Shown piece by piece: positions 1 to 64,000 of a stretch of DNA of 64,000 bases. The notes under the pieces were generated by a model. That model saw only the letters and a list, made by a program, of their open reading frames with translations. It had not been told where the DNA came from and searched no databases. Both the position numbers and the translations under genes were made by a program. Source of the stretch: a virus. The first letter of the stretch is position 1. The number at the start of each line of letters is the position of its first letter. The stretch lies in the IMG/VR virus record IMGVR_UViG_3300044639_001144. One strand, given 5' to 3'.

Positions 1-83
1 GTGATTGGTATTCCGCTAGCCAGTGCTTGATTGTATTCATCAGTTCGGGCCTGAATTTCTTCCGGTGTCATGTTTTGTGGCAT
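1..83 (-). CDS. 5' end of a late gene running off the left edge (MPQNMTPEEIQARTDEYNQALASGIPI...), probably a tail protein
   Basis: ATG at 83 with an open frame to position 1. A perfect TATAAATA lies 6 nt upstream. Not in the ORF track. Confidence 0.6.
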   Translation of the reverse strand, partial: MPQNMTPEEIQARTDEYNQALASGIPI

Positions 84-89
84 AACTAA

Positions 90-97
90 TATTTATA
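90..97 (-). promoter_or_regulatory. T4-type late promoter TATAAATA
   Basis: tatttata at 90-97 on + reads TATAAATA on -. A gp55-like sigma factor is encoded in the window. Confidence 0.7.
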
Positions 98-110
98 CAA
101 GGAAAAAACC

Positions 111-941
111 ATGAATCCATTGACTCAATATTTTAGACAACCTTCAATTTATATTAAATTGCCTAGCCAAGGCAATTACTACCCTGCGGGAGCTATCGAA
201 ATGCCACAAAATGGCGAGCTTCCTGTATTGCCCATGACGGCAATAGATGAAATTACATATCGTACACCTGATGCATTATTCAGTGGACAAGCAGTTATTA
301 ATGTTATACAAAGCTGTATTCCCGCTATCAAAGATGCATGGGCAATCCCATCAATTGATATTGATACCATATTAGTAGCTATACGTATTGCCAGCTACGG
401 TCATGAAATGACTTTTGCCACAGTTTGCCCACATTGCCAAAATGATGACGAATATGCTGTTGATTTACGTACTGTACTTGAGCAAATGAAAACCCCTGAT
501 TATTCAGATCCAGTTAAACAAGGCGATATCGAAATTTACTTTAGACCAATGACTTATAAAAATTTGTCTGATAACAATAAAATTCAATTTGACGAACAAC
601 GTATTTTTCAATCGTTGCCTGATGACAAAGCCGTAGATAATGTTCAATTATCAGCTATGTCAGCAGCATTACAGCGCATGACTGAGATGACTGTATCTGC
701 ACTAAGTCAAAGTATTTTAACCATTAAAACTCCTAGCGCCATGGTTACAGAACAAGAATATATTAGCGAATTTATGAAAAATTGTGATAGTGGATTGTTC
801 AATCGTATTCAAACTTATGTAGTCGATCATAAATCTGAAGCAGAGATGAAACCTATTACAATTAAATGTAATAAATGTCAAACTAATTACTTACAATCTA
901 TTACGTTGGATATGTCGAATTTTTTCGAGCGCGCCTCCTAA
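111..941 (+). CDS. T4 gp26-like baseplate hub / tail assembly protein
   Basis: N-terminal IKLPS-G-YY and PMTAIDE motifs, IRIASYG, two CxxC pairs (CPHC, CNKC) and a C-terminal NFF typical of the gp26 family. Confidence 0.75.
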   Translation: MNPLTQYFRQPSIYIKLPSQGNYYPAGAIEMPQNGELPVLPMTAIDEITYRTPDALFSGQAVINVIQSCIPAIKDAWAIPSIDIDTILVAIRIASYGHEMTFATVCPHCQNDDEYAVDLRTVLEQMKTPDYSDPVKQGDIEIYFRPMTYKNLSDNNKIQFDEQRIFQSLPDDKAVDNVQLSAMSAALQRMTEMTVSALSQSILTIKTPSAMVTEQEYISEFMKNCDSGLFNRIQTYVVDHKSEAEMKPITIKCNKCQTNYLQSITLDMSNFFERAS

Positions 942-979
942 TATTAGATCCTGAACGTGTTGCTACTTACATAGACAAC

Positions 980-1156
980 ATGGATAAAGAGATCAATGAT
1001 ATTAGACTTGAGGCGTTACGTATGTCTTGGTACATGAGAGGGGGATTACCTTATGATCAAGCCTTACAACTCAGTGTCGCTGAAAGAAAAATAATCAGTG
1101 ATATCATCAAAGATAATATGGAGACAACTAAGAAAAGTGGTTTGCCTTTCTTTTAA
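980..1156 (+). CDS. T4 gp51-like baseplate hub assembly protein, 58 aa (MDKEINDIRLEALRMSWYMRGG...GLPFF)
   Basis: Translated by hand; below the ORF-track cutoff. It follows the gp26-like gene as in T4-like phages. Its frame is open back to the slippery site at 920-926. Confidence 0.7.
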   Translation: MDKEINDIRLEALRMSWYMRGGLPYDQALQLSVAERKIISDIIKDNMETTKKSGLPFF

Positions 1157-1224
1157 GTTTTTTGTTTTTTCCATGACCCTCCTTAAGGTTCTGAATGATT
1201 ACTTTATATTTCTTTTTGATTTAA

Positions 1225-1725
1225 CAGATTAGCTGCGCTAATCCAAGACTCGCATACTGCTCGTCTTATTGTTTTAAGTAGTTGCTTTTAAATACTATTC
1301 GTCTAGAACTAATGTCATAATTCACCGTAAGCACGGTGAAAAAAATGACCTCTTCGTCTGAGTCCGCAGTCATTTATTATAAAGAGATTGTGCTTTCACA
1401 CTCGGAGGCGGTTGACCTGTACCCCCTACTCTAGCTTCACATATCAACGGAACCCTAGTAACCCCATAATAAATCAAAGTCCTATAAGCATGGGTCGTAT
1501 CTTTTTCACGTTGCCCAAACCATTTGTTGCCTTAAGTTGGCTTTTGCCTTTGACACCCGAGTAGGCTTGCGCCTCTTCTATCCGAATTGGGTTTCTCACC
1601 AATCCTCAACGGGGATCGAGCAGCCTCGATCAAACGCTGTCAGTGTGATGCCTCCCAGAGTTTCACTGGTTCTGACTAATAGTGTCGGGCTTCCCCTAAC
1701 TTAGTCTGTCGATGCCTATCTAAGA
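1225..1725 (-). ncRNA. Putative large structured non-coding RNA (~500 nt), family unassigned
   Basis: No ORF of 60 aa or more. GC is ~48% by hand count over 1381-1680 in an otherwise AT-rich genome. Many hairpins; GNRA loops (GCAA, GAAA) read only on the minus strand. Long-range helix 1372-1380/1466-1474. Confidence 0.7.
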
Positions 1726-1729
1726 TGAT

Positions 1730-2158
1730 TTAAATTTTGTTTTTGATGTGACTACCATGTATACGGCAAACTATTTGTCCGTTATAGTAATCGTCACTTT
1801 CTAATACACGATGCTTAAATTGTTCACGGGCTTCAATATAACTGCATTCCGATTTGGTGTTGCAATAATATAATATTTGCCTAGTGAAATTTTCGATGCC
1901 TAACTGTTCGATGTCTTTATTTAATTCTATGCTGCTGCCGGTGTACTGTTGCCAGTCTGATTCCACTTTACTTTTGATTCTCTTACGTTTTTTGGTGCCG
2001 TTCTTAAGTTTTACTATTTTATATGTTGTTTTACTAAATTTTGATAGTTTTTTTCCGATATATTTTCTGCCGGATATGTTGTTTGTAATGCAATAAACAA
2101 ATCCAGCACAATCTTCCGGTAGTATTTCAACATGAGTGTTTTCAAAAAGCCATGACAT
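1730..2158 (-). CDS. Small GIY-YIG endonuclease (T4 EndoII/Seg-like)
   Basis: GFVYCITN...RKYIGKK motif, Y-x-GSS, conserved E (YIEAREQF) and YYNG. No long DNA-binding tail. Confidence 0.85.
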   Translation of the reverse strand: MSWLFENTHVEILPEDCAGFVYCITNNISGRKYIGKKLSKFSKTTYKIVKLKNGTKKRKRIKSKVESDWQQYTGSSIELNKDIEQLGIENFTRQILYYCNTKSECSYIEAREQFKHRVLESDDYYNGQIVCRIHGSHIKNKI

Positions 2159-2194
2159 GTACTAGTTAGTGTCTTTTTGATAGTGCTCATATTT

Positions 2195-3958
2195 TTATGC
2201 TACCTCTACATCTGTATTATAACTGGTAAATCCGCCATCCTTGATTACTTTGAGTATATTTTCTACTCTTCCGGCTAACTCGTCTCTATGACTTACTAAC
2301 CAAATTGATTTTTGTCGCTCACGTGACATTTGTTTTAATAATCCCAACGCTGATTCCACACCTTGTGTGTCAAGCCCGTTGTCAATCATTTCATCAATGA
2401 ATAATACATTGATGGGAGTATATAAGGATTCAAACACATCTCTAAATGCCCATGCCATACTTAAAATAAGTCGATTACGCTCGCCTCTTGACAGATTATC
2501 AAAGTCAAGTTCACGTCCTAGCTCTTCGATACTAACCGAAAGATCATTTTGAAATACAACAGTATGTGGTAATCCAATACGATCTAAGTAATGTGTTAGT
2601 CTTGTGTTAAGATATGATAAGTTTTGTTCAATAATCTTCTTGCGTATGAAACTATCCTTACTGGTGAGTAATTTTAATAAAAATTCTTGATGTTCTTGTA
2701 AACGTGTTAAGTCGTTTAACCCATCGTAAGTAACCTCTGCTAATGCTTGTTCAGTCATTTCAGTAATCTGTTCAGCATAAGGATCAATTTCAGTACTTTT
2801 ATTTTCTAATTGAGCTTGCAAGCCAGCAATCGTAGCACGATGCTGTATGGCGTCTTCTTCTTTATCGTAAAACATCTTAGGTGGTTTACCTAAAACTCCC
2901 AACGATTTTTGCATTGACTCTAATTCCGACAACAACTCACTGTATTCTTTATTTGATACTTGTGAAGTTGTTAATTCTTTTTGTTTTGTCTCCAACACCT
3001 GTTTGTGTTTACTATCATGGAACGGTTGTCCACACGAATGGCACTCATGATTATCAAGCGTTTTAATCTCAGCTAACAGCCGATTGATTATTTTTTCTTC
3101 CCTGCTAATATCTAATTTAACTCTACTGATTTGTGTAGTTAGCTCATTGATATCTTTACGTTTTTGATCCCATGCTGTGTGATCTTTGTGTGCTTGTATT
3201 TCTAAATCGATATCAATTTCCTGGAGCGAAGCCAATGCTACTTCAAGTTTTGAAATATCGTCGGTGTTTTTAGTAGTCCAAAGTGTTTGTCTACGTTTTA
3301 GCGATTCAATTTGCTCTAAAATCCTTTTATTAGCATCTTGTACGGCACGTATTCTAAATTCTTCTGCTTGTATAGCATCTTTTGTAGTGCGATTTAGCTC
3401 TTTAATCTTATCAGCACGTTCACTAAGCATAGTAATGCCCAGTAATTGTTCAATGATTGTACGTTGATCATTGGCTTTTAATGATAAAAACGGTTCGGTA
3501 TAAGTGTTAAGTGCCATAATATGTTTAAACATATCGTGACTCATACCTAGCATGTCTTCGATTGCTGTTTGAGTTTCTCTACTATCGCCTTGTGCATTAT
3601 CTTCGGCTTCAGTTTCTTTGTTATTGACATAAAACTTTAGCAAATTAGGCTTACGTCCACGCTCAATACGATATTGTTGATCACTGATGACAAAATCCAG
3701 TGATACAATCATATTCTTGCCGTTAGTTTTGTTAACAAGATTATCTCGCCGTATATTACTAAGTGCTACTCCATACAACGCATATGAAAGTGCATTAATA
3801 ATAGTAGTCTTGCCAGTGCCGTTTCTACTGCCATCACCGCCTAAGTCTAAGTTTTCGCCTAATACTAATGTTAAATCACGTCGATCAAAGTTAATAGCCT
3901 GGGTAGCATTGCCTACACTCATGAAATTCTTTACAGTTAAATTCTTAATCTGGATCAT
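2195..3958 (-). CDS. Recombination endonuclease ATPase subunit (T4 gp46 / SbcC / Rad50-like)
   Basis: KNFMS, Walker A NGTGKTT, coiled coil with CHSC zinc hook, signature LSRGE, Walker B LFIDE and SH motif. Confidence 0.95.
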   Translation of the reverse strand: MIQIKNLTVKNFMSVGNATQAINFDRRDLTLVLGENLDLGGDGSRNGTGKTTIINALSYALYGVALSNIRRDNLVNKTNGKNMIVSLDFVISDQQYRIERGRKPNLLKFYVNNKETEAEDNAQGDSRETQTAIEDMLGMSHDMFKHIMALNTYTEPFLSLKANDQRTIIEQLLGITMLSERADKIKELNRTTKDAIQAEEFRIRAVQDANKRILEQIESLKRRQTLWTTKNTDDISKLEVALASLQEIDIDLEIQAHKDHTAWDQKRKDINELTTQISRVKLDISREEKIINRLLAEIKTLDNHECHSCGQPFHDSKHKQVLETKQKELTTSQVSNKEYSELLSELESMQKSLGVLGKPPKMFYDKEEDAIQHRATIAGLQAQLENKSTEIDPYAEQITEMTEQALAEVTYDGLNDLTRLQEHQEFLLKLLTSKDSFIRKKIIEQNLSYLNTRLTHYLDRIGLPHTVVFQNDLSVSIEELGRELDFDNLSRGERNRLILSMAWAFRDVFESLYTPINVLFIDEMIDNGLDTQGVESALGLLKQMSRERQKSIWLVSHRDELAGRVENILKVIKDGGFTSYNTDVEVA

Positions 3959-4971
3959 AGGCTCTGGTAAATTTTTAATAACAACTTGGGATCATAGAAT
4001 TCTGATTCAATATTTGTAATTTGATCAGTAACAATTTGATCCACAGACTCAAACTTTATTTCACCTGGGGCTAAATCAGTATCAACTGAGTTAGTCTTAA
4101 CAGGGATCAACGCCATTTCGCGTAAATTGTAGTCTTTAATGAATGTTTCTTTAATAAATGTAGCTTCTTCATAACTAATGCCAATGTCTAGCTCAACACG
4201 CACAAGCATGTTAGGTTGGAAGATGTTTGCGCCATTATCAATTGCTTCACTTAGTTTTAGTACACGATATAATGGTTGTCCTGGCCAAGAAAAATACTTG
4301 TCTTCCATTCCCCATTCTTTAACCATCATGCCACGAGCACTATCTCCAGCATCAGCAAAGTTATGCGGAAAACAGTTACCTATGTAAGTAACATTTTCTT
4401 TCTTTTGTCTCAAGTGAAAGTGACCACTGTACACGCTTTCGAAGCCGTTAAAATGATCTACTTTGATTTCGCCATGATCAGGCATTTCTACCATAGCATT
4501 CATTTTAAAATGTGGTAGTTCAAAGTGACCAAACATATATTGTCCACTTAGTTTATGAATTTTTTTATGATCATCGCCTACTAGCCAAGGGGCAATAGTA
4601 ACATTGCCTTCAGTAAACCAATCGTTTACGATAATAATATTAGGAATGTGTTTAGCCCATTCGGCTCCGTGAATATCACGTTTATCACGATAATATAAAT
4701 CATGGTTGCCGGGAATGAAATAAAACTTATCAAATGCTTTTGATAATTTTTCCAATGCTCGTACACTAAATTGTAGTGTTTGTAAGTTGATTGAAGCACG
4801 ATGATTATGCCAATCGCCAAGAAAAAGACCGGTTTCGCAACCTTCTTCTTTAGCTTTGGCAATAAACCAATCAATAAATGCTTCACAATCACGATTATGT
4901 ACTAAACTATTGGATTTTAATCCCCAATGTATGTCAGTACATACCGCTGCCTTCTTGAATAAGTTAGTCAT
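3955..4971 (-). CDS. Recombination endonuclease nuclease subunit (T4 gp47 / SbcD / Mre11-like)
   Basis: Metallophosphoesterase motifs TDIHWG, LGDW, GNHD, GHF and SGHFH; adjacent to the gp46-like gene. Confidence 0.95.
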   Translation of the reverse strand: MTNLFKKAAVCTDIHWGLKSNSLVHNRDCEAFIDWFIAKAKEEGCETGLFLGDWHNHRASINLQTLQFSVRALEKLSKAFDKFYFIPGNHDLYYRDKRDIHGAEWAKHIPNIIIVNDWFTEGNVTIAPWLVGDDHKKIHKLSGQYMFGHFELPHFKMNAMVEMPDHGEIKVDHFNGFESVYSGHFHLRQKKENVTYIGNCFPHNFADAGDSARGMMVKEWGMEDKYFSWPGQPLYRVLKLSEAIDNGANIFQPNMLVRVELDIGISYEEATFIKETFIKDYNLREMALIPVKTNSVDTDLAPGEIKFESVDQIVTDQITNIESEFYDPKLLLKIYQSL

Positions 4972-4977
4972 AAGTCC

Positions 4978-5006
4978 AGTATAAACTATTGCTTAATACA
5001 ATACAA
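4978..5006 (-). promoter_or_regulatory. Sigma70-type promoter for gp47/gp46 (TTGTAT-17-TATACT)
   Basis: -35 at 5001-5006 and -10 at 4978-4983; the ATG follows 6 nt after the -10. Confidence 0.5.
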
Positions 5007-5015
5007 CTAAAACGG

Positions 5016-5939
5016 CTAATCCTGGTTGTATTCGTCAACCGGAATACTAATTACCGGGCCGTGAGCATGTGCTTCGCGCCTACCTGAGTTTTGTCTTGAC
5101 CAAGAAGGAGTTAATCCATGTTGTTCAAGCAAATCATCGCGTATATTTTGATTTTTCTTTTCAGAGTTTAGAATATGTGTAAACGAATTGGTAATGGCTG
5201 CTGTATAATAAGCAAATGGATTTTGTGATTTACTTTCATCAAATCTTAATCCAATTTGTGACAATTGAACTAACGCTGACCCGCGCATTTCTTCGTTATA
5301 TGTATACCCACGCCAATTTGAACGTGTAGCATAGCGATCACACAGCTTAATGAACATTGTTGCTAGGGTATGTGTCATAGTACCGTGATCTTTACAAAAC
5401 TCGCCTGTTTCTAAATCACCTTTCCAGTGGCTTTTGCCAACCAAATAAGGTTGTTTGTTTTCATCTAATCTGTAATGATAAAATGGAGGAAAAGGTAATC
5501 TAATATATTTGGTTGCAGCAGCATCAGGTTCGATGGGTAAAATTGCATCTAAAATTGCATCGTCGTCGATTAATTCAAGATCAAATATATCTTCAATTTT
5601 CTTCTTTTTAGTAGCACTCTTGGGTATTTTTTTAGGTGCCATGGGTATATGTTCCCATGAAGTTATACGAAATACTACATCAGTATTGGGTATTTTTTTA
5701 GGGTCAACAATTACTTTAGTTTCTTTTTTAATACGATCAGCACGATTGCGTCTGGCTTCTGCTACTGTACGTTGATTAATTTTACTTAAACTAGGCAAAA
5801 TCATATCATATTGATGATCGTTTGCTGGATCTAAATATGTACAATATGTATTTTTACTTAAATGTATTTGTTTTAACAGATCTCTATTATTGAGATAAAT
5901 GACTTTTTTTACTGGTGCTACTATGGGTTTTGTGGCCAC
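5016..5939 (-). CDS. Late-transcription sigma factor (T4 gp55-like) with a long N-terminal insertion
   Basis: YLNNRDLL, NWRGYTYNEEM and FDESKSQNPFAYYT...NSF...EKK motifs; adjacent to gp47 as in T4-like phages. Confidence 0.85.
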   Translation of the reverse strand: MATKPIVAPVKKVIYLNNRDLLKQIHLSKNTYCTYLDPANDHQYDMILPSLSKINQRTVAEARRNRADRIKKETKVIVDPKKIPNTDVVFRITSWEHIPMAPKKIPKSATKKKKIEDIFDLELIDDDAILDAILPIEPDAAATKYIRLPFPPFYHYRLDENKQPYLVGKSHWKGDLETGEFCKDHGTMTHTLATMFIKLCDRYATRSNWRGYTYNEEMRGSALVQLSQIGLRFDESKSQNPFAYYTAAITNSFTHILNSEKKNQNIRDDLLEQHGLTPSWSRQNSGRREAHAHGPVISIPVDEYNQD

Positions 5940-5959
5940 TAGTTATGTCTCCTAACTAA

Positions 5960-5992
5960 TATTTAGTATAACAGAAATCAATTAATTGTCAA
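5960..5992 (-). promoter_or_regulatory. Sigma70 promoter TTGACA-16-(TG)TATACT with an overlapping late box TAAATA, upstream of gp55
   Basis: tgtcaa at 5987-5992, agtata at 5965-5970, tattta at 5960-5965; AGGAG SD downstream. Confidence 0.65.
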
Positions 5993-6026
5993 CCTATTTG
6001 ACATAATATGGATACATTAATATACA

Positions 6027-6034
6027 CATAAATA
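6027..6034 (+). promoter_or_regulatory. Late promoter (CATAAATA) of the baseplate operon
   Basis: TAAATA core lies 19 nt before the ATG at 6054, followed by an AGGA SD. Confidence 0.55.
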
Positions 6035-6053
6035 TTAATATAGGAAAAATACA

Positions 6054-7337
6054 ATGGCAACAGCCTCGATACTACTAATAGGTGGACAACCGTGGACTCC
6101 CGGGTCACAGTTGACGTCTATTCAAATGACAGCAGTTTCTGTTGCGTTAGCGATGGGCAATACAGTTAATCCTGCGGTATTAGCACAGTTTTATGCACAA
6201 GGAGGGCAGGCACAACAACCCAATCCGTCGCCTACATCAGTAAATCCGGCAGTAGATCCAGCATCAACTAGAACTAATGCCAATACAAACAATGGTGGTC
6301 TTAGATCACGTGCAACTACATTGCCTCCTACAGTAAACCCAAAGGTAGATCCTGAAGCTGCTTCGGCATCAAATCGAGAATTTGTTAATAATGAGGGCGG
6401 CGCAGCTACTGGAATTCGTCCTAAACAAGTTACTAGAGAAACAATAGACGCTAAGAAACATTTTGAAGAAGTACAACCAGAAAGTCCTTTAGCGGGTGAA
6501 ATTCAATCAGGCATTGAAAATGCACAAAATCAACCGGCACAAACGGTAATATTAGGTAATGAAGCTAGTAATGGTGATTGGAGAGTTAGATTAAGTTTAG
6601 GACAAAATGCCAATTACCTTTATAATGATCCTCAGCCAGGAATATTGCAACCATTATTAGCTACTAACGGAGTTATATTTCCTTATACTCCAAAAATTGA
6701 CACATCCTATAAAACAAATTATTCACCCTACGATGTAACACATTCTAATTTTCGCGGTTATTATTATCAAAATAGTCAAGTGGGTGATATTAGTATTACA
6801 GCTCATTTTACAGCACAGAATACATTTGAAGCAAATTATTTGTTGGCAGTTATACATTTTTTCCGTTCTGCTGGCAAAATGTTTTATGGGCAAGATGCAC
6901 AACGCGGTACCCCTCCGCCATTGTTATTTTTAACAGGGTTAGGGCAATATCAATTCAATAAACATCCAGTGTTGCTTAGTAGTTTTACATATGGCTTGCC
7001 TGAAGATGTAGATTATATTCGTGCTCATGTTACTAATCAAATAGGAACTAATTTAACTCAACAAAATAACGTAAAAAAAAGCGTAGCAACATCATCAAAT
7101 GCAGCAGCCGGTGATAGATTAAGCAATGCTGGACTAGATAAAGGTGCATTACCAAATACTCCCTTTGGATCTGCTCCATCTACTCCTGAGTTGGCATCAG
7201 GGGCACCTACGTATGTACCAACTAAAATGGATATTACTATTACCTTATTGCCAGTCAATACTCGTCAACAAATCAGTAATCAATTTAGTCTTAAACAATT
7301 TGCCAATGGCAATTTACTCAGAGGAGGATTTTGGTAA
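6054..7337 (+). CDS. Baseplate / tail-tube initiator-like protein (gp48/gp54-like C-terminal domain)
   Basis: Low-complexity N-terminus, then a VIFPYTP...THSNF...FTAQN...KMFYG...PPP...LPEDVDYI domain. Sits before the gp53-like gene. Confidence 0.6.
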   Translation: MATASILLIGGQPWTPGSQLTSIQMTAVSVALAMGNTVNPAVLAQFYAQGGQAQQPNPSPTSVNPAVDPASTRTNANTNNGGLRSRATTLPPTVNPKVDPEAASASNREFVNNEGGAATGIRPKQVTRETIDAKKHFEEVQPESPLAGEIQSGIENAQNQPAQTVILGNEASNGDWRVRLSLGQNANYLYNDPQPGILQPLLATNGVIFPYTPKIDTSYKTNYSPYDVTHSNFRGYYYQNSQVGDISITAHFTAQNTFEANYLLAVIHFFRSAGKMFYGQDAQRGTPPPLLFLTGLGQYQFNKHPVLLSSFTYGLPEDVDYIRAHVTNQIGTNLTQQNNVKKSVATSSNAAAGDRLSNAGLDKGALPNTPFGSAPSTPELASGAPTYVPTKMDITITLLPVNTRQQISNQFSLKQFANGNLLRGGFW

Positions 7338-7639
7338 TGGCATCATCATACAATCAATCTAGTCCCTACTATGCAACAGGATATAGTCAATATTTCCTAG
7401 ATGTAATGATTAATAGACCTATTCCGAAATTAAATGATGATCAATATTTTGCAATAAATTTAACATATCAGTATCGTCCAGATTTATTAGCATACGATTT
7501 ATATGATAATAGCAATTTATGGTGGGTGTTTTATCAACGTAATCCAAATACATTGTCTAAACCTCCATTAGATTTTATATCAGGGACACAAATTTATCTC
7601 CCAAAAATTACTACTCTTCAATCAGTATTAGGATTATAA
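7337..7639 (+). CDS. Baseplate wedge protein, T4 gp53/LysM-like
   Basis: YRPDLLAYDLYDNSNLWWVF...G..IYLP motif. The ATG at 7337 overlaps the upstream stop (the track starts at 7331). Confidence 0.75.
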   Translation: MASSYNQSSPYYATGYSQYFLDVMINRPIPKLNDDQYFAINLTYQYRPDLLAYDLYDNSNLWWVFYQRNPNTLSKPPLDFISGTQIYLPKITTLQSVLGL

Positions 7640-7640
7640 A

Positions 7641-8987
7641 ATGTCAGCAACAAATGGTGGATTAAGATCTCGAAGAATAATTGTATCTTCTGTAGATACA
7701 GGGACATCTGCACCTAAACGTACCACAGAACAAACTCAAAGTACATCTACACAAACTCCAGCAGGGCCTAAGCCTTATGTACATCCAGTGGGATTTACTA
7801 CTAATGTTGAAAATGGCGCAGCATTTGGTGTGCCCAGCGCCACAGCTCGTGCTTTAAGACAAAATGAAAATCGTCTTGCTGTATCAGCAGATTCGGCAAT
7901 TACTACTATTGTACCAACACCAGCCACTCCAACCACACCCACTACTCCTACATCTGCTAATATTCCCATTATTTCACCACCTCCTACGGCGCCTACTAAT
8001 GTCGAATCAACTTCGATAGCAACAACAAAAGATGATAATCCTAATAACCCACCAAATTCAATACAGCAAGAGATATTAATTAACACAGGTACTCAGCCAG
8101 GGTTACCTATTCAGCCTCGACCTAACGTGCTAGATCAATTTGCTAGCTATACCTACAATCTTGCTTGGTACGGCCTTACTCCTGAACAATATAGCGCAGT
8201 AGTTTCTACATCAAGAATTAATGTAAATTCCTGGTCTTTATTAGTACAAAGTGGAGGTGCAGCACAACAGCAGCAAGGAGTGTCAAATCAGGGTGTTAAT
8301 TTTGGGCAAGATACTCCAATCAATGGGCCGTTGACCAAAATAGTTACTCCTAACCGCAACAAATATTTTACTCTTGATTATTTTTTAGATGATTTGACTA
8401 TAGAAACTTCGGTAACTGGAGTATCTGCTAGTCAATTTACCAAAATATCATTTAAAGTATCTGAGCCTAACGGTATAACATTAATTCCCAATCTTAATTA
8501 TGCCGGCAGGGAGTTTAACTCTAGTCCTCTCAATGCTGACTATTGTATGGTTGTGAAATTTTATGGCTGGGATATTAATGGAAATTTAATAACTGATCCA
8601 ACAAGAACTACAGGTACTCCAGGGGCAACTCCAAGTATTTCAAATGCAATTCTTACAAGGTATTACCCATTTACAATAATTGATGTAACATTTAAAATAG
8701 ACGGAAAAAATATCATATATGAAGTGACGGGTCAGCCAAAAAATTATGCTAAAGCAGCATCAACTAGTCTTGGTAGTATACCGGCTAATTTTGAACTTAG
8801 TGGAGAAACGGTAAGTCAAGTATTGTCTGCAAGTCAGAATAGTGTCACATCTGCTCTTAACTCTTTAATTTCAGCTGCATCAGGCGGCAGAGAAAATACA
8901 AATTCTTCATCGCCTCCAACTAGCCAAACGGGAGAATCTACGAAAGCAGATTCTATGTCGTTTGATATTTCTAATAATATAATGTAA
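7641..8987 (+). CDS. Baseplate hub / tail protein, N-terminal part (gp27/VgrG-hub position)
   Basis: Pro/Thr-rich N-terminus, then PNVLDQFASYTY and FKVSEPNGITLI. Located between the gp53-like and gp5-like genes. Confidence 0.5.
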   Translation: MSATNGGLRSRRIIVSSVDTGTSAPKRTTEQTQSTSTQTPAGPKPYVHPVGFTTNVENGAAFGVPSATARALRQNENRLAVSADSAITTIVPTPATPTTPTTPTSANIPIISPPPTAPTNVESTSIATTKDDNPNNPPNSIQQEILINTGTQPGLPIQPRPNVLDQFASYTYNLAWYGLTPEQYSAVVSTSRINVNSWSLLVQSGGAAQQQQGVSNQGVNFGQDTPINGPLTKIVTPNRNKYFTLDYFLDDLTIETSVTGVSASQFTKISFKVSEPNGITLIPNLNYAGREFNSSPLNADYCMVVKFYGWDINGNLITDPTRTTGTPGATPSISNAILTRYYPFTIIDVTFKIDGKNIIYEVTGQPKNYAKAASTSLGSIPANFELSGETVSQVLSASQNSVTSALNSLISAASGGRENTNSSSPPTSQTGESTKADSMSFDISNNIM

Positions 8988-8997
8988 GGGAGTTAAC

Positions 8998-10827
8998 ATG
9001 GCAACTAATGGTAATGCAACCTCTACTAGTGCTCCTCCCAAAGCTGATGCTGCTCCGGGAGGCACTACTAAGTTTGCCTACAATAGTTTATGCGATGCAA
9101 TGAATTCGCAAGAACAACAATATGTTAAAGATGGAAAATTTGAAATTGCCAATGTTTACGATATAGTATTTGCGCCAGCTTCTTTGGCTTCGGCAAAAGT
9201 TACAACTAAAGGCCCAACAGATAAAACTCAAACTCCAATGCAACAAGAGAATACTGCGGTGGCAGCAATTTCTTCTGATAAGAATAGTGTTAATACACAA
9301 GCTAAAAATTTATCAGCGTCACAAGGTACTCAAATTATACAATTTATTGAAAGAACTATTCGTAATAGTTCTTATATTACCGATCAACAATTAGCCAGCC
9401 CTGACCCATTAAACCCAATTGCGGCGTTGATACCAAATACTACTACAAAAGGTACTGGTCCTACCACTTGGTTTAAAATTTTAGTTACTGCAACACCAAT
9501 AGGAAATAGAGTAGATACAAAAAGAAATGATTATGCTTATAATATAAAATATTTTGTAACTACATATGCCATCAATGATATGCAAAGTGATTATTTTCCA
9601 GAAGCACGATTTAGAGGCGCACACAAAGTTTATAATTATTGGTTTACCGGGTTGAATACACAAGTATTGCATTTTGAGCAACATTTCAATACTGTATATC
9701 GTGTTGTGGCTGGTGCTGGAAGTATAGCAGAAGGAATAAAAGCATTACAATCTCCATCTAACGCACAAACTGATAAAGTCGGAGATGTTTATACACTTGG
9801 TCCTCCAATTAAAACTCCTAACCCTCCAAATCAAACAGTACAATCAGCAACAAACGATGCTAATACTCCGGCAGCAACTGCGGCCGATTTTTTGTATAGT
9901 GCAAATGATCAGAATCAAAGTACTATTAAAATTGTTGGCGATCCTGCGTGGCTTTTTCAAGGAGAACTTGTCGGAGTAACTGAAGAATCTTTAACTAATG
10001 CGACAGGATGGTGGCCTGATGGCACCATATGTTCAGAAAAACAAGATGCAGTTTTTGTTATAAATTTCAATACTCCTGCAGATTATAACAATGGAGAAAA
10101 TGGGCCATATAGCGGCACTGGATTGATGGATATCAACATAGGCGGTACAAAAGGTGATTCTAATAAATTATCAAAAACAGCTACTGAAGCAAGTGCAGCA
10201 TATAAAGCAACTGCTGTAGTTTCTACTTTTAGCAGAGGTAAATTTGAACAATCGTTGACTGGGACTCGAATTAAAAATCTGGCAAAAACAGATCTCAATC
10301 AATATAGACCTCCGGTTGTAACTAAAAAGGTAACTCCGACCTCATCTGCAACTCCTACTACACCTACAACTCCACGGAAACCATTAGCATTTGAAGAAGG
10401 TCCTAATGGTGCAGCATTTGGAAATCCATTAGCTTCTCGTCGTGGTCAAAAATATGGGGCAACACAAGTGACTCCTGCCGAAAAAAATTCTGCAACTTCA
10501 GTAATAAATCCTTCAGTGGCGCCAGCTAAAGCTGCTGGTGCTCCTACGTCAGATGGTGTTCCAGTAGGGTCGGCAAAACCAGCAGCAACATCTCCAGCAC
10601 CTATCAGCAAAGCTGCCGGACAACGAATATCTCAGGCACAAAATGCTTATCAAAATGCAACGGAAGATCTTAGACAAGCACGTAAATATTATCCTAATCA
10701 AGTAGCTGAGGCACAGCAAGCAGTAAATACTGCTAGAAACGCATGGAAATCAGCAGTCGATGCAAGTCAAACGCCTGACATACAAACGGGTACAAGCACA
10801 CAAACAACAGCGCCAAAGGATCAATAA
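8998..10827 (+). CDS. Baseplate hub / tail protein, C-terminal part
   Basis: KVYNYWFTGLNTQVL, IKIVGDPAWL and STFSRGKFEQSL motifs; GGGAG SD; precedes the gp5-like gene. Confidence 0.5.
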   Translation: MATNGNATSTSAPPKADAAPGGTTKFAYNSLCDAMNSQEQQYVKDGKFEIANVYDIVFAPASLASAKVTTKGPTDKTQTPMQQENTAVAAISSDKNSVNTQAKNLSASQGTQIIQFIERTIRNSSYITDQQLASPDPLNPIAALIPNTTTKGTGPTTWFKILVTATPIGNRVDTKRNDYAYNIKYFVTTYAINDMQSDYFPEARFRGAHKVYNYWFTGLNTQVLHFEQHFNTVYRVVAGAGSIAEGIKALQSPSNAQTDKVGDVYTLGPPIKTPNPPNQTVQSATNDANTPAATAADFLYSANDQNQSTIKIVGDPAWLFQGELVGVTEESLTNATGWWPDGTICSEKQDAVFVINFNTPADYNNGENGPYSGTGLMDINIGGTKGDSNKLSKTATEASAAYKATAVVSTFSRGKFEQSLTGTRIKNLAKTDLNQYRPPVVTKKVTPTSSATPTTPTTPRKPLAFEEGPNGAAFGNPLASRRGQKYGATQVTPAEKNSATSVINPSVAPAKAAGAPTSDGVPVGSAKPAATSPAPISKAAGQRISQAQNAYQNATEDLRQARKYYPNQVAEAQQAVNTARNAWKSAVDASQTPDIQTGTSTQTTAPKDQ

Positions 10828-12341
10828 TGGCAAATAATATAGCAAGAATTACTGGCAGGTCGCAGTCATTTAAATTTGATAAAGGTAATACTCCTGCAGA
10901 TGTAGGCACATTCATTGGTGAGGTAATGAATAATGTTGATCCAACACGCGGCGGGCGCCTTCAAGTTTACATTACACAATTTGCCGGTAACGATAAAGAA
11001 AATGACAAATTATGGCGTACAGTACGTCCATTACAAACTCAAGGAGGATCTACGCCGCAAACAAGTTCGTCAACAGGGCCTGGATCATATGGATCAAATA
11101 GTAATCAACAAAGTTATGGAGCAGCCGCAGGTTCTCCAGATCTCGGAACAAAATTATTATGTACTTTTGTTGCAGGAGATCCTGACGGAGGATATTATCT
11201 GGGAATAGTTCCTGCACAAGGTGCTAATCATATGGTACCAGCACTAGGTGCAGCAAAGAATGCTGTTAAACAAAATGCAGATCAAGAGACATATTTAGAA
11301 AAAAGTCCTCAATTACCAACCACTGAAATTAATACCTCTTCGAGCAATACTGCCATTACAGAGGATCCGCAATTTTTTAATAAAGAAAAACCGGTACACA
11401 GTTATGTAGCAGCTACTATGTTTCAGCAGGGTACTGTTAGTGATCCTATACGTGGCCCAATAGATTCGTCTAGTCAGCGTGAAAGTCCAAGTAATGTTAC
11501 TGGAACTAGCACACCTGGTAGACCAATTTATCAAGGTGGATTAAAAGATCCAACTATTACGCAAAAAGTAGCTTCTGGTGAAGTAACTGAAGAAGATGCT
11601 ACTATTGTTGGAAGAACTGGCGGGCATAGTGTAGTAATGGATGACGGTGCAACTGATGGCAAAACGGCAATTGTTCGTATTCGTACAGCCAAAGGTCATC
11701 AAGTTACAATGAGTGATGATGGTAACAATCTTTATATTGCTCATGCTAACGGTCAAGTATGGTTAGAGTTTGGTCAAGAAGGAACATTAGATGTGTACAC
11801 TACAAATTCTATTAATTTACGCACAGAAGGCACTATAAATTTACATGCTGATAAAGATTTCAATGTGTGGGCCGGTGGAAATATCAATATGATGAGTAAT
11901 GTATCCACAACAATGCAAAGTGAGGGCAAATTTACTTGTGCCACCACCGAAGAATTGTTATTGTTTAGTCAATCTACGATAGGAGTTAAAAGTAACGGAC
12001 AATTAACTCTTGATAGTAAATTAGGAGCATGGGCATCGGGTGGTAGTTTAGCATTGCAAGCAGGATTGATAGATTTGAATTCAGGTTCGGCAGCAAGTGT
12101 ATCTGTGCCCACAGGGTTAATAAAATATACAATGCCAGCAAGTAGTTTTAATACCTCATCGGGATTTAAAGTTGAATCAGCAGGTACTGAAAGTATTGTT
12201 ACTAGAGCACCGGCTCATGAACCATGGCCTTATCATAATCAAGGTGTTCAAGTTAGCGTTGATTTAGGTGATGGAACTAACTCAAGTCCGCCTAGTGCTC
12301 CGACTATTCCATCAGGTACTTCTATAACTAAGACAAATTAA
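10827..12341 (+). CDS. Baseplate central spike (gp5/VgrG-like OB-fold plus beta-helix), no evident lysozyme domain
   Basis: GEVMNNVDPTRGGRLQVYI OB-fold, GHSVVMDDG...IRTAKGHQ, a repetitive beta-helical region and C-terminal PAHEPW. Confidence 0.75.
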   Translation: MANNIARITGRSQSFKFDKGNTPADVGTFIGEVMNNVDPTRGGRLQVYITQFAGNDKENDKLWRTVRPLQTQGGSTPQTSSSTGPGSYGSNSNQQSYGAAAGSPDLGTKLLCTFVAGDPDGGYYLGIVPAQGANHMVPALGAAKNAVKQNADQETYLEKSPQLPTTEINTSSSNTAITEDPQFFNKEKPVHSYVAATMFQQGTVSDPIRGPIDSSSQRESPSNVTGTSTPGRPIYQGGLKDPTITQKVASGEVTEEDATIVGRTGGHSVVMDDGATDGKTAIVRIRTAKGHQVTMSDDGNNLYIAHANGQVWLEFGQEGTLDVYTTNSINLRTEGTINLHADKDFNVWAGGNINMMSNVSTTMQSEGKFTCATTEELLLFSQSTIGVKSNGQLTLDSKLGAWASGGSLALQAGLIDLNSGSAASVSVPTGLIKYTMPASSFNTSSGFKVESAGTESIVTRAPAHEPWPYHNQGVQVSVDLGDGTNSSPPSAPTIPSGTSITKTN

Positions 12342-12342
12342 T

Positions 12343-13881
12343 ATGGCAATTTATAATTATACATTACCTTCTGGGGCAAAATATCAATTAAATGCACCTA
12401 ATGGCACGACACAAGTAGAAGCAGATAATATTTTTTATTCACAAGTGGCCGCAGGAACATTTGTTGGATATACTAAGGGCGACACATTATTAAATCCGGT
12501 AGAAGTATTAACTAATTTTGGGTTATCACGTTTACAAAGGGGTACAGCAGGAGTTGATGATAAAACGTTAATGGCTGTTGTTGCGAATTTGCCTATAGTT
12601 GTTGAATTGCCCATATTAACATCTGTTCCTGTAAGTAATCCAATTAGTCAAGCTAGTTATATCAAAGTAACTAGTACTCCAGTAGGTAGAACTACTATAA
12701 CTTTGCAAGCTGGACAGTTAACTTCGCAGGAAACTCAATCGCTAATGGCACAGCTATCAGCAATAGCAAACAATGATGTTAACACATTTACGCAAGCTGA
12801 TGGAATTGGAATTTATGGATTTAATTGTAATCAACTGGAACAAGCAGGATTAATTAAACCAGGTATGAGTGAATTGTATTGCCCACTTGATGAAACTACG
12901 GGTGATAATCCTGCTAATTTTGTTGATTTTATGAGTTCACCGACCCCTTGGACAGGATTATTTGGTGTTACTAGTGTGTTTGATATATTAGGCGATGCTG
13001 CAATACAAAATCAAATAGAAGAAATATTATTAGATCGTAGCTACAATCAACTTGTAGCTAGTGGTGTGATTATTCCGCCGAAGCAAAGGGTAACAACTCC
13101 AAGTGTAAGCACTGGAAGAGTGTATACAGCCGGTGGTACACTAGCATCAGCATCATCATTGACATTACTTACATCAACTCCATCATTAACTAATGGAGCT
13201 CTTGATGCTAGTTTAACTCCCGTTGGCATTGTGCCACAGGAAATAAAAAATCTCGGAGAAGAGTCCAGTGCAATTTATAGTTATGGATTATCATCATTGG
13301 CTACTGGGGCAGTCGGATTTAATACTGGGCCAGGTCAATTGTCAGGATTATCCACAGGATTAGCAGCCGGCACCGCAGCAGGAGTATCTGCATTAATAGG
13401 ATCAAGGATTAGCGGAGATGTAGGTGCATTAATGGCAATAGGAAGTAAGTATGGTGTTGCACTTGCTAGTAGCTGGGCATCAGGGTCAGCATCTGGAGTT
13501 ATATCATCTGCAGCCGGCATTGGAGCATTAGTAGGAAGTTTGGTTCCAATACCTCCGGGATTAGCAAAAATCAGTGCTAAAATTAATACAGCAGTTAATA
13601 CTATTGCAAAAGCAGCACAATTTGCTTCTAGTTTTAGTAATTTTTCACTAAGCGGGTTAATATCAGGTATACAACCAGCAGCTGGGTTTAATAATACAGT
13701 AAATCGCTCTACGCTTGATGCAGCAGTATCTCGAGTGATAGGATCTCCTCTTATTAATCCTCCTATGTATGAAATACCATCTATTAAAAGTTTGGGTATT
13801 TTGGCAGATATTGGATCTGCTAAAAAAATATTAAATCTAGTACAATCAAACATAGGCAGTAGAATAGTTAACATTAGATAG
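12343..13881 (+). CDS. Virion/baseplate-associated protein with a Gly/Ala/Ser-rich C-terminus
   Basis: 512-aa ORF between the gp5-like and gp25-like genes; GIGIYGF...QLEQAGLIKPG segment. Confidence 0.45.
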   Translation: MAIYNYTLPSGAKYQLNAPNGTTQVEADNIFYSQVAAGTFVGYTKGDTLLNPVEVLTNFGLSRLQRGTAGVDDKTLMAVVANLPIVVELPILTSVPVSNPISQASYIKVTSTPVGRTTITLQAGQLTSQETQSLMAQLSAIANNDVNTFTQADGIGIYGFNCNQLEQAGLIKPGMSELYCPLDETTGDNPANFVDFMSSPTPWTGLFGVTSVFDILGDAAIQNQIEEILLDRSYNQLVASGVIIPPKQRVTTPSVSTGRVYTAGGTLASASSLTLLTSTPSLTNGALDASLTPVGIVPQEIKNLGEESSAIYSYGLSSLATGAVGFNTGPGQLSGLSTGLAAGTAAGVSALIGSRISGDVGALMAIGSKYGVALASSWASGSASGVISSAAGIGALVGSLVPIPPGLAKISAKINTAVNTIAKAAQFASSFSNFSLSGLISGIQPAAGFNNTVNRSTLDAAVSRVIGSPLINPPMYEIPSIKSLGILADIGSAKKILNLVQSNIGSRIVNIR

Positions 13882-13883
13882 GG

Positions 13884-13889
13884 TAAATA
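13884..13889 (+). promoter_or_regulatory. Late promoter core TAAATA
   Basis: 6 nt before the ATG at 13896, with no SD. Confidence 0.55.
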
Positions 13890-13895
13890 CATATT

Positions 13896-14270
13896 ATGGC
13901 AACCTTTATTGGATTTTCTACAGTTAGACAAAACAAAAATTTTGTATTAGTTGACTACGAGTTAATCAAACAGGATTTACTTAACGCTTTTAATATTAGA
14001 CAAGGCGAAGTAGTGGGTCGACCAGGATATGGCACATTGTTATGGACTTATTTGTTTGAAAACCAAACTCCTGAGTTGCAAACTGCCATTTATAATGAAG
14101 TACAGCGTGTAATTGCCGGAGATCCTAGATTATATCTTAATAATGTTACTATGTATCCACAAAACAACGGTATATTATTACAGCTTAATTTACAAACGGT
14201 GGCAACAACATCGGCTCAAATATTATCTATTTTCTTTAATGAAAGCCAACGGTCTGCTAGTTACGTTTAA
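13896..14270 (+). CDS. Baseplate wedge subunit (T4 gp25-like)
   Basis: LIKQDLLNAFNIRQGE...PGYGT..W..LFE...DPR motif; size 124 aa. Confidence 0.85.
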   Translation: MATFIGFSTVRQNKNFVLVDYELIKQDLLNAFNIRQGEVVGRPGYGTLLWTYLFENQTPELQTAIYNEVQRVIAGDPRLYLNNVTMYPQNNGILLQLNLQTVATTSAQILSIFFNESQRSASYV

Positions 14271-14322
14271 CTTAAACACCCCAGATTATTAATACCATAA
14301 ATACTGTAACATTGGAACGACC

Positions 14323-17300
14323 ATGGCTACATCTACAAGACAAACAGTATTATTTGGAGTTGAAGATTGGAAAAGAATCTATCAAACCTATAGTGAAGGC
14401 AATTTTCAAAGCTATGATTTTGAAACCTTACGTAAGAGTTTCATAGATTACCTACGTCAGTACTATCCAGAAACATTCAATGATTATATTGAATCATCAG
14501 AATTTATTGCATTGCTTGATGTTATGGCATTTATGGGTCAAGCATTGGCATTTCGTACAGATTTAAATACACGCGAAAACTATATTGACACAGCAGAACG
14601 TCGTGACAGCGTTATTAAACTTGCTAATTTAGTTTCTTATAATCCACAACGTAATACAGAAGCTAATGGATATCTTAAAGTATTTTCAGTACAAACTACT
14701 GAAAATATAACAGATTATAACGGAATAAACTTAGCTAACCTTACAATTAACTGGGCTGATCCTAGTAATTTTGATTGGCAAGAACAATTTACAGCTATTA
14801 TTAATGCTTCTTTAGTTGATACACAAAATATAGGTTCTCCCGGCAATGATCAAGTTATATTAGGTATAGACACAAAAGAATATACTATCAATTTAGTTCC
14901 TGGATATTTGCCAGTAGTGCCGTATACAGCAACTATTAATGGTGTTAGCATGCCATTCGAAGCAGTTAATGCCACTTCTCTTGGCGAAACTTATATATAT
15001 GAACCGCCTCCATTGCCAAATGGTCAGTTTAACATTTTATATCGAAACGATCAACTAGGGTTTCAGTCAGCTAATACCGGATTTTTCTTTTATTTTAAAC
15101 AAGGATCTTTACAAAATCAAGATTTTAACTTAGTAGAGCAAATTGCCAATCGTACGGTTGATATTAATATCGAAGGTATTAATAATACAGATGTTTGGTT
15201 ATATCAACTTGACAATGTAGGAAATGTTAGTGAAATTTGGTCAAAAGTTCCTTCAATTTACGCAGCAGCAGTAGAGCAAATGTCTCCTAATCTGCGTAAC
15301 GCATATTCAGTAACAAGTCGTACCAATGATCAAATTACATTAGCTTTTGGTGATAATGTTTTTGCTGCTATTCCGGTTGGGCAATTCCGTAACTATGTTC
15401 GTGCATCTAATGGATTACAATATGTTATTAATCCAGAAAATATGCAGTCAATACAGATTCCTATATCTTATGTTAGTCGAACTGGACAACTTGAAACTTT
15501 AACTTTTAATTGTGGTATTACTACTCCGGTAACTAACGCCGCGGCTCGCGAAACTATCGATCAAATTAAACAACGTGCTCCTGCTCGTTATTATACACAA
15601 AATCGTATGGTTAACGGTGAAGATTACACTAATTTTCCATTCACAACTTATAATTCTATCATTAAAAGTTCTGCACTTAATCGTAGTTCAATAGGAACTA
15701 GTCGATACTTAGATTTAGTTGATCCCACAGGTAAGTATTCATCTACGAATGTATTTGGTGCCGATGGTGCATTATGGTATATTAATAATACTCCTGCGTT
15801 TACGTTTACATTCCAAACTAATAATGATATTAATAATGTTATCTTGAATGATATTACACCTATATTATCGAAAGTAACGTTTAAACAATTTTATTACGCA
15901 TATTTCCCACGCCCAAGTTTAACGTATTTAAACTACACATGGAGTAAAAGCACAACTATAGTAAATGAAACTACTGGTTATTTTCAAAATAGTAGCGGTG
16001 TTCCTATGCCAGTTGGGCCAACAGTTAGTAATGATGCTTTTTTTATTAATGAAACGGCCCTAGTTAAATTTGTTCCACCTAGTGGATATCACTTTGATAC
16101 TAATAATGAATTAAAACCTGGTGTACCCACTGAAGCAGATGACCATTTAGTAATTTGGGCTAGTATAACTGCACTTTATGGAGATGGTACTAATAGTGGG
16201 GCAGGTAATTTAACAGATGGCACAGGGCCAGTAGTACTGAATACATATGTTCCAACAGGAGCTATTCCAACAGAAGTTATTCCTATTCTAACTACTATTT
16301 TTGATTCAACATTACAAAGTTCTATACTTAATCAAATTTATTTGAAACAAAATTTTGGACTTGGATATGATAGTACTGGTGCAATTACTGGAACTGCTTA
16401 CTCGTGGTACATTATAACTTCATCTAATCTTGATACAGGTGCGACTTGGAGTCAAACAAACGCTGGTAATACAGCAGGTGCAAATCTTGATGCCAGTTGG
16501 CTGGTACAAGCAACTTTTGATGGTTCGCAATACACAGTGATATCACGCAGTCTTAATTATTATTTTGGCAGTGTGTTAGAAGTGCGGTTTTTCTTTGACT
16601 CTGCTCAAGCGATTTATGATAGTCGTACTGGCACAGTTATATCAGATTTTGCTAAAGTTTTACGATCGAATAGTCAGCCAACAAACAATGCTCCGTTATT
16701 AACGGACATACCACTTAAAATTATTGGACAACCAGTGTTAAGTGATGGATTAGTTGATGATTATCAAGTATTAGTTGGTTACCAAGATTTTAACAATGAT
16801 GGTATTCCTGATGATCCAGATTTTTTCCAACAAATTGTCGGAGTATCTCCAGCAAGTACTACTATTCCGCAGCCATATGTTTATTTCCAACTGACTGTTG
16901 ATTTTGACAATTTAGAACGTTATTTGTTACAACCAAACGGAATTGTAGACGATGATTATGCTACATTATCACAAATTCAACTGGTGAAAGAACAATACCC
17001 AACGGGACAGATATTTTATGCTTACCAAGAAAATAATTTTTATACGTTAACATTAACATTAACAGGCACTAGAACATTATCATTGACACAAGGATGGTTA
17101 GCACAAGTTGGTCGTCAAGATTTATATTTTCAATATCGTCATAATTCATCATTGACTAATCTTATTGATCCAGGCAGTACAAATATCATTGATTTGTATG
17201 TAGTAACATTGGCTTATTATACAGCGTATTCACAATGGATACGCGATACAACAGGTACAGTTTCACAACCATTGCCTCCAACTATTAATGAATTGACAAC

Positions 17301-17754
17301 AGCTTATGCTGGATTGCAAGATTATAAAATGATAAGCGATAATATGATTCTCAATAGCGTGGAATTTTTGCCGTTATTTGGTAGCAAAGCTCCAGAGGCA
17401 TTGCGAGCTATTATTAGAGTTGTTCCGGCTGCAAATACCAATGCTAGCAATAATCAAATTCAAAATTTAGTATTATCGACTATGAATGCATATTTTGACA
17501 TTGCTAATTGGAATTTTGGACAAACGTTTTATTTCTCTGAATTAGCGTCTTATATACATAATCAAATTGGAACTTACGTAGCATCTGTAGTATTAGTTCC
17601 GCTTAATCCGCAAAAATCATTCGGTGATTTATACGAAGTACAATGTGCTCCGTATCAAATTTTCGTCAATGGTGCTACTATTAACAATATTGAAATTATT
17701 CAAACGTTAACTAGCACCAACTTACAAACTGCCCCTGGTAGTGGAGCAATTTAA
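14323..17754 (+). CDS. Baseplate wedge subunit (T4 gp6-like)
   Basis: YDFETLR...FNDYIESSEFIALLD...RENYIDTAERRDSVIKLA and QNRMVNGEDY motifs; late box TAAATA at 14298-14303. Confidence 0.85.
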   Translation: MATSTRQTVLFGVEDWKRIYQTYSEGNFQSYDFETLRKSFIDYLRQYYPETFNDYIESSEFIALLDVMAFMGQALAFRTDLNTRENYIDTAERRDSVIKLANLVSYNPQRNTEANGYLKVFSVQTTENITDYNGINLANLTINWADPSNFDWQEQFTAIINASLVDTQNIGSPGNDQVILGIDTKEYTINLVPGYLPVVPYTATINGVSMPFEAVNATSLGETYIYEPPPLPNGQFNILYRNDQLGFQSANTGFFFYFKQGSLQNQDFNLVEQIANRTVDINIEGINNTDVWLYQLDNVGNVSEIWSKVPSIYAAAVEQMSPNLRNAYSVTSRTNDQITLAFGDNVFAAIPVGQFRNYVRASNGLQYVINPENMQSIQIPISYVSRTGQLETLTFNCGITTPVTNAAARETIDQIKQRAPARYYTQNRMVNGEDYTNFPFTTYNSIIKSSALNRSSIGTSRYLDLVDPTGKYSSTNVFGADGALWYINNTPAFTFTFQTNNDINNVILNDITPILSKVTFKQFYYAYFPRPSLTYLNYTWSKSTTIVNETTGYFQNSSGVPMPVGPTVSNDAFFINETALVKFVPPSGYHFDTNNELKPGVPTEADDHLVIWASITALYGDGTNSGAGNLTDGTGPVVLNTYVPTGAIPTEVIPILTTIFDSTLQSSILNQIYLKQNFGLGYDSTGAITGTAYSWYIITSSNLDTGATWSQTNAGNTAGANLDASWLVQATFDGSQYTVISRSLNYYFGSVLEVRFFFDSAQAIYDSRTGTVISDFAKVLRSNSQPTNNAPLLTDIPLKIIGQPVLSDGLVDDYQVLVGYQDFNNDGIPDDPDFFQQIVGVSPASTTIPQPYVYFQLTVDFDNLERYLLQPNGIVDDDYATLSQIQLVKEQYPTGQIFYAYQENNFYTLTLTLTGTRTLSLTQGWLAQVGRQDLYFQYRHNSSLTNLIDPGSTNIIDLYVVTLAYYTAYSQWIRDTTGTVSQPLPPTINELTTAYAGLQDYKMISDNMILNSVEFLPLFGSKAPEALRAIIRVVPAANTNASNNQIQNLVLSTMNAYFDIANWNFGQTFYFSELASYIHNQIGTYVASVVLVPLNPQKSFGDLYEVQCAPYQIFVNGATINNIEIIQTLTSTNLQTAPGSGAI

Positions 17755-20700
17755 TGGCCGCAAAAATTCGTTCTGTTGATTTTTTACCTGAGATATTTCA
17801 AACTCCGGTAAACACTCAGTTTTTAACAGCTACACTTGATCAATTAATTCAAGAACCTAAATATAAACAAACACAAGGGTTTATTGGTCAAAAAGTTGGA
17901 CCCGGAGTCATACCGACTGATGGATATGTAGTCGAACCAACAGCAAATCGTAACAATTATCAATTAGAACCAGGTGTAGTGAGTTTAGACCCAACAACAT
18001 CAAAAATTAAAGATGCCATTACATATCCGGGTATTATTAATGCATTAGCCATACAAGGCGGTATTACTAATCAAGCAGATAGATTGTTTGAAAGTGAATA
18101 CTATAGTTGGGATCCATTTGTAGATTTTGACAAATATAATAATTATGCTCAATATTATTGGATGCCTGACGGACCAGATTTAGTTACTGTTGCTCCTACA
18201 TCAATCCCAACCGAACAAACATTTAATGTTACACGCGGTAACGGGGCTTATTCATTTACTGATTATGCTGGCACTAATCCAACATTGACTTTAGTACGCA
18301 ATGGTAGATACAAATTTGTTGTGGCACAAAATACGCCAGCGACTATAGAATATCGTGTTACTAACAACGGAACTAGTAGTTGGACTATCGATGCTACAGC
18401 TAATCCTACCTTAACTCTTATTCGTGGCAACACATATGTTTTTAATTTAGTGCAAACTGTTGATCTTGCGTTTTATATCAAAACGCAGCCAAGTTTTGGC
18501 ACTACAAACTTATGGACCGACGGAGTTACGAATAATGGTGCTAGCCAAGGTTTAATTACATTTACAGTACCACAAAATGCTCCTAATACATTATACTATA
18601 GTAATGATCTAGAATTCAATCTACGTGGACAATTTAATGTTGTCAGTGCAGAGCCTGGCACAGGGCCGGACTTTTGGATTCAGTCTGCCCCTGGCATTGA
18701 TGGTAAGTTGCCTTGGTCAAAAAATATCAGTAGCCGTGATGTATTAGGTGTGTCAAACAATGGCACAGATTTAGGAACAGTTACATTCAATGTCCCTGAT
18801 ATTAGCGCACAGAATTTTTATTATTCTATGCCTTACATTGGTTATCCTACTGCCACAACAGGGGCGGTAGATTTAATTTCTAATGTATTGTATGACGAAA
18901 TCAATGGTATCACTGTAGATGAATTTTTAGCTGCTTACCCAGACGGTATTGATGGTATTACTAATCTTAATGGTAGAACTATTGTATTTCCTACTCAATC
19001 GTCTGATCCTGCGCCTGGCGGGTGGTATAACGTACAACCATTTGATCCACTACTGACTGGACAAGATTATCAAGTAGGATCTTATGATACTACTCAATTT
19101 TCGGAAACTATTCCAATTACTGATCCCGCTATACAAGCAAGTTTATGGCAAATTCAGTATGTAAACAAAAACGGTGTTGATTTTATTCAGCTTAATAGCA
19201 TTTTACCTATAGCCAATTTAACACAATTTATTGTTTCATTCGGTGCACAATACGTTAATACACAGTGGTACAAGAATTCATCTGGATTCTTTACACAAAT
19301 GCCATTACTTACTGCGGCATTACCACAGTTATATTACCAAGATAGTCAAGATCCAAGTATTTTTGGTGTGATTAATCTTATCGAAGGTAACATTAATCCA
19401 GATATTCCGGCATTAGCTATTACTGGGCTTGCTTCAACAGGATCGCAAGTAACTTTATCTTTTGCACAACAAACATCTGCACCATATTCTATTGGTAGTA
19501 CAATTATTGTATCTGAGATTATTCCAACTGGATATAATGGCAATTACACAGTATTGGATTGTACCAGTACTTCAGTAACTTATGCAAGCACCTACACTGG
19601 CACATATAGTAGCGGAGGGGTGATAAATTCTGTTAGTATCAATTCTTATATCAATGTTGAAACTGATATCTTAGGGCAACAAAATTATACTAGTCCAAAC
19701 GGTATAACATTTACTAATGGGCTTAAGATTGTATTGAAAGGAAATGTATTCCCTACATCATACATTAACAACACCTATTATGTACAAGGAGTTGGAACTA
19801 GTATTACTTTAGTACCTGAATCTTTATTAGTAGTTGTAGAATCTTATGCAACTGATGTTAATGGTCAGCCAACTGTGCCTGATTATATTACTATTAATAT
19901 GGCAAGTCTTGATCTTAATCCATGGACTCGTGGAAATCGTTGGTTTCACGTCGATGTTATCGATGCCGCAGCCGCTTATAATAATGTAACTCCCTCTTAT
20001 ACTGGGTTGCAACGAGCTAATCGTCCTATCTTAGAATTTCGTGCAGGTACAAAATTATTTAATTTTGGCACAGAAGGTGTGCCAGCAGTTAACATTATTG
20101 ATTTTACGCAAACTAATGCATTATTAAATGTAAATGGGCAAATAGGGTATGGATCTAACGGATATGAATTTGAGCAAGGTAGTTTAGTTATATTTGCTGC
20201 TGATTCTAATCCAGATGTGCGTAATCAAATTTTCACTGTGAACTTTATTGTTCCTGATCCTGAAACTACAACAGTTCCTATCATTGATTTGGTGCCTACA
20301 AGTTATAGTCCAGTATTGCCTGATCAAACTACAGTATGTTTAAACGGGCTTACATTGCCGGTTACATTGGCATCAGGTACAGGCACTATAGTGACATTAA
20401 ATTTCACTCCAAGATCAAGTGTACCTTATGTTGTAGGCCAATCTATTTCTGTAGCAGGAATAACACCTGCATCCTATAACGGCAATTATATTGTAACGGC
20501 ATGTACAACATCGTCAGTAAGTTTTACAAGTAATACTACAACCACTTATGTTTCAGGTGGTACAATTGGTGTGCAGGGTCAAAGTTTTTATTATAATGGT
20601 ACAACTTGGGTAGAGTCACAACAAAAAACGTCAGTTAATCAAGCTCCGCTATTTGATGTATTTGATAGTAGTGGATATAGCTTCAGTGATTCAACAATAT

Positions 20701-23700
20701 ATCCAAGTTCTAATTTTACAGGTTGTAAACTATTAAGTTATACAGAAAATTCAAATAACCCAGTCGATTCTGTATTAGGAATCCCATTAGCTTTCTTTAG
20801 TATTAATAACATTGGTGATATTTTATTCACTAATAACTTATATACTGATACGTTTGTGTACACTCCATCAGAAACAGCTGGTGTTACTGTTGATGTTAGT
20901 AATGGATTTGTATATCGATATCTTGATAGAATTTCGTTCACTCCTGAGATTGGATGGCAAACCGCGGCAATTCCGTCATTGCCTAGACAACAATTTCAAT
21001 TTACCTATGATGGGCAACCACTACAGTTAGATGTGGTAGTTGAAACAACACTCAATGTTCCTCCAGTACAAATTTTTATTAATGATGTGTACCAATTGCC
21101 ATCAACTTATACCTTATCAGTCGATAGTGCAACTAATGTATCATCTATCACGTTGACTGGTAATGGTTATATTATTGGAGATATTGTCGAAGTATTAGCG
21201 TACAGTCAACAAGTTAGTAATGTGGCATTTTATGAAGTTCCTATAAACTTAGAAAATAATCCGTTTAATGGTAATAGTAAACAATTTAGTCTTGGCACGG
21301 TACGACAACATTATTCGACAATATGTGAAAATTTAGTTGATCTTAACGGTCCTATCAATGGACGTAATAATACTCGTGACTTAGGTAACATAGTTCCTTA
21401 CGGTCAATTAATTTTACAGCAATCTTCTCCATTGACTTTAGCTGGGTTTTTCCTACGAAATATTAATTATGATATATTTGCTTCATTAGATTACAATAGC
21501 AGAGAATATACCAAGTACAAAAACAAATTATTAACGGAAGTTACTCGTTTGGATCTTACTGGATCCGAGACAGTGGCACAAATTTTTGATTTAGCAGTAT
21601 CTAATATTACAAAAAGTTTGACAAGTTCTGATTCATTTTATTGGTCAGATATGTTCCCAACCGGTACTAATTATACATCAAATACGACTATAGTTAACCC
21701 AATTACAACTCAAACTTTTAACACAACACAAGTTTATGATTTTACATCAAGTAACTATCTTGGATTATTAGTTTATGTTAACAATGTATTATTAATACGC
21801 GGAACTGAGTATACAGTATCATCTGATGCTGCTAAATTAACTATATTGGTTTCATTAAACATTGGTGATATAGTTACTATTAATGAATATCCTACTACAG
21901 TAGCTAACTGGTGTCCGAATACTCCTAGCAAAATGGGATTGTATCCAAAGTATACTCCTTCTGTTTATGTAGACGATACTTACTCAGAGCCGACTGTAGT
22001 AATCCAAGGACATGATGGGTCAATTACTATTGCATTCGGGGATATTCGTGATCAAATATTGTTTGAATTTGAAAAACGCATATACGATAATATCAAAGTT
22101 GATGAGAATCCAATACCATTATCCACGGATCAAGTAAATCCATATTTTTATCCAGTGGAAACTACTGCATTATTACCAGGTTACTTCCGTAAAACACCTT
22201 ATACTTACGACGAAGTTAACCAAATAATGAATGAAGATTTTTTAACTTGGGTCGGACAAAATAAAGTAGACTATACAGCACAAGATTATGTTGCTAGTAA
22301 TCCATTTACATACAATTATAGTCAAGCTGCTAATCGAATTGATCAAACAAAATTCCTACAAGGAAATTGGCGCGGCATCTATCGTTATTTTTACGATACA
22401 GAAACTCCTAACACAACCCCATGGGAAATGGTTGGTTTTACTGAAGAGCCAGCATGGTGGATTATCAGATACGGCCCAGCACCATATACATCGGGTAATA
22501 CTGTGCTATGGGATGATTTAGAAGCTGGGATTGTGGGAGATCCAGCGGGCCCATACATCTTACCTGAGTATATTCGTCCTGGCTTAGCAAGTATTATACC
22601 AGCAGGCCCAGAAGGTGAATTATTAGCTCCAATAGATTGTATAGTTGGATTGAATAATCCCTATGGATTCCAGCAATCATGGGCAGCAGGCGATGGCGGA
22701 CCAGTTCAATCATCGTGGTGGAATAGTAGTTCTTACCCATATGCAATAATGCGTTTATTAGCTCTTACTAAGCCAGCTCAATTTTTCTCATTATTTGCTG
22801 ACAGAGATTTATATCGTTATAATACTACTATAGGACAGTACTTACTAAACAATCGCTATCGTTTAGATGCAGCCGGTGTACAAGTATACGGTGATGGTGT
22901 AAGTAAGGCAAGTTATATTAACTGGATTGTTGATTATAATCAGCAAACCGGAGTTAATAGTACATCAGCGTTAACAGAATCATTGGCAAATTTAGATGTG
23001 CGATTATGTTACCGCATGGCATCGTTTAGCGATCCTGCGTATGTACAGTTATTCACTGAACGTGGCGGTCCAAATTCCACTAATAATAGTTTAGAAATTC
23101 CGGCTTCAAGTTATGAATTGTTGTTTTATAAAAATCAACCGTTTAAACAAATCACATATAGTTCAGTAATTGTACAAGTAGAACAATTGGGAACTGGCGG
23201 TATTGGATATAGTGTTTTCGGGTATAGCAATGTACAACCTTATTTTAATATCTTAGTAAGCAGCCCAGTTGGAGCTTATCAAACTATTAGCGCCGGGAAT
23301 ACAACGGTTCAAATTCCGTCTCAATATACTAAAAATATTAGACAAATTCCTTATGGGTATGTATTCACTAGTGCATCCAGTGTATGTGACTTTTTATTAA
23401 GTTATGGGGCTTATTTAGAAAATCAAGGGTTAGTATTTGCTGATGTATATAATGGGTATACGTTAGATTGGAAACAGATGGCACAGGAATTCTTGTATTT
23501 TGGAGCCCAAGGATGGCAACCAAATACAATGATTAATTTAAACCCTAGTGCCACTACAATTTCAGCTAGTCAGCCGATATCTATTGTAGATACTATTGCC
23601 AGTGTAACTCCTGAAAACATGTTACTGGATCAAAATCGTTTTGCTTTAGATGTTAGCAAAATGATAGTTAATCGAAATGGCAATCGTTTTTCAGTTACAA

Positions 23701-26700
23701 CTACAACTGGGCAAACAATTAATTTTCTGACGTTGAAATTTACAAATTACGAAGATATGATTGTGTTGAACAATACAACACAGTTTAATGATTTAATTTA
23801 TGATCCAATTACTGCTGCTCGACAATATCGGTTAAGTTTAATTGCTTCTACTACTGCTGAATGGGACGGTCAACTTAACGCACAAGGGTTCATACTTAAT
23901 TTAAACAACGTAGAAGAATGGAAACCAAATACCAAGTATACCAAAGGTATGATTGTATTATATAAAAATACCTATTGGCAGTCATTGGTTATCAGTGACC
24001 CAGCAGAAAAATTTAATTTTAACAATTGGATCAAGAGCGATTATCAACTTATTGATAACGGATTATTACCTAATTTAGCTAACAAAGCAGATCAGTTAGT
24101 CAGTGCATATGATGTATATCAAGCAAATTTAACAAGCGACAATGATTTATTTGCATTTGGATTGATTGGATTCCGTCCTCGTCCTTACATGACTAATATG
24201 AACTTAAATGGGGTAACGCAAGTTCAGTTATATCAACAATTAATTGGAACAAAAGGCACATTACAAGCCGCTGAAATATTTAATTTAGCACAACTTAATA
24301 AGAAAGAAAGCGGGGATTACAATGTATACGAGAATTGGGGTATATTAGCAGGAACTTACGGGGCACAAGCTAACAGAAGTTCCTTTGAAATTCGGATGAA
24401 TCAAGCATTGCTATCCTATAATCCTTCTACTATACAAATCATAGCACCAGGACAAACAAGTAAAGCTAATCAGTCATTATATGTAGATGATTTATGGAAA
24501 GAAAGTTTCAATATTACCAGCAATGAAATTTTGCCTACAGTTTACGAAACTAGTAGTTTACCTACGGCTTTGCCATCTGCAGGCTATGTATGTTTAGACG
24601 ATGTCGATGTTACAGTATTCAGTCTTAAAGATCCAAGTTCAATTGATGCTGCTATTGGCGATATAGGCATTGGTACTTATATTTGGGCTGCTAAAATTAA
24701 TACCTATGATTGGGGTGTGTATCGAGTAGCCGGTGTACCTGGACAAATTTTACAAATATCCGATAATCTTAATAACACTAGTATAGTAAGATTCACTGCT
24801 TATCACGGATTGAACATATCTGATTTAATTATTATCAAGTATTTTGATGATACAGTAGACGGAGTATATCGTGTATTGGCAGTACCTACCCCAACTACAA
24901 TTATTATTGCGTATTCATTTCTTAATTATAATGTAACAACATTATCAGGAACAGGATTAGCATTTCATTTACAAAGTGCTCGGGTAAGTCAAGCCAGTGA
25001 TATTGCAACATTGCCTTATGTAAATGATTTAGCACGTGGAGCAATCGCTTGGGTTGATAATGATGGATCTGGACATTGGGTAACGGTACAAAAACAAGAT
25101 CCATTTATTACAGATTCAATCATTACTCCAGGACTTTCTGCAGTTTCACAATACGGATCAAGTATTGCACAAGCAGAATCTAACTTTGCAGCTTTAGTAG
25201 GTGCACCTGGAAGTAATAGAATATTAACTTATTTTAGAGGTGTACTGACTAATTATCAATACAATAATTCCTTAGAGTTAGGAGCAATAGACTCGAGTAA
25301 TTTTGGTAATATGATATCCTTTGGTAATTCTGAGTGGGCAGTAGCAGGGGCTAACACTAGCTTATCAAATATGGGGTATGCCGCAGTAATTTATAGAAAT
25401 CCTAACATAAATGATTTTTCTATTACACAATTATTAGTTCCGCCTGATCAAAATTTTGATCCAATAAGATTTGGAACATCAGGGGCAATTAGTCAAGATG
25501 AGAAATGGATGTACATTGGTGCACCTGGGAATAATGTAGTATATGCTTATGAGAAGGTAGAAGTAGTAGATCAGTCTATTACATATACAGCTTCTAGGGA
25601 TATATTAGCATATAACTATGCCACTACAATTCAAATTGATTATTTGAATCCAAATCAATTGTTGATCACTCTAGAAGGCAATACATTATCTAGCGGAATA
25701 GATTATACATTAGATCAAAATAATGTGATTTTGGCGTTCCCTCCAGGCAATGGGCAAACACTGATAATATCACGTAATGTTTCAGAGCAATTAGATGTTC
25801 AAACATATCATGTAATACAACCAGATTCAGCCTCAGGATCGGGATATGGTGCGGTGTTTACAGTTACTAATACTCGAGGGTTATATACTGCATCATTGGT
25901 AACAGGCGGGCAAAACTATGCTGTTAATGATATACTTGTTATTAATGGTACGCAATTAGGTGGAACAACACCGGCTAATGATTTATCAATAACTGTAGGT
26001 AGTGTTATAAATGGCGGCACAATGGTTGGATTTTCATTAGCTGGCACAGGTGTGTATTCAGCTGACGAATTTATTCTTAGTGACTATTTGTATAATGCCA
26101 CTTCCATTGAAAATTTCACAGTGACTGTAAATCAAGTAATGCAGCGTCCATATTTTGATTATACATTTGATGCAGAAACAACAACTTTAACATTTTTAAC
26201 AATCCCGGCGCAGGGTGCAGTTATTATTGCAGCAACTCCGACTTATTGGCAATATGTAGCAAATATTACTGCTACTGATTCATTAGCAGGTGATAACTTT
26301 GGAGCTACTGTATCTACTACCACTGACGGACGGCAAGTATTTGTAGGTGCGCCTAATGCCACAAGTAATGATATAACAGATTCTGGAATTGTTTATACAA
26401 TTGACAGAAGTGTAATTCGTTATATAGTATCAACACCAACACAAATGGTATATACTATTCCTGGTGATATTAACGCTCCATTGGTAGTAACGGTAAACAA
26501 TGTGGTATTATTAACTACTTCACAATCTGTCAACGGACAATATAGTCTAAGTGGTAATACTGTTACGTTTGCAAATATAACATTTAATTATGGCGATATT
26601 ATTGAATTTGGTACAAATCAGTTCACACAAACACAAGAGTTAATTAGTTCGACACAAAATCAATCAGCTCAATATGGATCGGCAATTGATGCATGTCCAT

Positions 26701-29700
26701 TAAGTTGTAGTTTATATGTTGGTGCACCATTTGATAGTACCTATTTAGACGAAGCTGGTTCAGTTGACCATCTAGTTAACCAATCACGTGTGTATGGTGT
26801 CATTACATCTACTATAGCTAATCCTATTTTACCACCATATGGTACAATACGTATTAATAATAGCATTGTAACCGTTCCTTTGAACCCAAATAATACAATA
26901 GCTGGATTTGCAGCAGCAATTAACGCTGCAGGAATTCCAAATGTTGTAGCTTTGCCTACTACTGATTTAACTTTTACTGGCGACGGAACTACAAAAACAT
27001 TTAATATAGGTTCTTTATATACTAATGCTAGTTCATATAATACTGTGGTATATATAAATGAAGTATTACAACTGCCTGGTGTAGATTATTCTTATGATCC
27101 TTCGACTGAAACTATTAATTTTGTGTATATTCCTTTGACAGGAGTATTAATAACGGTTGTTTCTGGCAGATTAACTATATCGGTACAAAACGCCAACGCT
27201 GGAGTTTTGAACGATTTAATTACAGTAACTCCGGGTGTAACATCTTCGATTTTTGATACACTGGGGTTCAATACCATGGTGGTTACTCAACAAATTTTAA
27301 GTCCAGCACCTGCGTTCAACGCCCAATTTGGTGCAAGTTTAAGTATTGATTCCAGTGCAGTTAATTTAATTGTTGGTGCACCAAACGGTAATGTATATGA
27401 ACCAACAACGTTTGATGCTGGGCAAACATATGTTGACGATCACAGTACTACATTTTATAATCCGATTAATAATGGAGGGGTGGCATATACGTATGATTTC
27501 TTCCCAAGCAGTACAAATAACATTAATAATCCAGGACAGTTTGCATTTGGACAACAAATTTATAATACTGTTATAGAACAAGGTGATTTTTTCGCTACGG
27601 CGGTTAATTATACCAATGGCAGATTAATGGTAGGTGCCCCGGGCGGCACTCCTAATAATACAACCAGTTTAGGCTATACTGTAGTATATAATAATCCTGA
27701 TAATACACCAACTTGGAAGCCAATACGTGTTCAACAACCAGTAGTTGATGTATATGCTATTAATAATGTATTCAGTTATAACGGCACTCAAGCTGTAGGA
27801 ATTAACGATACCGTGAATGGGGGATATCAAACTTATTTTGATTTCTTTGATCCATTACAAGGTAAAATTCTTGGAATAGCACGTAAGAATATAGATTATA
27901 TAGGAGCTGTTGATCCAGCACAATACAATCAGGGTACTGTACATAATAATGGGCAACGATGGGGTGCTGAACATCTTGGACAAGTTTGGTGGGATACTGA
28001 TACTATAAGATTTATTGATCCTAACCAGGATGACATAGTATATGCTAGTCGTCGTTGGGGAACAACTTTTCCTGGAAGCAGAGCAGATGTATATCAATGG
28101 GTTGAAAGTTCAACCCCGCCGTCTTCTTATTCCGGATCAGGTACACCTTTAAGTCCTACAAGTTATTCTATAGGATCAGTATTAGGTGCTAATAATGTTT
28201 TTAATACACTTTATTATTTCTGGGTTAGAGGAATTACTACTATTGCTTCTGGGTCAGGAAAAACGTTAAGTGTTGATGGCATTGCAAGTTATATTCTCGA
28301 TCCTCGTAGCAGCGGATTGCCATATATTGCCGGGCTTAATGCTTCTACTATTGCTATATATAATGCTCAAGGATTGTTAAATGGTAACAATACCATTTTA
28401 AGTATTGGGTTTGATCAGCAATTAAATGATGATGTAGTACACCAAGAATATCAGATTATTACAGATGGTGTTGCTAATTCATTCCTTAATACTAATTTAT
28501 ACAGAAAATTTTTAGACAGCTTATGCGGTATAGACACAGTAGGCAATACAGTTCCTGATCCAAGATTAAGTTTGGGAATGAAATACGGAGTTCAATTCCG
28601 TCCAAGACAGACGATGTTTGCTGATAGATTTACAGCATTGGAAAACTATTTAGGTCGTGCTAATACTGTATTATCAAAATATCCTATTACTGAAACGTGT
28701 AGTTTTAATTTATTAACTGCATCACAACCAACTCCATCTGCAGATTCTGGAGCTTGGGATTTTGTAGTGCCAAATTTAGAAATTTTAGGTTATCAAAATC
28801 TTGCGGGAATACCAGTAGGATACAAATATCTTGTATTAAGTGACAGCACTCACCAAGGCACTTGGACAATCTATGCAGTTGGTGCAAATCGAACATTAAC
28901 TTTAGTACAAGTACAAAGTTACGATACATCGTTATATTGGTATTATGTTAATTGGTATTTGCCCGGATATAATTCAAGTATTGCTCCGGTTGCTGCTGTA
29001 CAGAATTACGGGCAATTAGCTACATTAAGTTATGCGGCTGTTCCTATAGGTGCTTCGGTACGTGTTATTGCTAACGGATCTGGAAAATGGGAAATTTATT
29101 TACGTACAGGTACTAATCCTGCTACTGGATGGCAACGTGTTGGACTCGAAGATGGTACAATAGCTTTTAAAGAAGAATTATGGAATTATTCAGTTGGCAA
29201 TTATGGATTTGGCGCTCAAACCTTTGATTCGCAGCATTTTGATCAGGCTCCTCAAATTGAAACACGATTTGTTCTTCGAGCATTGAATGAAGAAATTTAT
29301 GTCGAAGAGTTAGCACTTGAAAGAAATAGCAGTTTAATATTAATGTTTAACTATGTGTATAGTGAATTTACTAATCCATCTTGGTTAATCAAGACAAGTT
29401 ATGTTGACGTTAATCATAACATTCGTGCATTGCAGCCATATCAGACTTATCTTGCTGATAATCAAGACTTTGTATTAGATTATTTCCAAGAAGTTAAGCC
29501 ATACCATGTGCAAGTGCGTCAGTTTAATTTAATTTATAATGGCGAAGATAATTTCCAAGGTGATATTACTGACTTTGATTTACCAGCATATTGGAATTCG
29601 GCATTACCAGCTCCGCAATTTGTAAGTCCAATATTAACTCCGTATACTCAAGCGATAACTACAAACAATTCGTTGGCAAGCAATACAGCACCAAATGATC

Positions 29701-32700
29701 AGTTATGGTTAACACCAAGTTTATATAGTCAATGGTTTAACAATTATGAATTAAATGTTCAAGGTGTAACACTTGTAAATTCTGGAGTAGGATACACAAC
29801 AGTACCTATAATAACTTTTGGTACAGTATGGCAAGCCAACACATCTTATTCACTTGGGCAACAAGTTTATTATGCCAATAACTTATATACTGTTACAGTT
29901 CCGGGTATTACTGGGTCAACTGCTCCGACATTTACTTTTGGTTCAGTATTAGATGGTAGTGCAACTCTTGCATATGCAGGGTACCCTGCAACTGGTACTT
30001 GTATTATTAATACCTACGGTAGTATTATTTCTATTACAGTGACAAATCCAGGCAAAGGTTATATTACTGATGCTACTGTGAACATTACGGGTGGCGGATT
30101 GCCGGGTATTACTATACCCTGGGCTGCTAATTTAGCTGTGGTTTCAAATAGTTATATTATTACTCCTACTAACAACATATTTGAAGTAACAGTTGCTGGA
30201 ATATTAGATGGAGTGGCGCCAGTTGGGCAAACAAATCAAGTAAATGGCACAGCGACTCTGGCATTCGTGGGTCAAATTGCCAAAGCTGGTGTAGTAATGG
30301 GCAATCCTTCTGGGCACTCATTGGCTCGTACATTTAATGCAACACTAAAATACGACAGATATGAGTATTCATCAAATATTGTTGAATGGACAGCTAATAC
30401 AACATATGCAGCTGGAACTCAAGTTCGGTTTGACAACATTGTTTGGAGTGCAGACAGTACAATAACTAATCCAGTGTTTGATCCAGAGCAATGGACTCAA
30501 GTTGAGGCTAGTACATTGAGCGGGGTTAATCGTACAATGGGTTACTATGTCAGCACAGTTAATACTCCAGGATTATCATTACCATTATTGATAGACGGAG
30601 TTGAATACCCAGGAGTGCAAGTATCCGGATTAAACTTTAACCAAGACACTGGGTTTGATCGTGGTAACTTTGACATTAATCCGTTTGATAATTACTCATT
30701 AGATGCTAATGGGTCACCAACATATGATTTAAATATACTTGATACTATTTTTGAAAGTAGCTATTTAGATCCATACTTAGGAACTCGCCCAAGTGATATT
30801 AATATTGATGGCGGCAAGTATGTTGATGTGTTTGAAAGCCATGCTCCTGAAGAATTAGTACCAGGCATAGAGTTTGACACGTTAGATATGCGTGTTTACA
30901 CAACTCCGGGTGCTGATTGGAGAGGGTTAGGACATGGGTTCAATCAAGGATTAGTGCAAGTCATCTATAATATCAACAGTCCGACTATAAGTTTTGCTAA
31001 TTTAGTAACTTATCCATTTAATTTAGAAATAACCAATGCGACTCAGAGATATAATTTAGTTGAAGGTACAGACTATACAATTGATTGGCCAAATTTAACA
31101 TTCACTATTATATCAAATTTTATAAGAGTGGTAGACGGCGATCAGCTTGGTGTTTATGTATATGATCTTGGTGGTGGTAATCAATTATTTAAAAATACAT
31201 ATCTCGGCAATGAATTTGGCGATGAGTTAACAGTTCCTGTTGATGATAATTTATTGTTGTCTAATGATAACGGGTTTGCTATATTTGTTAACGGCAGTTA
31301 TTTGTCTAATGTCAATTATACATATACTGCTGGCACAGCATTTGGTACAACTACTATTACATTCGATGATACTTACACTTCGACTGATTTTATTAGTTTA
31401 GCGGCCTTTGGTCCTACTACTGTTAACTCTGTAATTACAGATTATGAATGGAGTCTGCCAGTAACACAAAGTTTTACAGTATCAACATCGGGGCAAACGG
31501 TATTCAATTTAGATCCAGCAATTAGTTTAGAATATACTAATCCTGTCACAGCAATTGTTACAGTAGGTGGAGTTACTGCAAGAGGGTCAGCAGGAATTCC
31601 TTACATTGGTGACGGTAGCACCTATACATACATATTGCCACAACGCATTTCAGCTAACCCAATTACTATTGTAAAAGCTAACGTAAGTGTTTATATTGAT
31701 GGTATATTACAAAATCCAACAACATACGAGTTAGAAGTATCTGACGGATTTAGCTCAGATAGTTCTGTTGATTATTTCTCAGCAGGTCCGTTTGATCTTG
31801 ATGCTGGAATATTGTATGTATTATTAGATACTGCACCAGACGACGGAGCTCAAATTTATATTGCGGTTGATTCTACAGCACAGTATTTGATTGATGCAGA
31901 TGCCATGACGTTAACATTTATTGAAAATACAGGTATAAATCCATTTGTGGGTCAAGTAATTTCAGTAACTACGTTTAATGATACCCGTGAACAAAGATTA
32001 TCAACACAGATATTTGTTGGCCCTATAACAGAAGGTGCTGTTGTTACCGAAGGATTTGATACAACTGGATTTGGCAATATATTTGATGGTACTATTGGCA
32101 CAGTAGTACAAAATAATAATTTTGTATTATATCAAACATATGCAGATATTTCTCGCCCATGGGTTTCATTGAATGGAAGAACATTAACAGCATATTTAGA
32201 TTATACTATCGAAGGTAATTTGTTAATATTAAATTCTGGTACAATAAGAGTTACAGATACATTAATAGTAACCAATGTGACTAATTCAGTGGTTCCTGCT
32301 GCAATGGCATTTAGAATATTCCAAGATATGCGAGGAGTGCAAGCAACTTATCGTATTACTCCTAATACTACAACTACTGTAGCACAGCAAGTAGCGCAAG
32401 ATGATGATACTATATATGTAGTTGATGCTAGTGCATTAAGTATTCCTAATTTTGCTGCTAATATATGGGGTGTGGCAACTATTAATGGCGAGCGTATTAT
32501 GTATCGAGAGATTGATTTTACAACAAACACTATTAGTAGTTTACTTCGTGGAACCGCAGGTACCGCAGCAGCAGCACACAATGTAGGTGAGTATGTTTAT
32601 GATATGGGACGTGGTAATTTATTATCTCCTGAATTCCAAGATTATGTTGAAAGCAGTTCGTTTATTTGTAATGGTACAACAAATACATTTACTACTACCA

Positions 32701-33059
32701 TTAATGTTAACTATGCTAATTTCTGGGAAAATACAGAGCCGTTTGACAGTACTACGTTTGATGAGGGTGATGTAACTGGTGAAACTTTATCTTTTGATTA
32801 CGGATTTGCTGGAACTCAAGAAGCAATTCAAGTGTATCTAGCAGGAGAATTGCAAACTAGTGGGTATGCGGTAACAAACACAGATCCTGTTGTAATATCG
32901 TTTAATACTCCGCCAGCAGATGGAGTAGAAGTAACTGTATTGGTAAAATTCGGGTCAACTTGGTATGCACAGGGTATTAATCCTCCAACTGCATCAAACG
33001 GGGTGCCTTTACAAGAAACCAATACTATCCCAGCTCTATTTCTAAGGGGTATAAATTAA
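17754..33059 (+). CDS. Giant (5,101 aa) virion/baseplate protein (gp7 position) with FG-GAP-like repeats and CBM5/12-like modules
   Basis: One uninterrupted ORF after gp6. Repeated FG...VGAP segments, W-x-[AP]-N-T-x-Y modules and duplicated beta domains. Confidence 0.75.
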   Translation: MAAKIRSVDFLPEIFQTPVNTQFLTATLDQLIQEPKYKQTQGFIGQKVGPGVIPTDGYVVEPTANRNNYQLEPGVVSLDPTTSKIKDAITYPGIINALAIQGGITNQADRLFESEYYSWDPFVDFDKYNNYAQYYWMPDGPDLVTVAPTSIPTEQTFNVTRGNGAYSFTDYAGTNPTLTLVRNGRYKFVVAQNTPATIEYRVTNNGTSSWTIDATANPTLTLIRGNTYVFNLVQTVDLAFYIKTQPSFGTTNLWTDGVTNNGASQGLITFTVPQNAPNTLYYSNDLEFNLRGQFNVVSAEPGTGPDFWIQSAPGIDGKLPWSKNISSRDVLGVSNNGTDLGTVTFNVPDISAQNFYYSMPYIGYPTATTGAVDLISNVLYDEINGITVDEFLAAYPDGIDGITNLNGRTIVFPTQSSDPAPGGWYNVQPFDPLLTGQDYQVGSYDTTQFSETIPITDPAIQASLWQIQYVNKNGVDFIQLNSILPIANLTQFIVSFGAQYVNTQWYKNSSGFFTQMPLLTAALPQLYYQDSQDPSIFGVINLIEGNINPDIPALAITGLASTGSQVTLSFAQQTSAPYSIGSTIIVSEIIPTGYNGNYTVLDCTSTSVTYASTYTGTYSSGGVINSVSINSYINVETDILGQQNYTSPNGITFTNGLKIVLKGNVFPTSYINNTYYVQGVGTSITLVPESLLVVVESYATDVNGQPTVPDYITINMASLDLNPWTRGNRWFHVDVIDAAAAYNNVTPSYTGLQRANRPILEFRAGTKLFNFGTEGVPAVNIIDFTQTNALLNVNGQIGYGSNGYEFEQGSLVIFAADSNPDVRNQIFTVNFIVPDPETTTVPIIDLVPTSYSPVLPDQTTVCLNGLTLPVTLASGTGTIVTLNFTPRSSVPYVVGQSISVAGITPASYNGNYIVTACTTSSVSFTSNTTTTYVSGGTIGVQGQSFYYNGTTWVESQQKTSVNQAPLFDVFDSSGYSFSDSTIYPSSNFTGCKLLSYTENSNNPVDSVLGIPLAFFSINNIGDILFTNNLYTDTFVYTPSETAGVTVDVSNGFVYRYLDRISFTPEIGWQTAAIPSLPRQQFQFTYDGQPLQLDVVVETTLNVPPVQIFINDVYQLPSTYTLSVDSATNVSSITLTGNGYIIGDIVEVLAYSQQVSNVAFYEVPINLENNPFNGNSKQFSLGTVRQHYSTICENLVDLNGPINGRNNTRDLGNIVPYGQLILQQSSPLTLAGFFLRNINYDIFASLDYNSREYTKYKNKLLTEVTRLDLTGSETVAQIFDLAVSNITKSLTSSDSFYWSDMFPTGTNYTSNTTIVNPITTQTFNTTQVYDFTSSNYLGLLVYVNNVLLIRGTEYTVSSDAAKLTILVSLNIGDIVTINEYPTTVANWCPNTPSKMGLYPKYTPSVYVDDTYSEPTVVIQGHDGSITIAFGDIRDQILFEFEKRIYDNIKVDENPIPLSTDQVNPYFYPVETTALLPGYFRKTPYTYDEVNQIMNEDFLTWVGQNKVDYTAQDYVASNPFTYNYSQAANRIDQTKFLQGNWRGIYRYFYDTETPNTTPWEMVGFTEEPAWWIIRYGPAPYTSGNTVLWDDLEAGIVGDPAGPYILPEYIRPGLASIIPAGPEGELLAPIDCIVGLNNPYGFQQSWAAGDGGPVQSSWWNSSSYPYAIMRLLALTKPAQFFSLFADRDLYRYNTTIGQYLLNNRYRLDAAGVQVYGDGVSKASYINWIVDYNQQTGVNSTSALTESLANLDVRLCYRMASFSDPAYVQLFTERGGPNSTNNSLEIPASSYELLFYKNQPFKQITYSSVIVQVEQLGTGGIGYSVFGYSNVQPYFNILVSSPVGAYQTISAGNTTVQIPSQYTKNIRQIPYGYVFTSASSVCDFLLSYGAYLENQGLVFADVYNGYTLDWKQMAQEFLYFGAQGWQPNTMINLNPSATTISASQPISIVDTIASVTPENMLLDQNRFALDVSKMIVNRNGNRFSVTTTTGQTINFLTLKFTNYEDMIVLNNTTQFNDLIYDPITAARQYRLSLIASTTAEWDGQLNAQGFILNLNNVEEWKPNTKYTKGMIVLYKNTYWQSLVISDPAEKFNFNNWIKSDYQLIDNGLLPNLANKADQLVSAYDVYQANLTSDNDLFAFGLIGFRPRPYMTNMNLNGVTQVQLYQQLIGTKGTLQAAEIFNLAQLNKKESGDYNVYENWGILAGTYGAQANRSSFEIRMNQALLSYNPSTIQIIAPGQTSKANQSLYVDDLWKESFNITSNEILPTVYETSSLPTALPSAGYVCLDDVDVTVFSLKDPSSIDAAIGDIGIGTYIWAAKINTYDWGVYRVAGVPGQILQISDNLNNTSIVRFTAYHGLNISDLIIIKYFDDTVDGVYRVLAVPTPTTIIIAYSFLNYNVTTLSGTGLAFHLQSARVSQASDIATLPYVNDLARGAIAWVDNDGSGHWVTVQKQDPFITDSIITPGLSAVSQYGSSIAQAESNFAALVGAPGSNRILTYFRGVLTNYQYNNSLELGAIDSSNFGNMISFGNSEWAVAGANTSLSNMGYAAVIYRNPNINDFSITQLLVPPDQNFDPIRFGTSGAISQDEKWMYIGAPGNNVVYAYEKVEVVDQSITYTASRDILAYNYATTIQIDYLNPNQLLITLEGNTLSSGIDYTLDQNNVILAFPPGNGQTLIISRNVSEQLDVQTYHVIQPDSASGSGYGAVFTVTNTRGLYTASLVTGGQNYAVNDILVINGTQLGGTTPANDLSITVGSVINGGTMVGFSLAGTGVYSADEFILSDYLYNATSIENFTVTVNQVMQRPYFDYTFDAETTTLTFLTIPAQGAVIIAATPTYWQYVANITATDSLAGDNFGATVSTTTDGRQVFVGAPNATSNDITDSGIVYTIDRSVIRYIVSTPTQMVYTIPGDINAPLVVTVNNVVLLTTSQSVNGQYSLSGNTVTFANITFNYGDIIEFGTNQFTQTQELISSTQNQSAQYGSAIDACPLSCSLYVGAPFDSTYLDEAGSVDHLVNQSRVYGVITSTIANPILPPYGTIRINNSIVTVPLNPNNTIAGFAAAINAAGIPNVVALPTTDLTFTGDGTTKTFNIGSLYTNASSYNTVVYINEVLQLPGVDYSYDPSTETINFVYIPLTGVLITVVSGRLTISVQNANAGVLNDLITVTPGVTSSIFDTLGFNTMVVTQQILSPAPAFNAQFGASLSIDSSAVNLIVGAPNGNVYEPTTFDAGQTYVDDHSTTFYNPINNGGVAYTYDFFPSSTNNINNPGQFAFGQQIYNTVIEQGDFFATAVNYTNGRLMVGAPGGTPNNTTSLGYTVVYNNPDNTPTWKPIRVQQPVVDVYAINNVFSYNGTQAVGINDTVNGGYQTYFDFFDPLQGKILGIARKNIDYIGAVDPAQYNQGTVHNNGQRWGAEHLGQVWWDTDTIRFIDPNQDDIVYASRRWGTTFPGSRADVYQWVESSTPPSSYSGSGTPLSPTSYSIGSVLGANNVFNTLYYFWVRGITTIASGSGKTLSVDGIASYILDPRSSGLPYIAGLNASTIAIYNAQGLLNGNNTILSIGFDQQLNDDVVHQEYQIITDGVANSFLNTNLYRKFLDSLCGIDTVGNTVPDPRLSLGMKYGVQFRPRQTMFADRFTALENYLGRANTVLSKYPITETCSFNLLTASQPTPSADSGAWDFVVPNLEILGYQNLAGIPVGYKYLVLSDSTHQGTWTIYAVGANRTLTLVQVQSYDTSLYWYYVNWYLPGYNSSIAPVAAVQNYGQLATLSYAAVPIGASVRVIANGSGKWEIYLRTGTNPATGWQRVGLEDGTIAFKEELWNYSVGNYGFGAQTFDSQHFDQAPQIETRFVLRALNEEIYVEELALERNSSLILMFNYVYSEFTNPSWLIKTSYVDVNHNIRALQPYQTYLADNQDFVLDYFQEVKPYHVQVRQFNLIYNGEDNFQGDITDFDLPAYWNSALPAPQFVSPILTPYTQAITTNNSLASNTAPNDQLWLTPSLYSQWFNNYELNVQGVTLVNSGVGYTTVPIITFGTVWQANTSYSLGQQVYYANNLYTVTVPGITGSTAPTFTFGSVLDGSATLAYAGYPATGTCIINTYGSIISITVTNPGKGYITDATVNITGGGLPGITIPWAANLAVVSNSYIITPTNNIFEVTVAGILDGVAPVGQTNQVNGTATLAFVGQIAKAGVVMGNPSGHSLARTFNATLKYDRYEYSSNIVEWTANTTYAAGTQVRFDNIVWSADSTITNPVFDPEQWTQVEASTLSGVNRTMGYYVSTVNTPGLSLPLLIDGVEYPGVQVSGLNFNQDTGFDRGNFDINPFDNYSLDANGSPTYDLNILDTIFESSYLDPYLGTRPSDINIDGGKYVDVFESHAPEELVPGIEFDTLDMRVYTTPGADWRGLGHGFNQGLVQVIYNINSPTISFANLVTYPFNLEITNATQRYNLVEGTDYTIDWPNLTFTIISNFIRVVDGDQLGVYVYDLGGGNQLFKNTYLGNEFGDELTVPVDDNLLLSNDNGFAIFVNGSYLSNVNYTYTAGTAFGTTTITFDDTYTSTDFISLAAFGPTTVNSVITDYEWSLPVTQSFTVSTSGQTVFNLDPAISLEYTNPVTAIVTVGGVTARGSAGIPYIGDGSTYTYILPQRISANPITIVKANVSVYIDGILQNPTTYELEVSDGFSSDSSVDYFSAGPFDLDAGILYVLLDTAPDDGAQIYIAVDSTAQYLIDADAMTLTFIENTGINPFVGQVISVTTFNDTREQRLSTQIFVGPITEGAVVTEGFDTTGFGNIFDGTIGTVVQNNNFVLYQTYADISRPWVSLNGRTLTAYLDYTIEGNLLILNSGTIRVTDTLIVTNVTNSVVPAAMAFRIFQDMRGVQATYRITPNTTTTVAQQVAQDDDTIYVVDASALSIPNFAANIWGVATINGERIMYREIDFTTNTISSLLRGTAGTAAAAHNVGEYVYDMGRGNLLSPEFQDYVESSSFICNGTTNTFTTTINVNYANFWENTEPFDSTTFDEGDVTGETLSFDYGFAGTQEAIQVYLAGELQTSGYAVTNTDPVVISFNTPPADGVEVTVLVKFGSTWYAQGINPPTASNGVPLQETNTIPALFLRGIN

Positions 33060-33112
33060 AATAAATAACTGTAAGTTTTTACTTAGTTATAAATTATAAT
33101 AAATAAAGAACA

Positions 33113-33250
33113 ATGGAAAATACAACATCTACTCAGCAACAATCTAATCCTACTAAACAGCCTAACGACACAGGATCTGTATCTGTGGATGCTTTTGTAA
33201 AGATATTTGATCCAAAAACACGTAAGGTATTTGTGGAGCAAAAAGCATGA
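33113..33250 (+). CDS. Small 45-aa late protein (MENTTSTQQQ...FVKIFDPKTRKVFVEQKA)
   Basis: Translated by hand. TAAATA at 33100-33105 upstream; ATGA overlap with the next gene, whose N-terminus it resembles. Confidence 0.6.
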   Translation: MENTTSTQQQSNPTKQPNDTGSVSVDAFVKIFDPKTRKVFVEQKA

Positions 33251-33852
33251 TACAACCTGGTTTAGCAAAAATTGAAGGATTTATTAAAATTACTGATGCT
33301 GTAACTGGCGAGGTTTTAGTTGATAAAAAGAACGCCATTAATTACGAAAATATATCAATTGCTATGGCAAATGCTCTTGCAGATCAAGGAAAAGGCTGGA
33401 TTTACACCATGGCTTTTGGTAATGGCGGATCAGCAGTAGATCCGACAGGAGTTATTACATATCTTCCCCCGAATGTAGTAGGGCAAAATGCTAGTTTGTA
33501 CAATGAAACTTATGCTCAAGTAGTAGATCAAAATTCAGCTAATAATTTAGATCCTGTCAATAATAACATGACAGTATTGCATACGTCAGGCAATCCGTAC
33601 ACAGATATACTAGTATCATGTTTATTAGATTATGGGCAACCAGCTGGACAACAAGCATTTGATAATAGTACCAATTTTAATGGTGAATATGTATTTGATG
33701 AATTAGGATTACAATGCTGGGATGGTTCAGCTAATAATTTATTCTTAATTACTCATGTTATTTTTCACCCAGTACAAAAGAGTTTGAATCGTCAAATCCA
33801 AATAGATTATACGTTACGAATTCAGACTTTGACGAACCTAAGCGCCGCATAA
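33247..33852 (+). CDS. Virion structural protein (baseplate/tail-fiber attachment region)
   Basis: MAFGNGG, FDELGL and THVIFHPVQKSLNR motifs; structural operon context. Confidence 0.55.
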   Translation: MIQPGLAKIEGFIKITDAVTGEVLVDKKNAINYENISIAMANALADQGKGWIYTMAFGNGGSAVDPTGVITYLPPNVVGQNASLYNETYAQVVDQNSANNLDPVNNNMTVLHTSGNPYTDILVSCLLDYGQPAGQQAFDNSTNFNGEYVFDELGLQCWDGSANNLFLITHVIFHPVQKSLNRQIQIDYTLRIQTLTNLSAA

Positions 33853-33872
33853 ATATGTATATATTAAACGGC

Positions 33873-33880
33873 TATAAATA
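33873..33880 (+). promoter_or_regulatory. Late promoter TATAAATA
   Basis: Perfect T4 consensus before the gene at 33904; a second TAAATA lies at 33850-33855. Confidence 0.7.
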
Positions 33881-33903
33881 CTATACAAGGACGGAGTAAT
33901 AAT

Positions 33904-35106
33904 ATGAGTTATACAATCAATTTAACCAACGGTAATTTATTAGTTACTGTTCCAGACGGTACAATCGATACTACTACCTGCTCGCAGGCATTGATAGGCA
34001 AAAATTATGCTGGATATGGACAATTTTTGGATGACAACTTCGTTCATTTGTTAGAATGCGGGGCTGATTCTACTCAACCAACTGCACCATTAACTGGTCA
34101 ACTATGGTTTGATACTACATTAGGTGTATTACAAGTATACAATGGCGCAGATTTTAAAACTCTTGGTAGCGCACAGGCCGCAGCTAGTGCTCCATTGAAC
34201 AACGCTATAGGTGATTTGTGGTTTAATACAACTGCACAGCAATTAAATGTATATACTGGAACAGCTTGGTTATTAGTTGGTCCAATTTATAGTGCATCTA
34301 CTGGTATTACAGGTGCGGTTCCGGCTGTAGTTACTGATAATACTGCTGCTTCTCATATTGTTGTTGAACTTTACGTAAATGATACAATTGTTGGATTTAT
34401 TTCCGAAGATGCTGCATTTACTCCAAGTCCAAGTATTTCTGGATTTACAACAGTTCGTCCAGGTATTACTCTAGCTACAACAGTCGGCGGACAAGTTCCG
34501 TTATTCCAAGGAACTGCTACTAACTCACAGGCTTTAGGTAACGTTACTGCTAGCTCATTCATGAGGTCAGATCAAAATACATCTACTAGTGGTAGTATTA
34601 CTATTAACTCGTCAGGTGCTGCTGTTGCTCTTATTAACGCAGCTGGGTCTGCTGTTGGCAACATTGGCAGTAGTTCGGTCCCATTCAATACAATATTTGC
34701 TACAGCTACTTCAGCACAATATGCTGACGTAGCAGAACGTTTTGCTTCTGACGAAGCATATACTCCAGGTACTGTTGTTGAGTTAGGTGGATCAGCAGAA
34801 ATTACAAGATCTAACACCGCATTAAGCGAATCTGTGTTTGGAGTCATAAGTACAAGAGCAGCCTATTTAATGAATGGTGGTGCAGGTAATGATTTAACCC
34901 ACCCTCCAGTTGCTATGACAGGCCGTGTTCCAGTTCAGGTCACAGGTGTCGTACAGCGTGGAGATCGTTTAGTATCAGCAGGTAACGGCATAGCAAGAGC
35001 CGCAGCAGCTGGTGAAGCGACAGCATTCAATGTAATAGGGCGTTCACTCAATGACAAATTAGATTCAGGTTTAGGTACCGTTGAAGCTATTGTTACAATT
35101 AAATAA
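33904..35106 (+). CDS. Tail fiber-like protein with a C-terminal intramolecular-chaperone (peptidase G2-like) domain
   Basis: LIGKNYAGYG...NFVHLLE...GQLWFD head; C-terminal AQYADVAERF...PGTVV...GVIS...PVAMTGRVPV...GDRLVS. Confidence 0.65.
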   Translation: MSYTINLTNGNLLVTVPDGTIDTTTCSQALIGKNYAGYGQFLDDNFVHLLECGADSTQPTAPLTGQLWFDTTLGVLQVYNGADFKTLGSAQAAASAPLNNAIGDLWFNTTAQQLNVYTGTAWLLVGPIYSASTGITGAVPAVVTDNTAASHIVVELYVNDTIVGFISEDAAFTPSPSISGFTTVRPGITLATTVGGQVPLFQGTATNSQALGNVTASSFMRSDQNTSTSGSITINSSGAAVALINAAGSAVGNIGSSSVPFNTIFATATSAQYADVAERFASDEAYTPGTVVELGGSAEITRSNTALSESVFGVISTRAAYLMNGGAGNDLTHPPVAMTGRVPVQVTGVVQRGDRLVSAGNGIARAAAAGEATAFNVIGRSLNDKLDSGLGTVEAIVTIK

Positions 35107-35128
35107 ACTATAACAGGAAAACACGGTA

Positions 35129-36082
35129 ATGACTTACTCTACAGGAAATTTAATACAGGCAACAGACTATAATGGTTTTGTTTCCACTACAGTTGGTGCT
35201 AATATTAATGCTACTATGAATACTACATACGGACAAACAGCATTGTCTACTGTAGCAGCAGCTGGCACAGTAACAGCGACTCAATGGTCAACATTGAATG
35301 CAAATATTAGTACTATGGGAAGCCATCAAGGTACTACTATTACATCAAGAACAAATCCAGTGGCGGGTAACGTAATTGCTGTATTAGCAAACGTTAATGC
35401 AGACATTACTAGTTGCTATACTAATCGTTTTAATGCTGCCACACAGGGTTCACAATATACAGCATGGACTGGTACTGCTAGTAAAACTACAGGAACCGGT
35501 TCTGGTACAGCAGCATGGACTATTACATTTACTAATACAGTTACTTTTGCCAATACAAACGCTGCTAGTAATTTCTTTAATTCTGGTGGATTAATTAAAA
35601 CTCAATTTAGCAAAACTTCAACTGGAACAGCCCAAGATACCCAATGGAACTCATTTATTGGGAATGTATGCGGCACAATTTTTCTATCTAGTACAGCAGC
35701 CAGCAAAACTCTTAGCGGTAACACGTATACAGGTACAACTAAAGTTGGCGGTAATGGTACTCCTACTACTTTAACAACAAGTACAGGATTTGCTCAATTA
35801 ACATCTTCGCCTGTTACAATTTATAAACAATTTGCTGTTGGCTCACCTTATTCTTCAAATTTTGTGCAAGTTAATGCCTCAGTTAGTGGTGCTGTGTTAA
35901 CACTTACTACTCTGTGGTCTGATGCTGGCGATCCATTTGGAGCAGCTATTACAGGCGGTACAGCAACTACTGGTATTACTTTTGGCACAGCTCCGGCAAC
36001 AGTAGTTACATATTTTCCTCCTGAAACAACATATCTTGCTAACGTCTGGGGAACACCAACTGTAGCAGCTTCTGTAGTTTAA
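35129..36082 (+). CDS. Thr/Gly-rich virion structural protein (fiber/collar-like)
   Basis: MTYSTGNLIQATDYN start and FFNSGG motif; follows the fiber gene. Confidence 0.5.
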   Translation: MTYSTGNLIQATDYNGFVSTTVGANINATMNTTYGQTALSTVAAAGTVTATQWSTLNANISTMGSHQGTTITSRTNPVAGNVIAVLANVNADITSCYTNRFNAATQGSQYTAWTGTASKTTGTGSGTAAWTITFTNTVTFANTNAASNFFNSGGLIKTQFSKTSTGTAQDTQWNSFIGNVCGTIFLSSTAASKTLSGNTYTGTTKVGGNGTPTTLTTSTGFAQLTSSPVTIYKQFAVGSPYSSNFVQVNASVSGAVLTLTTLWSDAGDPFGAAITGGTATTGITFGTAPATVVTYFPPETTYLANVWGTPTVAASVV

Positions 36083-36092
36083 TTGTTTTACC

Positions 36093-36120
36093 AAAGGGAC
36101 TTTAGGTCCCTTTACTTTTA
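36093..36120 (+). terminator. Rho-independent terminator ending the structural operon
   Basis: AAAGGGAC-TTTAG-GTCCCTTT stem-loop followed by a T-rich tract. Confidence 0.75.
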
Positions 36121-36139
36121 TTCTTTTCTGTAGTATAAT
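36111..36139 (+). promoter_or_regulatory. Sigma70-type promoter TTTACT-17-TATAAT
   Basis: -10 at 36134-36139; the ATG at 36146 follows after 6 nt. Confidence 0.55.
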
Positions 36140-36145
36140 AATCAT

Positions 36146-36451
36146 ATGGATACTGATAAATTAGTCGCACACTCGCGGGCTAGGTTTGACCACGCCGCCG
36201 CAAAACGAACTCTCAAAGAAAAATATCAAGCACGGCTAATTTTTGGCTGGAATGGAGGCATGTTTGAAACAACTCCTGAAATGATTACATTTTTTGCCCT
36301 GTGTGGTGATAAACTAGTTGTTGTGTTGGATATGTATGGAAATCCCATTAAAGTTCACGCAGCAACTCTATTAAGCCTTATGCGTGATAAATGGGAAGTA
36401 TGTATGCAAGACTGGCATACTGAATACGAAGAATTAAACAAAAAACGATGA
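36146..36451 (+). CDS. Hypothetical protein
   Basis: 101-aa ORF, ATGA-coupled to the next gene. Confidence 0.7.
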   Translation: MDTDKLVAHSRARFDHAAAKRTLKEKYQARLIFGWNGGMFETTPEMITFFALCGDKLVVVLDMYGNPIKVHAATLLSLMRDKWEVCMQDWHTEYEELNKKR

Positions 36452-37251
36452 CTACCGGTGCACTTATATTCGCTTTTAATAATGAGCACATAGATTATCT
36501 CGCTATGGCACGATGGACAGCTGCCAATATTCTGAGGCATTTAGATATCCCAACTGCTATTGTGACAGATACGCAATTTGATCCTAAAGAATATGAGCAA
36601 TGTATTTTTGCCAAACCAGAAGGAGCTCATTCAAGAAGGTTTGCTGATCAAGACAATGATGTAACCTGGTATAATGGTAACCGCGTTGACGCATATGGGT
36701 TAACTCCATGGGAACAGACATTAGTAATAGATGCTGATTATGTCGTGGCAAGTGATCAACTAAAGACATTATTAGCTATGCCACATACTTTTGCGGCACA
36801 TAAAACAGCATATGATGTTGTAAATCTAGATAATTTTGATGAATTAAACAACTTTGGCAACTTTAACATGCCAATGTGGTGGGCTACAGTAATGATGTTT
36901 AGGCGAGATCCAGAAGTTGAGATGTTATTTAACGCAATGAATATGATTAAGCAAAATTGGCAGCATTATAGAAATTTGTATAAGATTTCAAAATCAACCT
37001 ATCGCAATGATTTTGCTCTAAGTATTGCTTTAGGTATTATTCATGGGCATACACTTGATCATACCGACATTCCGTGGAACCTAGCATCAGTAACTCCTGA
37101 CCATGCGCTGAAAAAACTAGCAAACGACATATATCAAGTAGATTTTTTAACACAGGATCAAAAACCAAGATATATAACTTTATCTAATCAGGATTTTCAT
37201 GCAATGGGTAAGAGACATTTAGGAGATATTGTTGCCAGTGATATCGGATAG
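36448..37251 (+). CDS. Glycosyltransferase-like protein (GT-A fold)
   Basis: GALIFAFN N-terminal strand, TPWEQTLVIDADY (DxD) and YRNDFALSIA. Confidence 0.6.
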   Translation: MTTGALIFAFNNEHIDYLAMARWTAANILRHLDIPTAIVTDTQFDPKEYEQCIFAKPEGAHSRRFADQDNDVTWYNGNRVDAYGLTPWEQTLVIDADYVVASDQLKTLLAMPHTFAAHKTAYDVVNLDNFDELNNFGNFNMPMWWATVMMFRRDPEVEMLFNAMNMIKQNWQHYRNLYKISKSTYRNDFALSIALGIIHGHTLDHTDIPWNLASVTPDHALKKLANDIYQVDFLTQDQKPRYITLSNQDFHAMGKRHLGDIVASDIG

Positions 37252-37963
37252 AGGATATTTGATCCCTGCTATCGGTGATCAATATATTGAGTGTGCTAAT
37301 AAGTTAGTTTATAGTATACGTCAGTGGCATCCTAATGCTTATTACACTATTATCACTGAGGATATGTTACCATATGGAAATCTTGGAGGATATGCTAATG
37401 ATTGGCAATGTTGTTTGCTTAGTCCATACAAACATACTATCAAATTAGAAGCTGATATGTGGTGTGCTAGTCCGATTGATCATTGGTGGGATTTATTCAT
37501 GACCAAGGATCTAGTTATTAGTCAAGGATGTAGAGATTTTTACGATAAAGCTGGTAAATCAAGATATTATCGCAAGATATTTGATGATAACAACTTGCCT
37601 GATGTGTATAATGCCATTACATACTGGCAAACAAGTGATACAGCCACTGAATTTTTCAAATTAGTGCGTAGTATATTTGAAAATTGGGAAAAGTATAAGA
37701 CTTTGTTAAAATTTCCCGATGAAAAAGCTACCACTGATGTAGTTTATGCTATGGCCGCTATTATAATGGGAGTTGAAGATGTAACCTTACCGAAAGGACT
37801 AGGCCCGACAATAGTACATATGAAGAAACATATGATACCTATTTTATCGGAAGATTGGAGTAAAGAGTTAGTATGTGAACATACAAATCCTGGCATTAGA
37901 ATCAATACAGTAGCACAATGGGGATTAGTTCATTATTATATCAAAGAGATGGCAAATGAATGA
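37229..37963 (+). CDS. Glycosyltransferase-like protein (paralog of the preceding gene)
   Basis: RGYLIPA, SPYKHTIKLEADM (ExD) and TDVVYAMA motifs in the same order as 36448-37251. Confidence 0.55.
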   Translation: MLPVISDRGYLIPAIGDQYIECANKLVYSIRQWHPNAYYTIITEDMLPYGNLGGYANDWQCCLLSPYKHTIKLEADMWCASPIDHWWDLFMTKDLVISQGCRDFYDKAGKSRYYRKIFDDNNLPDVYNAITYWQTSDTATEFFKLVRSIFENWEKYKTLLKFPDEKATTDVVYAMAAIIMGVEDVTLPKGLGPTIVHMKKHMIPILSEDWSKELVCEHTNPGIRINTVAQWGLVHYYIKEMANE

Positions 37964-38273
37964 AGAAGAATTTTGGGCAGCATTGCAGCCTATAGAGATA
38001 AAACCTGTATTTTATAGGCTGTATCATGACGAACAAGGACTTCCATTATTTTTTAGTCAAGAAGATTTACCTGGTAATTATATAGATCTTGATCAGACTA
38101 CATACAATACACCTCATACTCACATTCGAGTAATTGATGGTAAACTAGTGACTCTTGATACAAATGTAATAACAAAAATAACTCCTACAACATATGGAGT
38201 ACCATGTCACCCACACGATGTAAGTATAGTGGTTGGCACAGCATTGCCTCATGTAAACTGGAATATAGTATGA
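37956..38273 (+). CDS. Hypothetical protein
   Basis: 105-aa ORF with overlaps coupling it to both neighbours. Confidence 0.65.
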   Translation: MNEEEFWAALQPIEIKPVFYRLYHDEQGLPLFFSQEDLPGNYIDLDQTTYNTPHTHIRVIDGKLVTLDTNVITKITPTTYGVPCHPHDVSIVVGTALPHVNWNIV

Positions 38274-39202
38274 CGACAAGAGTAGATGTAGCAGATTTAG
38301 ATGTAGTATATCTTTCGTATGACGAACCACAAAAAGAAAAGTTTTGGGTCAACATTAAAAACATAGTGCCCTGGGCAAAGCGGGTCGACGGAGTTGTTGG
38401 ATCAGATGCGGCCCATAAAGCTGCTGCTGCTGCTAGTGAAACTGAAAGATTTATTTTAATTGACGGTGATAATCTTCCTGAAGATGATTTTTTTGATCTA
38501 ATACTTGAATTTCCAGATGAACAATGGGAACAAGCTGTATATCGATGGAGAGCACGTAATAATATTAATGGATTGATGTATGGCAATGGAGGAATTAGTT
38601 CATGGACTCGCACGTTTATCAATGACATGAAAACACATGAAAATACTGATGGCAAAGTTGAAACTCAAGTAGAATTTTGCTTTGATCCATTATACTGGGC
38701 TATGCATGACTGTTATTCAACAACATATCCAAATGGATCACCGTTTCAAGCATGGAGAGCTGGGTTTAGGGAAGGGGTTAAGATGTGTTTAGATCGCGGA
38801 TCTAAACCTAGTATACAAGATTTTAGAAAACGTGTTCATCATCGTAATCTTGATCACTTAACTATATGGCATAATGTAGGCAGAGATGTTGAGAATGGTA
38901 TTTGGGCTATATTGGGAGCTCGTATGGGCACCTACATGCTTATGATTAACTCAACTTGGGATTACACACAGGTACAAGATTTTAATGCGCTTAAACTGAT
39001 ATATGATACTATCGATGGGCATAACCCAGAGCATGTTGCTGCTAGGATTGCGCCTGATTTGCATACACAATTAGATCTTCCGATAACAATGCTAGATGAA
39101 ACTGCTAGTAAGTTTTTTAAGCGTCACTATCATAGTAACTGGCACAACCAAGGCATAATGGTTCGTGAAATTGATGTAATACGCAGACAAGAAGGTTGGT
39201 AA
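38270..39202 (+). CDS. Glycosyltransferase-like protein (GT-A)
   Basis: DVVYLSYDEP, KRVDGVVGSDAAHKAAA, LIDGDN (DxD) and AWRAGFREGVKM. Likely ATG at 38270 (ATGA overlap). Confidence 0.6.
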   Translation: MTTRVDVADLDVVYLSYDEPQKEKFWVNIKNIVPWAKRVDGVVGSDAAHKAAAAASETERFILIDGDNLPEDDFFDLILEFPDEQWEQAVYRWRARNNINGLMYGNGGISSWTRTFINDMKTHENTDGKVETQVEFCFDPLYWAMHDCYSTTYPNGSPFQAWRAGFREGVKMCLDRGSKPSIQDFRKRVHHRNLDHLTIWHNVGRDVENGIWAILGARMGTYMLMINSTWDYTQVQDFNALKLIYDTIDGHNPEHVAARIAPDLHTQLDLPITMLDETASKFFKRHYHSNWHNQGIMVREIDVIRRQEGW

Positions 39203-40171
39203 TTACTTAATATTAAGTATTTTTATTGGGATTCTACGCTTATTAATGTTAACATCGCTTGAACAGTTACATATATTGTATGGACAGATAATAGATTCAG
39301 TTGGCCAGTGTATGAACTCAGGTGTATTAATGTTACCTATAATTCCTCCTGCCATACAGTTACCTCTTTTAACGTTACCTGTAGCTCCAATGAATAAGCT
39401 GCGTAATCCTACATCACACTCGTAGTCTTTAAAGTTTGTTTGTCCACGGTTAATATAATATACTTGATCTTTACTGTACCCTATTGTGCCATCATCAAAT
39501 ATGTATTCAGCTCCTAAGTTGAACCAGGGTTTATGTCTGTGTGGATTGTCTGCTCGTGGAAAACGTGGTTTGGCTGTATCCATCCATTCAATCTGTTCCT
39601 GTGTATATTTGTCGCTGCTGTTTTGTCGCCCCCACTCATACACTCGCACAACTTCTGCGCTATACCCATCATGTTCTAGTAGCTTGTTATATGCTTGGAT
39701 ACACTTATCCCAGTGACTACTTAGCATCATTACACGGGCCGATACACGGGTTACCTCCGCTGTTGCTAGGACATTGTTGAAGTATTGATCTGTTGAGAAT
39801 TCAGGATGATAGCTAAAGGATATCTGATTAATGTAAGGGCCGATTTCTTGCCAATACTCTTGACTTTTGTATGCGTTTGATGTTATAGTAATACTGTGCC
39901 CTGCGGTATGTATCAGTTTGACCAACTCTGGGAAGAATGGACTCATACTAGGTTCACCGCCCCCGATAGAGAAATGTAATTTAGGGTATCGTTGGAATAA
40001 TAAGTCTAAGAATCTTCTGGCATTGTCCCAATCGTAATTGTGATTAGAGCCATTGTGTGTTGAGGGTGGACAGTAAACACAACTGTTTGGGCAAATGTTG
40101 TTGACAATCCAAGTAATATGAGTTACACTTTCACTATGCTGTCTTACTACGTTTATTTTAGGTAATGCCAT
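39203..40171 (-). CDS. Radical SAM protein with a C-terminal Twitch/SPASM-like Cys cluster (paralog A1)
   Basis: CPNSCVYC (CxxxCxxC), GGGEP and C-terminal C..G...GNC...CPYNICNC. Confidence 0.9.
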   Translation of the reverse strand: MALPKINVVRQHSESVTHITWIVNNICPNSCVYCPPSTHNGSNHNYDWDNARRFLDLLFQRYPKLHFSIGGGEPSMSPFFPELVKLIHTAGHSITITSNAYKSQEYWQEIGPYINQISFSYHPEFSTDQYFNNVLATAEVTRVSARVMMLSSHWDKCIQAYNKLLEHDGYSAEVVRVYEWGRQNSSDKYTQEQIEWMDTAKPRFPRADNPHRHKPWFNLGAEYIFDDGTIGYSKDQVYYINRGQTNFKDYECDVGLRSLFIGATGNVKRGNCMAGGIIGNINTPEFIHWPTESIICPYNICNCSSDVNINKRRIPIKILNIK

Positions 40172-40713
40172 CACTTAACTCCAATTATCATATAACGTGT
40201 AAACTGTGAATCAGGATACACAAAGTCTAAACTATCGTAATAATCAATACTTGTTAGCGGATATTGGTCAATGAAATCATCCAATGTAGCAGAATGCACC
40301 ACATGATCGTCATGCGGCATATCATTGCCTTGAAGTATAACTCTAGTTCCCTTAGGAATGTTATCAAACCAATCCATAGAGTCAAAATGCTCTGTGCTAG
40401 TGTTAATTATTAAATCTGGGTTTCCAGGCAATTCTATATTACAATCTTTTGTATATGCTTTAAACTTCCATTCCTTAATAACCCAATTTTCATTTATCAT
40501 GTCAGCGATTGATTCACAAGTAGGATCTAAATCATAGCTTTCAATACGATCAACCATAAACTTTTCTCTACTTAACAGTAAGAATCCAGTTATACCATAC
40601 CATCCGGCATATATACGGGTAAGTTTACTATCCCATCCTAAATTTTCAAGTTCACGACATAGCCATAGCTTGCTATCCATTTGCCCATTTGAAAATGCGT
40701 CTTTGTTTATCAT
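40171..40713 (-). CDS. Class I SAM-dependent methyltransferase-like protein
   Basis: IYAGWYG glycine loop, acidic SYDLD, DLIINTSTEH and terminal RYMIIG strand. Confidence 0.55.
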   Translation of the reverse strand: MINKDAFSNGQMDSKLWLCRELENLGWDSKLTRIYAGWYGITGFLLLSREKFMVDRIESYDLDPTCESIADMINENWVIKEWKFKAYTKDCNIELPGNPDLIINTSTEHFDSMDWFDNIPKGTRVILQGNDMPHDDHVVHSATLDDFIDQYPLTSIDYYDSLDFVYPDSQFTRYMIIGVK

Positions 40714-41528
40714 AGATTTATTAAATTTTTATGTATGTAATGGCTATAATCCAAATACCCTTGGTTAACATATTCTAAATATTGCTCTTTAGAAGTTATT
40801 TTTTTAATCACATTAGTTTTAAATTTATCCATTGTAAAATGTTCTACAGATTGTGTGGTAATGGTTTCGTATATTAACTCAGCTAATATTTTTAAATTGG
40901 GAATAGTTAAATGATTAGCTCTAGGATCAAATTTAGTAAATTCCACAAAGTCCATATATTTATACCCTCCGATAATTTCTCTTGTTGTAATATCAGTAAA
41001 AAGTATTGGAGGTATTAGAAAATTGGCAGGGTGAACTATATTAGGAATATGGTGTTTCCATGGTTGATGTTTTAACATTATAAATGTAGCATTGGGTTTT
41101 GATCTTGCTACATTGCTTATTACATGTACATAACTTTCGAAGTTCATGGAAATTATATCAGGTGACGCATTAACCATCCACCATTCAATATGCTCTTTAC
41201 TTTTGTAGTACCAACTATTGTCAATATGTGGTCTTGTGTCGGGACCATGGCAATAACCTGCCGCTGTTTCTGGATGATTTGAAATTTGAAAATCAAAATG
41301 TAATCTCCCCTTAGTGCTAGGTATGTAAACCACAATATCATCATCTCCGATAACATTATTTTGAGCATCATTTACGAATTGTAGTGCAGCATATTCGGTA
41401 CTACCCCCTCCTACTGCTTTATTGATTAGTGGAATTTGTAACTTTTCTTTGAGCAGTACTGCCCATGTCTGCATTCCTGGATCATTGCTGACACCAAAAC
41501 TATCGCCATATATTCTTAATGTTTTCAT
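40710..41528 (-). CDS. SGNH/GDSL hydrolase-like protein (paralog B1)
   Basis: LRIYGDSF block I, NKAVGGGS block II and C-terminal DPRANHL. Likely ATG at 41528 with AGGTGA SD and TAAATA at 41552-41557. Confidence 0.6.
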   Translation of the reverse strand: MKTLRIYGDSFGVSNDPGMQTWAVLLKEKLQIPLINKAVGGGSTEYAALQFVNDAQNNVIGDDDIVVYIPSTKGRLHFDFQISNHPETAAGYCHGPDTRPHIDNSWYYKSKEHIEWWMVNASPDIISMNFESYVHVISNVARSKPNATFIMLKHQPWKHHIPNIVHPANFLIPPILFTDITTREIIGGYKYMDFVEFTKFDPRANHLTIPNLKILAELIYETITTQSVEHFTMDKFKTNVIKKITSKEQYLEYVNQGYLDYSHYIHKNLINL

Positions 41529-41617
41529 GTTATCACCTATCAATCACTGTATATTTAACCTAGAGTTGTAGTATAGTTTACTATCCGTTTGCTCGTTTGA
41601 AAATGCATACTTTGGTA

Positions 41618-42421
41618 TCATAACTGTGGCAAATTGTTTAATATTGCGTGTCTATAATACACATACTCTTGTGTAACATATTCTAAATATTGCTCTTTAG
41701 AAGTTATTTTTTTAATCACATTAGTTTTAAATTTATCCATTGTAAAATGTTCTACAGATTGTGTGATAATAGTTTCGTGTACTAGCTCAGTTAATATTTT
41801 TAAATTGGGAATAGTTAAATGATTGGACCTAGGGTCAGTTTTAGTAAATTCTACAAAGTCCGTATAATTATACCCTCCGATAATTTCATTAGAAGTTATG
41901 TTAGTAAATGATATAGGAGGAATTAAAAAATTGGCAGGGTGAACTATATTAGGAATATGATCCCATGGTTGGTGTTTTAACATTATAAACGTAGCATTGG
42001 GTTTTGATCTTGCTACATTGCTTATTACATGTACATAACTTTCAAAGTTCATAGAAATTACATCATGTGATGCATTAACCATCCACCATTCTATATGTTC
42101 TTTATTTTTATAGTACCAACTATTGTCATAATCTGGTCGTACATTGGGTTCATGACAGTAGTCTGCTGCTGTATCTGGCCGATTTGAAATTTGGAAATCA
42201 AAGTGCAATCTTCCTTTAGTACTGGGAATATAAATGACGATATCATCATCGCCGATAACATTCACATCGTTGACAAATTGTAACGAAGCATATTCTGTGC
42301 TGCCGCCATGTATAGCTTTATTGACTAGTGGGATTTGTAATTTTTCTTTAAGCATAGTAGGCCATGTCATAACCTGCATATTAGCACCGAAACTATCACC
42401 ATATACTCTTAATGTTTTCAT
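41618..42421 (-). CDS. SGNH/GDSL hydrolase-like protein (paralog B2)
   Basis: LRVYGDSF, NKAIHGGS and DPRSNHL; long stretches of DNA identical to B1. Confidence 0.6.
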   Translation of the reverse strand: MKTLRVYGDSFGANMQVMTWPTMLKEKLQIPLVNKAIHGGSTEYASLQFVNDVNVIGDDDIVIYIPSTKGRLHFDFQISNRPDTAADYCHEPNVRPDYDNSWYYKNKEHIEWWMVNASHDVISMNFESYVHVISNVARSKPNATFIMLKHQPWDHIPNIVHPANFLIPPISFTNITSNEIIGGYNYTDFVEFTKTDPRSNHLTIPNLKILTELVHETIITQSVEHFTMDKFKTNVIKKITSKEQYLEYVTQEYVYYRHAILNNLPQL

Positions 42422-43785
42422 TGCCTATCCGTTACTGTATATTCTACCCAATCGCCTAGTTGAGTGCTGCCATTTGTAATAGCAGTCGGGTATGCTGCAA
42501 ATATCGCATCTAAAAAGTCATTATATTTTTTGGTTATTTCTTCTAGTGTAAAATTTATCATAGTATAGTCAGTGGCAAATATGTTACTATAAAAAAAGAA
42601 CGGAGTGCCTCCTATAGTCTTAGACAACAAACTTTTAACTTCGTCAAGTTCAAATAAGTTGCATTTTACATACTCAACTTCACAGGTTTTAAATCTATTC
42701 CATAGTTCTTTGAATTTTTCTTCACTGCCAAAGTCAGAAAACAAAAGTTTTTGATTTTCTTCAATGCTGCCATTGATGTATTTGTAATATTGCTTAAAGT
42801 CATCTGACTGTTTTGCTAGATACTTTGGAAAATCATTGCCATCCCAAGTTTCTTTAAGTTTTTTGATCCAGTCAAGTGATTTTTCATGAAAGTCATAAAA
42901 CACAAATTTCACAGTATCATTTCCATTTAGTATATCAAGATATTTAAACCCTGATGCTGTGCCAAAGTACGTATCACACTTTTTATTACCATGAAAGTAA
43001 TATCGTTCACTGTTATATACCCAAATAGTAGGCGCAAGTTTGAATGTTTTTATCCATTTCTTTTGATTAGAGTTGGATACTAACTTTGTATTACGTTTTA
43101 TAAATGCTTCATATAGGTTATCTGTATCTGATTCAGGATAGATAAACAATCTACATTTACGCATTTCATCAGTAAAGTTGTCTATCTTAATACCATTGGC
43201 AAACGCAGCTTTTAGAAATCCATATCCTTGGCTAGTTCTAGTGCCTACTGTTGTGCCTTCAGAACCTTGCATCCAATATGGTGTATATCGATCATGAAAG
43301 TTCTCTTTTGAACGTATATAGTTAGGAAGTTCTTCTGTTACTGTATCCCACCCGCCAAATTTAGGAGATCCTATCTCTTTCCATTTGTTGATGTTAACAA
43401 ACATCATCTGATGATGTATTTCAACCCACCCGGAACCATTCTCACTTTGCCAATCCAATGTAAATGCCAACGTAAAAAAGTCTGGATTGTCTATACTATA
43501 CTGTTCAATTTGTTCCAGTAATACATTGCTTTTGATTAGATTACCAACTGATTGAATAAAGATTAAATCAAAATCTAAACTATCATTCATTGCATCATCA
43601 ATGTTGTTATAAAACATAACTTTACCTTCGACGATAGGAGTTATCATTCTTGAAGTCAGTGAGAAAGTTAAGTCACGAACTTTATTAAACAGTTCAGTGT
43701 GTTTTTCGGCCACTCTTGCTTCATCAACAACAGCAAATTTTACTTTTTTACCTTCAAAAAATCGTCTTGTGTATACTACATTCAT
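42418..43785 (-). CDS. Two-domain hypothetical enzyme; C-terminal half possibly Rossmann/methyltransferase-like
   Basis: 455-aa ORF with YFGTASGFK, FVFYDF and YSNIF motifs. Confidence 0.4.
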   Translation of the reverse strand: MNVVYTRRFFEGKKVKFAVVDEARVAEKHTELFNKVRDLTFSLTSRMITPIVEGKVMFYNNIDDAMNDSLDFDLIFIQSVGNLIKSNVLLEQIEQYSIDNPDFFTLAFTLDWQSENGSGWVEIHHQMMFVNINKWKEIGSPKFGGWDTVTEELPNYIRSKENFHDRYTPYWMQGSEGTTVGTRTSQGYGFLKAAFANGIKIDNFTDEMRKCRLFIYPESDTDNLYEAFIKRNTKLVSNSNQKKWIKTFKLAPTIWVYNSERYYFHGNKKCDTYFGTASGFKYLDILNGNDTVKFVFYDFHEKSLDWIKKLKETWDGNDFPKYLAKQSDDFKQYYKYINGSIEENQKLLFSDFGSEEKFKELWNRFKTCEVEYVKCNLFELDEVKSLLSKTIGGTPFFFYSNIFATDYTMINFTLEEITKKYNDFLDAIFAAYPTAITNGSTQLGDWVEYTVTDRQ

Positions 43786-44456
43786 AAACTGTAAAACCCT
43801 TTATCGTAATTTCCATGTACAATGACATGGTATCTAACTTCATTGCTGTTATTAATGACAATATGTTCAGTGCCAACATCTAACACTAATCCAGTACCAG
43901 GTTTAAATGGTACTATACCTTTATTCTTAAAAACAAAATGACATCCCTCTGGATTATTAATAGCAATATTTAATGGACTAAATGCTCTTTCAAATTTATT
44001 ATCACTATGTGGCATAATGTATCCACCTGGCGCAAGTCGCATAATACGTACACGATCAAATTCTGTAAATGGTAAACTACTTAAAAATTTGTATAAGTTA
44101 GGTACACGCTCACACGCATCGGTCCAATGATATCCAGCTTCTGTAGCATTTGTGAACCCATACTTAGTATAATGCTCGGTCTTGTGTTTGTCAATACCAT
44201 GTAGTGTCAAACTTTGCCACCCTTCGTGTCCGTACCCTTTTTTCTTGTCTTGTCCTCGATGATTGAAGTACAAGTCATCTACTGACTTACACTCGGTTAG
44301 TAATAATTCAGTATCAAAGTCAAACTTGATAGGATAATACACACATTCTGGATCATCATGTGATTCTTGAAAGTTAGTATATGTTGGATTTGCGAAGTCT
44401 TTGTTTTGATTATAAAACTCAAGTAGATCTGGCGGAAAATTTGGTTGTGTGTTCAT
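43782..44456 (-). CDS. Aspartyl/asparaginyl beta-hydroxylase-like 2OG-Fe(II) oxygenase
   Basis: RVRIMRLAPGGYIMPHSD (HxD), NIAINNP and H..IN.S...RYHVIVH. Confidence 0.8.
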   Translation of the reverse strand: MNTQPNFPPDLLEFYNQNKDFANPTYTNFQESHDDPECVYYPIKFDFDTELLLTECKSVDDLYFNHRGQDKKKGYGHEGWQSLTLHGIDKHKTEHYTKYGFTNATEAGYHWTDACERVPNLYKFLSSLPFTEFDRVRIMRLAPGGYIMPHSDNKFERAFSPLNIAINNPEGCHFVFKNKGIVPFKPGTGLVLDVGTEHIVINNSNEVRYHVIVHGNYDKGFYSL

Positions 44457-45289
44457 TTAAGATTATTTAATATATCATATCTATTTGGTATTAGCCCATT
44501 CGCTACATATTTTAAATATTGTTCTTTGGATGTAATTTTTTCAATAACATTAGTTTTAAATTTATCATATGTAATATTGTCGATTGATGAATTTTGAATT
44601 GATTCTACCAACAAATTAGCTAGTATAGTTAAATTAGGAATAGTTAAATGATTGGACCTAGGATCAATTTTAGTAAATTCAGTCCACCATTTATAATCAA
44701 AATTTTCTTCGTGTTTTATTCCTACTTCGGATTGATTAATATTCATAAGAAAGATATTGGCTCTTAAAAAATTTGTAGAAGTTATATTATCAAAAATGTT
44801 TTTTTTATACTTTCCGGGAAAAGTAGGCAAAACTATAACGGTACACGAAGGATTGCTAACAGCAAAATTTTTTAAAAGTTGTATATATGATTCATGTGTA
44901 ATTTCTTGCATACGTCGATTATGATTGACCATCCACCATTCAATATGATCTTTGTTTTTCCAATACCATTCTTGCGGAACATAGTGTTGTGGGACATGTA
45001 AATAAAGACTAGCTGTTTCTGGAGCTTCTGTTAATTGATAGGTGAAATACAATCTACCAGTCGAACTTGGTAAAAATATGATAATATCATTATCATCTAT
45101 GATATTATTTTCAACATCGTCTACAAATAATTTGATGGCATATTCTGTGCTACTACCAGATATAGCCTTATTTTTTACAGGAAGTCCTAATAAATTTCCA
45201 AGCATTACACCCCAACCTGAAGCAAGCGGAGGACGTCCAACATCTTCTCTTGCGGCAAAACTATCGCCGTATATTCTTAATGTTTTCAT
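44453..45289 (-). CDS. SGNH/GDSL hydrolase-like protein (paralog B3)
   Basis: MKTLRIYGDSF, NKAISGSS and DPRSNHL. Likely start at 45289 (ATGA overlap). Confidence 0.6.
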   Translation of the reverse strand: MKTLRIYGDSFAAREDVGRPPLASGWGVMLGNLLGLPVKNKAISGSSTEYAIKLFVDDVENNIIDDNDIIIFLPSSTGRLYFTYQLTEAPETASLYLHVPQHYVPQEWYWKNKDHIEWWMVNHNRRMQEITHESYIQLLKNFAVSNPSCTVIVLPTFPGKYKKNIFDNITSTNFLRANIFLMNINQSEVGIKHEENFDYKWWTEFTKIDPRSNHLTIPNLTILANLLVESIQNSSIDNITYDKFKTNVIEKITSKEQYLKYVANGLIPNRYDILNNLK

Positions 45290-46434
45290 ATACTTTTTAT
45301 TTCCCAAACTTTGTATTTTGGTACTGGTGATAGTTTATCCATATCAAAATAATCTACAATTTCTGGAAATACTTCTTTCCAATTTGATTTTCTATGTCTA
45401 TCGTGATAGTTAATATAATTGAGCATGTATTGGCACTTCTGTACATCAAATGGGCTCATTATTTTAGAAATTCTACTATCTTCACCATATTTTTGTTTAA
45501 TAACTTCTTGTAAGGCAGGGGGTATAGAGTTCATATTCATTTCTAGACCAACGACTGGATGCGGGTTAAGAAACCATTTTTCTATCTTAGTAGTATTATG
45601 TTTTCCAATAGCAAATTTCTTTGCCCATTCGGTATAGGTATCTATGTAAAACATGTTAAAAGGAGTGGCAGTAAAACTAAGATTTATCACTAAATTAGAA
45701 TGTTTTAATAAAAAATATTTTTCTAAATTAGCTTCGACTTGATGCCATTGTAATGGCCACCTTAAATAATTAAATTGTTCACCAATGGCATCAATACTAA
45801 CTGCTACATTTACATCTCCAAATTTTTTCCATAATTCTAGTGTTTCTTCACATGGAAACAAACTTCCATTTGTCACATATACAAGGTTTACATCCTTTGG
45901 ATTTTTAACTAATTTTAACATTCTTAGTTGTGTATTAGTTTTGAATGGTTCGCCACCAAAGAAATGTATTTGTTTTACTTTAGAAAAATCAATTATTTCA
46001 GTGACAGTATTAATACGGTCTTCGACAGTTGTATTCCATCTATAGGTTGGACTTTTAAGTTTGAGTGTTTTTGTTTCGTATTGCTGCCATGTAGTACTAT
46101 TCCAAGTCCCACACATTAAACAAGCGGCATTACAATCATCATCTAATTGCAATTCAATTTTAATAGGATCACCAATTGGATCGTTATTAGTGTATACTGA
46201 CGTATTAGTATTGGATATAGTTCTAGGAGAATCAGTTCCAGCTTTTTCTAAATCATAGCAATAGCTACACTCTGGAAGCCAGTCATCAACTTTGTTTAAA
46301 TTTAAAAAAGTTTCTTTAATTTTATCTATGTCAAGTATATTAACTTGCGTTTGTGGAGTATGCTTAATCCAGCAACATGGTTTTACATTATCATAGGTAA
46401 AATGATAGGTATTAGTTAAAAATTTACAAAACAT
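45286..46434 (-). CDS. Radical SAM protein with an N-terminal SPASM/Twitch-like Cys domain
   Basis: N-terminal C...KPCC...CSYC, core CNAACLMC, GGEP, TNG and SID motifs. Likely start MFCKF at 46434. Confidence 0.9.
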   Translation of the reverse strand: MFCKFLTNTYHFTYDNVKPCCWIKHTPQTQVNILDIDKIKETFLNLNKVDDWLPECSYCYDLEKAGTDSPRTISNTNTSVYTNNDPIGDPIKIELQLDDDCNAACLMCGTWNSTTWQQYETKTLKLKSPTYRWNTTVEDRINTVTEIIDFSKVKQIHFFGGEPFKTNTQLRMLKLVKNPKDVNLVYVTNGSLFPCEETLELWKKFGDVNVAVSIDAIGEQFNYLRWPLQWHQVEANLEKYFLLKHSNLVINLSFTATPFNMFYIDTYTEWAKKFAIGKHNTTKIEKWFLNPHPVVGLEMNMNSIPPALQEVIKQKYGEDSRISKIMSPFDVQKCQYMLNYINYHDRHRKSNWKEVFPEIVDYFDMDKLSPVPKYKVWEIKSI

Positions 46435-47374
46435 TATCAATCCTTTTATTGATAGAAACATCAGTGTCACAATGGCATAAATTTACATTACATTTAACAG
46501 GTTGTGTTACCCATGTGATATTTTCTGGATCATTAATAGATCCCAATGGACCTCCGACACAACAGTTACCGGCGAATACTACTCCATTGTAATCAATGTA
46601 AAGTGATTTTAATCCGATTTCGCAATCATATCCTTTAAAATGAGTTAACCCGCTATTAACTAAGTCTGTGGTATTGGCATTTTCTATACTTGTACCATCT
46701 TGGAAAAAATATGTAGCACCTAGTCCGGGTACATCTCTACGATTCAAATGCAACATCTTGCCTGTGTTGTCAGGTCTATTTTGTTCAAACCACATTTGTT
46801 GGGGAACATTATATACATGAGCACTTGAATCCATCCCACGTTTGTCCTGTATCATTACTGGTTCTATTGTAAATTTATCTATTTTAGATAACTTATTGTA
46901 TGCCGCCACACATTGTTCCCATTGTCCAGGCAGCATTAATATACGGACATTAGTTGGAATTAATTCTGCTACTGCTAATGTTTTTTCTAAAAAGTTTATA
47001 TCAACAAATTGCGAATGCCACGAAATTGATGCGTAATTTAGATACGGTGCTAACTCTTTCCAATACCTAACAGGTTTTGCTAGATTAGTTGTTACCCCGA
47101 TAGTATGCCCACGATCGTAAAACAGTTTACAAATTTCAGGAAAGAATGGACTGACGCTAGGCTCGCCTCCGCTGACACTACAATGTATTTTGGGATATTT
47201 TTTAAATAGCATTTCAAAAAATCTAAGGGCATTAGCCCATTCATAGTTATGATTTTTGCCCATATGTAAATTGGTTGCACAGTATGAACAATGGTTAGTA
47301 CATATATTATTAATGATCCATGTTAAATTTAGTGGAGCATTATTAGGTTGTTGTACCCTAATTATCTTATTCAT
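46424..47374 (-). CDS. Radical SAM protein with a C-terminal Twitch/SPASM-like domain (paralog A2)
   Basis: CTNHCSYC, SGGEP and C-terminal CEIG...GNCC...CNVNLCHC. Confidence 0.9.
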   Translation of the reverse strand: MNKIIRVQQPNNAPLNLTWIINNICTNHCSYCATNLHMGKNHNYEWANALRFFEMLFKKYPKIHCSVSGGEPSVSPFFPEICKLFYDRGHTIGVTTNLAKPVRYWKELAPYLNYASISWHSQFVDINFLEKTLAVAELIPTNVRILMLPGQWEQCVAAYNKLSKIDKFTIEPVMIQDKRGMDSSAHVYNVPQQMWFEQNRPDNTGKMLHLNRRDVPGLGATYFFQDGTSIENANTTDLVNSGLTHFKGYDCEIGLKSLYIDYNGVVFAGNCCVGGPLGSINDPENITWVTQPVKCNVNLCHCDTDVSINKRIDNVL

Positions 47375-48309
47375 TCAATCCACTTGTTAATGTTAACATC
47401 ACTCGAGCAACTACATAAATCAATATTACATTTGATATTATCAGTAGGCCACATAATTTTTTCAGGTTTATTAATGTTTCCAATTTTCCCACCGACTAAA
47501 CAATTGCCCAAGTATACTATTCCATTGGGCCTGACAAATAATGATTTTTTACCTATTTCACAAGTATATCCGTTAAAATTAGTATATCCACGATTGACCC
47601 AGTCACTAGCATTAGCTTTTTCTATGATAGTGCCATCATCAAAATAAAAGTCACTTATTATCTCAACGGGTTCATAATAAGGGACGTGTTTTAAAATGCG
47701 ATGATTTCCTTGATTATTATTAAACCATGCTAATTGTTCGTCGGTGTAGACCGATGATATAGGATCAGTATCATTATATGGCATAATTTTTACTGGTTCT
47801 GTTACAAACTCCCAACGGGCACTGAATTCATTGAACATCGAAATACATTCGTCCCACTTACTAGATAGCATCATTACACGAACAGTAACAGTTATTTGTC
47901 TAGCAGCAGCAACTACTTTTTCTAAAAAGTTTTTATCTGGAAATTCAGGATGCCATGAAAAACTAATGTAGTCTAAGTAAGGAGCAATATCTCGCCAATA
48001 ACTTGCCGGCTTAGCAGCGTTAGATGTACATCCAATCGAATGTCCTGCGTCATGAAATGTTTTACAAATCTCTGGGAAGAATGGACTTAAACTTGGTTCT
48101 CCACCACTGACACTACAATGTATTTTTGGATATCTCTTAAATAATATTTCAAAAAACCGTTTAGCATTCTCCCATTCATAATGATGATTCTTCCCTTCGT
48201 GTAAGTTAGGTGGGCAATAACTACAATGGTTAGTGCATATATTGTTAATCATCCATGTAAGATGCATAGGAGCATTATCCGGCTGCTGAATTCTAATTAT
48301 TTTGTTCAT
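47371..48309 (-). CDS. Radical SAM protein with a C-terminal Twitch/SPASM-like domain (paralog A3)
   Basis: CTNHCSYC, SGGEP and CEIG...GNC...CNIDLCSC. Confidence 0.9.
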   Translation of the reverse strand: MNKIIRIQQPDNAPMHLTWMINNICTNHCSYCPPNLHEGKNHHYEWENAKRFFEILFKRYPKIHCSVSGGEPSLSPFFPEICKTFHDAGHSIGCTSNAAKPASYWRDIAPYLDYISFSWHPEFPDKNFLEKVVAAARQITVTVRVMMLSSKWDECISMFNEFSARWEFVTEPVKIMPYNDTDPISSVYTDEQLAWFNNNQGNHRILKHVPYYEPVEIISDFYFDDGTIIEKANASDWVNRGYTNFNGYTCEIGKKSLFVRPNGIVYLGNCLVGGKIGNINKPEKIMWPTDNIKCNIDLCSCSSDVNINKWIE

Positions 48310-48400
48310 TGGTATCTATGTTAATTTAAGGTAGAATATATTATTCTAGTTGATTTGTAACACTATTTAGTGCCTATATTTTATGTCACTAAATACTTTT

Positions 48401-49027
48401 ATGATTATTTCCTTGCCCAGCATTGCCATTCTAATAGATTGTTGGAAAAGTCCCATAGAAAATAGCAGTTCAAAAAAATGTTTTAATAATATTATAAATT
48501 TCTTAGATACTACTGCAAGTATTACTACAGTAGTACTTGCGACTTACAATTGTAACACAGAACGATACACTCCCGACTCTATTTGGGCTGATAATAACAT
48601 GTCATTGTTTACAAATCCAATAAGAAAAAAAATTATTGATTTAAAATTAGCATTTGATTTGTTATATGCTAATAGTAATAACAATTTTAAATCAGAACAA
48701 ACAGATCCTATTATATGGAATTATCTAAACCCATCAAAATACCAAGTGGCTATGTATTGGTGGTGGGAGTTAGAATACTATTTGTTATTACATCCTGAAG
48801 TGAAAAATATATATTTTTTTGGAGCAGCATGGGAACAATGTGTTAGGAATCGTCCATTAGGATACAAATCTATATTAGAAGAAGGTACTGATCTTAATAT
48901 ACTAACTAATAAAAATTGTATTCTTTCTGAGAATCATAGTTCCCTTATAAATTTAAATACTAATACTGATTGGAAGTATCTTGGTAATGACATATATCAT
49001 TACCAACCTGCTCTACCCAGCGTCTAA
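48401..49027 (+). CDS. Isochorismatase/cysteine hydrolase-like protein
   Basis: AILIDCW and IYFFGAAWEQCVRNRPLG motifs. Start is likely 48401, 5 nt after TAAATA (48390-48395). Confidence 0.5.
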   Translation: MIISLPSIAILIDCWKSPIENSSSKKCFNNIINFLDTTASITTVVLATYNCNTERYTPDSIWADNNMSLFTNPIRKKIIDLKLAFDLLYANSNNNFKSEQTDPIIWNYLNPSKYQVAMYWWWELEYYLLLHPEVKNIYFFGAAWEQCVRNRPLGYKSILEEGTDLNILTNKNCILSENHSSLINLNTNTDWKYLGNDIYHYQPALPSV

Positions 49028-50032
49028 TATCTGTATACTAACTATTTTATTAAACTTACTCCAGACATTGACATTCCATTCCTTTGCATCTTTGTGTGAG
49101 TATGTAAATGGTATTGTTATTGATTCACCATCTCCAATTTTATAATCTGATATTCTGGCTAATGGTATATAACCTAATGCTAATTCAGACAGTTTCATAT
49201 TAGGATCATGAACTTCTGATAAATTATTCTTCATCCACCAGTTATAGAACTTTACTCTGTTGACATAGGTAAGTGATGGACGGCCAAAGTGCATGTAGAA
49301 CTCAGCCGCAAATCTTGCTTGTGGTCGAACAGCATGCCGTTTCACTACTTCAATATCATTCTCATTTAGTACGCTTGACCAATGTTTACCTAAGGTGTTG
49401 TACCCTAGGTACATCCATCCCCATTGCAAGTCTGAACCAAATAAGAAGAAGTCTTCTGGTTTAAGATCCTGATGTATGCCTGCTGGTAAGTAATCTACTA
49501 AACAAGTACATAGTCCTTGATCAGGAGTTTCCCAATTTCTAAAGATAGCTTCAAAATTATGTATCTGCTCATTTAAACGTAAGAATCTATCATGTAGTTC
49601 AAAGTTTTGACATTTGCCTGGCCATATTGCGTTTGCTAACTCAGGCTTATCATCAGGATTATTAAAATATTTTGTATCTAATAATTCCTGTAGTCTGTCG
49701 CCATAAATCTCATATTCTTCATGTAAATCATTAAGTACATCTTGGGTGGCATGTAAGTGTTCTAATGATATAATATCATCTAACGCAACATCATACATGG
49801 AGTTAATTTTTAATATATTGTCTCTAAACTCAGCAAAGTTTTCCTTACGATCTTCTGGACTTAAGATTCTTCTATAGTTGGCTTGTATAGTATGATTGGC
49901 TTCTTGATTCTGTTTGATCATTGCCAACCATCTATCACCTAGATCAGTATCTAAAATTTTAAATTTAATATGTAACTGCTCATTGTTTTTATTACTGGCT
50001 GTTACTATCAAACTTCGATCATTTTTCCACAT
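49013..50032 (-). CDS. Hypothetical protein coupled to a radical SAM gene
   Basis: 339-aa ORF with LNDLHEEYE, LNEQIHNFE and YLGYNTLGKHW motifs; possibly metal-binding. Confidence 0.6.
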   Translation of the reverse strand: MWKNDRSLIVTASNKNNEQLHIKFKILDTDLGDRWLAMIKQNQEANHTIQANYRRILSPEDRKENFAEFRDNILKINSMYDVALDDIISLEHLHATQDVLNDLHEEYEIYGDRLQELLDTKYFNNPDDKPELANAIWPGKCQNFELHDRFLRLNEQIHNFEAIFRNWETPDQGLCTCLVDYLPAGIHQDLKPEDFFLFGSDLQWGWMYLGYNTLGKHWSSVLNENDIEVVKRHAVRPQARFAAEFYMHFGRPSLTYVNRVKFYNWWMKNNLSEVHDPNMKLSELALGYIPLARISDYKIGDGESITIPFTYSHKDAKEWNVNVWSKFNKIVSIQILDAG

Positions 50033-51311
50033 TTAATGCTACCTTTACTGATTTTAGCTCTGGTATAATCTCAAATGTATCTTCATTGCGTAACGCATCT
50101 AATTTTGCTGTTTGTCTTAAGAAATGTTTAGCTGCTGATACATTGAACGGCTTAGTTAATTCAAATAAGATGTGTTCAAACAATTTACTAATGTTAGTTC
50201 CATGCTTCTCGTTAAATTCTGTTATAAAATTTTCCAACTTAAGAATGATTTCGTGTTTGAAGTCATCTGGCAGAATACTTACATGATAGTAAATAGGACT
50301 TTCTAACAAATTAATAAAGAAGTTATTGTGATTTTGACTTCTACGCTTTGGATCACCTCTAATAACACCGATATCAACTAAATGAGTAATCATTTCAGGC
50401 AATCGGAACACATTAAATGCTCCTATGGTAAGTCCCGGACGAAGTATGATATTGTCTAATGTTGCCAGTCTTTTCAAATTGGCTTCTACCTTAGGCCATA
50501 CTGTGCCTGATCGTATTAGCTCTGCTCGTTCTCCAATCTCATCAATACTTGGCCATATTTCTAATTTACCATACTGCCATTTACTCCAATAATCCATAAT
50601 ATTTTTCTTGCCGTACTCTAGCACAGAACAATTAGTATTGTAACTTAGTTTTACATCAAACCGTTCTTTAGCAACCAACATATCTAAGATTTGCCAATGT
50701 TCAGGCATAAGCAATGGCTCACCGCCTGCGAAATATATTCGTCGCACATTGTCAATTTGGTCATATAAGAAATCATAATTGGTTTGCTCGCCTACGTTGC
50801 CAATACTCCATACTTTTTCTTGATCAGCATAGCCTAGCTTAGTGGCATCTGGTACCCATGCTGAGCTATACGCTGGCCCACAACTGCGACATTTAAAATT
50901 ACATAAGTTACTAAAACGAAAATCCCAATATTTTAAATCCATGGTAGTACATGTGCCGTCTGCTTCAGTAATGTCTGGAATAGAGTCAATTACGTCTTGA
51001 AAATCTCTACGGTGGTATGTTCTTGCGCTTTCGCCTGTAACTCGTTCACGGTCGAAACATTTAGAGCATATGGGTGGCTCTTTACCTTCAATCATGTCCT
51101 TTCGGATGGATTTTTGATTGTCGCTATTCCATACTTCTTCTAGTGTCATTGTTTTAAGATCACCTGAAAACACTTTATGTGAAGCAGTTAAGCAACATGG
51201 AAGTACTTTGCCGCTAGGTTCAAATGCAAGATGCATCCAAGGCACAGCACATATTGTTGAGCTAGCGTTCTCGGAAATAATTGGTATAATTTTAGTTTGT
51301 TCTTGTGTCAT
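50019..51311 (-). CDS. Radical SAM protein with an N-terminal SPASM/Twitch-like domain
   Basis: CAVPW...GKVLPCC...CSKC, core CNFKCRSC, YFAGGEP and YNTN. Confidence 0.92.
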   Translation of the reverse strand: MTQEQTKIIPIISENASSTICAVPWMHLAFEPSGKVLPCCLTASHKVFSGDLKTMTLEEVWNSDNQKSIRKDMIEGKEPPICSKCFDRERVTGESARTYHRRDFQDVIDSIPDITEADGTCTTMDLKYWDFRFSNLCNFKCRSCGPAYSSAWVPDATKLGYADQEKVWSIGNVGEQTNYDFLYDQIDNVRRIYFAGGEPLLMPEHWQILDMLVAKERFDVKLSYNTNCSVLEYGKKNIMDYWSKWQYGKLEIWPSIDEIGERAELIRSGTVWPKVEANLKRLATLDNIILRPGLTIGAFNVFRLPEMITHLVDIGVIRGDPKRRSQNHNNFFINLLESPIYYHVSILPDDFKHEIILKLENFITEFNEKHGTNISKLFEHILFELTKPFNVSAAKHFLRQTAKLDALRNEDTFEIIPELKSVKVALNVEK

Positions 51312-51392
51312 GGGATATTTTAAAGGTACTTATGTGTATAGTGTACACGAACGAGAAGGGGAAAACAACTTTTATGGGAAATTGATAGTAGA

Positions 51393-53006
51393 TTAACTAT
51401 CAATGTTATTTAGCACATTCTCATTAAATTTTGATTTAAGCCAATCGTAGTCATTTACTTTTTGTAATATTTTGTCATTGCCTTGGTTTTCTTCTCCGAA
51501 TTTTCTGCCGGCAATTGCACCTGCTATGGCATATTTTCCAAAAGGTTTATCATTGCCCAGTGTACACCAAATGTCTAGACGCTTTTCTGTTTCACGAACC
51601 ATTTGTCGTTTTAGTACTTTGCCGGACAATTTAGCACATTCTCTAAATGCGCTGCGCCAAGTACTAAACTCATCACTGTTAAAGGCAGTAGTATTGCTAA
51701 TTTTAGGCATTAATTTAAATTTATCACTTAAACTAGTAGTCATATCGGTGTTGTTTGGGTTTGCAGATATAACTAACGTAGTTGGAAATAATTTAACTCC
51801 GCCATATCCGTACTTTAACTCATTTACAGGGTTAATACTACGCCAAACATGAACGCAGTCTCTATCAAACAAGTTTGGTTGAAACTTAAAATCCCAATAG
51901 TCAGCTAAGTCAGCGTCACCGTCAACTACATAAAACATATCAGTGGTTACTATAGATGCCGCTTGTTTGTGTGCAGCTACAATACCCTTTACCCCATTGA
52001 CTCTCTTGGCATTAGGAGCTTTTGCTAATACCTTTTGCCAATTAGTTTCTGCATTGGGTTCATTATAACTGATAAACACTACATCTAATTGTTCAGGTAG
52101 ATTACATTTGATATTTCCGACTACTTTAACACCTTCTGATTCATGTGGAACAATTTTTGCTGCCCATACCTCTTCGTAGCTATTGACTAATCTTTCATCA
52201 ACGGTCCATACATGTTCGTATGCTAAATCATAATAAGGAATATGATCATCTATAGTATAATCAAGTACTGGCAATTCAGGATTATAAATTATTGTAGGAC
52301 TAACATATCCCATGTCTTTTACAGATTTAGGCATGCCATTCATTAACTTTAGTTTGATAGCCCAAATCTTATCTTCAGTGGGGTTAAACCTTTCGTCCAA
52401 ATGCCATACGTGTTCATATTTTAAGTCATACCATGGAATTAAAAAGCTGAAATCAAAATCTATTTTAGGAATATCAGGATTATATTTTATTCTAACTTTA
52501 GGACTAATATAGCCCATGTCTTTTGTGCCAGTAACGGGACAATCCTTTAATGAACATTTCATAACCCAAACTTTATCATCAGTAGGATTATATGAGGGAT
52601 CTAAATACCATATTAACTGATATGATAATCCTTCTAATTCTTCTAATTTAATTTTAGAAGGGTCATTAAAAAACGGTATAGAATCAGGTATATCTGGATT
52701 TCTTTCCCACACTATATCATTATAAATTACTGCTGGCCAATGACCCATATCGGGTATCCATGACTTGTGAAAATATTTTGCTACCCATTTACCATTAAAT
52801 TTCCATACTATACATTTAATTCCTGGAGTAGGGGGAATATTTTCAATGGTTTTATATAATCCAGTGCCTTCAAATTCTGGATTGACAACTAAGAATTCGT
52901 CATGTCCATTACCTAGTTGAGATAGTTGACGATCATAATCAACAAAATCATCTTTCCATTCAATTTTTGTAACTTCTTCTGTGGGTACTTGATAGATGTT
53001 TAGCAT
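51393..53006 (-). CDS. Glycosyltransferase-like protein with three N-terminal internal repeats
   Basis: C-terminal DVVFISYNEP...KRVNGVKG..AAHKQAA...VVDGDA...WRSAFRECAKL, a paralog of 38270-39202. TAAATA at 53014-53019. Confidence 0.65.
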   Translation of the reverse strand: MLNIYQVPTEEVTKIEWKDDFVDYDRQLSQLGNGHDEFLVVNPEFEGTGLYKTIENIPPTPGIKCIVWKFNGKWVAKYFHKSWIPDMGHWPAVIYNDIVWERNPDIPDSIPFFNDPSKIKLEELEGLSYQLIWYLDPSYNPTDDKVWVMKCSLKDCPVTGTKDMGYISPKVRIKYNPDIPKIDFDFSFLIPWYDLKYEHVWHLDERFNPTEDKIWAIKLKLMNGMPKSVKDMGYVSPTIIYNPELPVLDYTIDDHIPYYDLAYEHVWTVDERLVNSYEEVWAAKIVPHESEGVKVVGNIKCNLPEQLDVVFISYNEPNAETNWQKVLAKAPNAKRVNGVKGIVAAHKQAASIVTTDMFYVVDGDADLADYWDFKFQPNLFDRDCVHVWRSINPVNELKYGYGGVKLFPTTLVISANPNNTDMTTSLSDKFKLMPKISNTTAFNSDEFSTWRSAFRECAKLSGKVLKRQMVRETEKRLDIWCTLGNDKPFGKYAIAGAIAGRKFGEENQGNDKILQKVNDYDWLKSKFNENVLNNIDS

Positions 53007-53036
53007 AGGTTAGTATTTAACTACATATATAATAGT

Positions 53037-53912
53037 CTAAAAATATTTTGCAGTATGTTGCTGCCATTCATAGTCTGTAAGATGATCTATGTTGATTCGG
53101 TAAAACTTTCTTATTTCAGTATCGCTATTGAATTTTAGTTCAGATCGGTTGTGTACAAACGGCCAATTGTCATAGATTGATATGTCATATGTATCCCAAG
53201 TGTGAGTATATGTTAGCTCAGGTATTTTTTCTAGGTAAGACAACCATTCTCGTACTAGTGAGCAATCGGTTTGCAATACCCCATCAATTTTTATTCCGCA
53301 TATCCAAGCTTCTGTATTCTTTTCCCAGTTATAATAGTTTAATCTAAGAGATTGTCGTCCGGTGATAGGATGAGTCTTTAACAAATCAAATTCTTTAATA
53401 TCTGTGCCAGGAGTATACCAACTTTGTTGTATAATTTTTACACGGGGCAACAGACTTTTCATTTCTGGAGTAAGATAATCTATAGCATGTTCAAGATTTA
53501 GCCAAGATGTCTTGCCTGACTCTGTAGGGTTGGGATTTGCCACAATCCACAAGCTTCTAAATGGAAATGGCTTATATGTTCTATTTGGTATGTCAGCATG
53601 CCATGGCATTTCACTCATGCCTAATCGTTTTGCTGTATTAGTTATTGGACTTAATGTCATTTCGCCGTGTTCAGTATCCACAGACTCTGCTTTTTCTCTC
53701 GAATACGCATAATCATCTGATTGCCACGGTTCGCCAAAGCGTAGACTAAACTCCGCATATTCAGCATTGGTAAATTTGACTTCTTTGAAGAATATAACAC
53801 TACGTTTATATATTAAATCACGCCAATAATCAGTGCTGTATAGAAAGAACTCAGTCGGAGATTCTAACTGTATAACTGATCCCCAATTACTATGTATATC
53901 AGTTATTTTCAT
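53037..53912 (-). CDS. TauD/TfdA-family 2OG-Fe(II) dioxygenase
   Basis: MPWHAD (HxD), HPITG, H.W...D..I.DN...VH.R and terminal R motif. Confidence 0.85.
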   Translation of the reverse strand: MKITDIHSNWGSVIQLESPTEFFLYSTDYWRDLIYKRSVIFFKEVKFTNAEYAEFSLRFGEPWQSDDYAYSREKAESVDTEHGEMTLSPITNTAKRLGMSEMPWHADIPNRTYKPFPFRSLWIVANPNPTESGKTSWLNLEHAIDYLTPEMKSLLPRVKIIQQSWYTPGTDIKEFDLLKTHPITGRQSLRLNYYNWEKNTEAWICGIKIDGVLQTDCSLVREWLSYLEKIPELTYTHTWDTYDISIYDNWPFVHNRSELKFNSDTEIRKFYRINIDHLTDYEWQQHTAKYF

Positions 53913-54517
53913 GATAATCTTGCGTCTATAATAAAGTTTATCCTGTCCTCATTGCTACGATTTTCTAACCAATGAGGTACATGATTATTGACCCAATACA
54001 ACGAGTCACTTTCTAATATACATTCTTCATCTCTAATCATAAAGATGTTTTCTGTGGCTGCGGTAACAGTAAAGTGAAATCTATCATAGTAACTAAAATA
54101 TTTTCCACTATCAACATGTGAATCAATAACAGAGTTAGCTGCCAATTTGCTAATAAAAATTCTTCCAAATTCAACTTGTTCTGCGCCTGTGTTTAATAAC
54201 ATTTGCTTAAACCAATTTATAATTTTTTTAAAAACATATTCATTTGCGATGGGGGTTTCTCCAATTTCCATCCATTGATTAGATTCTATAGTAGATATTT
54301 TGGCTGGAAGATCTTTTAACAATCTTAAATGTATAGATTCTGTAAATCGTAATGCATGTGTTGTAGTTTGTCTACGAGTACTGAGCTTCCATAAATGATG
54401 GTTAGTTGTATCTGATAGATAAGCTCTTACTTCATCACCTAATTCTTTATTTGATCCTATTTTTACATAGTTTAAGTCACTATCAAATATTTTGAATGGA
54501 CTAACTAAGCTATTCAT
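53909..54517 (-). CDS. Aspartyl/asparaginyl beta-hydroxylase-like 2OG-Fe(II) oxygenase
   Basis: GRIFISKL...SHVD, RFH and NNHVPHWLEN.S..DRINFIID. Confidence 0.8.
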   Translation of the reverse strand: MNSLVSPFKIFDSDLNYVKIGSNKELGDEVRAYLSDTTNHHLWKLSTRRQTTTHALRFTESIHLRLLKDLPAKISTIESNQWMEIGETPIANEYVFKKIINWFKQMLLNTGAEQVEFGRIFISKLAANSVIDSHVDSGKYFSYYDRFHFTVTAATENIFMIRDEECILESDSLYWVNNHVPHWLENRSNEDRINFIIDARLS

Positions 54518-55032
54518 ATATTACCACCGACAGGAAGTAATCTTCTATGCTTTTGTTTTAGAAATGAACAACGTACTACTGTATCTCTTTCTGGCAACAT
54601 ACGATTATACAGTATTTGCCAATAGTTATTGTATAAACATCTTGTTTTTGCAGGAACAATACATTCATCTACATATTTGTATCTTAGATTAAACACAATA
54701 TCTATCAATCCAACATCATCAGCATCAATCAGTGAGTAAAACTTTAATCTACCCATGCCTTCATTGTATGCCATTGCAGAGCTTATCAATGTGCGAAGTT
54801 CGTCTTTGGTATCATTCGATTTTATGTCGGTAATATACCAACAAGCGTCATCGCGGCTTATATAAAATGATATAAAAGAAGTTATGCTACCATTTTCTTG
54901 TTCTATTCCAAATGCTTTGTAACTGGTTAATCCTGATAGATAAGTGTCTATAAATCTGTTATATAAAGCATCCACTGTGAATAATGGTTTAACAAGTTCT
55001 CTATATAATAAATTTAATTCTACAATTTTCAT
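54514..55032 (-). CDS. Hypothetical protein, possibly GNAT-fold
   Basis: 172-aa ORF coupled on both sides; the AFGIEQENGSITSFISF beta hairpin and WYIT strand suggest a GNAT fold. Confidence 0.35.
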   Translation of the reverse strand: MKIVELNLLYRELVKPLFTVDALYNRFIDTYLSGLTSYKAFGIEQENGSITSFISFYISRDDACWYITDIKSNDTKDELRTLISSAMAYNEGMGRLKFYSLIDADDVGLIDIVFNLRYKYVDECIVPAKTRCLYNNYWQILYNRMLPERDTVVRCSFLKQKHRRLLPVGGNI

Positions 55033-55946
55033 AGCTTTCCTTTCAATTGTTGTATTACTGTATCATAATGTATGCCATCTACATTGGCTTCTAGCCTTTT
55101 GATTTGTGTTCTTCCTAATTCTTTGTATACTTCTTGATTAAAGTCTAGTAGCTTTTCAAATCCATGTGTTTTTGATTTAGGCCTAGTTTTGTATAGTGTA
55201 GATAAAATTGAGTTCTTGCTGCTGGCAGAGTTTAGCTTGTAGTTGTAACGATTAGACACAAGTTCTTTTACTAAAGGATTTTCTAACCAATATAATAGCA
55301 ACTCAGGCGTATAGCTAAACCATTCATTTACCAATGGCACTCCAAATTTATCAGAGAACCGCATAGCACTGGCATCTTCATTTTCCCTAAGTGTATAATA
55401 CCAATAACTATCATTAAGATTTACTTGTCTAGTAAGTAATGCTTCACCTCCCATGACAGCAGGCGCACCTAGCTTCATTACACTCCTGTAAACCATGATA
55501 TAAGTTATTTGAGTACATTGTATTTGTTCGCCAAACTCTTTAGCTTCGCCTGAATAGTAAAAATCCTCAATATCTATATCAATGATATCTAGTTTAACGT
55601 CTAACTCATCAGCTATTGCTTGTGCTTCGACTAAATCACTGGCATTGTAGTCATTTTTAAATCTAAGAGTAACGCAGCGTGGTTTGAATCCTGTTGCTAC
55701 GAAATTTCTTAGTACTATTTCACTATCGGTGCCTCCTGATAAAAATAATACAAGATCCTTGCCAAAATCACTTCTTACTAACTGAGCAGTACGATGTAAT
55801 TCGTCTGCATATGAGCTAGCAGCATATCGTTCTGGGTCTATTTTGCCGACTCTTACTGAATATTTTTCTGTTGAATTCTTTCTATAGTCATAGTCACGCC
55901 CTCCTATGCTATATACAAGATGATTATTATGTGTGAAGTTTGTCAT
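55029..55946 (-). CDS. PP-loop (adenine nucleotide alpha hydrolase) protein, asparagine synthase C-domain-like
   Basis: LVLFLSGGTDSE PP-loop and K.HGFEK near the C-terminus. Likely start MTNFTH at 55946. Confidence 0.65.
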   Translation of the reverse strand: MTNFTHNNHLVYSIGGRDYDYRKNSTEKYSVRVGKIDPERYAASSYADELHRTAQLVRSDFGKDLVLFLSGGTDSEIVLRNFVATGFKPRCVTLRFKNDYNASDLVEAQAIADELDVKLDIIDIDIEDFYYSGEAKEFGEQIQCTQITYIMVYRSVMKLGAPAVMGGEALLTRQVNLNDSYWYYTLRENEDASAMRFSDKFGVPLVNEWFSYTPELLLYWLENPLVKELVSNRYNYKLNSASSKNSILSTLYKTRPKSKTHGFEKLLDFNQEVYKELGRTQIKRLEANVDGIHYDTVIQQLKGKL

Positions 55947-56757
55947 TGCGCTCTTTGTAAATTTTCTGTCTGCTTTCTTTAGTCGCAATCAATGGTAGAA
56001 AGATTAAACTAAAATCCCACTCGCTTGACTTGCCACTTATACTAGATCCGAAGTCATAGCTACTTGCTTTTTCATGATGATTGTTGTGCCATCCTTGTCC
56101 CCATGTAATCCAAGCTAGTAATGATACATTACGACTTTGATCTTTTGTATCAAAATTTCTATAACCATAACCAGGACTGTGGCAAAATATATTAATGTTA
56201 CTTTCCATGTATAAGCTCAATGCTGCTGGCACAATGAACCCAAATAGCAACAGTTCCCAACTAATCAAACCTACTATAACATAAGTTACCAGAATAATAT
56301 AGTTATAATTCTTAGCTATCCATACATGCATAGGATCTCTGATCAAATCTATTGCGTACTTAGGATTAAAGTATTTGTCCCAGTCATGTAACCACATGTG
56401 CCAAGCGTACCACCAGCCCTTAGAGGGGGTGTGGGCATCTTTTTCTGTGTCGCTGTATCGGTGATGACTACCTCTATGTACTGCTGCCCAGCCGAGCGGG
56501 CTGCCCTGTAGTGATAAGCAACTAATCCAAAGTAAAATTGGCTTTAATCCTGGTCGTAGTTCAACAGCTTTGTGACTAACGTATCTATGTAGGCCTACTG
56601 CAACGCCTAACCCTTCTATTATGATCCAGCCAATTAGCAATTGCCAAAAGTTAGTCCATGTAAAATCAAAAAATGTAAGAAATAATATTGTACCTATCCA
56701 TGCTACAGCATGTATTGGATAAAGTATGTAGTATAAGAATGAATTTATTTTAGGCAT
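55927..56757 (-). CDS. Membrane fatty-acid desaturase (delta-9 / stearoyl-CoA desaturase-like)
   Basis: His boxes HRYVSH, HRGSHH and HNNHH plus transmembrane segments. Likely start MPKINS at 56757. Confidence 0.9.
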   Translation of the reverse strand: MPKINSFLYYILYPIHAVAWIGTILFLTFFDFTWTNFWQLLIGWIIIEGLGVAVGLHRYVSHKAVELRPGLKPILLWISCLSLQGSPLGWAAVHRGSHHRYSDTEKDAHTPSKGWWYAWHMWLHDWDKYFNPKYAIDLIRDPMHVWIAKNYNYIILVTYVIVGLISWELLLFGFIVPAALSLYMESNINIFCHSPGYGYRNFDTKDQSRNVSLLAWITWGQGWHNNHHEKASSYDFGSSISGKSSEWDFSLIFLPLIATKESRQKIYKERNDKLHT

Positions 56758-56761
56758 AAGG

Positions 56762-56775
56762 TATTTAATTAAATA
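56762..56775. promoter_or_regulatory. Palindromic bidirectional late promoter TATTTAATTAAATA
   Basis: Perfect 14-bp palindrome giving TAAATA on both strands, 4 nt and 7 nt from the divergent ATGs. Confidence 0.65.
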
Positions 56776-56782
56776 TAGTACG

Positions 56783-57358
56783 ATGAAAAAAATAGTTGAT
56801 TTTGCTACAAATTTTGACAAAAAACTGTGGGAACAATATCAAGAATATCTCATTAACACAACCGACGAGCTTAAAGAAAATTATTTAGGATTAGATCCTA
56901 GGGATTTTTTATCATTTCCGGTTGTTATTATAAATGATAAAATTGTATGTTTCAGTGCGTTACAAATTAGTGATGAACGTTGGGCAAAAGGTATTGGAAG
57001 ATGTAGTACTAGAATGTGGATACATCCTGATTATAGACATGGACTATCTAAGTTTGGTGGCGGAGATAAGTTCCTTAATACAACTTACTGTTTACCCATA
57101 CAATTCAATGTAGCTAAACTAAACAATCTTGACTGTTTATTTATTAGCCGCGAACATAATCTGCTTGCGTTCAACAAATATTCGGAGTTAATTAAAACAA
57201 ATTGTTCTATTAATTTTACCATGGAATCTTCTAAGTACAATGTATGTGGTGCTAAAGATCCTGTTCCTGAAAGTTGCCAACAATGGGTCATGCTACATCA
57301 TTTGACTGAAACAGGCCCTGAACTTTGGTATAACAATATGTCGCAGTATATATTATAA
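56783..57358 (+). CDS. GNAT-fold acyltransferase-like protein
   Basis: NDKIVCFSAL hairpin and TRMWIHPDYRHG (motif A-like). Confidence 0.5.
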   Translation: MKKIVDFATNFDKKLWEQYQEYLINTTDELKENYLGLDPRDFLSFPVVIINDKIVCFSALQISDERWAKGIGRCSTRMWIHPDYRHGLSKFGGGDKFLNTTYCLPIQFNVAKLNNLDCLFISREHNLLAFNKYSELIKTNCSINFTMESSKYNVCGAKDPVPESCQQWVMLHHLTETGPELWYNNMSQYIL

Positions 57359-58297
57359 TTTTACTTGTTTAAGCCACTCGTAATACTTAACTAATCCTTG
57401 TTCTAGATCAATTTTAGGATTATATCCAAAATCTTTTTTCGCTTTTTCTATGCTTAGTTGTCCCCGTACTGGGTATGACATATCACGATGATTGATTGTT
57501 ACTGAACCTTTGCCTACTATCTTAACTACTAGACTAGCAGCTTCTAATAAAGTTCTTGCTTGCCCCTTTGATATATTATATGTGTCATTTTTAGATGCAT
57601 CGCTGATTGCTGCTAGGGCTATACCCATAGCAGTATTATCAACATATGTAAAATCCAGTACTTCTTCAGGGCCATTTACTAACAGCTTGTCTCCGCGCAT
57701 AGCAGCAGCAAAAAATTTGCTAATAACTCTATCCTCAACATCACACGGTCCATATACAGCACTAGGGCGAACAATAGTATGTTCTAACCCATATTGTCTA
57801 GTATAATCACGTACTAACCATTCGCCTGCTAACTTCATTATTCCATATTGCCCGATAGGCTCACAGGAAGTATCTTCTTTGATGTTTGTATGATCAAAGT
57901 TGCCATAAACCATACTTGAGCTAGCGTACACAAATCTTTTTACACCATGTTTAACTGATAGCTCAAGTAAGTTAAGTAATCCTTCACTCATTACTCTACT
58001 GCCGGCTGCTGGATTTTTGTTTACAACTTTTTGTCGTGGAAAACTAGCTAAATGAATGACAACATCAATATCATCAAATAGTTTGTCATCTAATGTTTCT
58101 GCTATATCCGCTAATACAATGTCTTTAGAATGAATTTTGGTAGTTCTCTCATTCATTAGATAGTCTAATTCTGTCCTAGGGATAATACCATAATCGGTAC
58201 GATTGTCTATGATTCTAACTTCATGGTGCAAATCTTCTAGTACACGAACTACATTGTGACCTATAAATCCCATGCCACCGGTAATTAGTATGTTCAT
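57353..58297 (-). CDS. NAD-dependent NDP-sugar epimerase/dehydratase (extended SDR)
   Basis: ITGGMGFIG, ASSSMVYG, YGIMK (YxxxK) and RPSAVYGP. Confidence 0.92.
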   Translation of the reverse strand: MNILITGGMGFIGHNVVRVLEDLHHEVRIIDNRTDYGIIPRTELDYLMNERTTKIHSKDIVLADIAETLDDKLFDDIDVVIHLASFPRQKVVNKNPAAGSRVMSEGLLNLLELSVKHGVKRFVYASSSMVYGNFDHTNIKEDTSCEPIGQYGIMKLAGEWLVRDYTRQYGLEHTIVRPSAVYGPCDVEDRVISKFFAAAMRGDKLLVNGPEEVLDFTYVDNTAMGIALAAISDASKNDTYNISKGQARTLLEAASLVVKIVGKGSVTINHRDMSYPVRGQLSIEKAKKDFGYNPKIDLEQGLVKYYEWLKQVKL

Positions 58298-58533
58298 TTA
58301 ATATCTTTCCACTTTAGTGTCCAAAAAGTTTGATCTTGCTCAGTGAGTTTGGCAATAACATTATAACGATATCCATAACTCAATGAATCAGTCATACGAT
58401 GCCATTCAGGAGGTTCTATAGCGTGTTCCATCACCCATTTGCCCATTTTGCTTTCTTGCCATTCCCAAAGAGGATTGGCAGCGTAGATATCAGGGTCTTC
58501 TACATCGCCTATTACAAATGTGTGTACTATTAT
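58294..58533 (-). CDS. Hypothetical 79-aa protein lacking a canonical start (IIVHTFVIGDVEDPDIYAA...FWTLKWKDIK)
   Basis: The open frame fills the thyX-epimerase gap exactly and has an ATGA overlap with the epimerase. Only ATA codons are present at the 5' end. Confidence 0.55.
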   Translation of the reverse strand: MIVHTFVIGDVEDPDIYAANPLWEWQESKMGKWVMEHAIEPPEWHRMTDSLSYGYRYNVIAKLTEQDQTFWTLKWKDIK

Positions 58534-59207
58534 GCCACTAGAAATTCGTTCACCATGGGGAATATTGATTCAATTGCTTTTGCACAAGCTACTGCCACTT
58601 CCCTATGTTCTTTTTGTGTCTCTGGGCCACTACGCAGTTCTATGTAATGTAGCCATGATCGTAATGTGCCTTGCATGTATAATCTACTAAGGGTAAGTCC
58701 TTCTGGCAGTACAGCACGAGCTTGTTCTTTAGCGATACCTTGTTTAATAGCCCATTCATATGAACTTTGAGCAGAAGCGATAACTGATTCTTGTTTCCAA
58801 CGCCATTGTTCCATTAAATTTTGCTCAATTAAGTTATCTCCAGCAATTTCAATACTATTCTGGCGATTCTTTGTGTCTTGTAATCTTGGTTGTTTTAATT
58901 CCCACCCTAGATCAGCAACAGCATATCTTTGACTGAACTCTTGAAAACTAAAACTACGATGACGTAATATTTGTCGTGCGATATCACGAGTTACTTCAAT
59001 TTCTAAACAAGCACTAACCATCTCAAGAGGTGACCAGTGTTGATGCTTAATAAGATAGCGTATTAATTTTTCGCTTGTGTCTGTGTTGTTTTGATTAGCA
59101 GGATTGCTAACTCTAGCACAGTAAGCAACTAGTTCTTGAGCATTTACTATACCCTGTGCTTCTAGTTCCTTACTAGGCTGACTTGATGATACTAATGTTA
59201 CTTTCAA
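58530..59207 (-). CDS. thyX: Flavin-dependent thymidylate synthase
   Basis: HWSPLE, RQILRHRSFSFQEFSQRY and EQARAVLP signature motifs. Confidence 0.97.
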   Translation of the reverse strand: MKVTLVSSSQPSKELEAQGIVNAQELVAYCARVSNPANQNNTDTSEKLIRYLIKHQHWSPLEMVSACLEIEVTRDIARQILRHRSFSFQEFSQRYAVADLGWELKQPRLQDTKNRQNSIEIAGDNLIEQNLMEQWRWKQESVIASAQSSYEWAIKQGIAKEQARAVLPEGLTLSRLYMQGTLRSWLHYIELRSGPETQKEHREVAVACAKAIESIFPMVNEFLVA

Positions 59208-59506
59208 AGTTTTCCTAATAGTTTGTCTGTTTCAGGTTGTACTAACGCTGCAACACTTTTGATGTCAACTACAAATTCGACATCTTTGATCTCGGTATCA
59301 AGTTCGCTAAAAGTTCTAGCAACTATCAACTCAAGATCATCCATATTTAACCCTTGTTTCTTGAGTGTATGAATGTTGATTGTACGTTGTTTACCATTAG
59401 TTAATTTAAATACAATCTTTTTAATACACTCAAGCGGCACATCGGTTTTATTTACTTCTGCGACAATGATTTCCCACTGACTTAGTAAATCATCCGTTGG
59501 TTGCAT
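59204..59506 (-). CDS. Hypothetical protein
   Basis: 100-aa ORF coupled to thyX. Confidence 0.7.
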   Translation of the reverse strand: MQPTDDLLSQWEIIVAEVNKTDVPLECIKKIVFKLTNGKQRTINIHTLKKQGLNMDDLELIVARTFSELDTEIKDVEFVVDIKSVAALVQPETDKLLGKL

Positions 59507-60251
59507 CGCTCACCGTGGCTTCTGCTTTAGGTGGACGACCACGGCGCTTAGGCGCTTCTACTACAGGAGGTGTCCATGTGGCTTCTGCTGGATTAACCCC
59601 AGGAACCATACGTTCAGCATCCTTTTTCATGCGAGCGGCTTCGGCAATCATATTTGTTGCTTCAAGTTCCATACGTTTAGCCTGTGTTAACATGTTAGCA
59701 GCAATTGCTCGATCACTTAAAACACCATCAATTGGAGCAATAAGATTTTCTGTTGGTTCAATGTAACGATTTTGTGCTTCAGTTTGTTTGGCAAGTTGTT
59801 CATCCTTATAACGAGCTTCAGCAGCACGTTTAACAGATGGATCAACCATTCCACGAGAGGCTTCATTTTCTTCCATCTTCTTGCGAGCTTCTTCGCCTTT
59901 ATTCATCTCATTGACCATCTTATTCATTTCGTCTAGACGCATTTTAGCATTGCCGCCCGGAGTCATAAGAACGTCAGCGCAACGAATTTTCTTAATCATT
60001 CGTTCATTATGTAATGTTTCTAGAATTGGACGACCATCCGGAAGCAGTGAACGATGTAAGGCATCGGCCAAACAGTTTTCATTCTGCCCAACAGGGCTTT
60101 CTACCACACGTTGAATAGCATCTTGCCATGTGGCATTTAATACCTCAGGATAGATTACCAAACACATATGATCTTCATTTGGCACTTCTCTGTATAATAC
60201 CAAAACCTTACGGTCTCCGTGTTTCCCTACATGTTTAATCATTTGTGCCAT
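59490..60251 (-). CDS. Hypothetical protein with a coiled coil and a C-terminal AT-hook-like motif
   Basis: 253-aa ORF with AGGAG SD; PKRRGRPPK near the C-terminus. Confidence 0.7.
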   Translation of the reverse strand: MAQMIKHVGKHGDRKVLVLYREVPNEDHMCLVIYPEVLNATWQDAIQRVVESPVGQNENCLADALHRSLLPDGRPILETLHNERMIKKIRCADVLMTPGGNAKMRLDEMNKMVNEMNKGEEARKKMEENEASRGMVDPSVKRAAEARYKDEQLAKQTEAQNRYIEPTENLIAPIDGVLSDRAIAANMLTQAKRMELEATNMIAEAARMKKDAERMVPGVNPAEATWTPPVVEAPKRRGRPPKAEATVSDATNG

Positions 60252-60252
60252 T

Positions 60253-60471
60253 TTATACTCCTTGTGTATTATCGCTGAGTGGCTCAGCTGAGGCTTGCGC
60301 CTGTTGTACTACTGAATTAAGAAAAGTTGTCAGCTTGTCAAAGACAGCCCCGACTTGAGATAATTCTGCTCCCTGGAATGCTCCACGGGTAGCTGCTAAA
60401 TCAATGATGCTACGTAGAGCATCTAGATCTGCTACAGTAATTGGTTGTATAGGTTGAGTTGTGTTTTCCAT
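60253..60471 (-). CDS. Hypothetical protein
   Basis: 72-aa ORF with IIDLAATRGAFQGAE; TAAATA at 60477-60482 upstream. Confidence 0.7.
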   Translation of the reverse strand: MENTTQPIQPITVADLDALRSIIDLAATRGAFQGAELSQVGAVFDKLTTFLNSVVQQAQASAEPLSDNTQGV

Positions 60472-60507
60472 ACAACTATTTAATACACATTATAGCATAC
60501 TAAAAAT

Positions 60508-60533
60508 AAAATGCCCCTATTACGGGGCATTTT
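60508..60533. terminator. Rho-independent terminator after the VWA gene (bidirectional geometry)
   Basis: AAAATGCCCC-TATTAC-GGGGCATTTT stem-loop. Confidence 0.8.
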
Positions 60534-60551
60534 TGGTAATACTCGTATTGC

Positions 60552-61817
60552 TTATTCTTCGTCGTATGATGCCCACTCGCCATGTGTTGGCTCAAACGAA
60601 TCATTGCTATGAACAATCCAGACTGTATCGCAGTAATTCTCATCGCCGAATCCACTAAAGTATCCGTCTGTAAAAATAACTAAGCGTTTAGGCTCAATTT
60701 CGTTATCTTTAAAATATTTGAATACACAGTCTACATCAGTACCGCCGCCACCTTTAACTTCATAGTCACAGATAGTGTCAAGGTTGTCACTGTTATATTG
60801 TTGTGGATTATAAGCTTCTGTATCCCAAGTAATAATATGAATCTTGTATGCTGGGAACGAATCCATAATACCTTGTACTTCGGACAAGAATTCTTTAAGC
60901 ATTTTACCGCTAATAGAACCAGATGCGTCAATAGCAATACCAATATCAATCATAGGTTCTAATTTCATACCTGGCATAACAGCATCCATATCCCAACCTT
61001 TGCGGCCAGTACGCATCCAAGTAAAGTCTGACTTGATAGTAGACTCAAGTTGCATACGTAACAGTTCACGCCAGTTCATCTTTGGCTCTGTCATATCTTC
61101 AATCATGCGACGAACACCTGCTGGTAAATTACCAGCCTGATCTGACGCAGCAGCCGCAGCTAGTACAGCTTCTTTAATTTCATCGCGGATAGCGTCTTTC
61201 TCGGCTTGGGTCAACTTACGCGGGCCTTTGCCTTCTTCATCACCATCACCATCACCATCACCATCACCATCTAAGTGATCATCGAGCAATTGATCAATAA
61301 GATCTTGGAGGCTCTTTTTATCAGCGTTTTCTAATAGCAAATCGTAAACTTGTTCAGCACTCATGCCATCATATTTGGAATCATGTAAACAACCTACTGT
61401 GGTGATTTTTTCGCCTACACGATGTTTAACCAAGTCAGCATTTACGCAATAGTCAGCTGCAACGTTGAATAACTGACGATCACGGCTACCAGCACGACCC
61501 ATATGATCGTATACGCAATGTAATACTTCATGCCCAAATAGGAATTCAATTTCTTTCGGACGCAACATATTAATAAAGCGACTATTGTAATAAAAGTGAC
61601 GCCCATCAGTGGCAGCAGTAGACAGCCACTCGTCTGCATTTATTAATTTAAGACGTGTGGCTAAGTTGCCGAAAAAGCTGGCACGTAGCAATAAACCTAC
61701 ACGGGCTGTGATAAGTTTCTCACGAACGATAGCGTCAATTTTAGGATCCATTGGACCTAAGATGTCTTTAAGGCTTTCGCCTTGTTTTTTGTTTGCACTA
61801 GTACCGGCAGAAGCCAT
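60552..61817 (-). CDS. Metallopeptidase-like (HExxH) plus VWA domain protein (DUF2201 type)
   Basis: TAATDG, HEVLH, MIDAS DASGS, GGGGT and FTDG. Likely start MASAG at 61817 with TAAGGA SD. Confidence 0.85.
   Translation of the reverse strand: MASAGTSANKKQGESLKDILGPMDPKIDAIVREKLITARVGLLLRASFFGNLATRLKLINADEWLSTAATDGRHFYYNSRFINMLRPKEIEFLFGHEVLHCVYDHMGRAGSRDRQLFNVAADYCVNADLVKHRVGEKITTVGCLHDSKYDGMSAEQVYDLLLENADKKSLQDLIDQLLDDHLDGDGDGDGDGDEEGKGPRKLTQAEKDAIRDEIKEAVLAAAAASDQAGNLPAGVRRMIEDMTEPKMNWRELLRMQLESTIKSDFTWMRTGRKGWDMDAVMPGMKLEPMIDIGIAIDASGSISGKMLKEFLSEVQGIMDSFPAYKIHIITWDTEAYNPQQYNSDNLDTICDYEVKGGGGTDVDCVFKYFKDNEIEPKRLVIFTDGYFSGFGDENYCDTVWIVHSNDSFEPTHGEWASYDEE
61238..61271. repeat. (CATCAC)5.7 microsatellite encoding a DG-repeat linker
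   Basis: Directly visible; translates to DGDGDGDGDGD. Confidence 0.9.
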
Positions 61818-61847
61818 AGTATAATCCTTAGTTGTTAATGTGTAACT

Positions 61848-61876
61848 ATTATAGTAACACATGAATTAATTGTCAA
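61848..61876 (-). promoter_or_regulatory. Consensus sigma70 (early) promoter TTGACA-17-TATAAT
   Basis: tgtcaa at 61871-61876 and attata at 61848-61853. Confidence 0.8.
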
Positions 61877-62160
61877 GTATTAAATTTCAGTTTAAAAAAT
61901 ATTAATGCTTTGTCGTTTTTTAGATATATTCGTCTGCGTTTAAATTGGCTATCCCATGCCCAGTACTCGCTGCGGCTTGGCAGCACAAATTCTGTTGATG
62001 GTCCCCATGTTTCCCAACACCAGTTACGAACATTGACAAACTGTTGATCATATACAGTACTGGTATATGTATATGCTGCATGCCAAATAGGAGCCACTGA
62101 ATATTGGTAAAATAAGTGTCCATTATGTCGTTTGTTTAACTTAGTTATTCTATAATCCAT
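61873..62160 (-). CDS. Short hypothetical protein, FxLK family
   Basis: VRNWCWETWG and terminal IYLKNDKALIFFKLKF. Confidence 0.7.
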   Translation of the reverse strand: MDYRITKLNKRHNGHLFYQYSVAPIWHAAYTYTSTVYDQQFVNVRNWCWETWGPSTEFVLPSRSEYWAWDSQFKRRRIYLKNDKALIFFKLKFNT

Positions 62161-62167
62161 TCAGTTA

Positions 62168-62443
62168 CTAACCAAGATTTAAATATTTTAGCACAAACCA
62201 CGAATGTGCTGATTCGTTAAAAAAATCAAGATGAACTTCTCTACCGGAAGAAAAGAAAGAATCAGTTGTGTCGAAAGATATTGGCACTCTATGATCCCTA
62301 ACAGTAAACCCAAGTTCTCTTTTAAGACGCCATGATATCGCAACTGTGGCTACTCCGAAATCTTGTTTGATTTTCTCTTTGATACAATCCCAATCATCGG
62401 TATTTTGAAAGATAACTAGATTGTGTTTAACTTTAATTTTCAT
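62168..62443 (-). CDS. Short hypothetical protein, FxLK family
   Basis: Terminal LDFFNESAHSWFVLKY. Confidence 0.7.
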   Translation of the reverse strand: MKIKVKHNLVIFQNTDDWDCIKEKIKQDFGVATVAISWRLKRELGFTVRDHRVPISFDTTDSFFSSGREVHLDFFNESAHSWFVLKYLNLG

Positions 62444-62714
62444 GTTTGCTATGTTTTAATAAAAATATAAGATGCTTTTGTTCGTCTAAAATGGTGTACG
62501 TTGGTAGAGTATAGCCTTCAGAATCCGATTCCATAGCTACCCCATACACCTCACGCATGTATTTTTTGAAGCCACGTAAAATAGGTCCATCTGGACTATA
62601 TGCATTCAGAACATGGTATTCATTCTTGGCAGATTTTAACCGTAGCCAATAAGCATTTCTACCGGCTACAGTATCTAATCTTGCTTCTGCGGAGTTATAG
62701 AAATCATCGTTCAC
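62433..62714 (-). CDS. Short hypothetical protein, FxLK family
   Basis: Terminal YTILDEQKHLIFLLKH. Confidence 0.7.
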   Translation of the reverse strand: MNDDFYNSAEARLDTVAGRNAYWLRLKSAKNEYHVLNAYSPDGPILRGFKKYMREVYGVAMESDSEGYTLPTYTILDEQKHLIFLLKHSKHEN

Positions 62715-62950
62715 ATTATACCAAATTTTAATGAGTACATCATGTAAGCAGTCTCGTCCATAAAAATTTTATCCATTAATATGTTCCAGCCTTTGCCTGA
62801 TACCAAATTAGCTTCGGGCCCTCCGTAACTTTCTATTAGCCAATCATGAACGTCTTGGCTATAGCGAATCCGATATACAGAAGTGTCAATCCATTCTTTG
62901 GCATCATGATTATACCATTTCTTTGTAACACGGATAATATCTAAATTCAT
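62711..62950 (-). CDS. Short hypothetical protein, FxLK family
   Basis: VHDWLIESYG and terminal MDETAYMMYSLKF. Confidence 0.7.
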   Translation of the reverse strand: MNLDIIRVTKKWYNHDAKEWIDTSVYRIRYSQDVHDWLIESYGGPEANLVSGKGWNILMDKIFMDETAYMMYSLKFGIM

Positions 62951-63333
62951 ATCTTACCGTCTTTTTCCCAAGGAAATGGTCTCCAGCCTAACCGAGCAAA
63001 ATCAGCTAACACCTCTTCTGTAACTTCACCTTCTGGCATGAATCCGTACCTTACATCGGTTTCATCTAAATCATCACCAATGATGCCAGAGCAGTAGTAG
63101 TCCATGTAATCTTCATTGCCATTCCTAAGATCAGCCACCATACCACCAGCGCCACGCCAAGTAGTACTCCAGTACTCGTCCTTAAGTACACTCCATGCTT
63201 CTTGTGGTTGCCAGCGCATGTTACATATAGCTGCGTACACATTCTGTGCGTAGGTATCATTTTGTAATTTAGCCATTATAATGGCGTCATTTTTTATATC
63301 TTCTTCTAAATCACGATCCATTACGGTCCCCAT
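62947..63333 (-). CDS. Hypothetical phage protein
   Basis: YAQNVYAAICN, WRGAGGMVADLR and DYMDYYCSG; coupled to its neighbours. Confidence 0.7.
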   Translation of the reverse strand: MGTVMDRDLEEDIKNDAIIMAKLQNDTYAQNVYAAICNMRWQPQEAWSVLKDEYWSTTWRGAGGMVADLRNGNEDYMDYYCSGIIGDDLDETDVRYGFMPEGEVTEEVLADFARLGWRPFPWEKDGKI

Positions 63334-63557
63334 CTCATTAAAAAGTTTATACGGTCAAAGTCATTATCAAATTTTAACACCATTCCCTCTAGGTGGTCAA
63401 TGCCTCGTGGTAAAATTTCTGTCATCCAGTTTAATACTTCACGCTCATTATCAATCCACCAATTTACATCTATAATTAGTAGACATAAGCTGCCATCCAC
63501 GAGTCCTGGTAACAGTTGAAATTTCTTTTGGCCTAGGTTAGCTTTTTGAGTTACCAT
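63321..63557 (-). CDS. Short hypothetical protein, FxLK family
   Basis: VLNWM and terminal LKFDNDFDRINFLMRW. Confidence 0.7.
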   Translation of the reverse strand: MVTQKANLGQKKFQLLPGLVDGSLCLLIIDVNWWIDNEREVLNWMTEILPRGIDHLEGMVLKFDNDFDRINFLMRWGP

Positions 63558-63856
63558 TTTATTCCATGTACATAGTGTTCACCAAACTTCAACTTGAACC
63601 AGGCAAATTCTTCATCACCAAGTAAGTATATCAAATAACGTTTGTACACCAATTTGTAACCCCATTTTGCTCGACCATTATTGTTAATTATGTCATCATC
63701 AACAACAAATTTATGACCTTCTCCGTAAGTTTTGGTTAGCCAAACTCTTACTTCATGAAAATCCAGCATAGATGGAATCTCAATACAATAGTTAAATCCA
63801 AACGCTGCTTTAACATTATCAGAAATAGCTAGTGTTTCATATCGTACTATTCTCAT
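63551..63856 (-). CDS. Short hypothetical protein, FxLK family
   Basis: VRVWLTKTYG and IYLLGDEEFAWFKLKF. Confidence 0.7.
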   Translation of the reverse strand: MRIVRYETLAISDNVKAAFGFNYCIEIPSMLDFHEVRVWLTKTYGEGHKFVVDDDIINNNGRAKWGYKLVYKRYLIYLLGDEEFAWFKLKFGEHYVHGIKW

Positions 63857-64000
63857 AACTCAATTTTGTTAGCGTTATTAATACTTACATTAGTTTCTGC
63901 GGGAAGGAATATCCAGTTGTCATGTGTATGGGTGTATGCCACATAATCTAAATTCTTAAAGATCTGTTTTACTTTATCGGTATCTGTCTTATACATTTCT
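63853..64000 (-). CDS. 3' end of a gene entering from the right edge (...EMYKTDTDKVKQIFKNLDY...NWIFLP...KIEL); possibly an FkbM-like methyltransferase tail
   Basis: Open frame ending at TGA 63853-63855 with an ATGA overlap. The product guess is weak. Confidence 0.45.
   Translation of the reverse strand, partial: EMYKTDTDKVKQIFKNLDYVAYTHTHDNWIFLPAETNVSINNANKIEL

What the first reader, a model, noticed from the sequence alone, without database searches (positions are those of the whole stretch)
1157..2158. Large ornate non-coding RNA directly downstream of a minimal GIY-YIG nuclease
Seen in sequence: the 570 bp between two convergent genes is by far the largest ORF-free gap in the window and is GC-enriched (~48% over 1381-1680 by hand count). 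It is packed with hairpins: GATTAGC/GCTAATC (1227-1243), AAGAC-GA-GCA..TGC-GA-GTCTT with tandem GA mismatches (1245-1267), GTCAT..TTCACCGT/ACGGTGAA..ATGAC (1314-1349), GTGT-GAAA-GCAC (~1390-1401), GGGGGT/GCCTCC (1404-1426), AGGC-GCAA-GCCT (1563-1574), ATTGG/CCAAT (1586-1603) and GATCGAG/CTCGATC (1614-1631). A long-range 9-bp helix (1372-1380 with 1466-1474) closes a multi-stem domain. The loop GGTCAACC could form a pseudoknot with either CCGTTGA copy (1444-1450, 1606-1612). GNRA loops read only on the minus strand, so the RNA would be co-transcribed immediately after the 142-aa GIY-YIG gene, which lacks the DNA-recognition tail of homing endonucleases. Established: phages carry giant ornate RNAs (GOLLD, ROOL), and compact nucleases can pair with adjacent RNAs (HEARO/omega RNA with IscB). 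Inference: this is a large phage ncRNA of possibly new class, perhaps forming an RNP with the GIY-YIG protein. An origin-associated RNA is an alternative.
Basis: partly seen in the sequence, partly recalled or inferred. Interest (0 to 1): 0.85.

Follow-up and report, generated by a model that had tools for sequence, protein, structure and literature searches.

The report
Twin-box structured RNA of lake phages
The gene-free gap behind a small nuclease gene of this uncultured T4-like phage holds a real, knotted non-coding RNA of about 500 bases, a new variant of the little-studied Polynucleobacter-1 RNA; it carries the same 7-letter word twice, and nothing here shows that it guides the nuclease.

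Summary
Window 1225-1723 (minus strand) encodes a conserved structured RNA. Relatives lie in about 180 of 199 fetched IMG/VR phage loci. On 51 close relatives, 97.4% of cells pair and 38 of 71 pairs change on both sides (0/500 shuffles reach this). 440 G-U against 23 A-C cells fix the RNA on the minus strand.

It is not a wholly new class. A sister type carries Rfam RF01718 (Polynucleobacter-1, Weinberg 2010) as its 5' domain and shares the window's roughly 250-nt 3' domain. The window's own 5' domain is different, and Rfam finds nothing in the window. The 2010 paper already noted that the motif lies downstream of this gene family (PSSM2_218, which I show is the GIY-YIG homolog).

The RNP or guide idea is not supported:
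- About 13 of 110 RNA loci lack the GIY-YIG gene, and four carry a PD-(D/E)XK nuclease instead.
- Bacterial chromosomal copies exist.
- No GIY-YIG residue tracks the RNA.

The strangest feature is two 7-nt boxes (AGACGAA here) that take 14 forms across phages yet are always identical within one RNA. This is unexplained. Function is unknown; my best guess is a trans-acting RNA with two-fold recognition by one partner. Earlier agents of this scan found the same family on other DNA.

The parts
1225..1723 (-). Whole RNA gene (the window's type, called A-type here). It runs from the conserved CUUAGAUAGGCA just after the GIY-YIG stop to the terminal hairpin. The ends are inferred from conservation, not mapped.
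   Evidence: blastn and nhmmer conservation; alignment A2; pair counts
1487..1723 (-). 5' domain of the A-type, not matched by Rfam. Helices: H1 1614-1631; H2 1610-1613 with 1556-1559; H3 1599-1605 with 1584-1590; lineage-specific hairpin 1563-1574; H4 1539-1543 with 1527-1531 (loop AACUUAA); H5 1514-1521 with 1487-1494, enclosing H6.
   Evidence: no RF01718 or other Rfam hit
1460..1481 (-). Hairpin H7 (rich in G-U pairs). Its loop, 1467-1474, forms pseudoknot PK1.
   Evidence: helices 8 and 9
1372..1379 (-). 3' strand of PK1 (UAAUAAAU), pairing with 1467-1474.
   Evidence: 6 of 8 pairs change on both sides; 7 of 7 in the sister type
1404..1448 (-). Pseudoknotted core. GUUGA 1444-1448 pairs with UCAAC 1411-1415 (PK2), which lies inside the loop of hairpin H9 (1422-1426 with 1404-1408). 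The core is nested in H8 (1429-1432 with 1383-1386). It contains the near-invariant GGUACNGGNCAACCGCC.
1353..1359 (-). Box 1 (AGACGAA), preceded by ACUC.
1321..1340 (-). Hairpin H12 (UUCACCGU/ACGGUGAA), between the two boxes.
   Evidence: helix 15; UUUGCCC/GGGCAAA in the sister type
1298..1304 (-). Box 2 (AGACGAA), preceded by UUCU (AUCU in most relatives).
1245..1268 (-). Hairpin H13, with tandem G-A pairs next to a short GC stem.
   Evidence: 6 of 6 stem pairs change on both sides (helix 16)
1227..1243 (-). Terminal hairpin H14, the probable 3' end or terminator. It has no good U-tract and the scan called no terminator.
1730..2158 (-). 142-aa GIY-YIG protein gene (PF19835, 8e-33): catalytic domain plus a basic beta-hairpin insert. 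It is the usual upstream neighbour, not a demonstrated partner.

Best explanation
Window 1225-1723 (minus strand) is a stand-alone structured non-coding RNA gene of the 'twin-box' family.

Shown here:
- It folds into a 5' domain of nested hairpins and a conserved 3' domain of about 250 nt.
- The 3' domain is built on two pseudoknots. It is followed by two identical 7-nt boxes flanking a conserved hairpin, a G-A motif hairpin and a terminal hairpin.
- The 3' domain is homologous to that of phage and bacterial RNAs whose 5' domain is the Rfam Polynucleobacter-1 motif. The window's 5' domain is a different, swapped-in module.

Inferred:
- In this phage the RNA is made at the 3' end of the gp47-gp46-GIY-YIG transcription unit, or from a promoter of its own. 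It acts in trans as a folded scaffold.
- The two boxes are bound by two copies (or two like sites) of a single sequence-reading partner, whose specificity differs between phage lineages. That would explain why the boxes change but stay equal. I put this mechanistic step at about 0.3.
- The nuclease genes usually found upstream (GIY-YIG, or PD-(D/E)XK in some loci) are neighbours, not subunits. They may be free-standing endonuclease genes parked beside a highly conserved RNA gene.
For: Conservation.
- A core of about 250 nt is 80-85% identical in 39 of the first 80 loci. nhmmer finds the RNA in about 183 of 199 loci.
- Median nucleotide identity to the window is 83% for the RNA core, 77% for the GIY-YIG gene and 74% for the gp46 3' end.

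Structure.
- Alignment A2 (51 sequences): 97.4% of cells paired against 87.9% in shuffles; 38 of 71 pairs change on both sides against 23.0 +/- 2.1; 0 of 500 shuffles reach any measure; slid controls give 35-49% paired.
- Alignment A3 (38 sister-type sequences, including one Methylococcales bacterial copy): 93.6% against 79.9%; 25 of 36 pairs; both pseudoknots covary.

Strand: 440 G-U cells against 23 A-C cells. Pairing is 97.4% as read, and would be 85.8% on the other strand.

Not coding: variable columns fall 47/48/40 by position modulo 3.

Family link.
- RF01718 scores 86-118 bits in seven sister-type loci.
- A profile built only from sister-type RNAs hits the window once, at 1495-1228 on the minus strand, E = 8e-11, over its 3' part only.

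Independence from the nuclease: phage loci without the GIY-YIG gene; chromosomal copies in Methylococcales MAGs among chemotaxis, kinase, PilY1 and defence genes.

Boxes.
- In 71 distinct sister-type sequences the three variable positions are identical between the boxes in 71 of 71 (MI 0.98-1.09 bit). No other column exceeds 0.5 bit.
- 14 different 7-mers occur in 151 loci, each twice in its own RNA.
- The fixed flanks differ (ACUC against AUCU), which argues against simple gene conversion.
Against:
- No promoter or terminator was called by the simple scans. The RNA's ends are inferred.
- The partner is hypothetical. I found no complementary sequence in cis, no co-varying RNA column, no co-varying GIY-YIG residue, and no avoidance or clear excess of a phage's own 7-mer in its flanks.
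- Local minimum-energy folds often pair box 1 with the AUCU flank of box 2, so the boxes may not be freely exposed.
- The helices were chosen on the same alignments on which they were counted, which inflates the margin over the controls.
Confidence: 0.6

Rival explanations
1. RNA-protein nuclease system. The RNA binds the adjacent 142-aa GIY-YIG protein, which lacks a DNA-recognition tail. The RNA supplies targeting, with the two variable boxes acting as short guides, for example for the two strands of a palindromic site.
For: - Adjacency in 77 of about 100 informative loci.
- The protein is only a catalytic domain plus a basic hairpin.
- When the GIY-YIG gene is missing, another small nuclease (PD-(D/E)XK) occupies the slot in 4 loci.
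- The boxes are variable and duplicated.
Against: - The RNA occurs without any adjacent nuclease in several phage loci and in bacterial chromosomes.
- Other ORFs intervene in 12 loci.
- In L092 the GIY-YIG gene is on the opposite strand.
- The same protein family is widespread in cultured cyanophages and in phage Melnitz, where no such RNA follows it.
- No protein residue tracks the box letters.
- A phage's own 7-mer is not avoided in its own DNA.
Confidence: 0.07
2. The adjacency reflects homing, not partnership. The GIY-YIG gene (and the PD-(D/E)XK gene) is a free-standing homing-type endonuclease gene lodged next to a very conserved RNA gene, as Seg and Mob genes sit next to conserved genes and tRNA genes in T4. 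This explains the neighbourhood and is compatible with the best explanation of the RNA itself.
For: - Pfam family SegE_GIY-YIG; the best fold matches are the I-TevI catalytic domain.
- Non-orthologous nuclease replacement at the same slot.
- In a cyanophage the homolog is followed by a tRNA cluster.
- The RNA core is more conserved than its neighbours.
Against: - The gene is present in most related loci and is 70-90% identical, which looks like a stable resident rather than a sporadic invader.
- It has no separate DNA-binding domain.
- No cleavage site was tested.
Confidence: 0.25
3. A cis-acting element rather than a trans-acting RNA: a 3'-UTR stabiliser or terminator block for the gp46 operon at a convergent gene junction, or a single-stranded DNA structure at a replication origin.
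For: - Position at the end of the operon, facing convergent genes.
- Two terminal hairpins.
Against: - About 400 nt with two covarying pseudoknots and long invariant unpaired stretches is far more than a terminator needs.
- Many conserved G-U pairs.
- The RNA keeps its form in other gene contexts and in bacterial intergenic regions, including between co-oriented genes.
Confidence: 0.08

Closest known systems
Polynucleobacter-1 RNA motif (Rfam RF01718; Weinberg et al. 2010, Genome Biol 11:R31, PMC2864571)
   Same: - Same superfamily of loci. The sister type of this RNA carries RF01718 as its 5' 141 nt (86-118 bits) and shares the window's 3' domain.
- Same freshwater habitat.
- Same position downstream of the PSSM2_218-like gene, noted in the 2010 supplement. 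That gene is the GIY-YIG homolog (40% identity).
   Different: - The window has no RF01718 match, even at E <= 10. Its 5' domain has a different set of helices.
- The Rfam model stops before the 3' domain of about 250 nt (pseudoknots, twin boxes), which I found described nowhere. The library holds only the 2010 paper for this name.
- The 2010 authors found no copy in a purified phage. Here the carriers are T4-like phage contigs.
GOLLD and ROOL large ornate RNAs of phages and bacteria
   Same: Large, pseudoknotted RNAs of unknown function found in phage or prophage DNA. From my own knowledge, GOLLD also has a conserved 3' half and lineage-specific 5' halves.
   Different: No Rfam match. The RNA here is smaller (about 400-500 nt). 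The twin identical boxes have no counterpart that I know of.
HEARO / omega RNA with IscB, and other nuclease guide RNAs
   Same: A structured RNA next to a compact nuclease gene.
   Different: No Rfam match. The nuclease is of another fold. Adjacency is not obligatory. There is no long variable guide segment and no RNA-protein co-variation.
Lambdoid nut sites (boxB) with N protein, and plasmid iterons with Rep (analogy for the boxes only; from general knowledge)
   Same: Several copies of a short recognition element are identical within one genome and differ between related genomes, because one trans factor reads all copies.
   Different: Here both copies lie 47-63 nt apart inside one folded RNA, and no cognate factor is known.

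Membership tests
Polynucleobacter-1 (RF01718) | Match to the RF01718 covariance model at or above its gathering score (37 bits) | tested here: not met
   No hit in the window at gathering score or at E <= 10 over 1000-2300. Seven sister-type loci score 86-118 bits.
Polynucleobacter-1 (RF01718) | Lies downstream of a gene of the GOS11034 / PSSM2_218 family (2010 supplement) | tested here: met
   (quotation from the supplement). PSSM2_218 is 40% identical to the window's GIY-YIG protein, E = 4e-19.
Extended twin-box RNA (Polynucleobacter-1 plus 3' domain; family defined in this scan) | Homologous 3' domain with the GGUACNGGNCAACCGCC core | tested here: met
   A profile built from sister-type RNAs only hits window 1495-1228 on the minus strand, E = 8e-11. 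Alignments A1 and A2.
Extended twin-box RNA | Two pseudoknots (hairpin loop to downstream strand; GUUGN to NCAAC in the H9 loop) | tested here: met
   PK1 covaries in both types. PK2 is invariant in the window's type and covaries in the sister type.
Extended twin-box RNA | Two identical 7-nt boxes [R]GA[U/C][N]A[W] flanking a conserved hairpin | tested here: met
   AGACGAA at 1359-1353 and 1304-1298; family-wide identity.
Nuclease guide RNA (HEARO/omega-RNA-like) | Obligatory association with the nuclease gene | tested here: not met
Nuclease guide RNA (HEARO/omega-RNA-like) | RNA binds the protein and directs cleavage | not testable with these tools
   Needs biochemistry. Co-variation between the boxes and the protein was sought and not found.
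Group I intron, GOLLD, ROOL, tmRNA, RNase P RNA | Rfam or ARAGORN match; for an intron, flanking exons | tested here: not met
   gp46 and the GIY-YIG gene are complete and no interrupted gene flanks the RNA.
GIY-YIG nuclease superfamily (the neighbouring protein) | Pfam GIY-YIG domain match and fold | tested here: met
   PF19835, 8.4e-33. AF2 model with pLDDT 81.7. The best PDB fold matches are the I-TevI catalytic domain, but they are weak (E 0.15, probability 0.93-0.97).

The most novel reading that the evidence does not exclude
The twin boxes are a programmable identity code. A bivalent partner reads both boxes: a dimeric protein, or two copies of a nucleic acid, possibly recruited together with the neighbouring small nuclease. 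Changing both boxes together retargets the RNA. This would give related co-infecting phages private specificities, for example self/non-self discrimination or short-guide targeting of palindromic or repeated 7-nt sites. That would be a new principle of RNA-based specificity in T4-like phages.
Probability: 0.08. Interest if true: 0.9.

Novelty: new variant of a known kind. Interest (0 to 1): 0.6.

Why it matters
A pseudoknotted RNA of about 400-500 nt is conserved more strongly than its neighbouring genes in well over a hundred uncultured freshwater T4-like phage contigs, some of them over 300 kb. Large RNAs of this complexity have usually turned out to be ribozymes or cores of RNPs.

The only published trace is a 141-nt motif from 2010 with no function and no follow-up. 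This window shows three things:
- the family is modular (alternative 5' domains on one 3' domain);
- it is carried by phages;
- it holds an identity-coupled pair of boxes whose logic is unknown.

The box pair gives a sharp, testable handle: mutate one box, then both. It is also a warning against reading every structured RNA next to a small nuclease as a guide RNA.

Tried and rejected
- Rfam at gathering and at permissive thresholds, and ARAGORN: nothing in the window.
- GenBank phages by blastn with three queries: no cultured phage has the RNA.
- Group I intron: no Rfam hit, no exons, and the helix order does not fit (reasoned).
- Coding gene or decayed gene: no codon periodicity.
- Rolling-circle or repeat-unit template bounded by the boxes: spacing is 47-63 nt, not multiples of three, and no reverse transcriptase is nearby.
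- Partner for the boxes:
  - complement in cis: none
  - any co-varying RNA column: none
  - GIY-YIG residues: none
  - depletion or excess of a phage's own 7-mer or its complement in 0.8 Mb of flanks: 90 against 69.5, and 62 against 52.9, so no clear signal
- Antiparallel box-box pairing would predict co-variation between the R and W positions, but all combinations occur.
- EndoII (DenA) identity of the protein: no sequence match to any PDB chain, and 2WSH is not among the fold matches.
- The 17-mer scan of viral contigs gave 9 chance matches among 119 loci; these were removed by profile search.
- Of 18 pattern hits in bacterial genomes, only 7 were the real RNA, and 3 of those carry the GIY-YIG gene and look like phage contigs binned into MAGs.
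- The 137-aa basic protein next to the bacterial copies has no homolog in the window or in the phage loci.

Full report
**Setting.** The window is part of an uncultured T4-like phage.
- A gp26-type baseplate hub gene lies at 111-941 (+) and a 58-aa ORF at 980-1156 (+).
- They face a minus-strand unit: gp47-like (3955-4971), gp46-like (2195-3958) and a 142-aa GIY-YIG gene (1730-2158).
- Between them lies the region in question.
- The nearest cultured relative of the GIY-YIG protein is Methylophilales phage Melnitz (47% identity, Kyanoviridae).

**Observation.** The gap, its raised GC (0.43-0.51 against about 0.35) and all the listed hairpins are present. Single-sequence folding is only mildly better than shuffles (z = -2.2 minus strand, -1.1 plus strand). 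So I turned to relatives.

**Relatives.**
- The GIY-YIG protein has more than 590 relatives in IMG/VR.
- Downstream of it, on the same strand, 39 of the first 80 loci share a core of about 250 nt at 80-85% identity with window 1314-1561.
- A profile search finds the element in nearly every locus that has enough downstream DNA. After a 17-mer scan of viral contigs it is found in about 183 of 199 loci.
- The RNA core is more conserved than the protein genes beside it: 83% against 77% and 74% nucleotide identity.
- Variable columns show no codon periodicity.

**Structure.** I placed helices by hand and script on MAFFT alignments and had them counted.
- On 51 RNAs of the window's type (A2): 97.4% of 3568 cells pair. 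38 of 71 pairs have changes on both sides, in 321 cells (shuffles: 23.0 pairs and 85 cells). No shuffle of 500 reaches any measure. Slid controls fall to 35-49% paired.
- On 38 RNAs of the sister type (A3): 93.6% paired and 25 of 36 pairs with changes on both sides.
- Caveat: the helices were chosen on these alignments, so the margins are generous. But the double changes are plain to the eye.
- The GGTCAACC loop pairs with 1444-1448 (PK2), not with the copy at 1606-1612.
- G-U cells outnumber A-C cells 440 to 23. So the RNA is the minus strand.

**Family.**
- Rfam gives nothing in the window.
- A lead from earlier notes of this scan made me scan relatives. Seven loci of the sister type carry Rfam RF01718, Polynucleobacter-1, at 86-118 bits as their first 141 nt.
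- The window's type has another 5' domain (H1-H6) in that place.
- Both types share the 3' domain: H7 with PK1, the PK2/H8/H9 core, H10, box 1, H12, box 2, H13 and H14.
- A profile built only from sister-type RNAs finds the window once, at 1495-1228 (minus), E = 8e-11, over its 3' part only.
- Weinberg et al. (2010) wrote that the motif lies mostly downstream of genes like PSSM2_218 of cyanophage P-SSM2, and that no purified phage had it.
- PSSM2_218 ('NAD synthetase') is 40% identical to the window's GIY-YIG protein. So the gene-RNA arrangement was seen in 2010, unnamed.
- The library holds no later paper on the motif.
- No cultured phage in GenBank has the RNA.

**Relation to the nuclease.** Among 110 verified RNA loci from the 17-mer scan:
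- 77 have the GIY-YIG gene directly upstream.
- 12 have it one or two ORFs away.
- About 13 have none although upstream DNA is available.
- Of those 13, four have a PD-(D/E)XK nuclease (PF24608) in the same slot after gp46. Others follow a redoxin, a phosphorylase-like protein, an Mtd_N protein or a baseplate gene. In L092 the GIY-YIG gene points the other way.

Further points:
- In cultured relatives the protein sits after nrdAB with no such RNA. In one cyanophage it is followed by tRNA genes.
- A scan of species-representative bacterial genomes found seven real copies. Three carry the GIY-YIG gene and look like phage contigs binned into MAGs. One lies on a 1.7-kb Flavobacteriales MAG contig too short to judge.
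- The other three lie in Methylococcales MAGs. Two of these loci sit on long chromosomal contigs, one among chemotaxis, histidine-kinase and PilY1 genes and one in a TIR / MmeI-type RM / NYN island. All three carry RF01718, and the one read in full (L215) has both boxes intact.
- Only 2 of 151 Methylococcales genomes sampled have the RNA.
- The AF2 model of the protein is a GIY-YIG core with a long basic beta-hairpin. Its best, weak, fold matches are the I-TevI catalytic domain.
- No column of the protein alignment tracks the box letters: best MI is 0.24-0.35 bit of about 1 bit.

**The twin boxes.**
- Box 1 (1359-1353) and box 2 (1304-1298) both read AGACGAA.
- Across the family the word is [R]GA[U/C][N]A[W]. 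I counted 14 different words in 151 loci, each present twice in its own RNA.
- In 71 distinct sister-type RNAs the three variable positions agree between the boxes in 71 of 71. No other column carries comparable information.
- The flanks are fixed and different (ACUC against AUCU), and the spacing is 47-63 nt. So plain gene conversion or a repeat-unit template is unlikely.
- I found no complementary partner in cis and no depletion of a phage's own word in its flanks.
- Local energy folding tends to pair box 1 with the AUCU before box 2. AUCU plus RGAU is also a self-complementary octamer. Neither pairing can be tested by covariation.
- The identity rule is the most unusual feature and remains unexplained.

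**Reading.**
- Shown: a conserved, pseudoknotted, minus-strand RNA gene; its family link; its independence from the nuclease gene; the box rule.
- Inferred: it acts in trans as a folded scaffold, and one partner reads both boxes, with specificity that differs between lineages (about 0.3). The upstream nucleases are neighbours, perhaps homing-type genes beside a conserved target (about 0.25 for that account of the adjacency).
- The guide or RNP reading keeps about 0.07, and a purely cis or origin role about 0.08.

**Novelty.** This is a new variant of a known but uncharacterised kind. Earlier agents of this scan reached the same family and the same box rule on other phage DNA (e1-5341615, e1-5368044, e1-5368048). 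I re-derived the box rule before reading those notes, and tested the Rfam link afterwards.

Noticed in passing
L104:3893-4423 (-), L118:2614-3126 (+), L163:335-853 (-), L130:265-771 (+): A PD-(D/E)XK nuclease (PF24608) of about 170 aa takes the place of the GIY-YIG gene between gp46 and the RNA. This is non-orthologous replacement of one small nuclease by another at a fixed slot.
   Followed up: partly
L226:10288-10704 (+), L227:9382-9792 (-), L208:5553-5969 (-): In three Methylococcales MAG loci a basic, Pro/Arg/Lys-rich ORF of about 137 aa with no known family lies divergently next to the RNA (52% identity between loci). It has no homolog in the window or in the phage loci. It is a candidate bacterial partner, or only a neighbour.
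   Followed up: partly
L226 (G001:C14:114200-134100): One bacterial copy of the RNA lies in a defence-type island: a NYN-domain protein just downstream on the same strand, a CAP12/Pycsar-type TIR protein, an MmeI-type restriction-modification enzyme and a helicase.
   Followed up: partly
window 1730-2158 (-); L228:26712-27149 (+): The name 'NAD synthetase' given to this protein family in PHROG 447 and in many GenBank cyanophage records (for example PSSM2_218) looks like a mis-annotation. The proteins are GIY-YIG domains (PF19835).
   Followed up: partly
window 1563-1574 and 1640-1713 (-): Only the window's close lineage (L001-L003, L010, L011) has an extra GNRA-capped hairpin, compensated in L010. 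The about 60 nt of extra 5' sequence, which repeats the AGGCAUC start of the RNA, is seen in the window and its closest relatives (L001-L003 align over it).
   Followed up: no
L202 (Synechococcus phage SynMITS9220M01) 2983-4479: In this cultured cyanophage the GIY-YIG homolog is followed by a small ORF and a cluster of four tRNA genes. This is another case of the nuclease gene sitting next to stable-RNA genes.
   Followed up: no
window 111-1156 (+): A gp26-like hub gene is followed by a 58-aa ORF without an evident start context. Other first-stage notes propose a -1 frameshift that joins them. I did not examine this.
   Followed up: no
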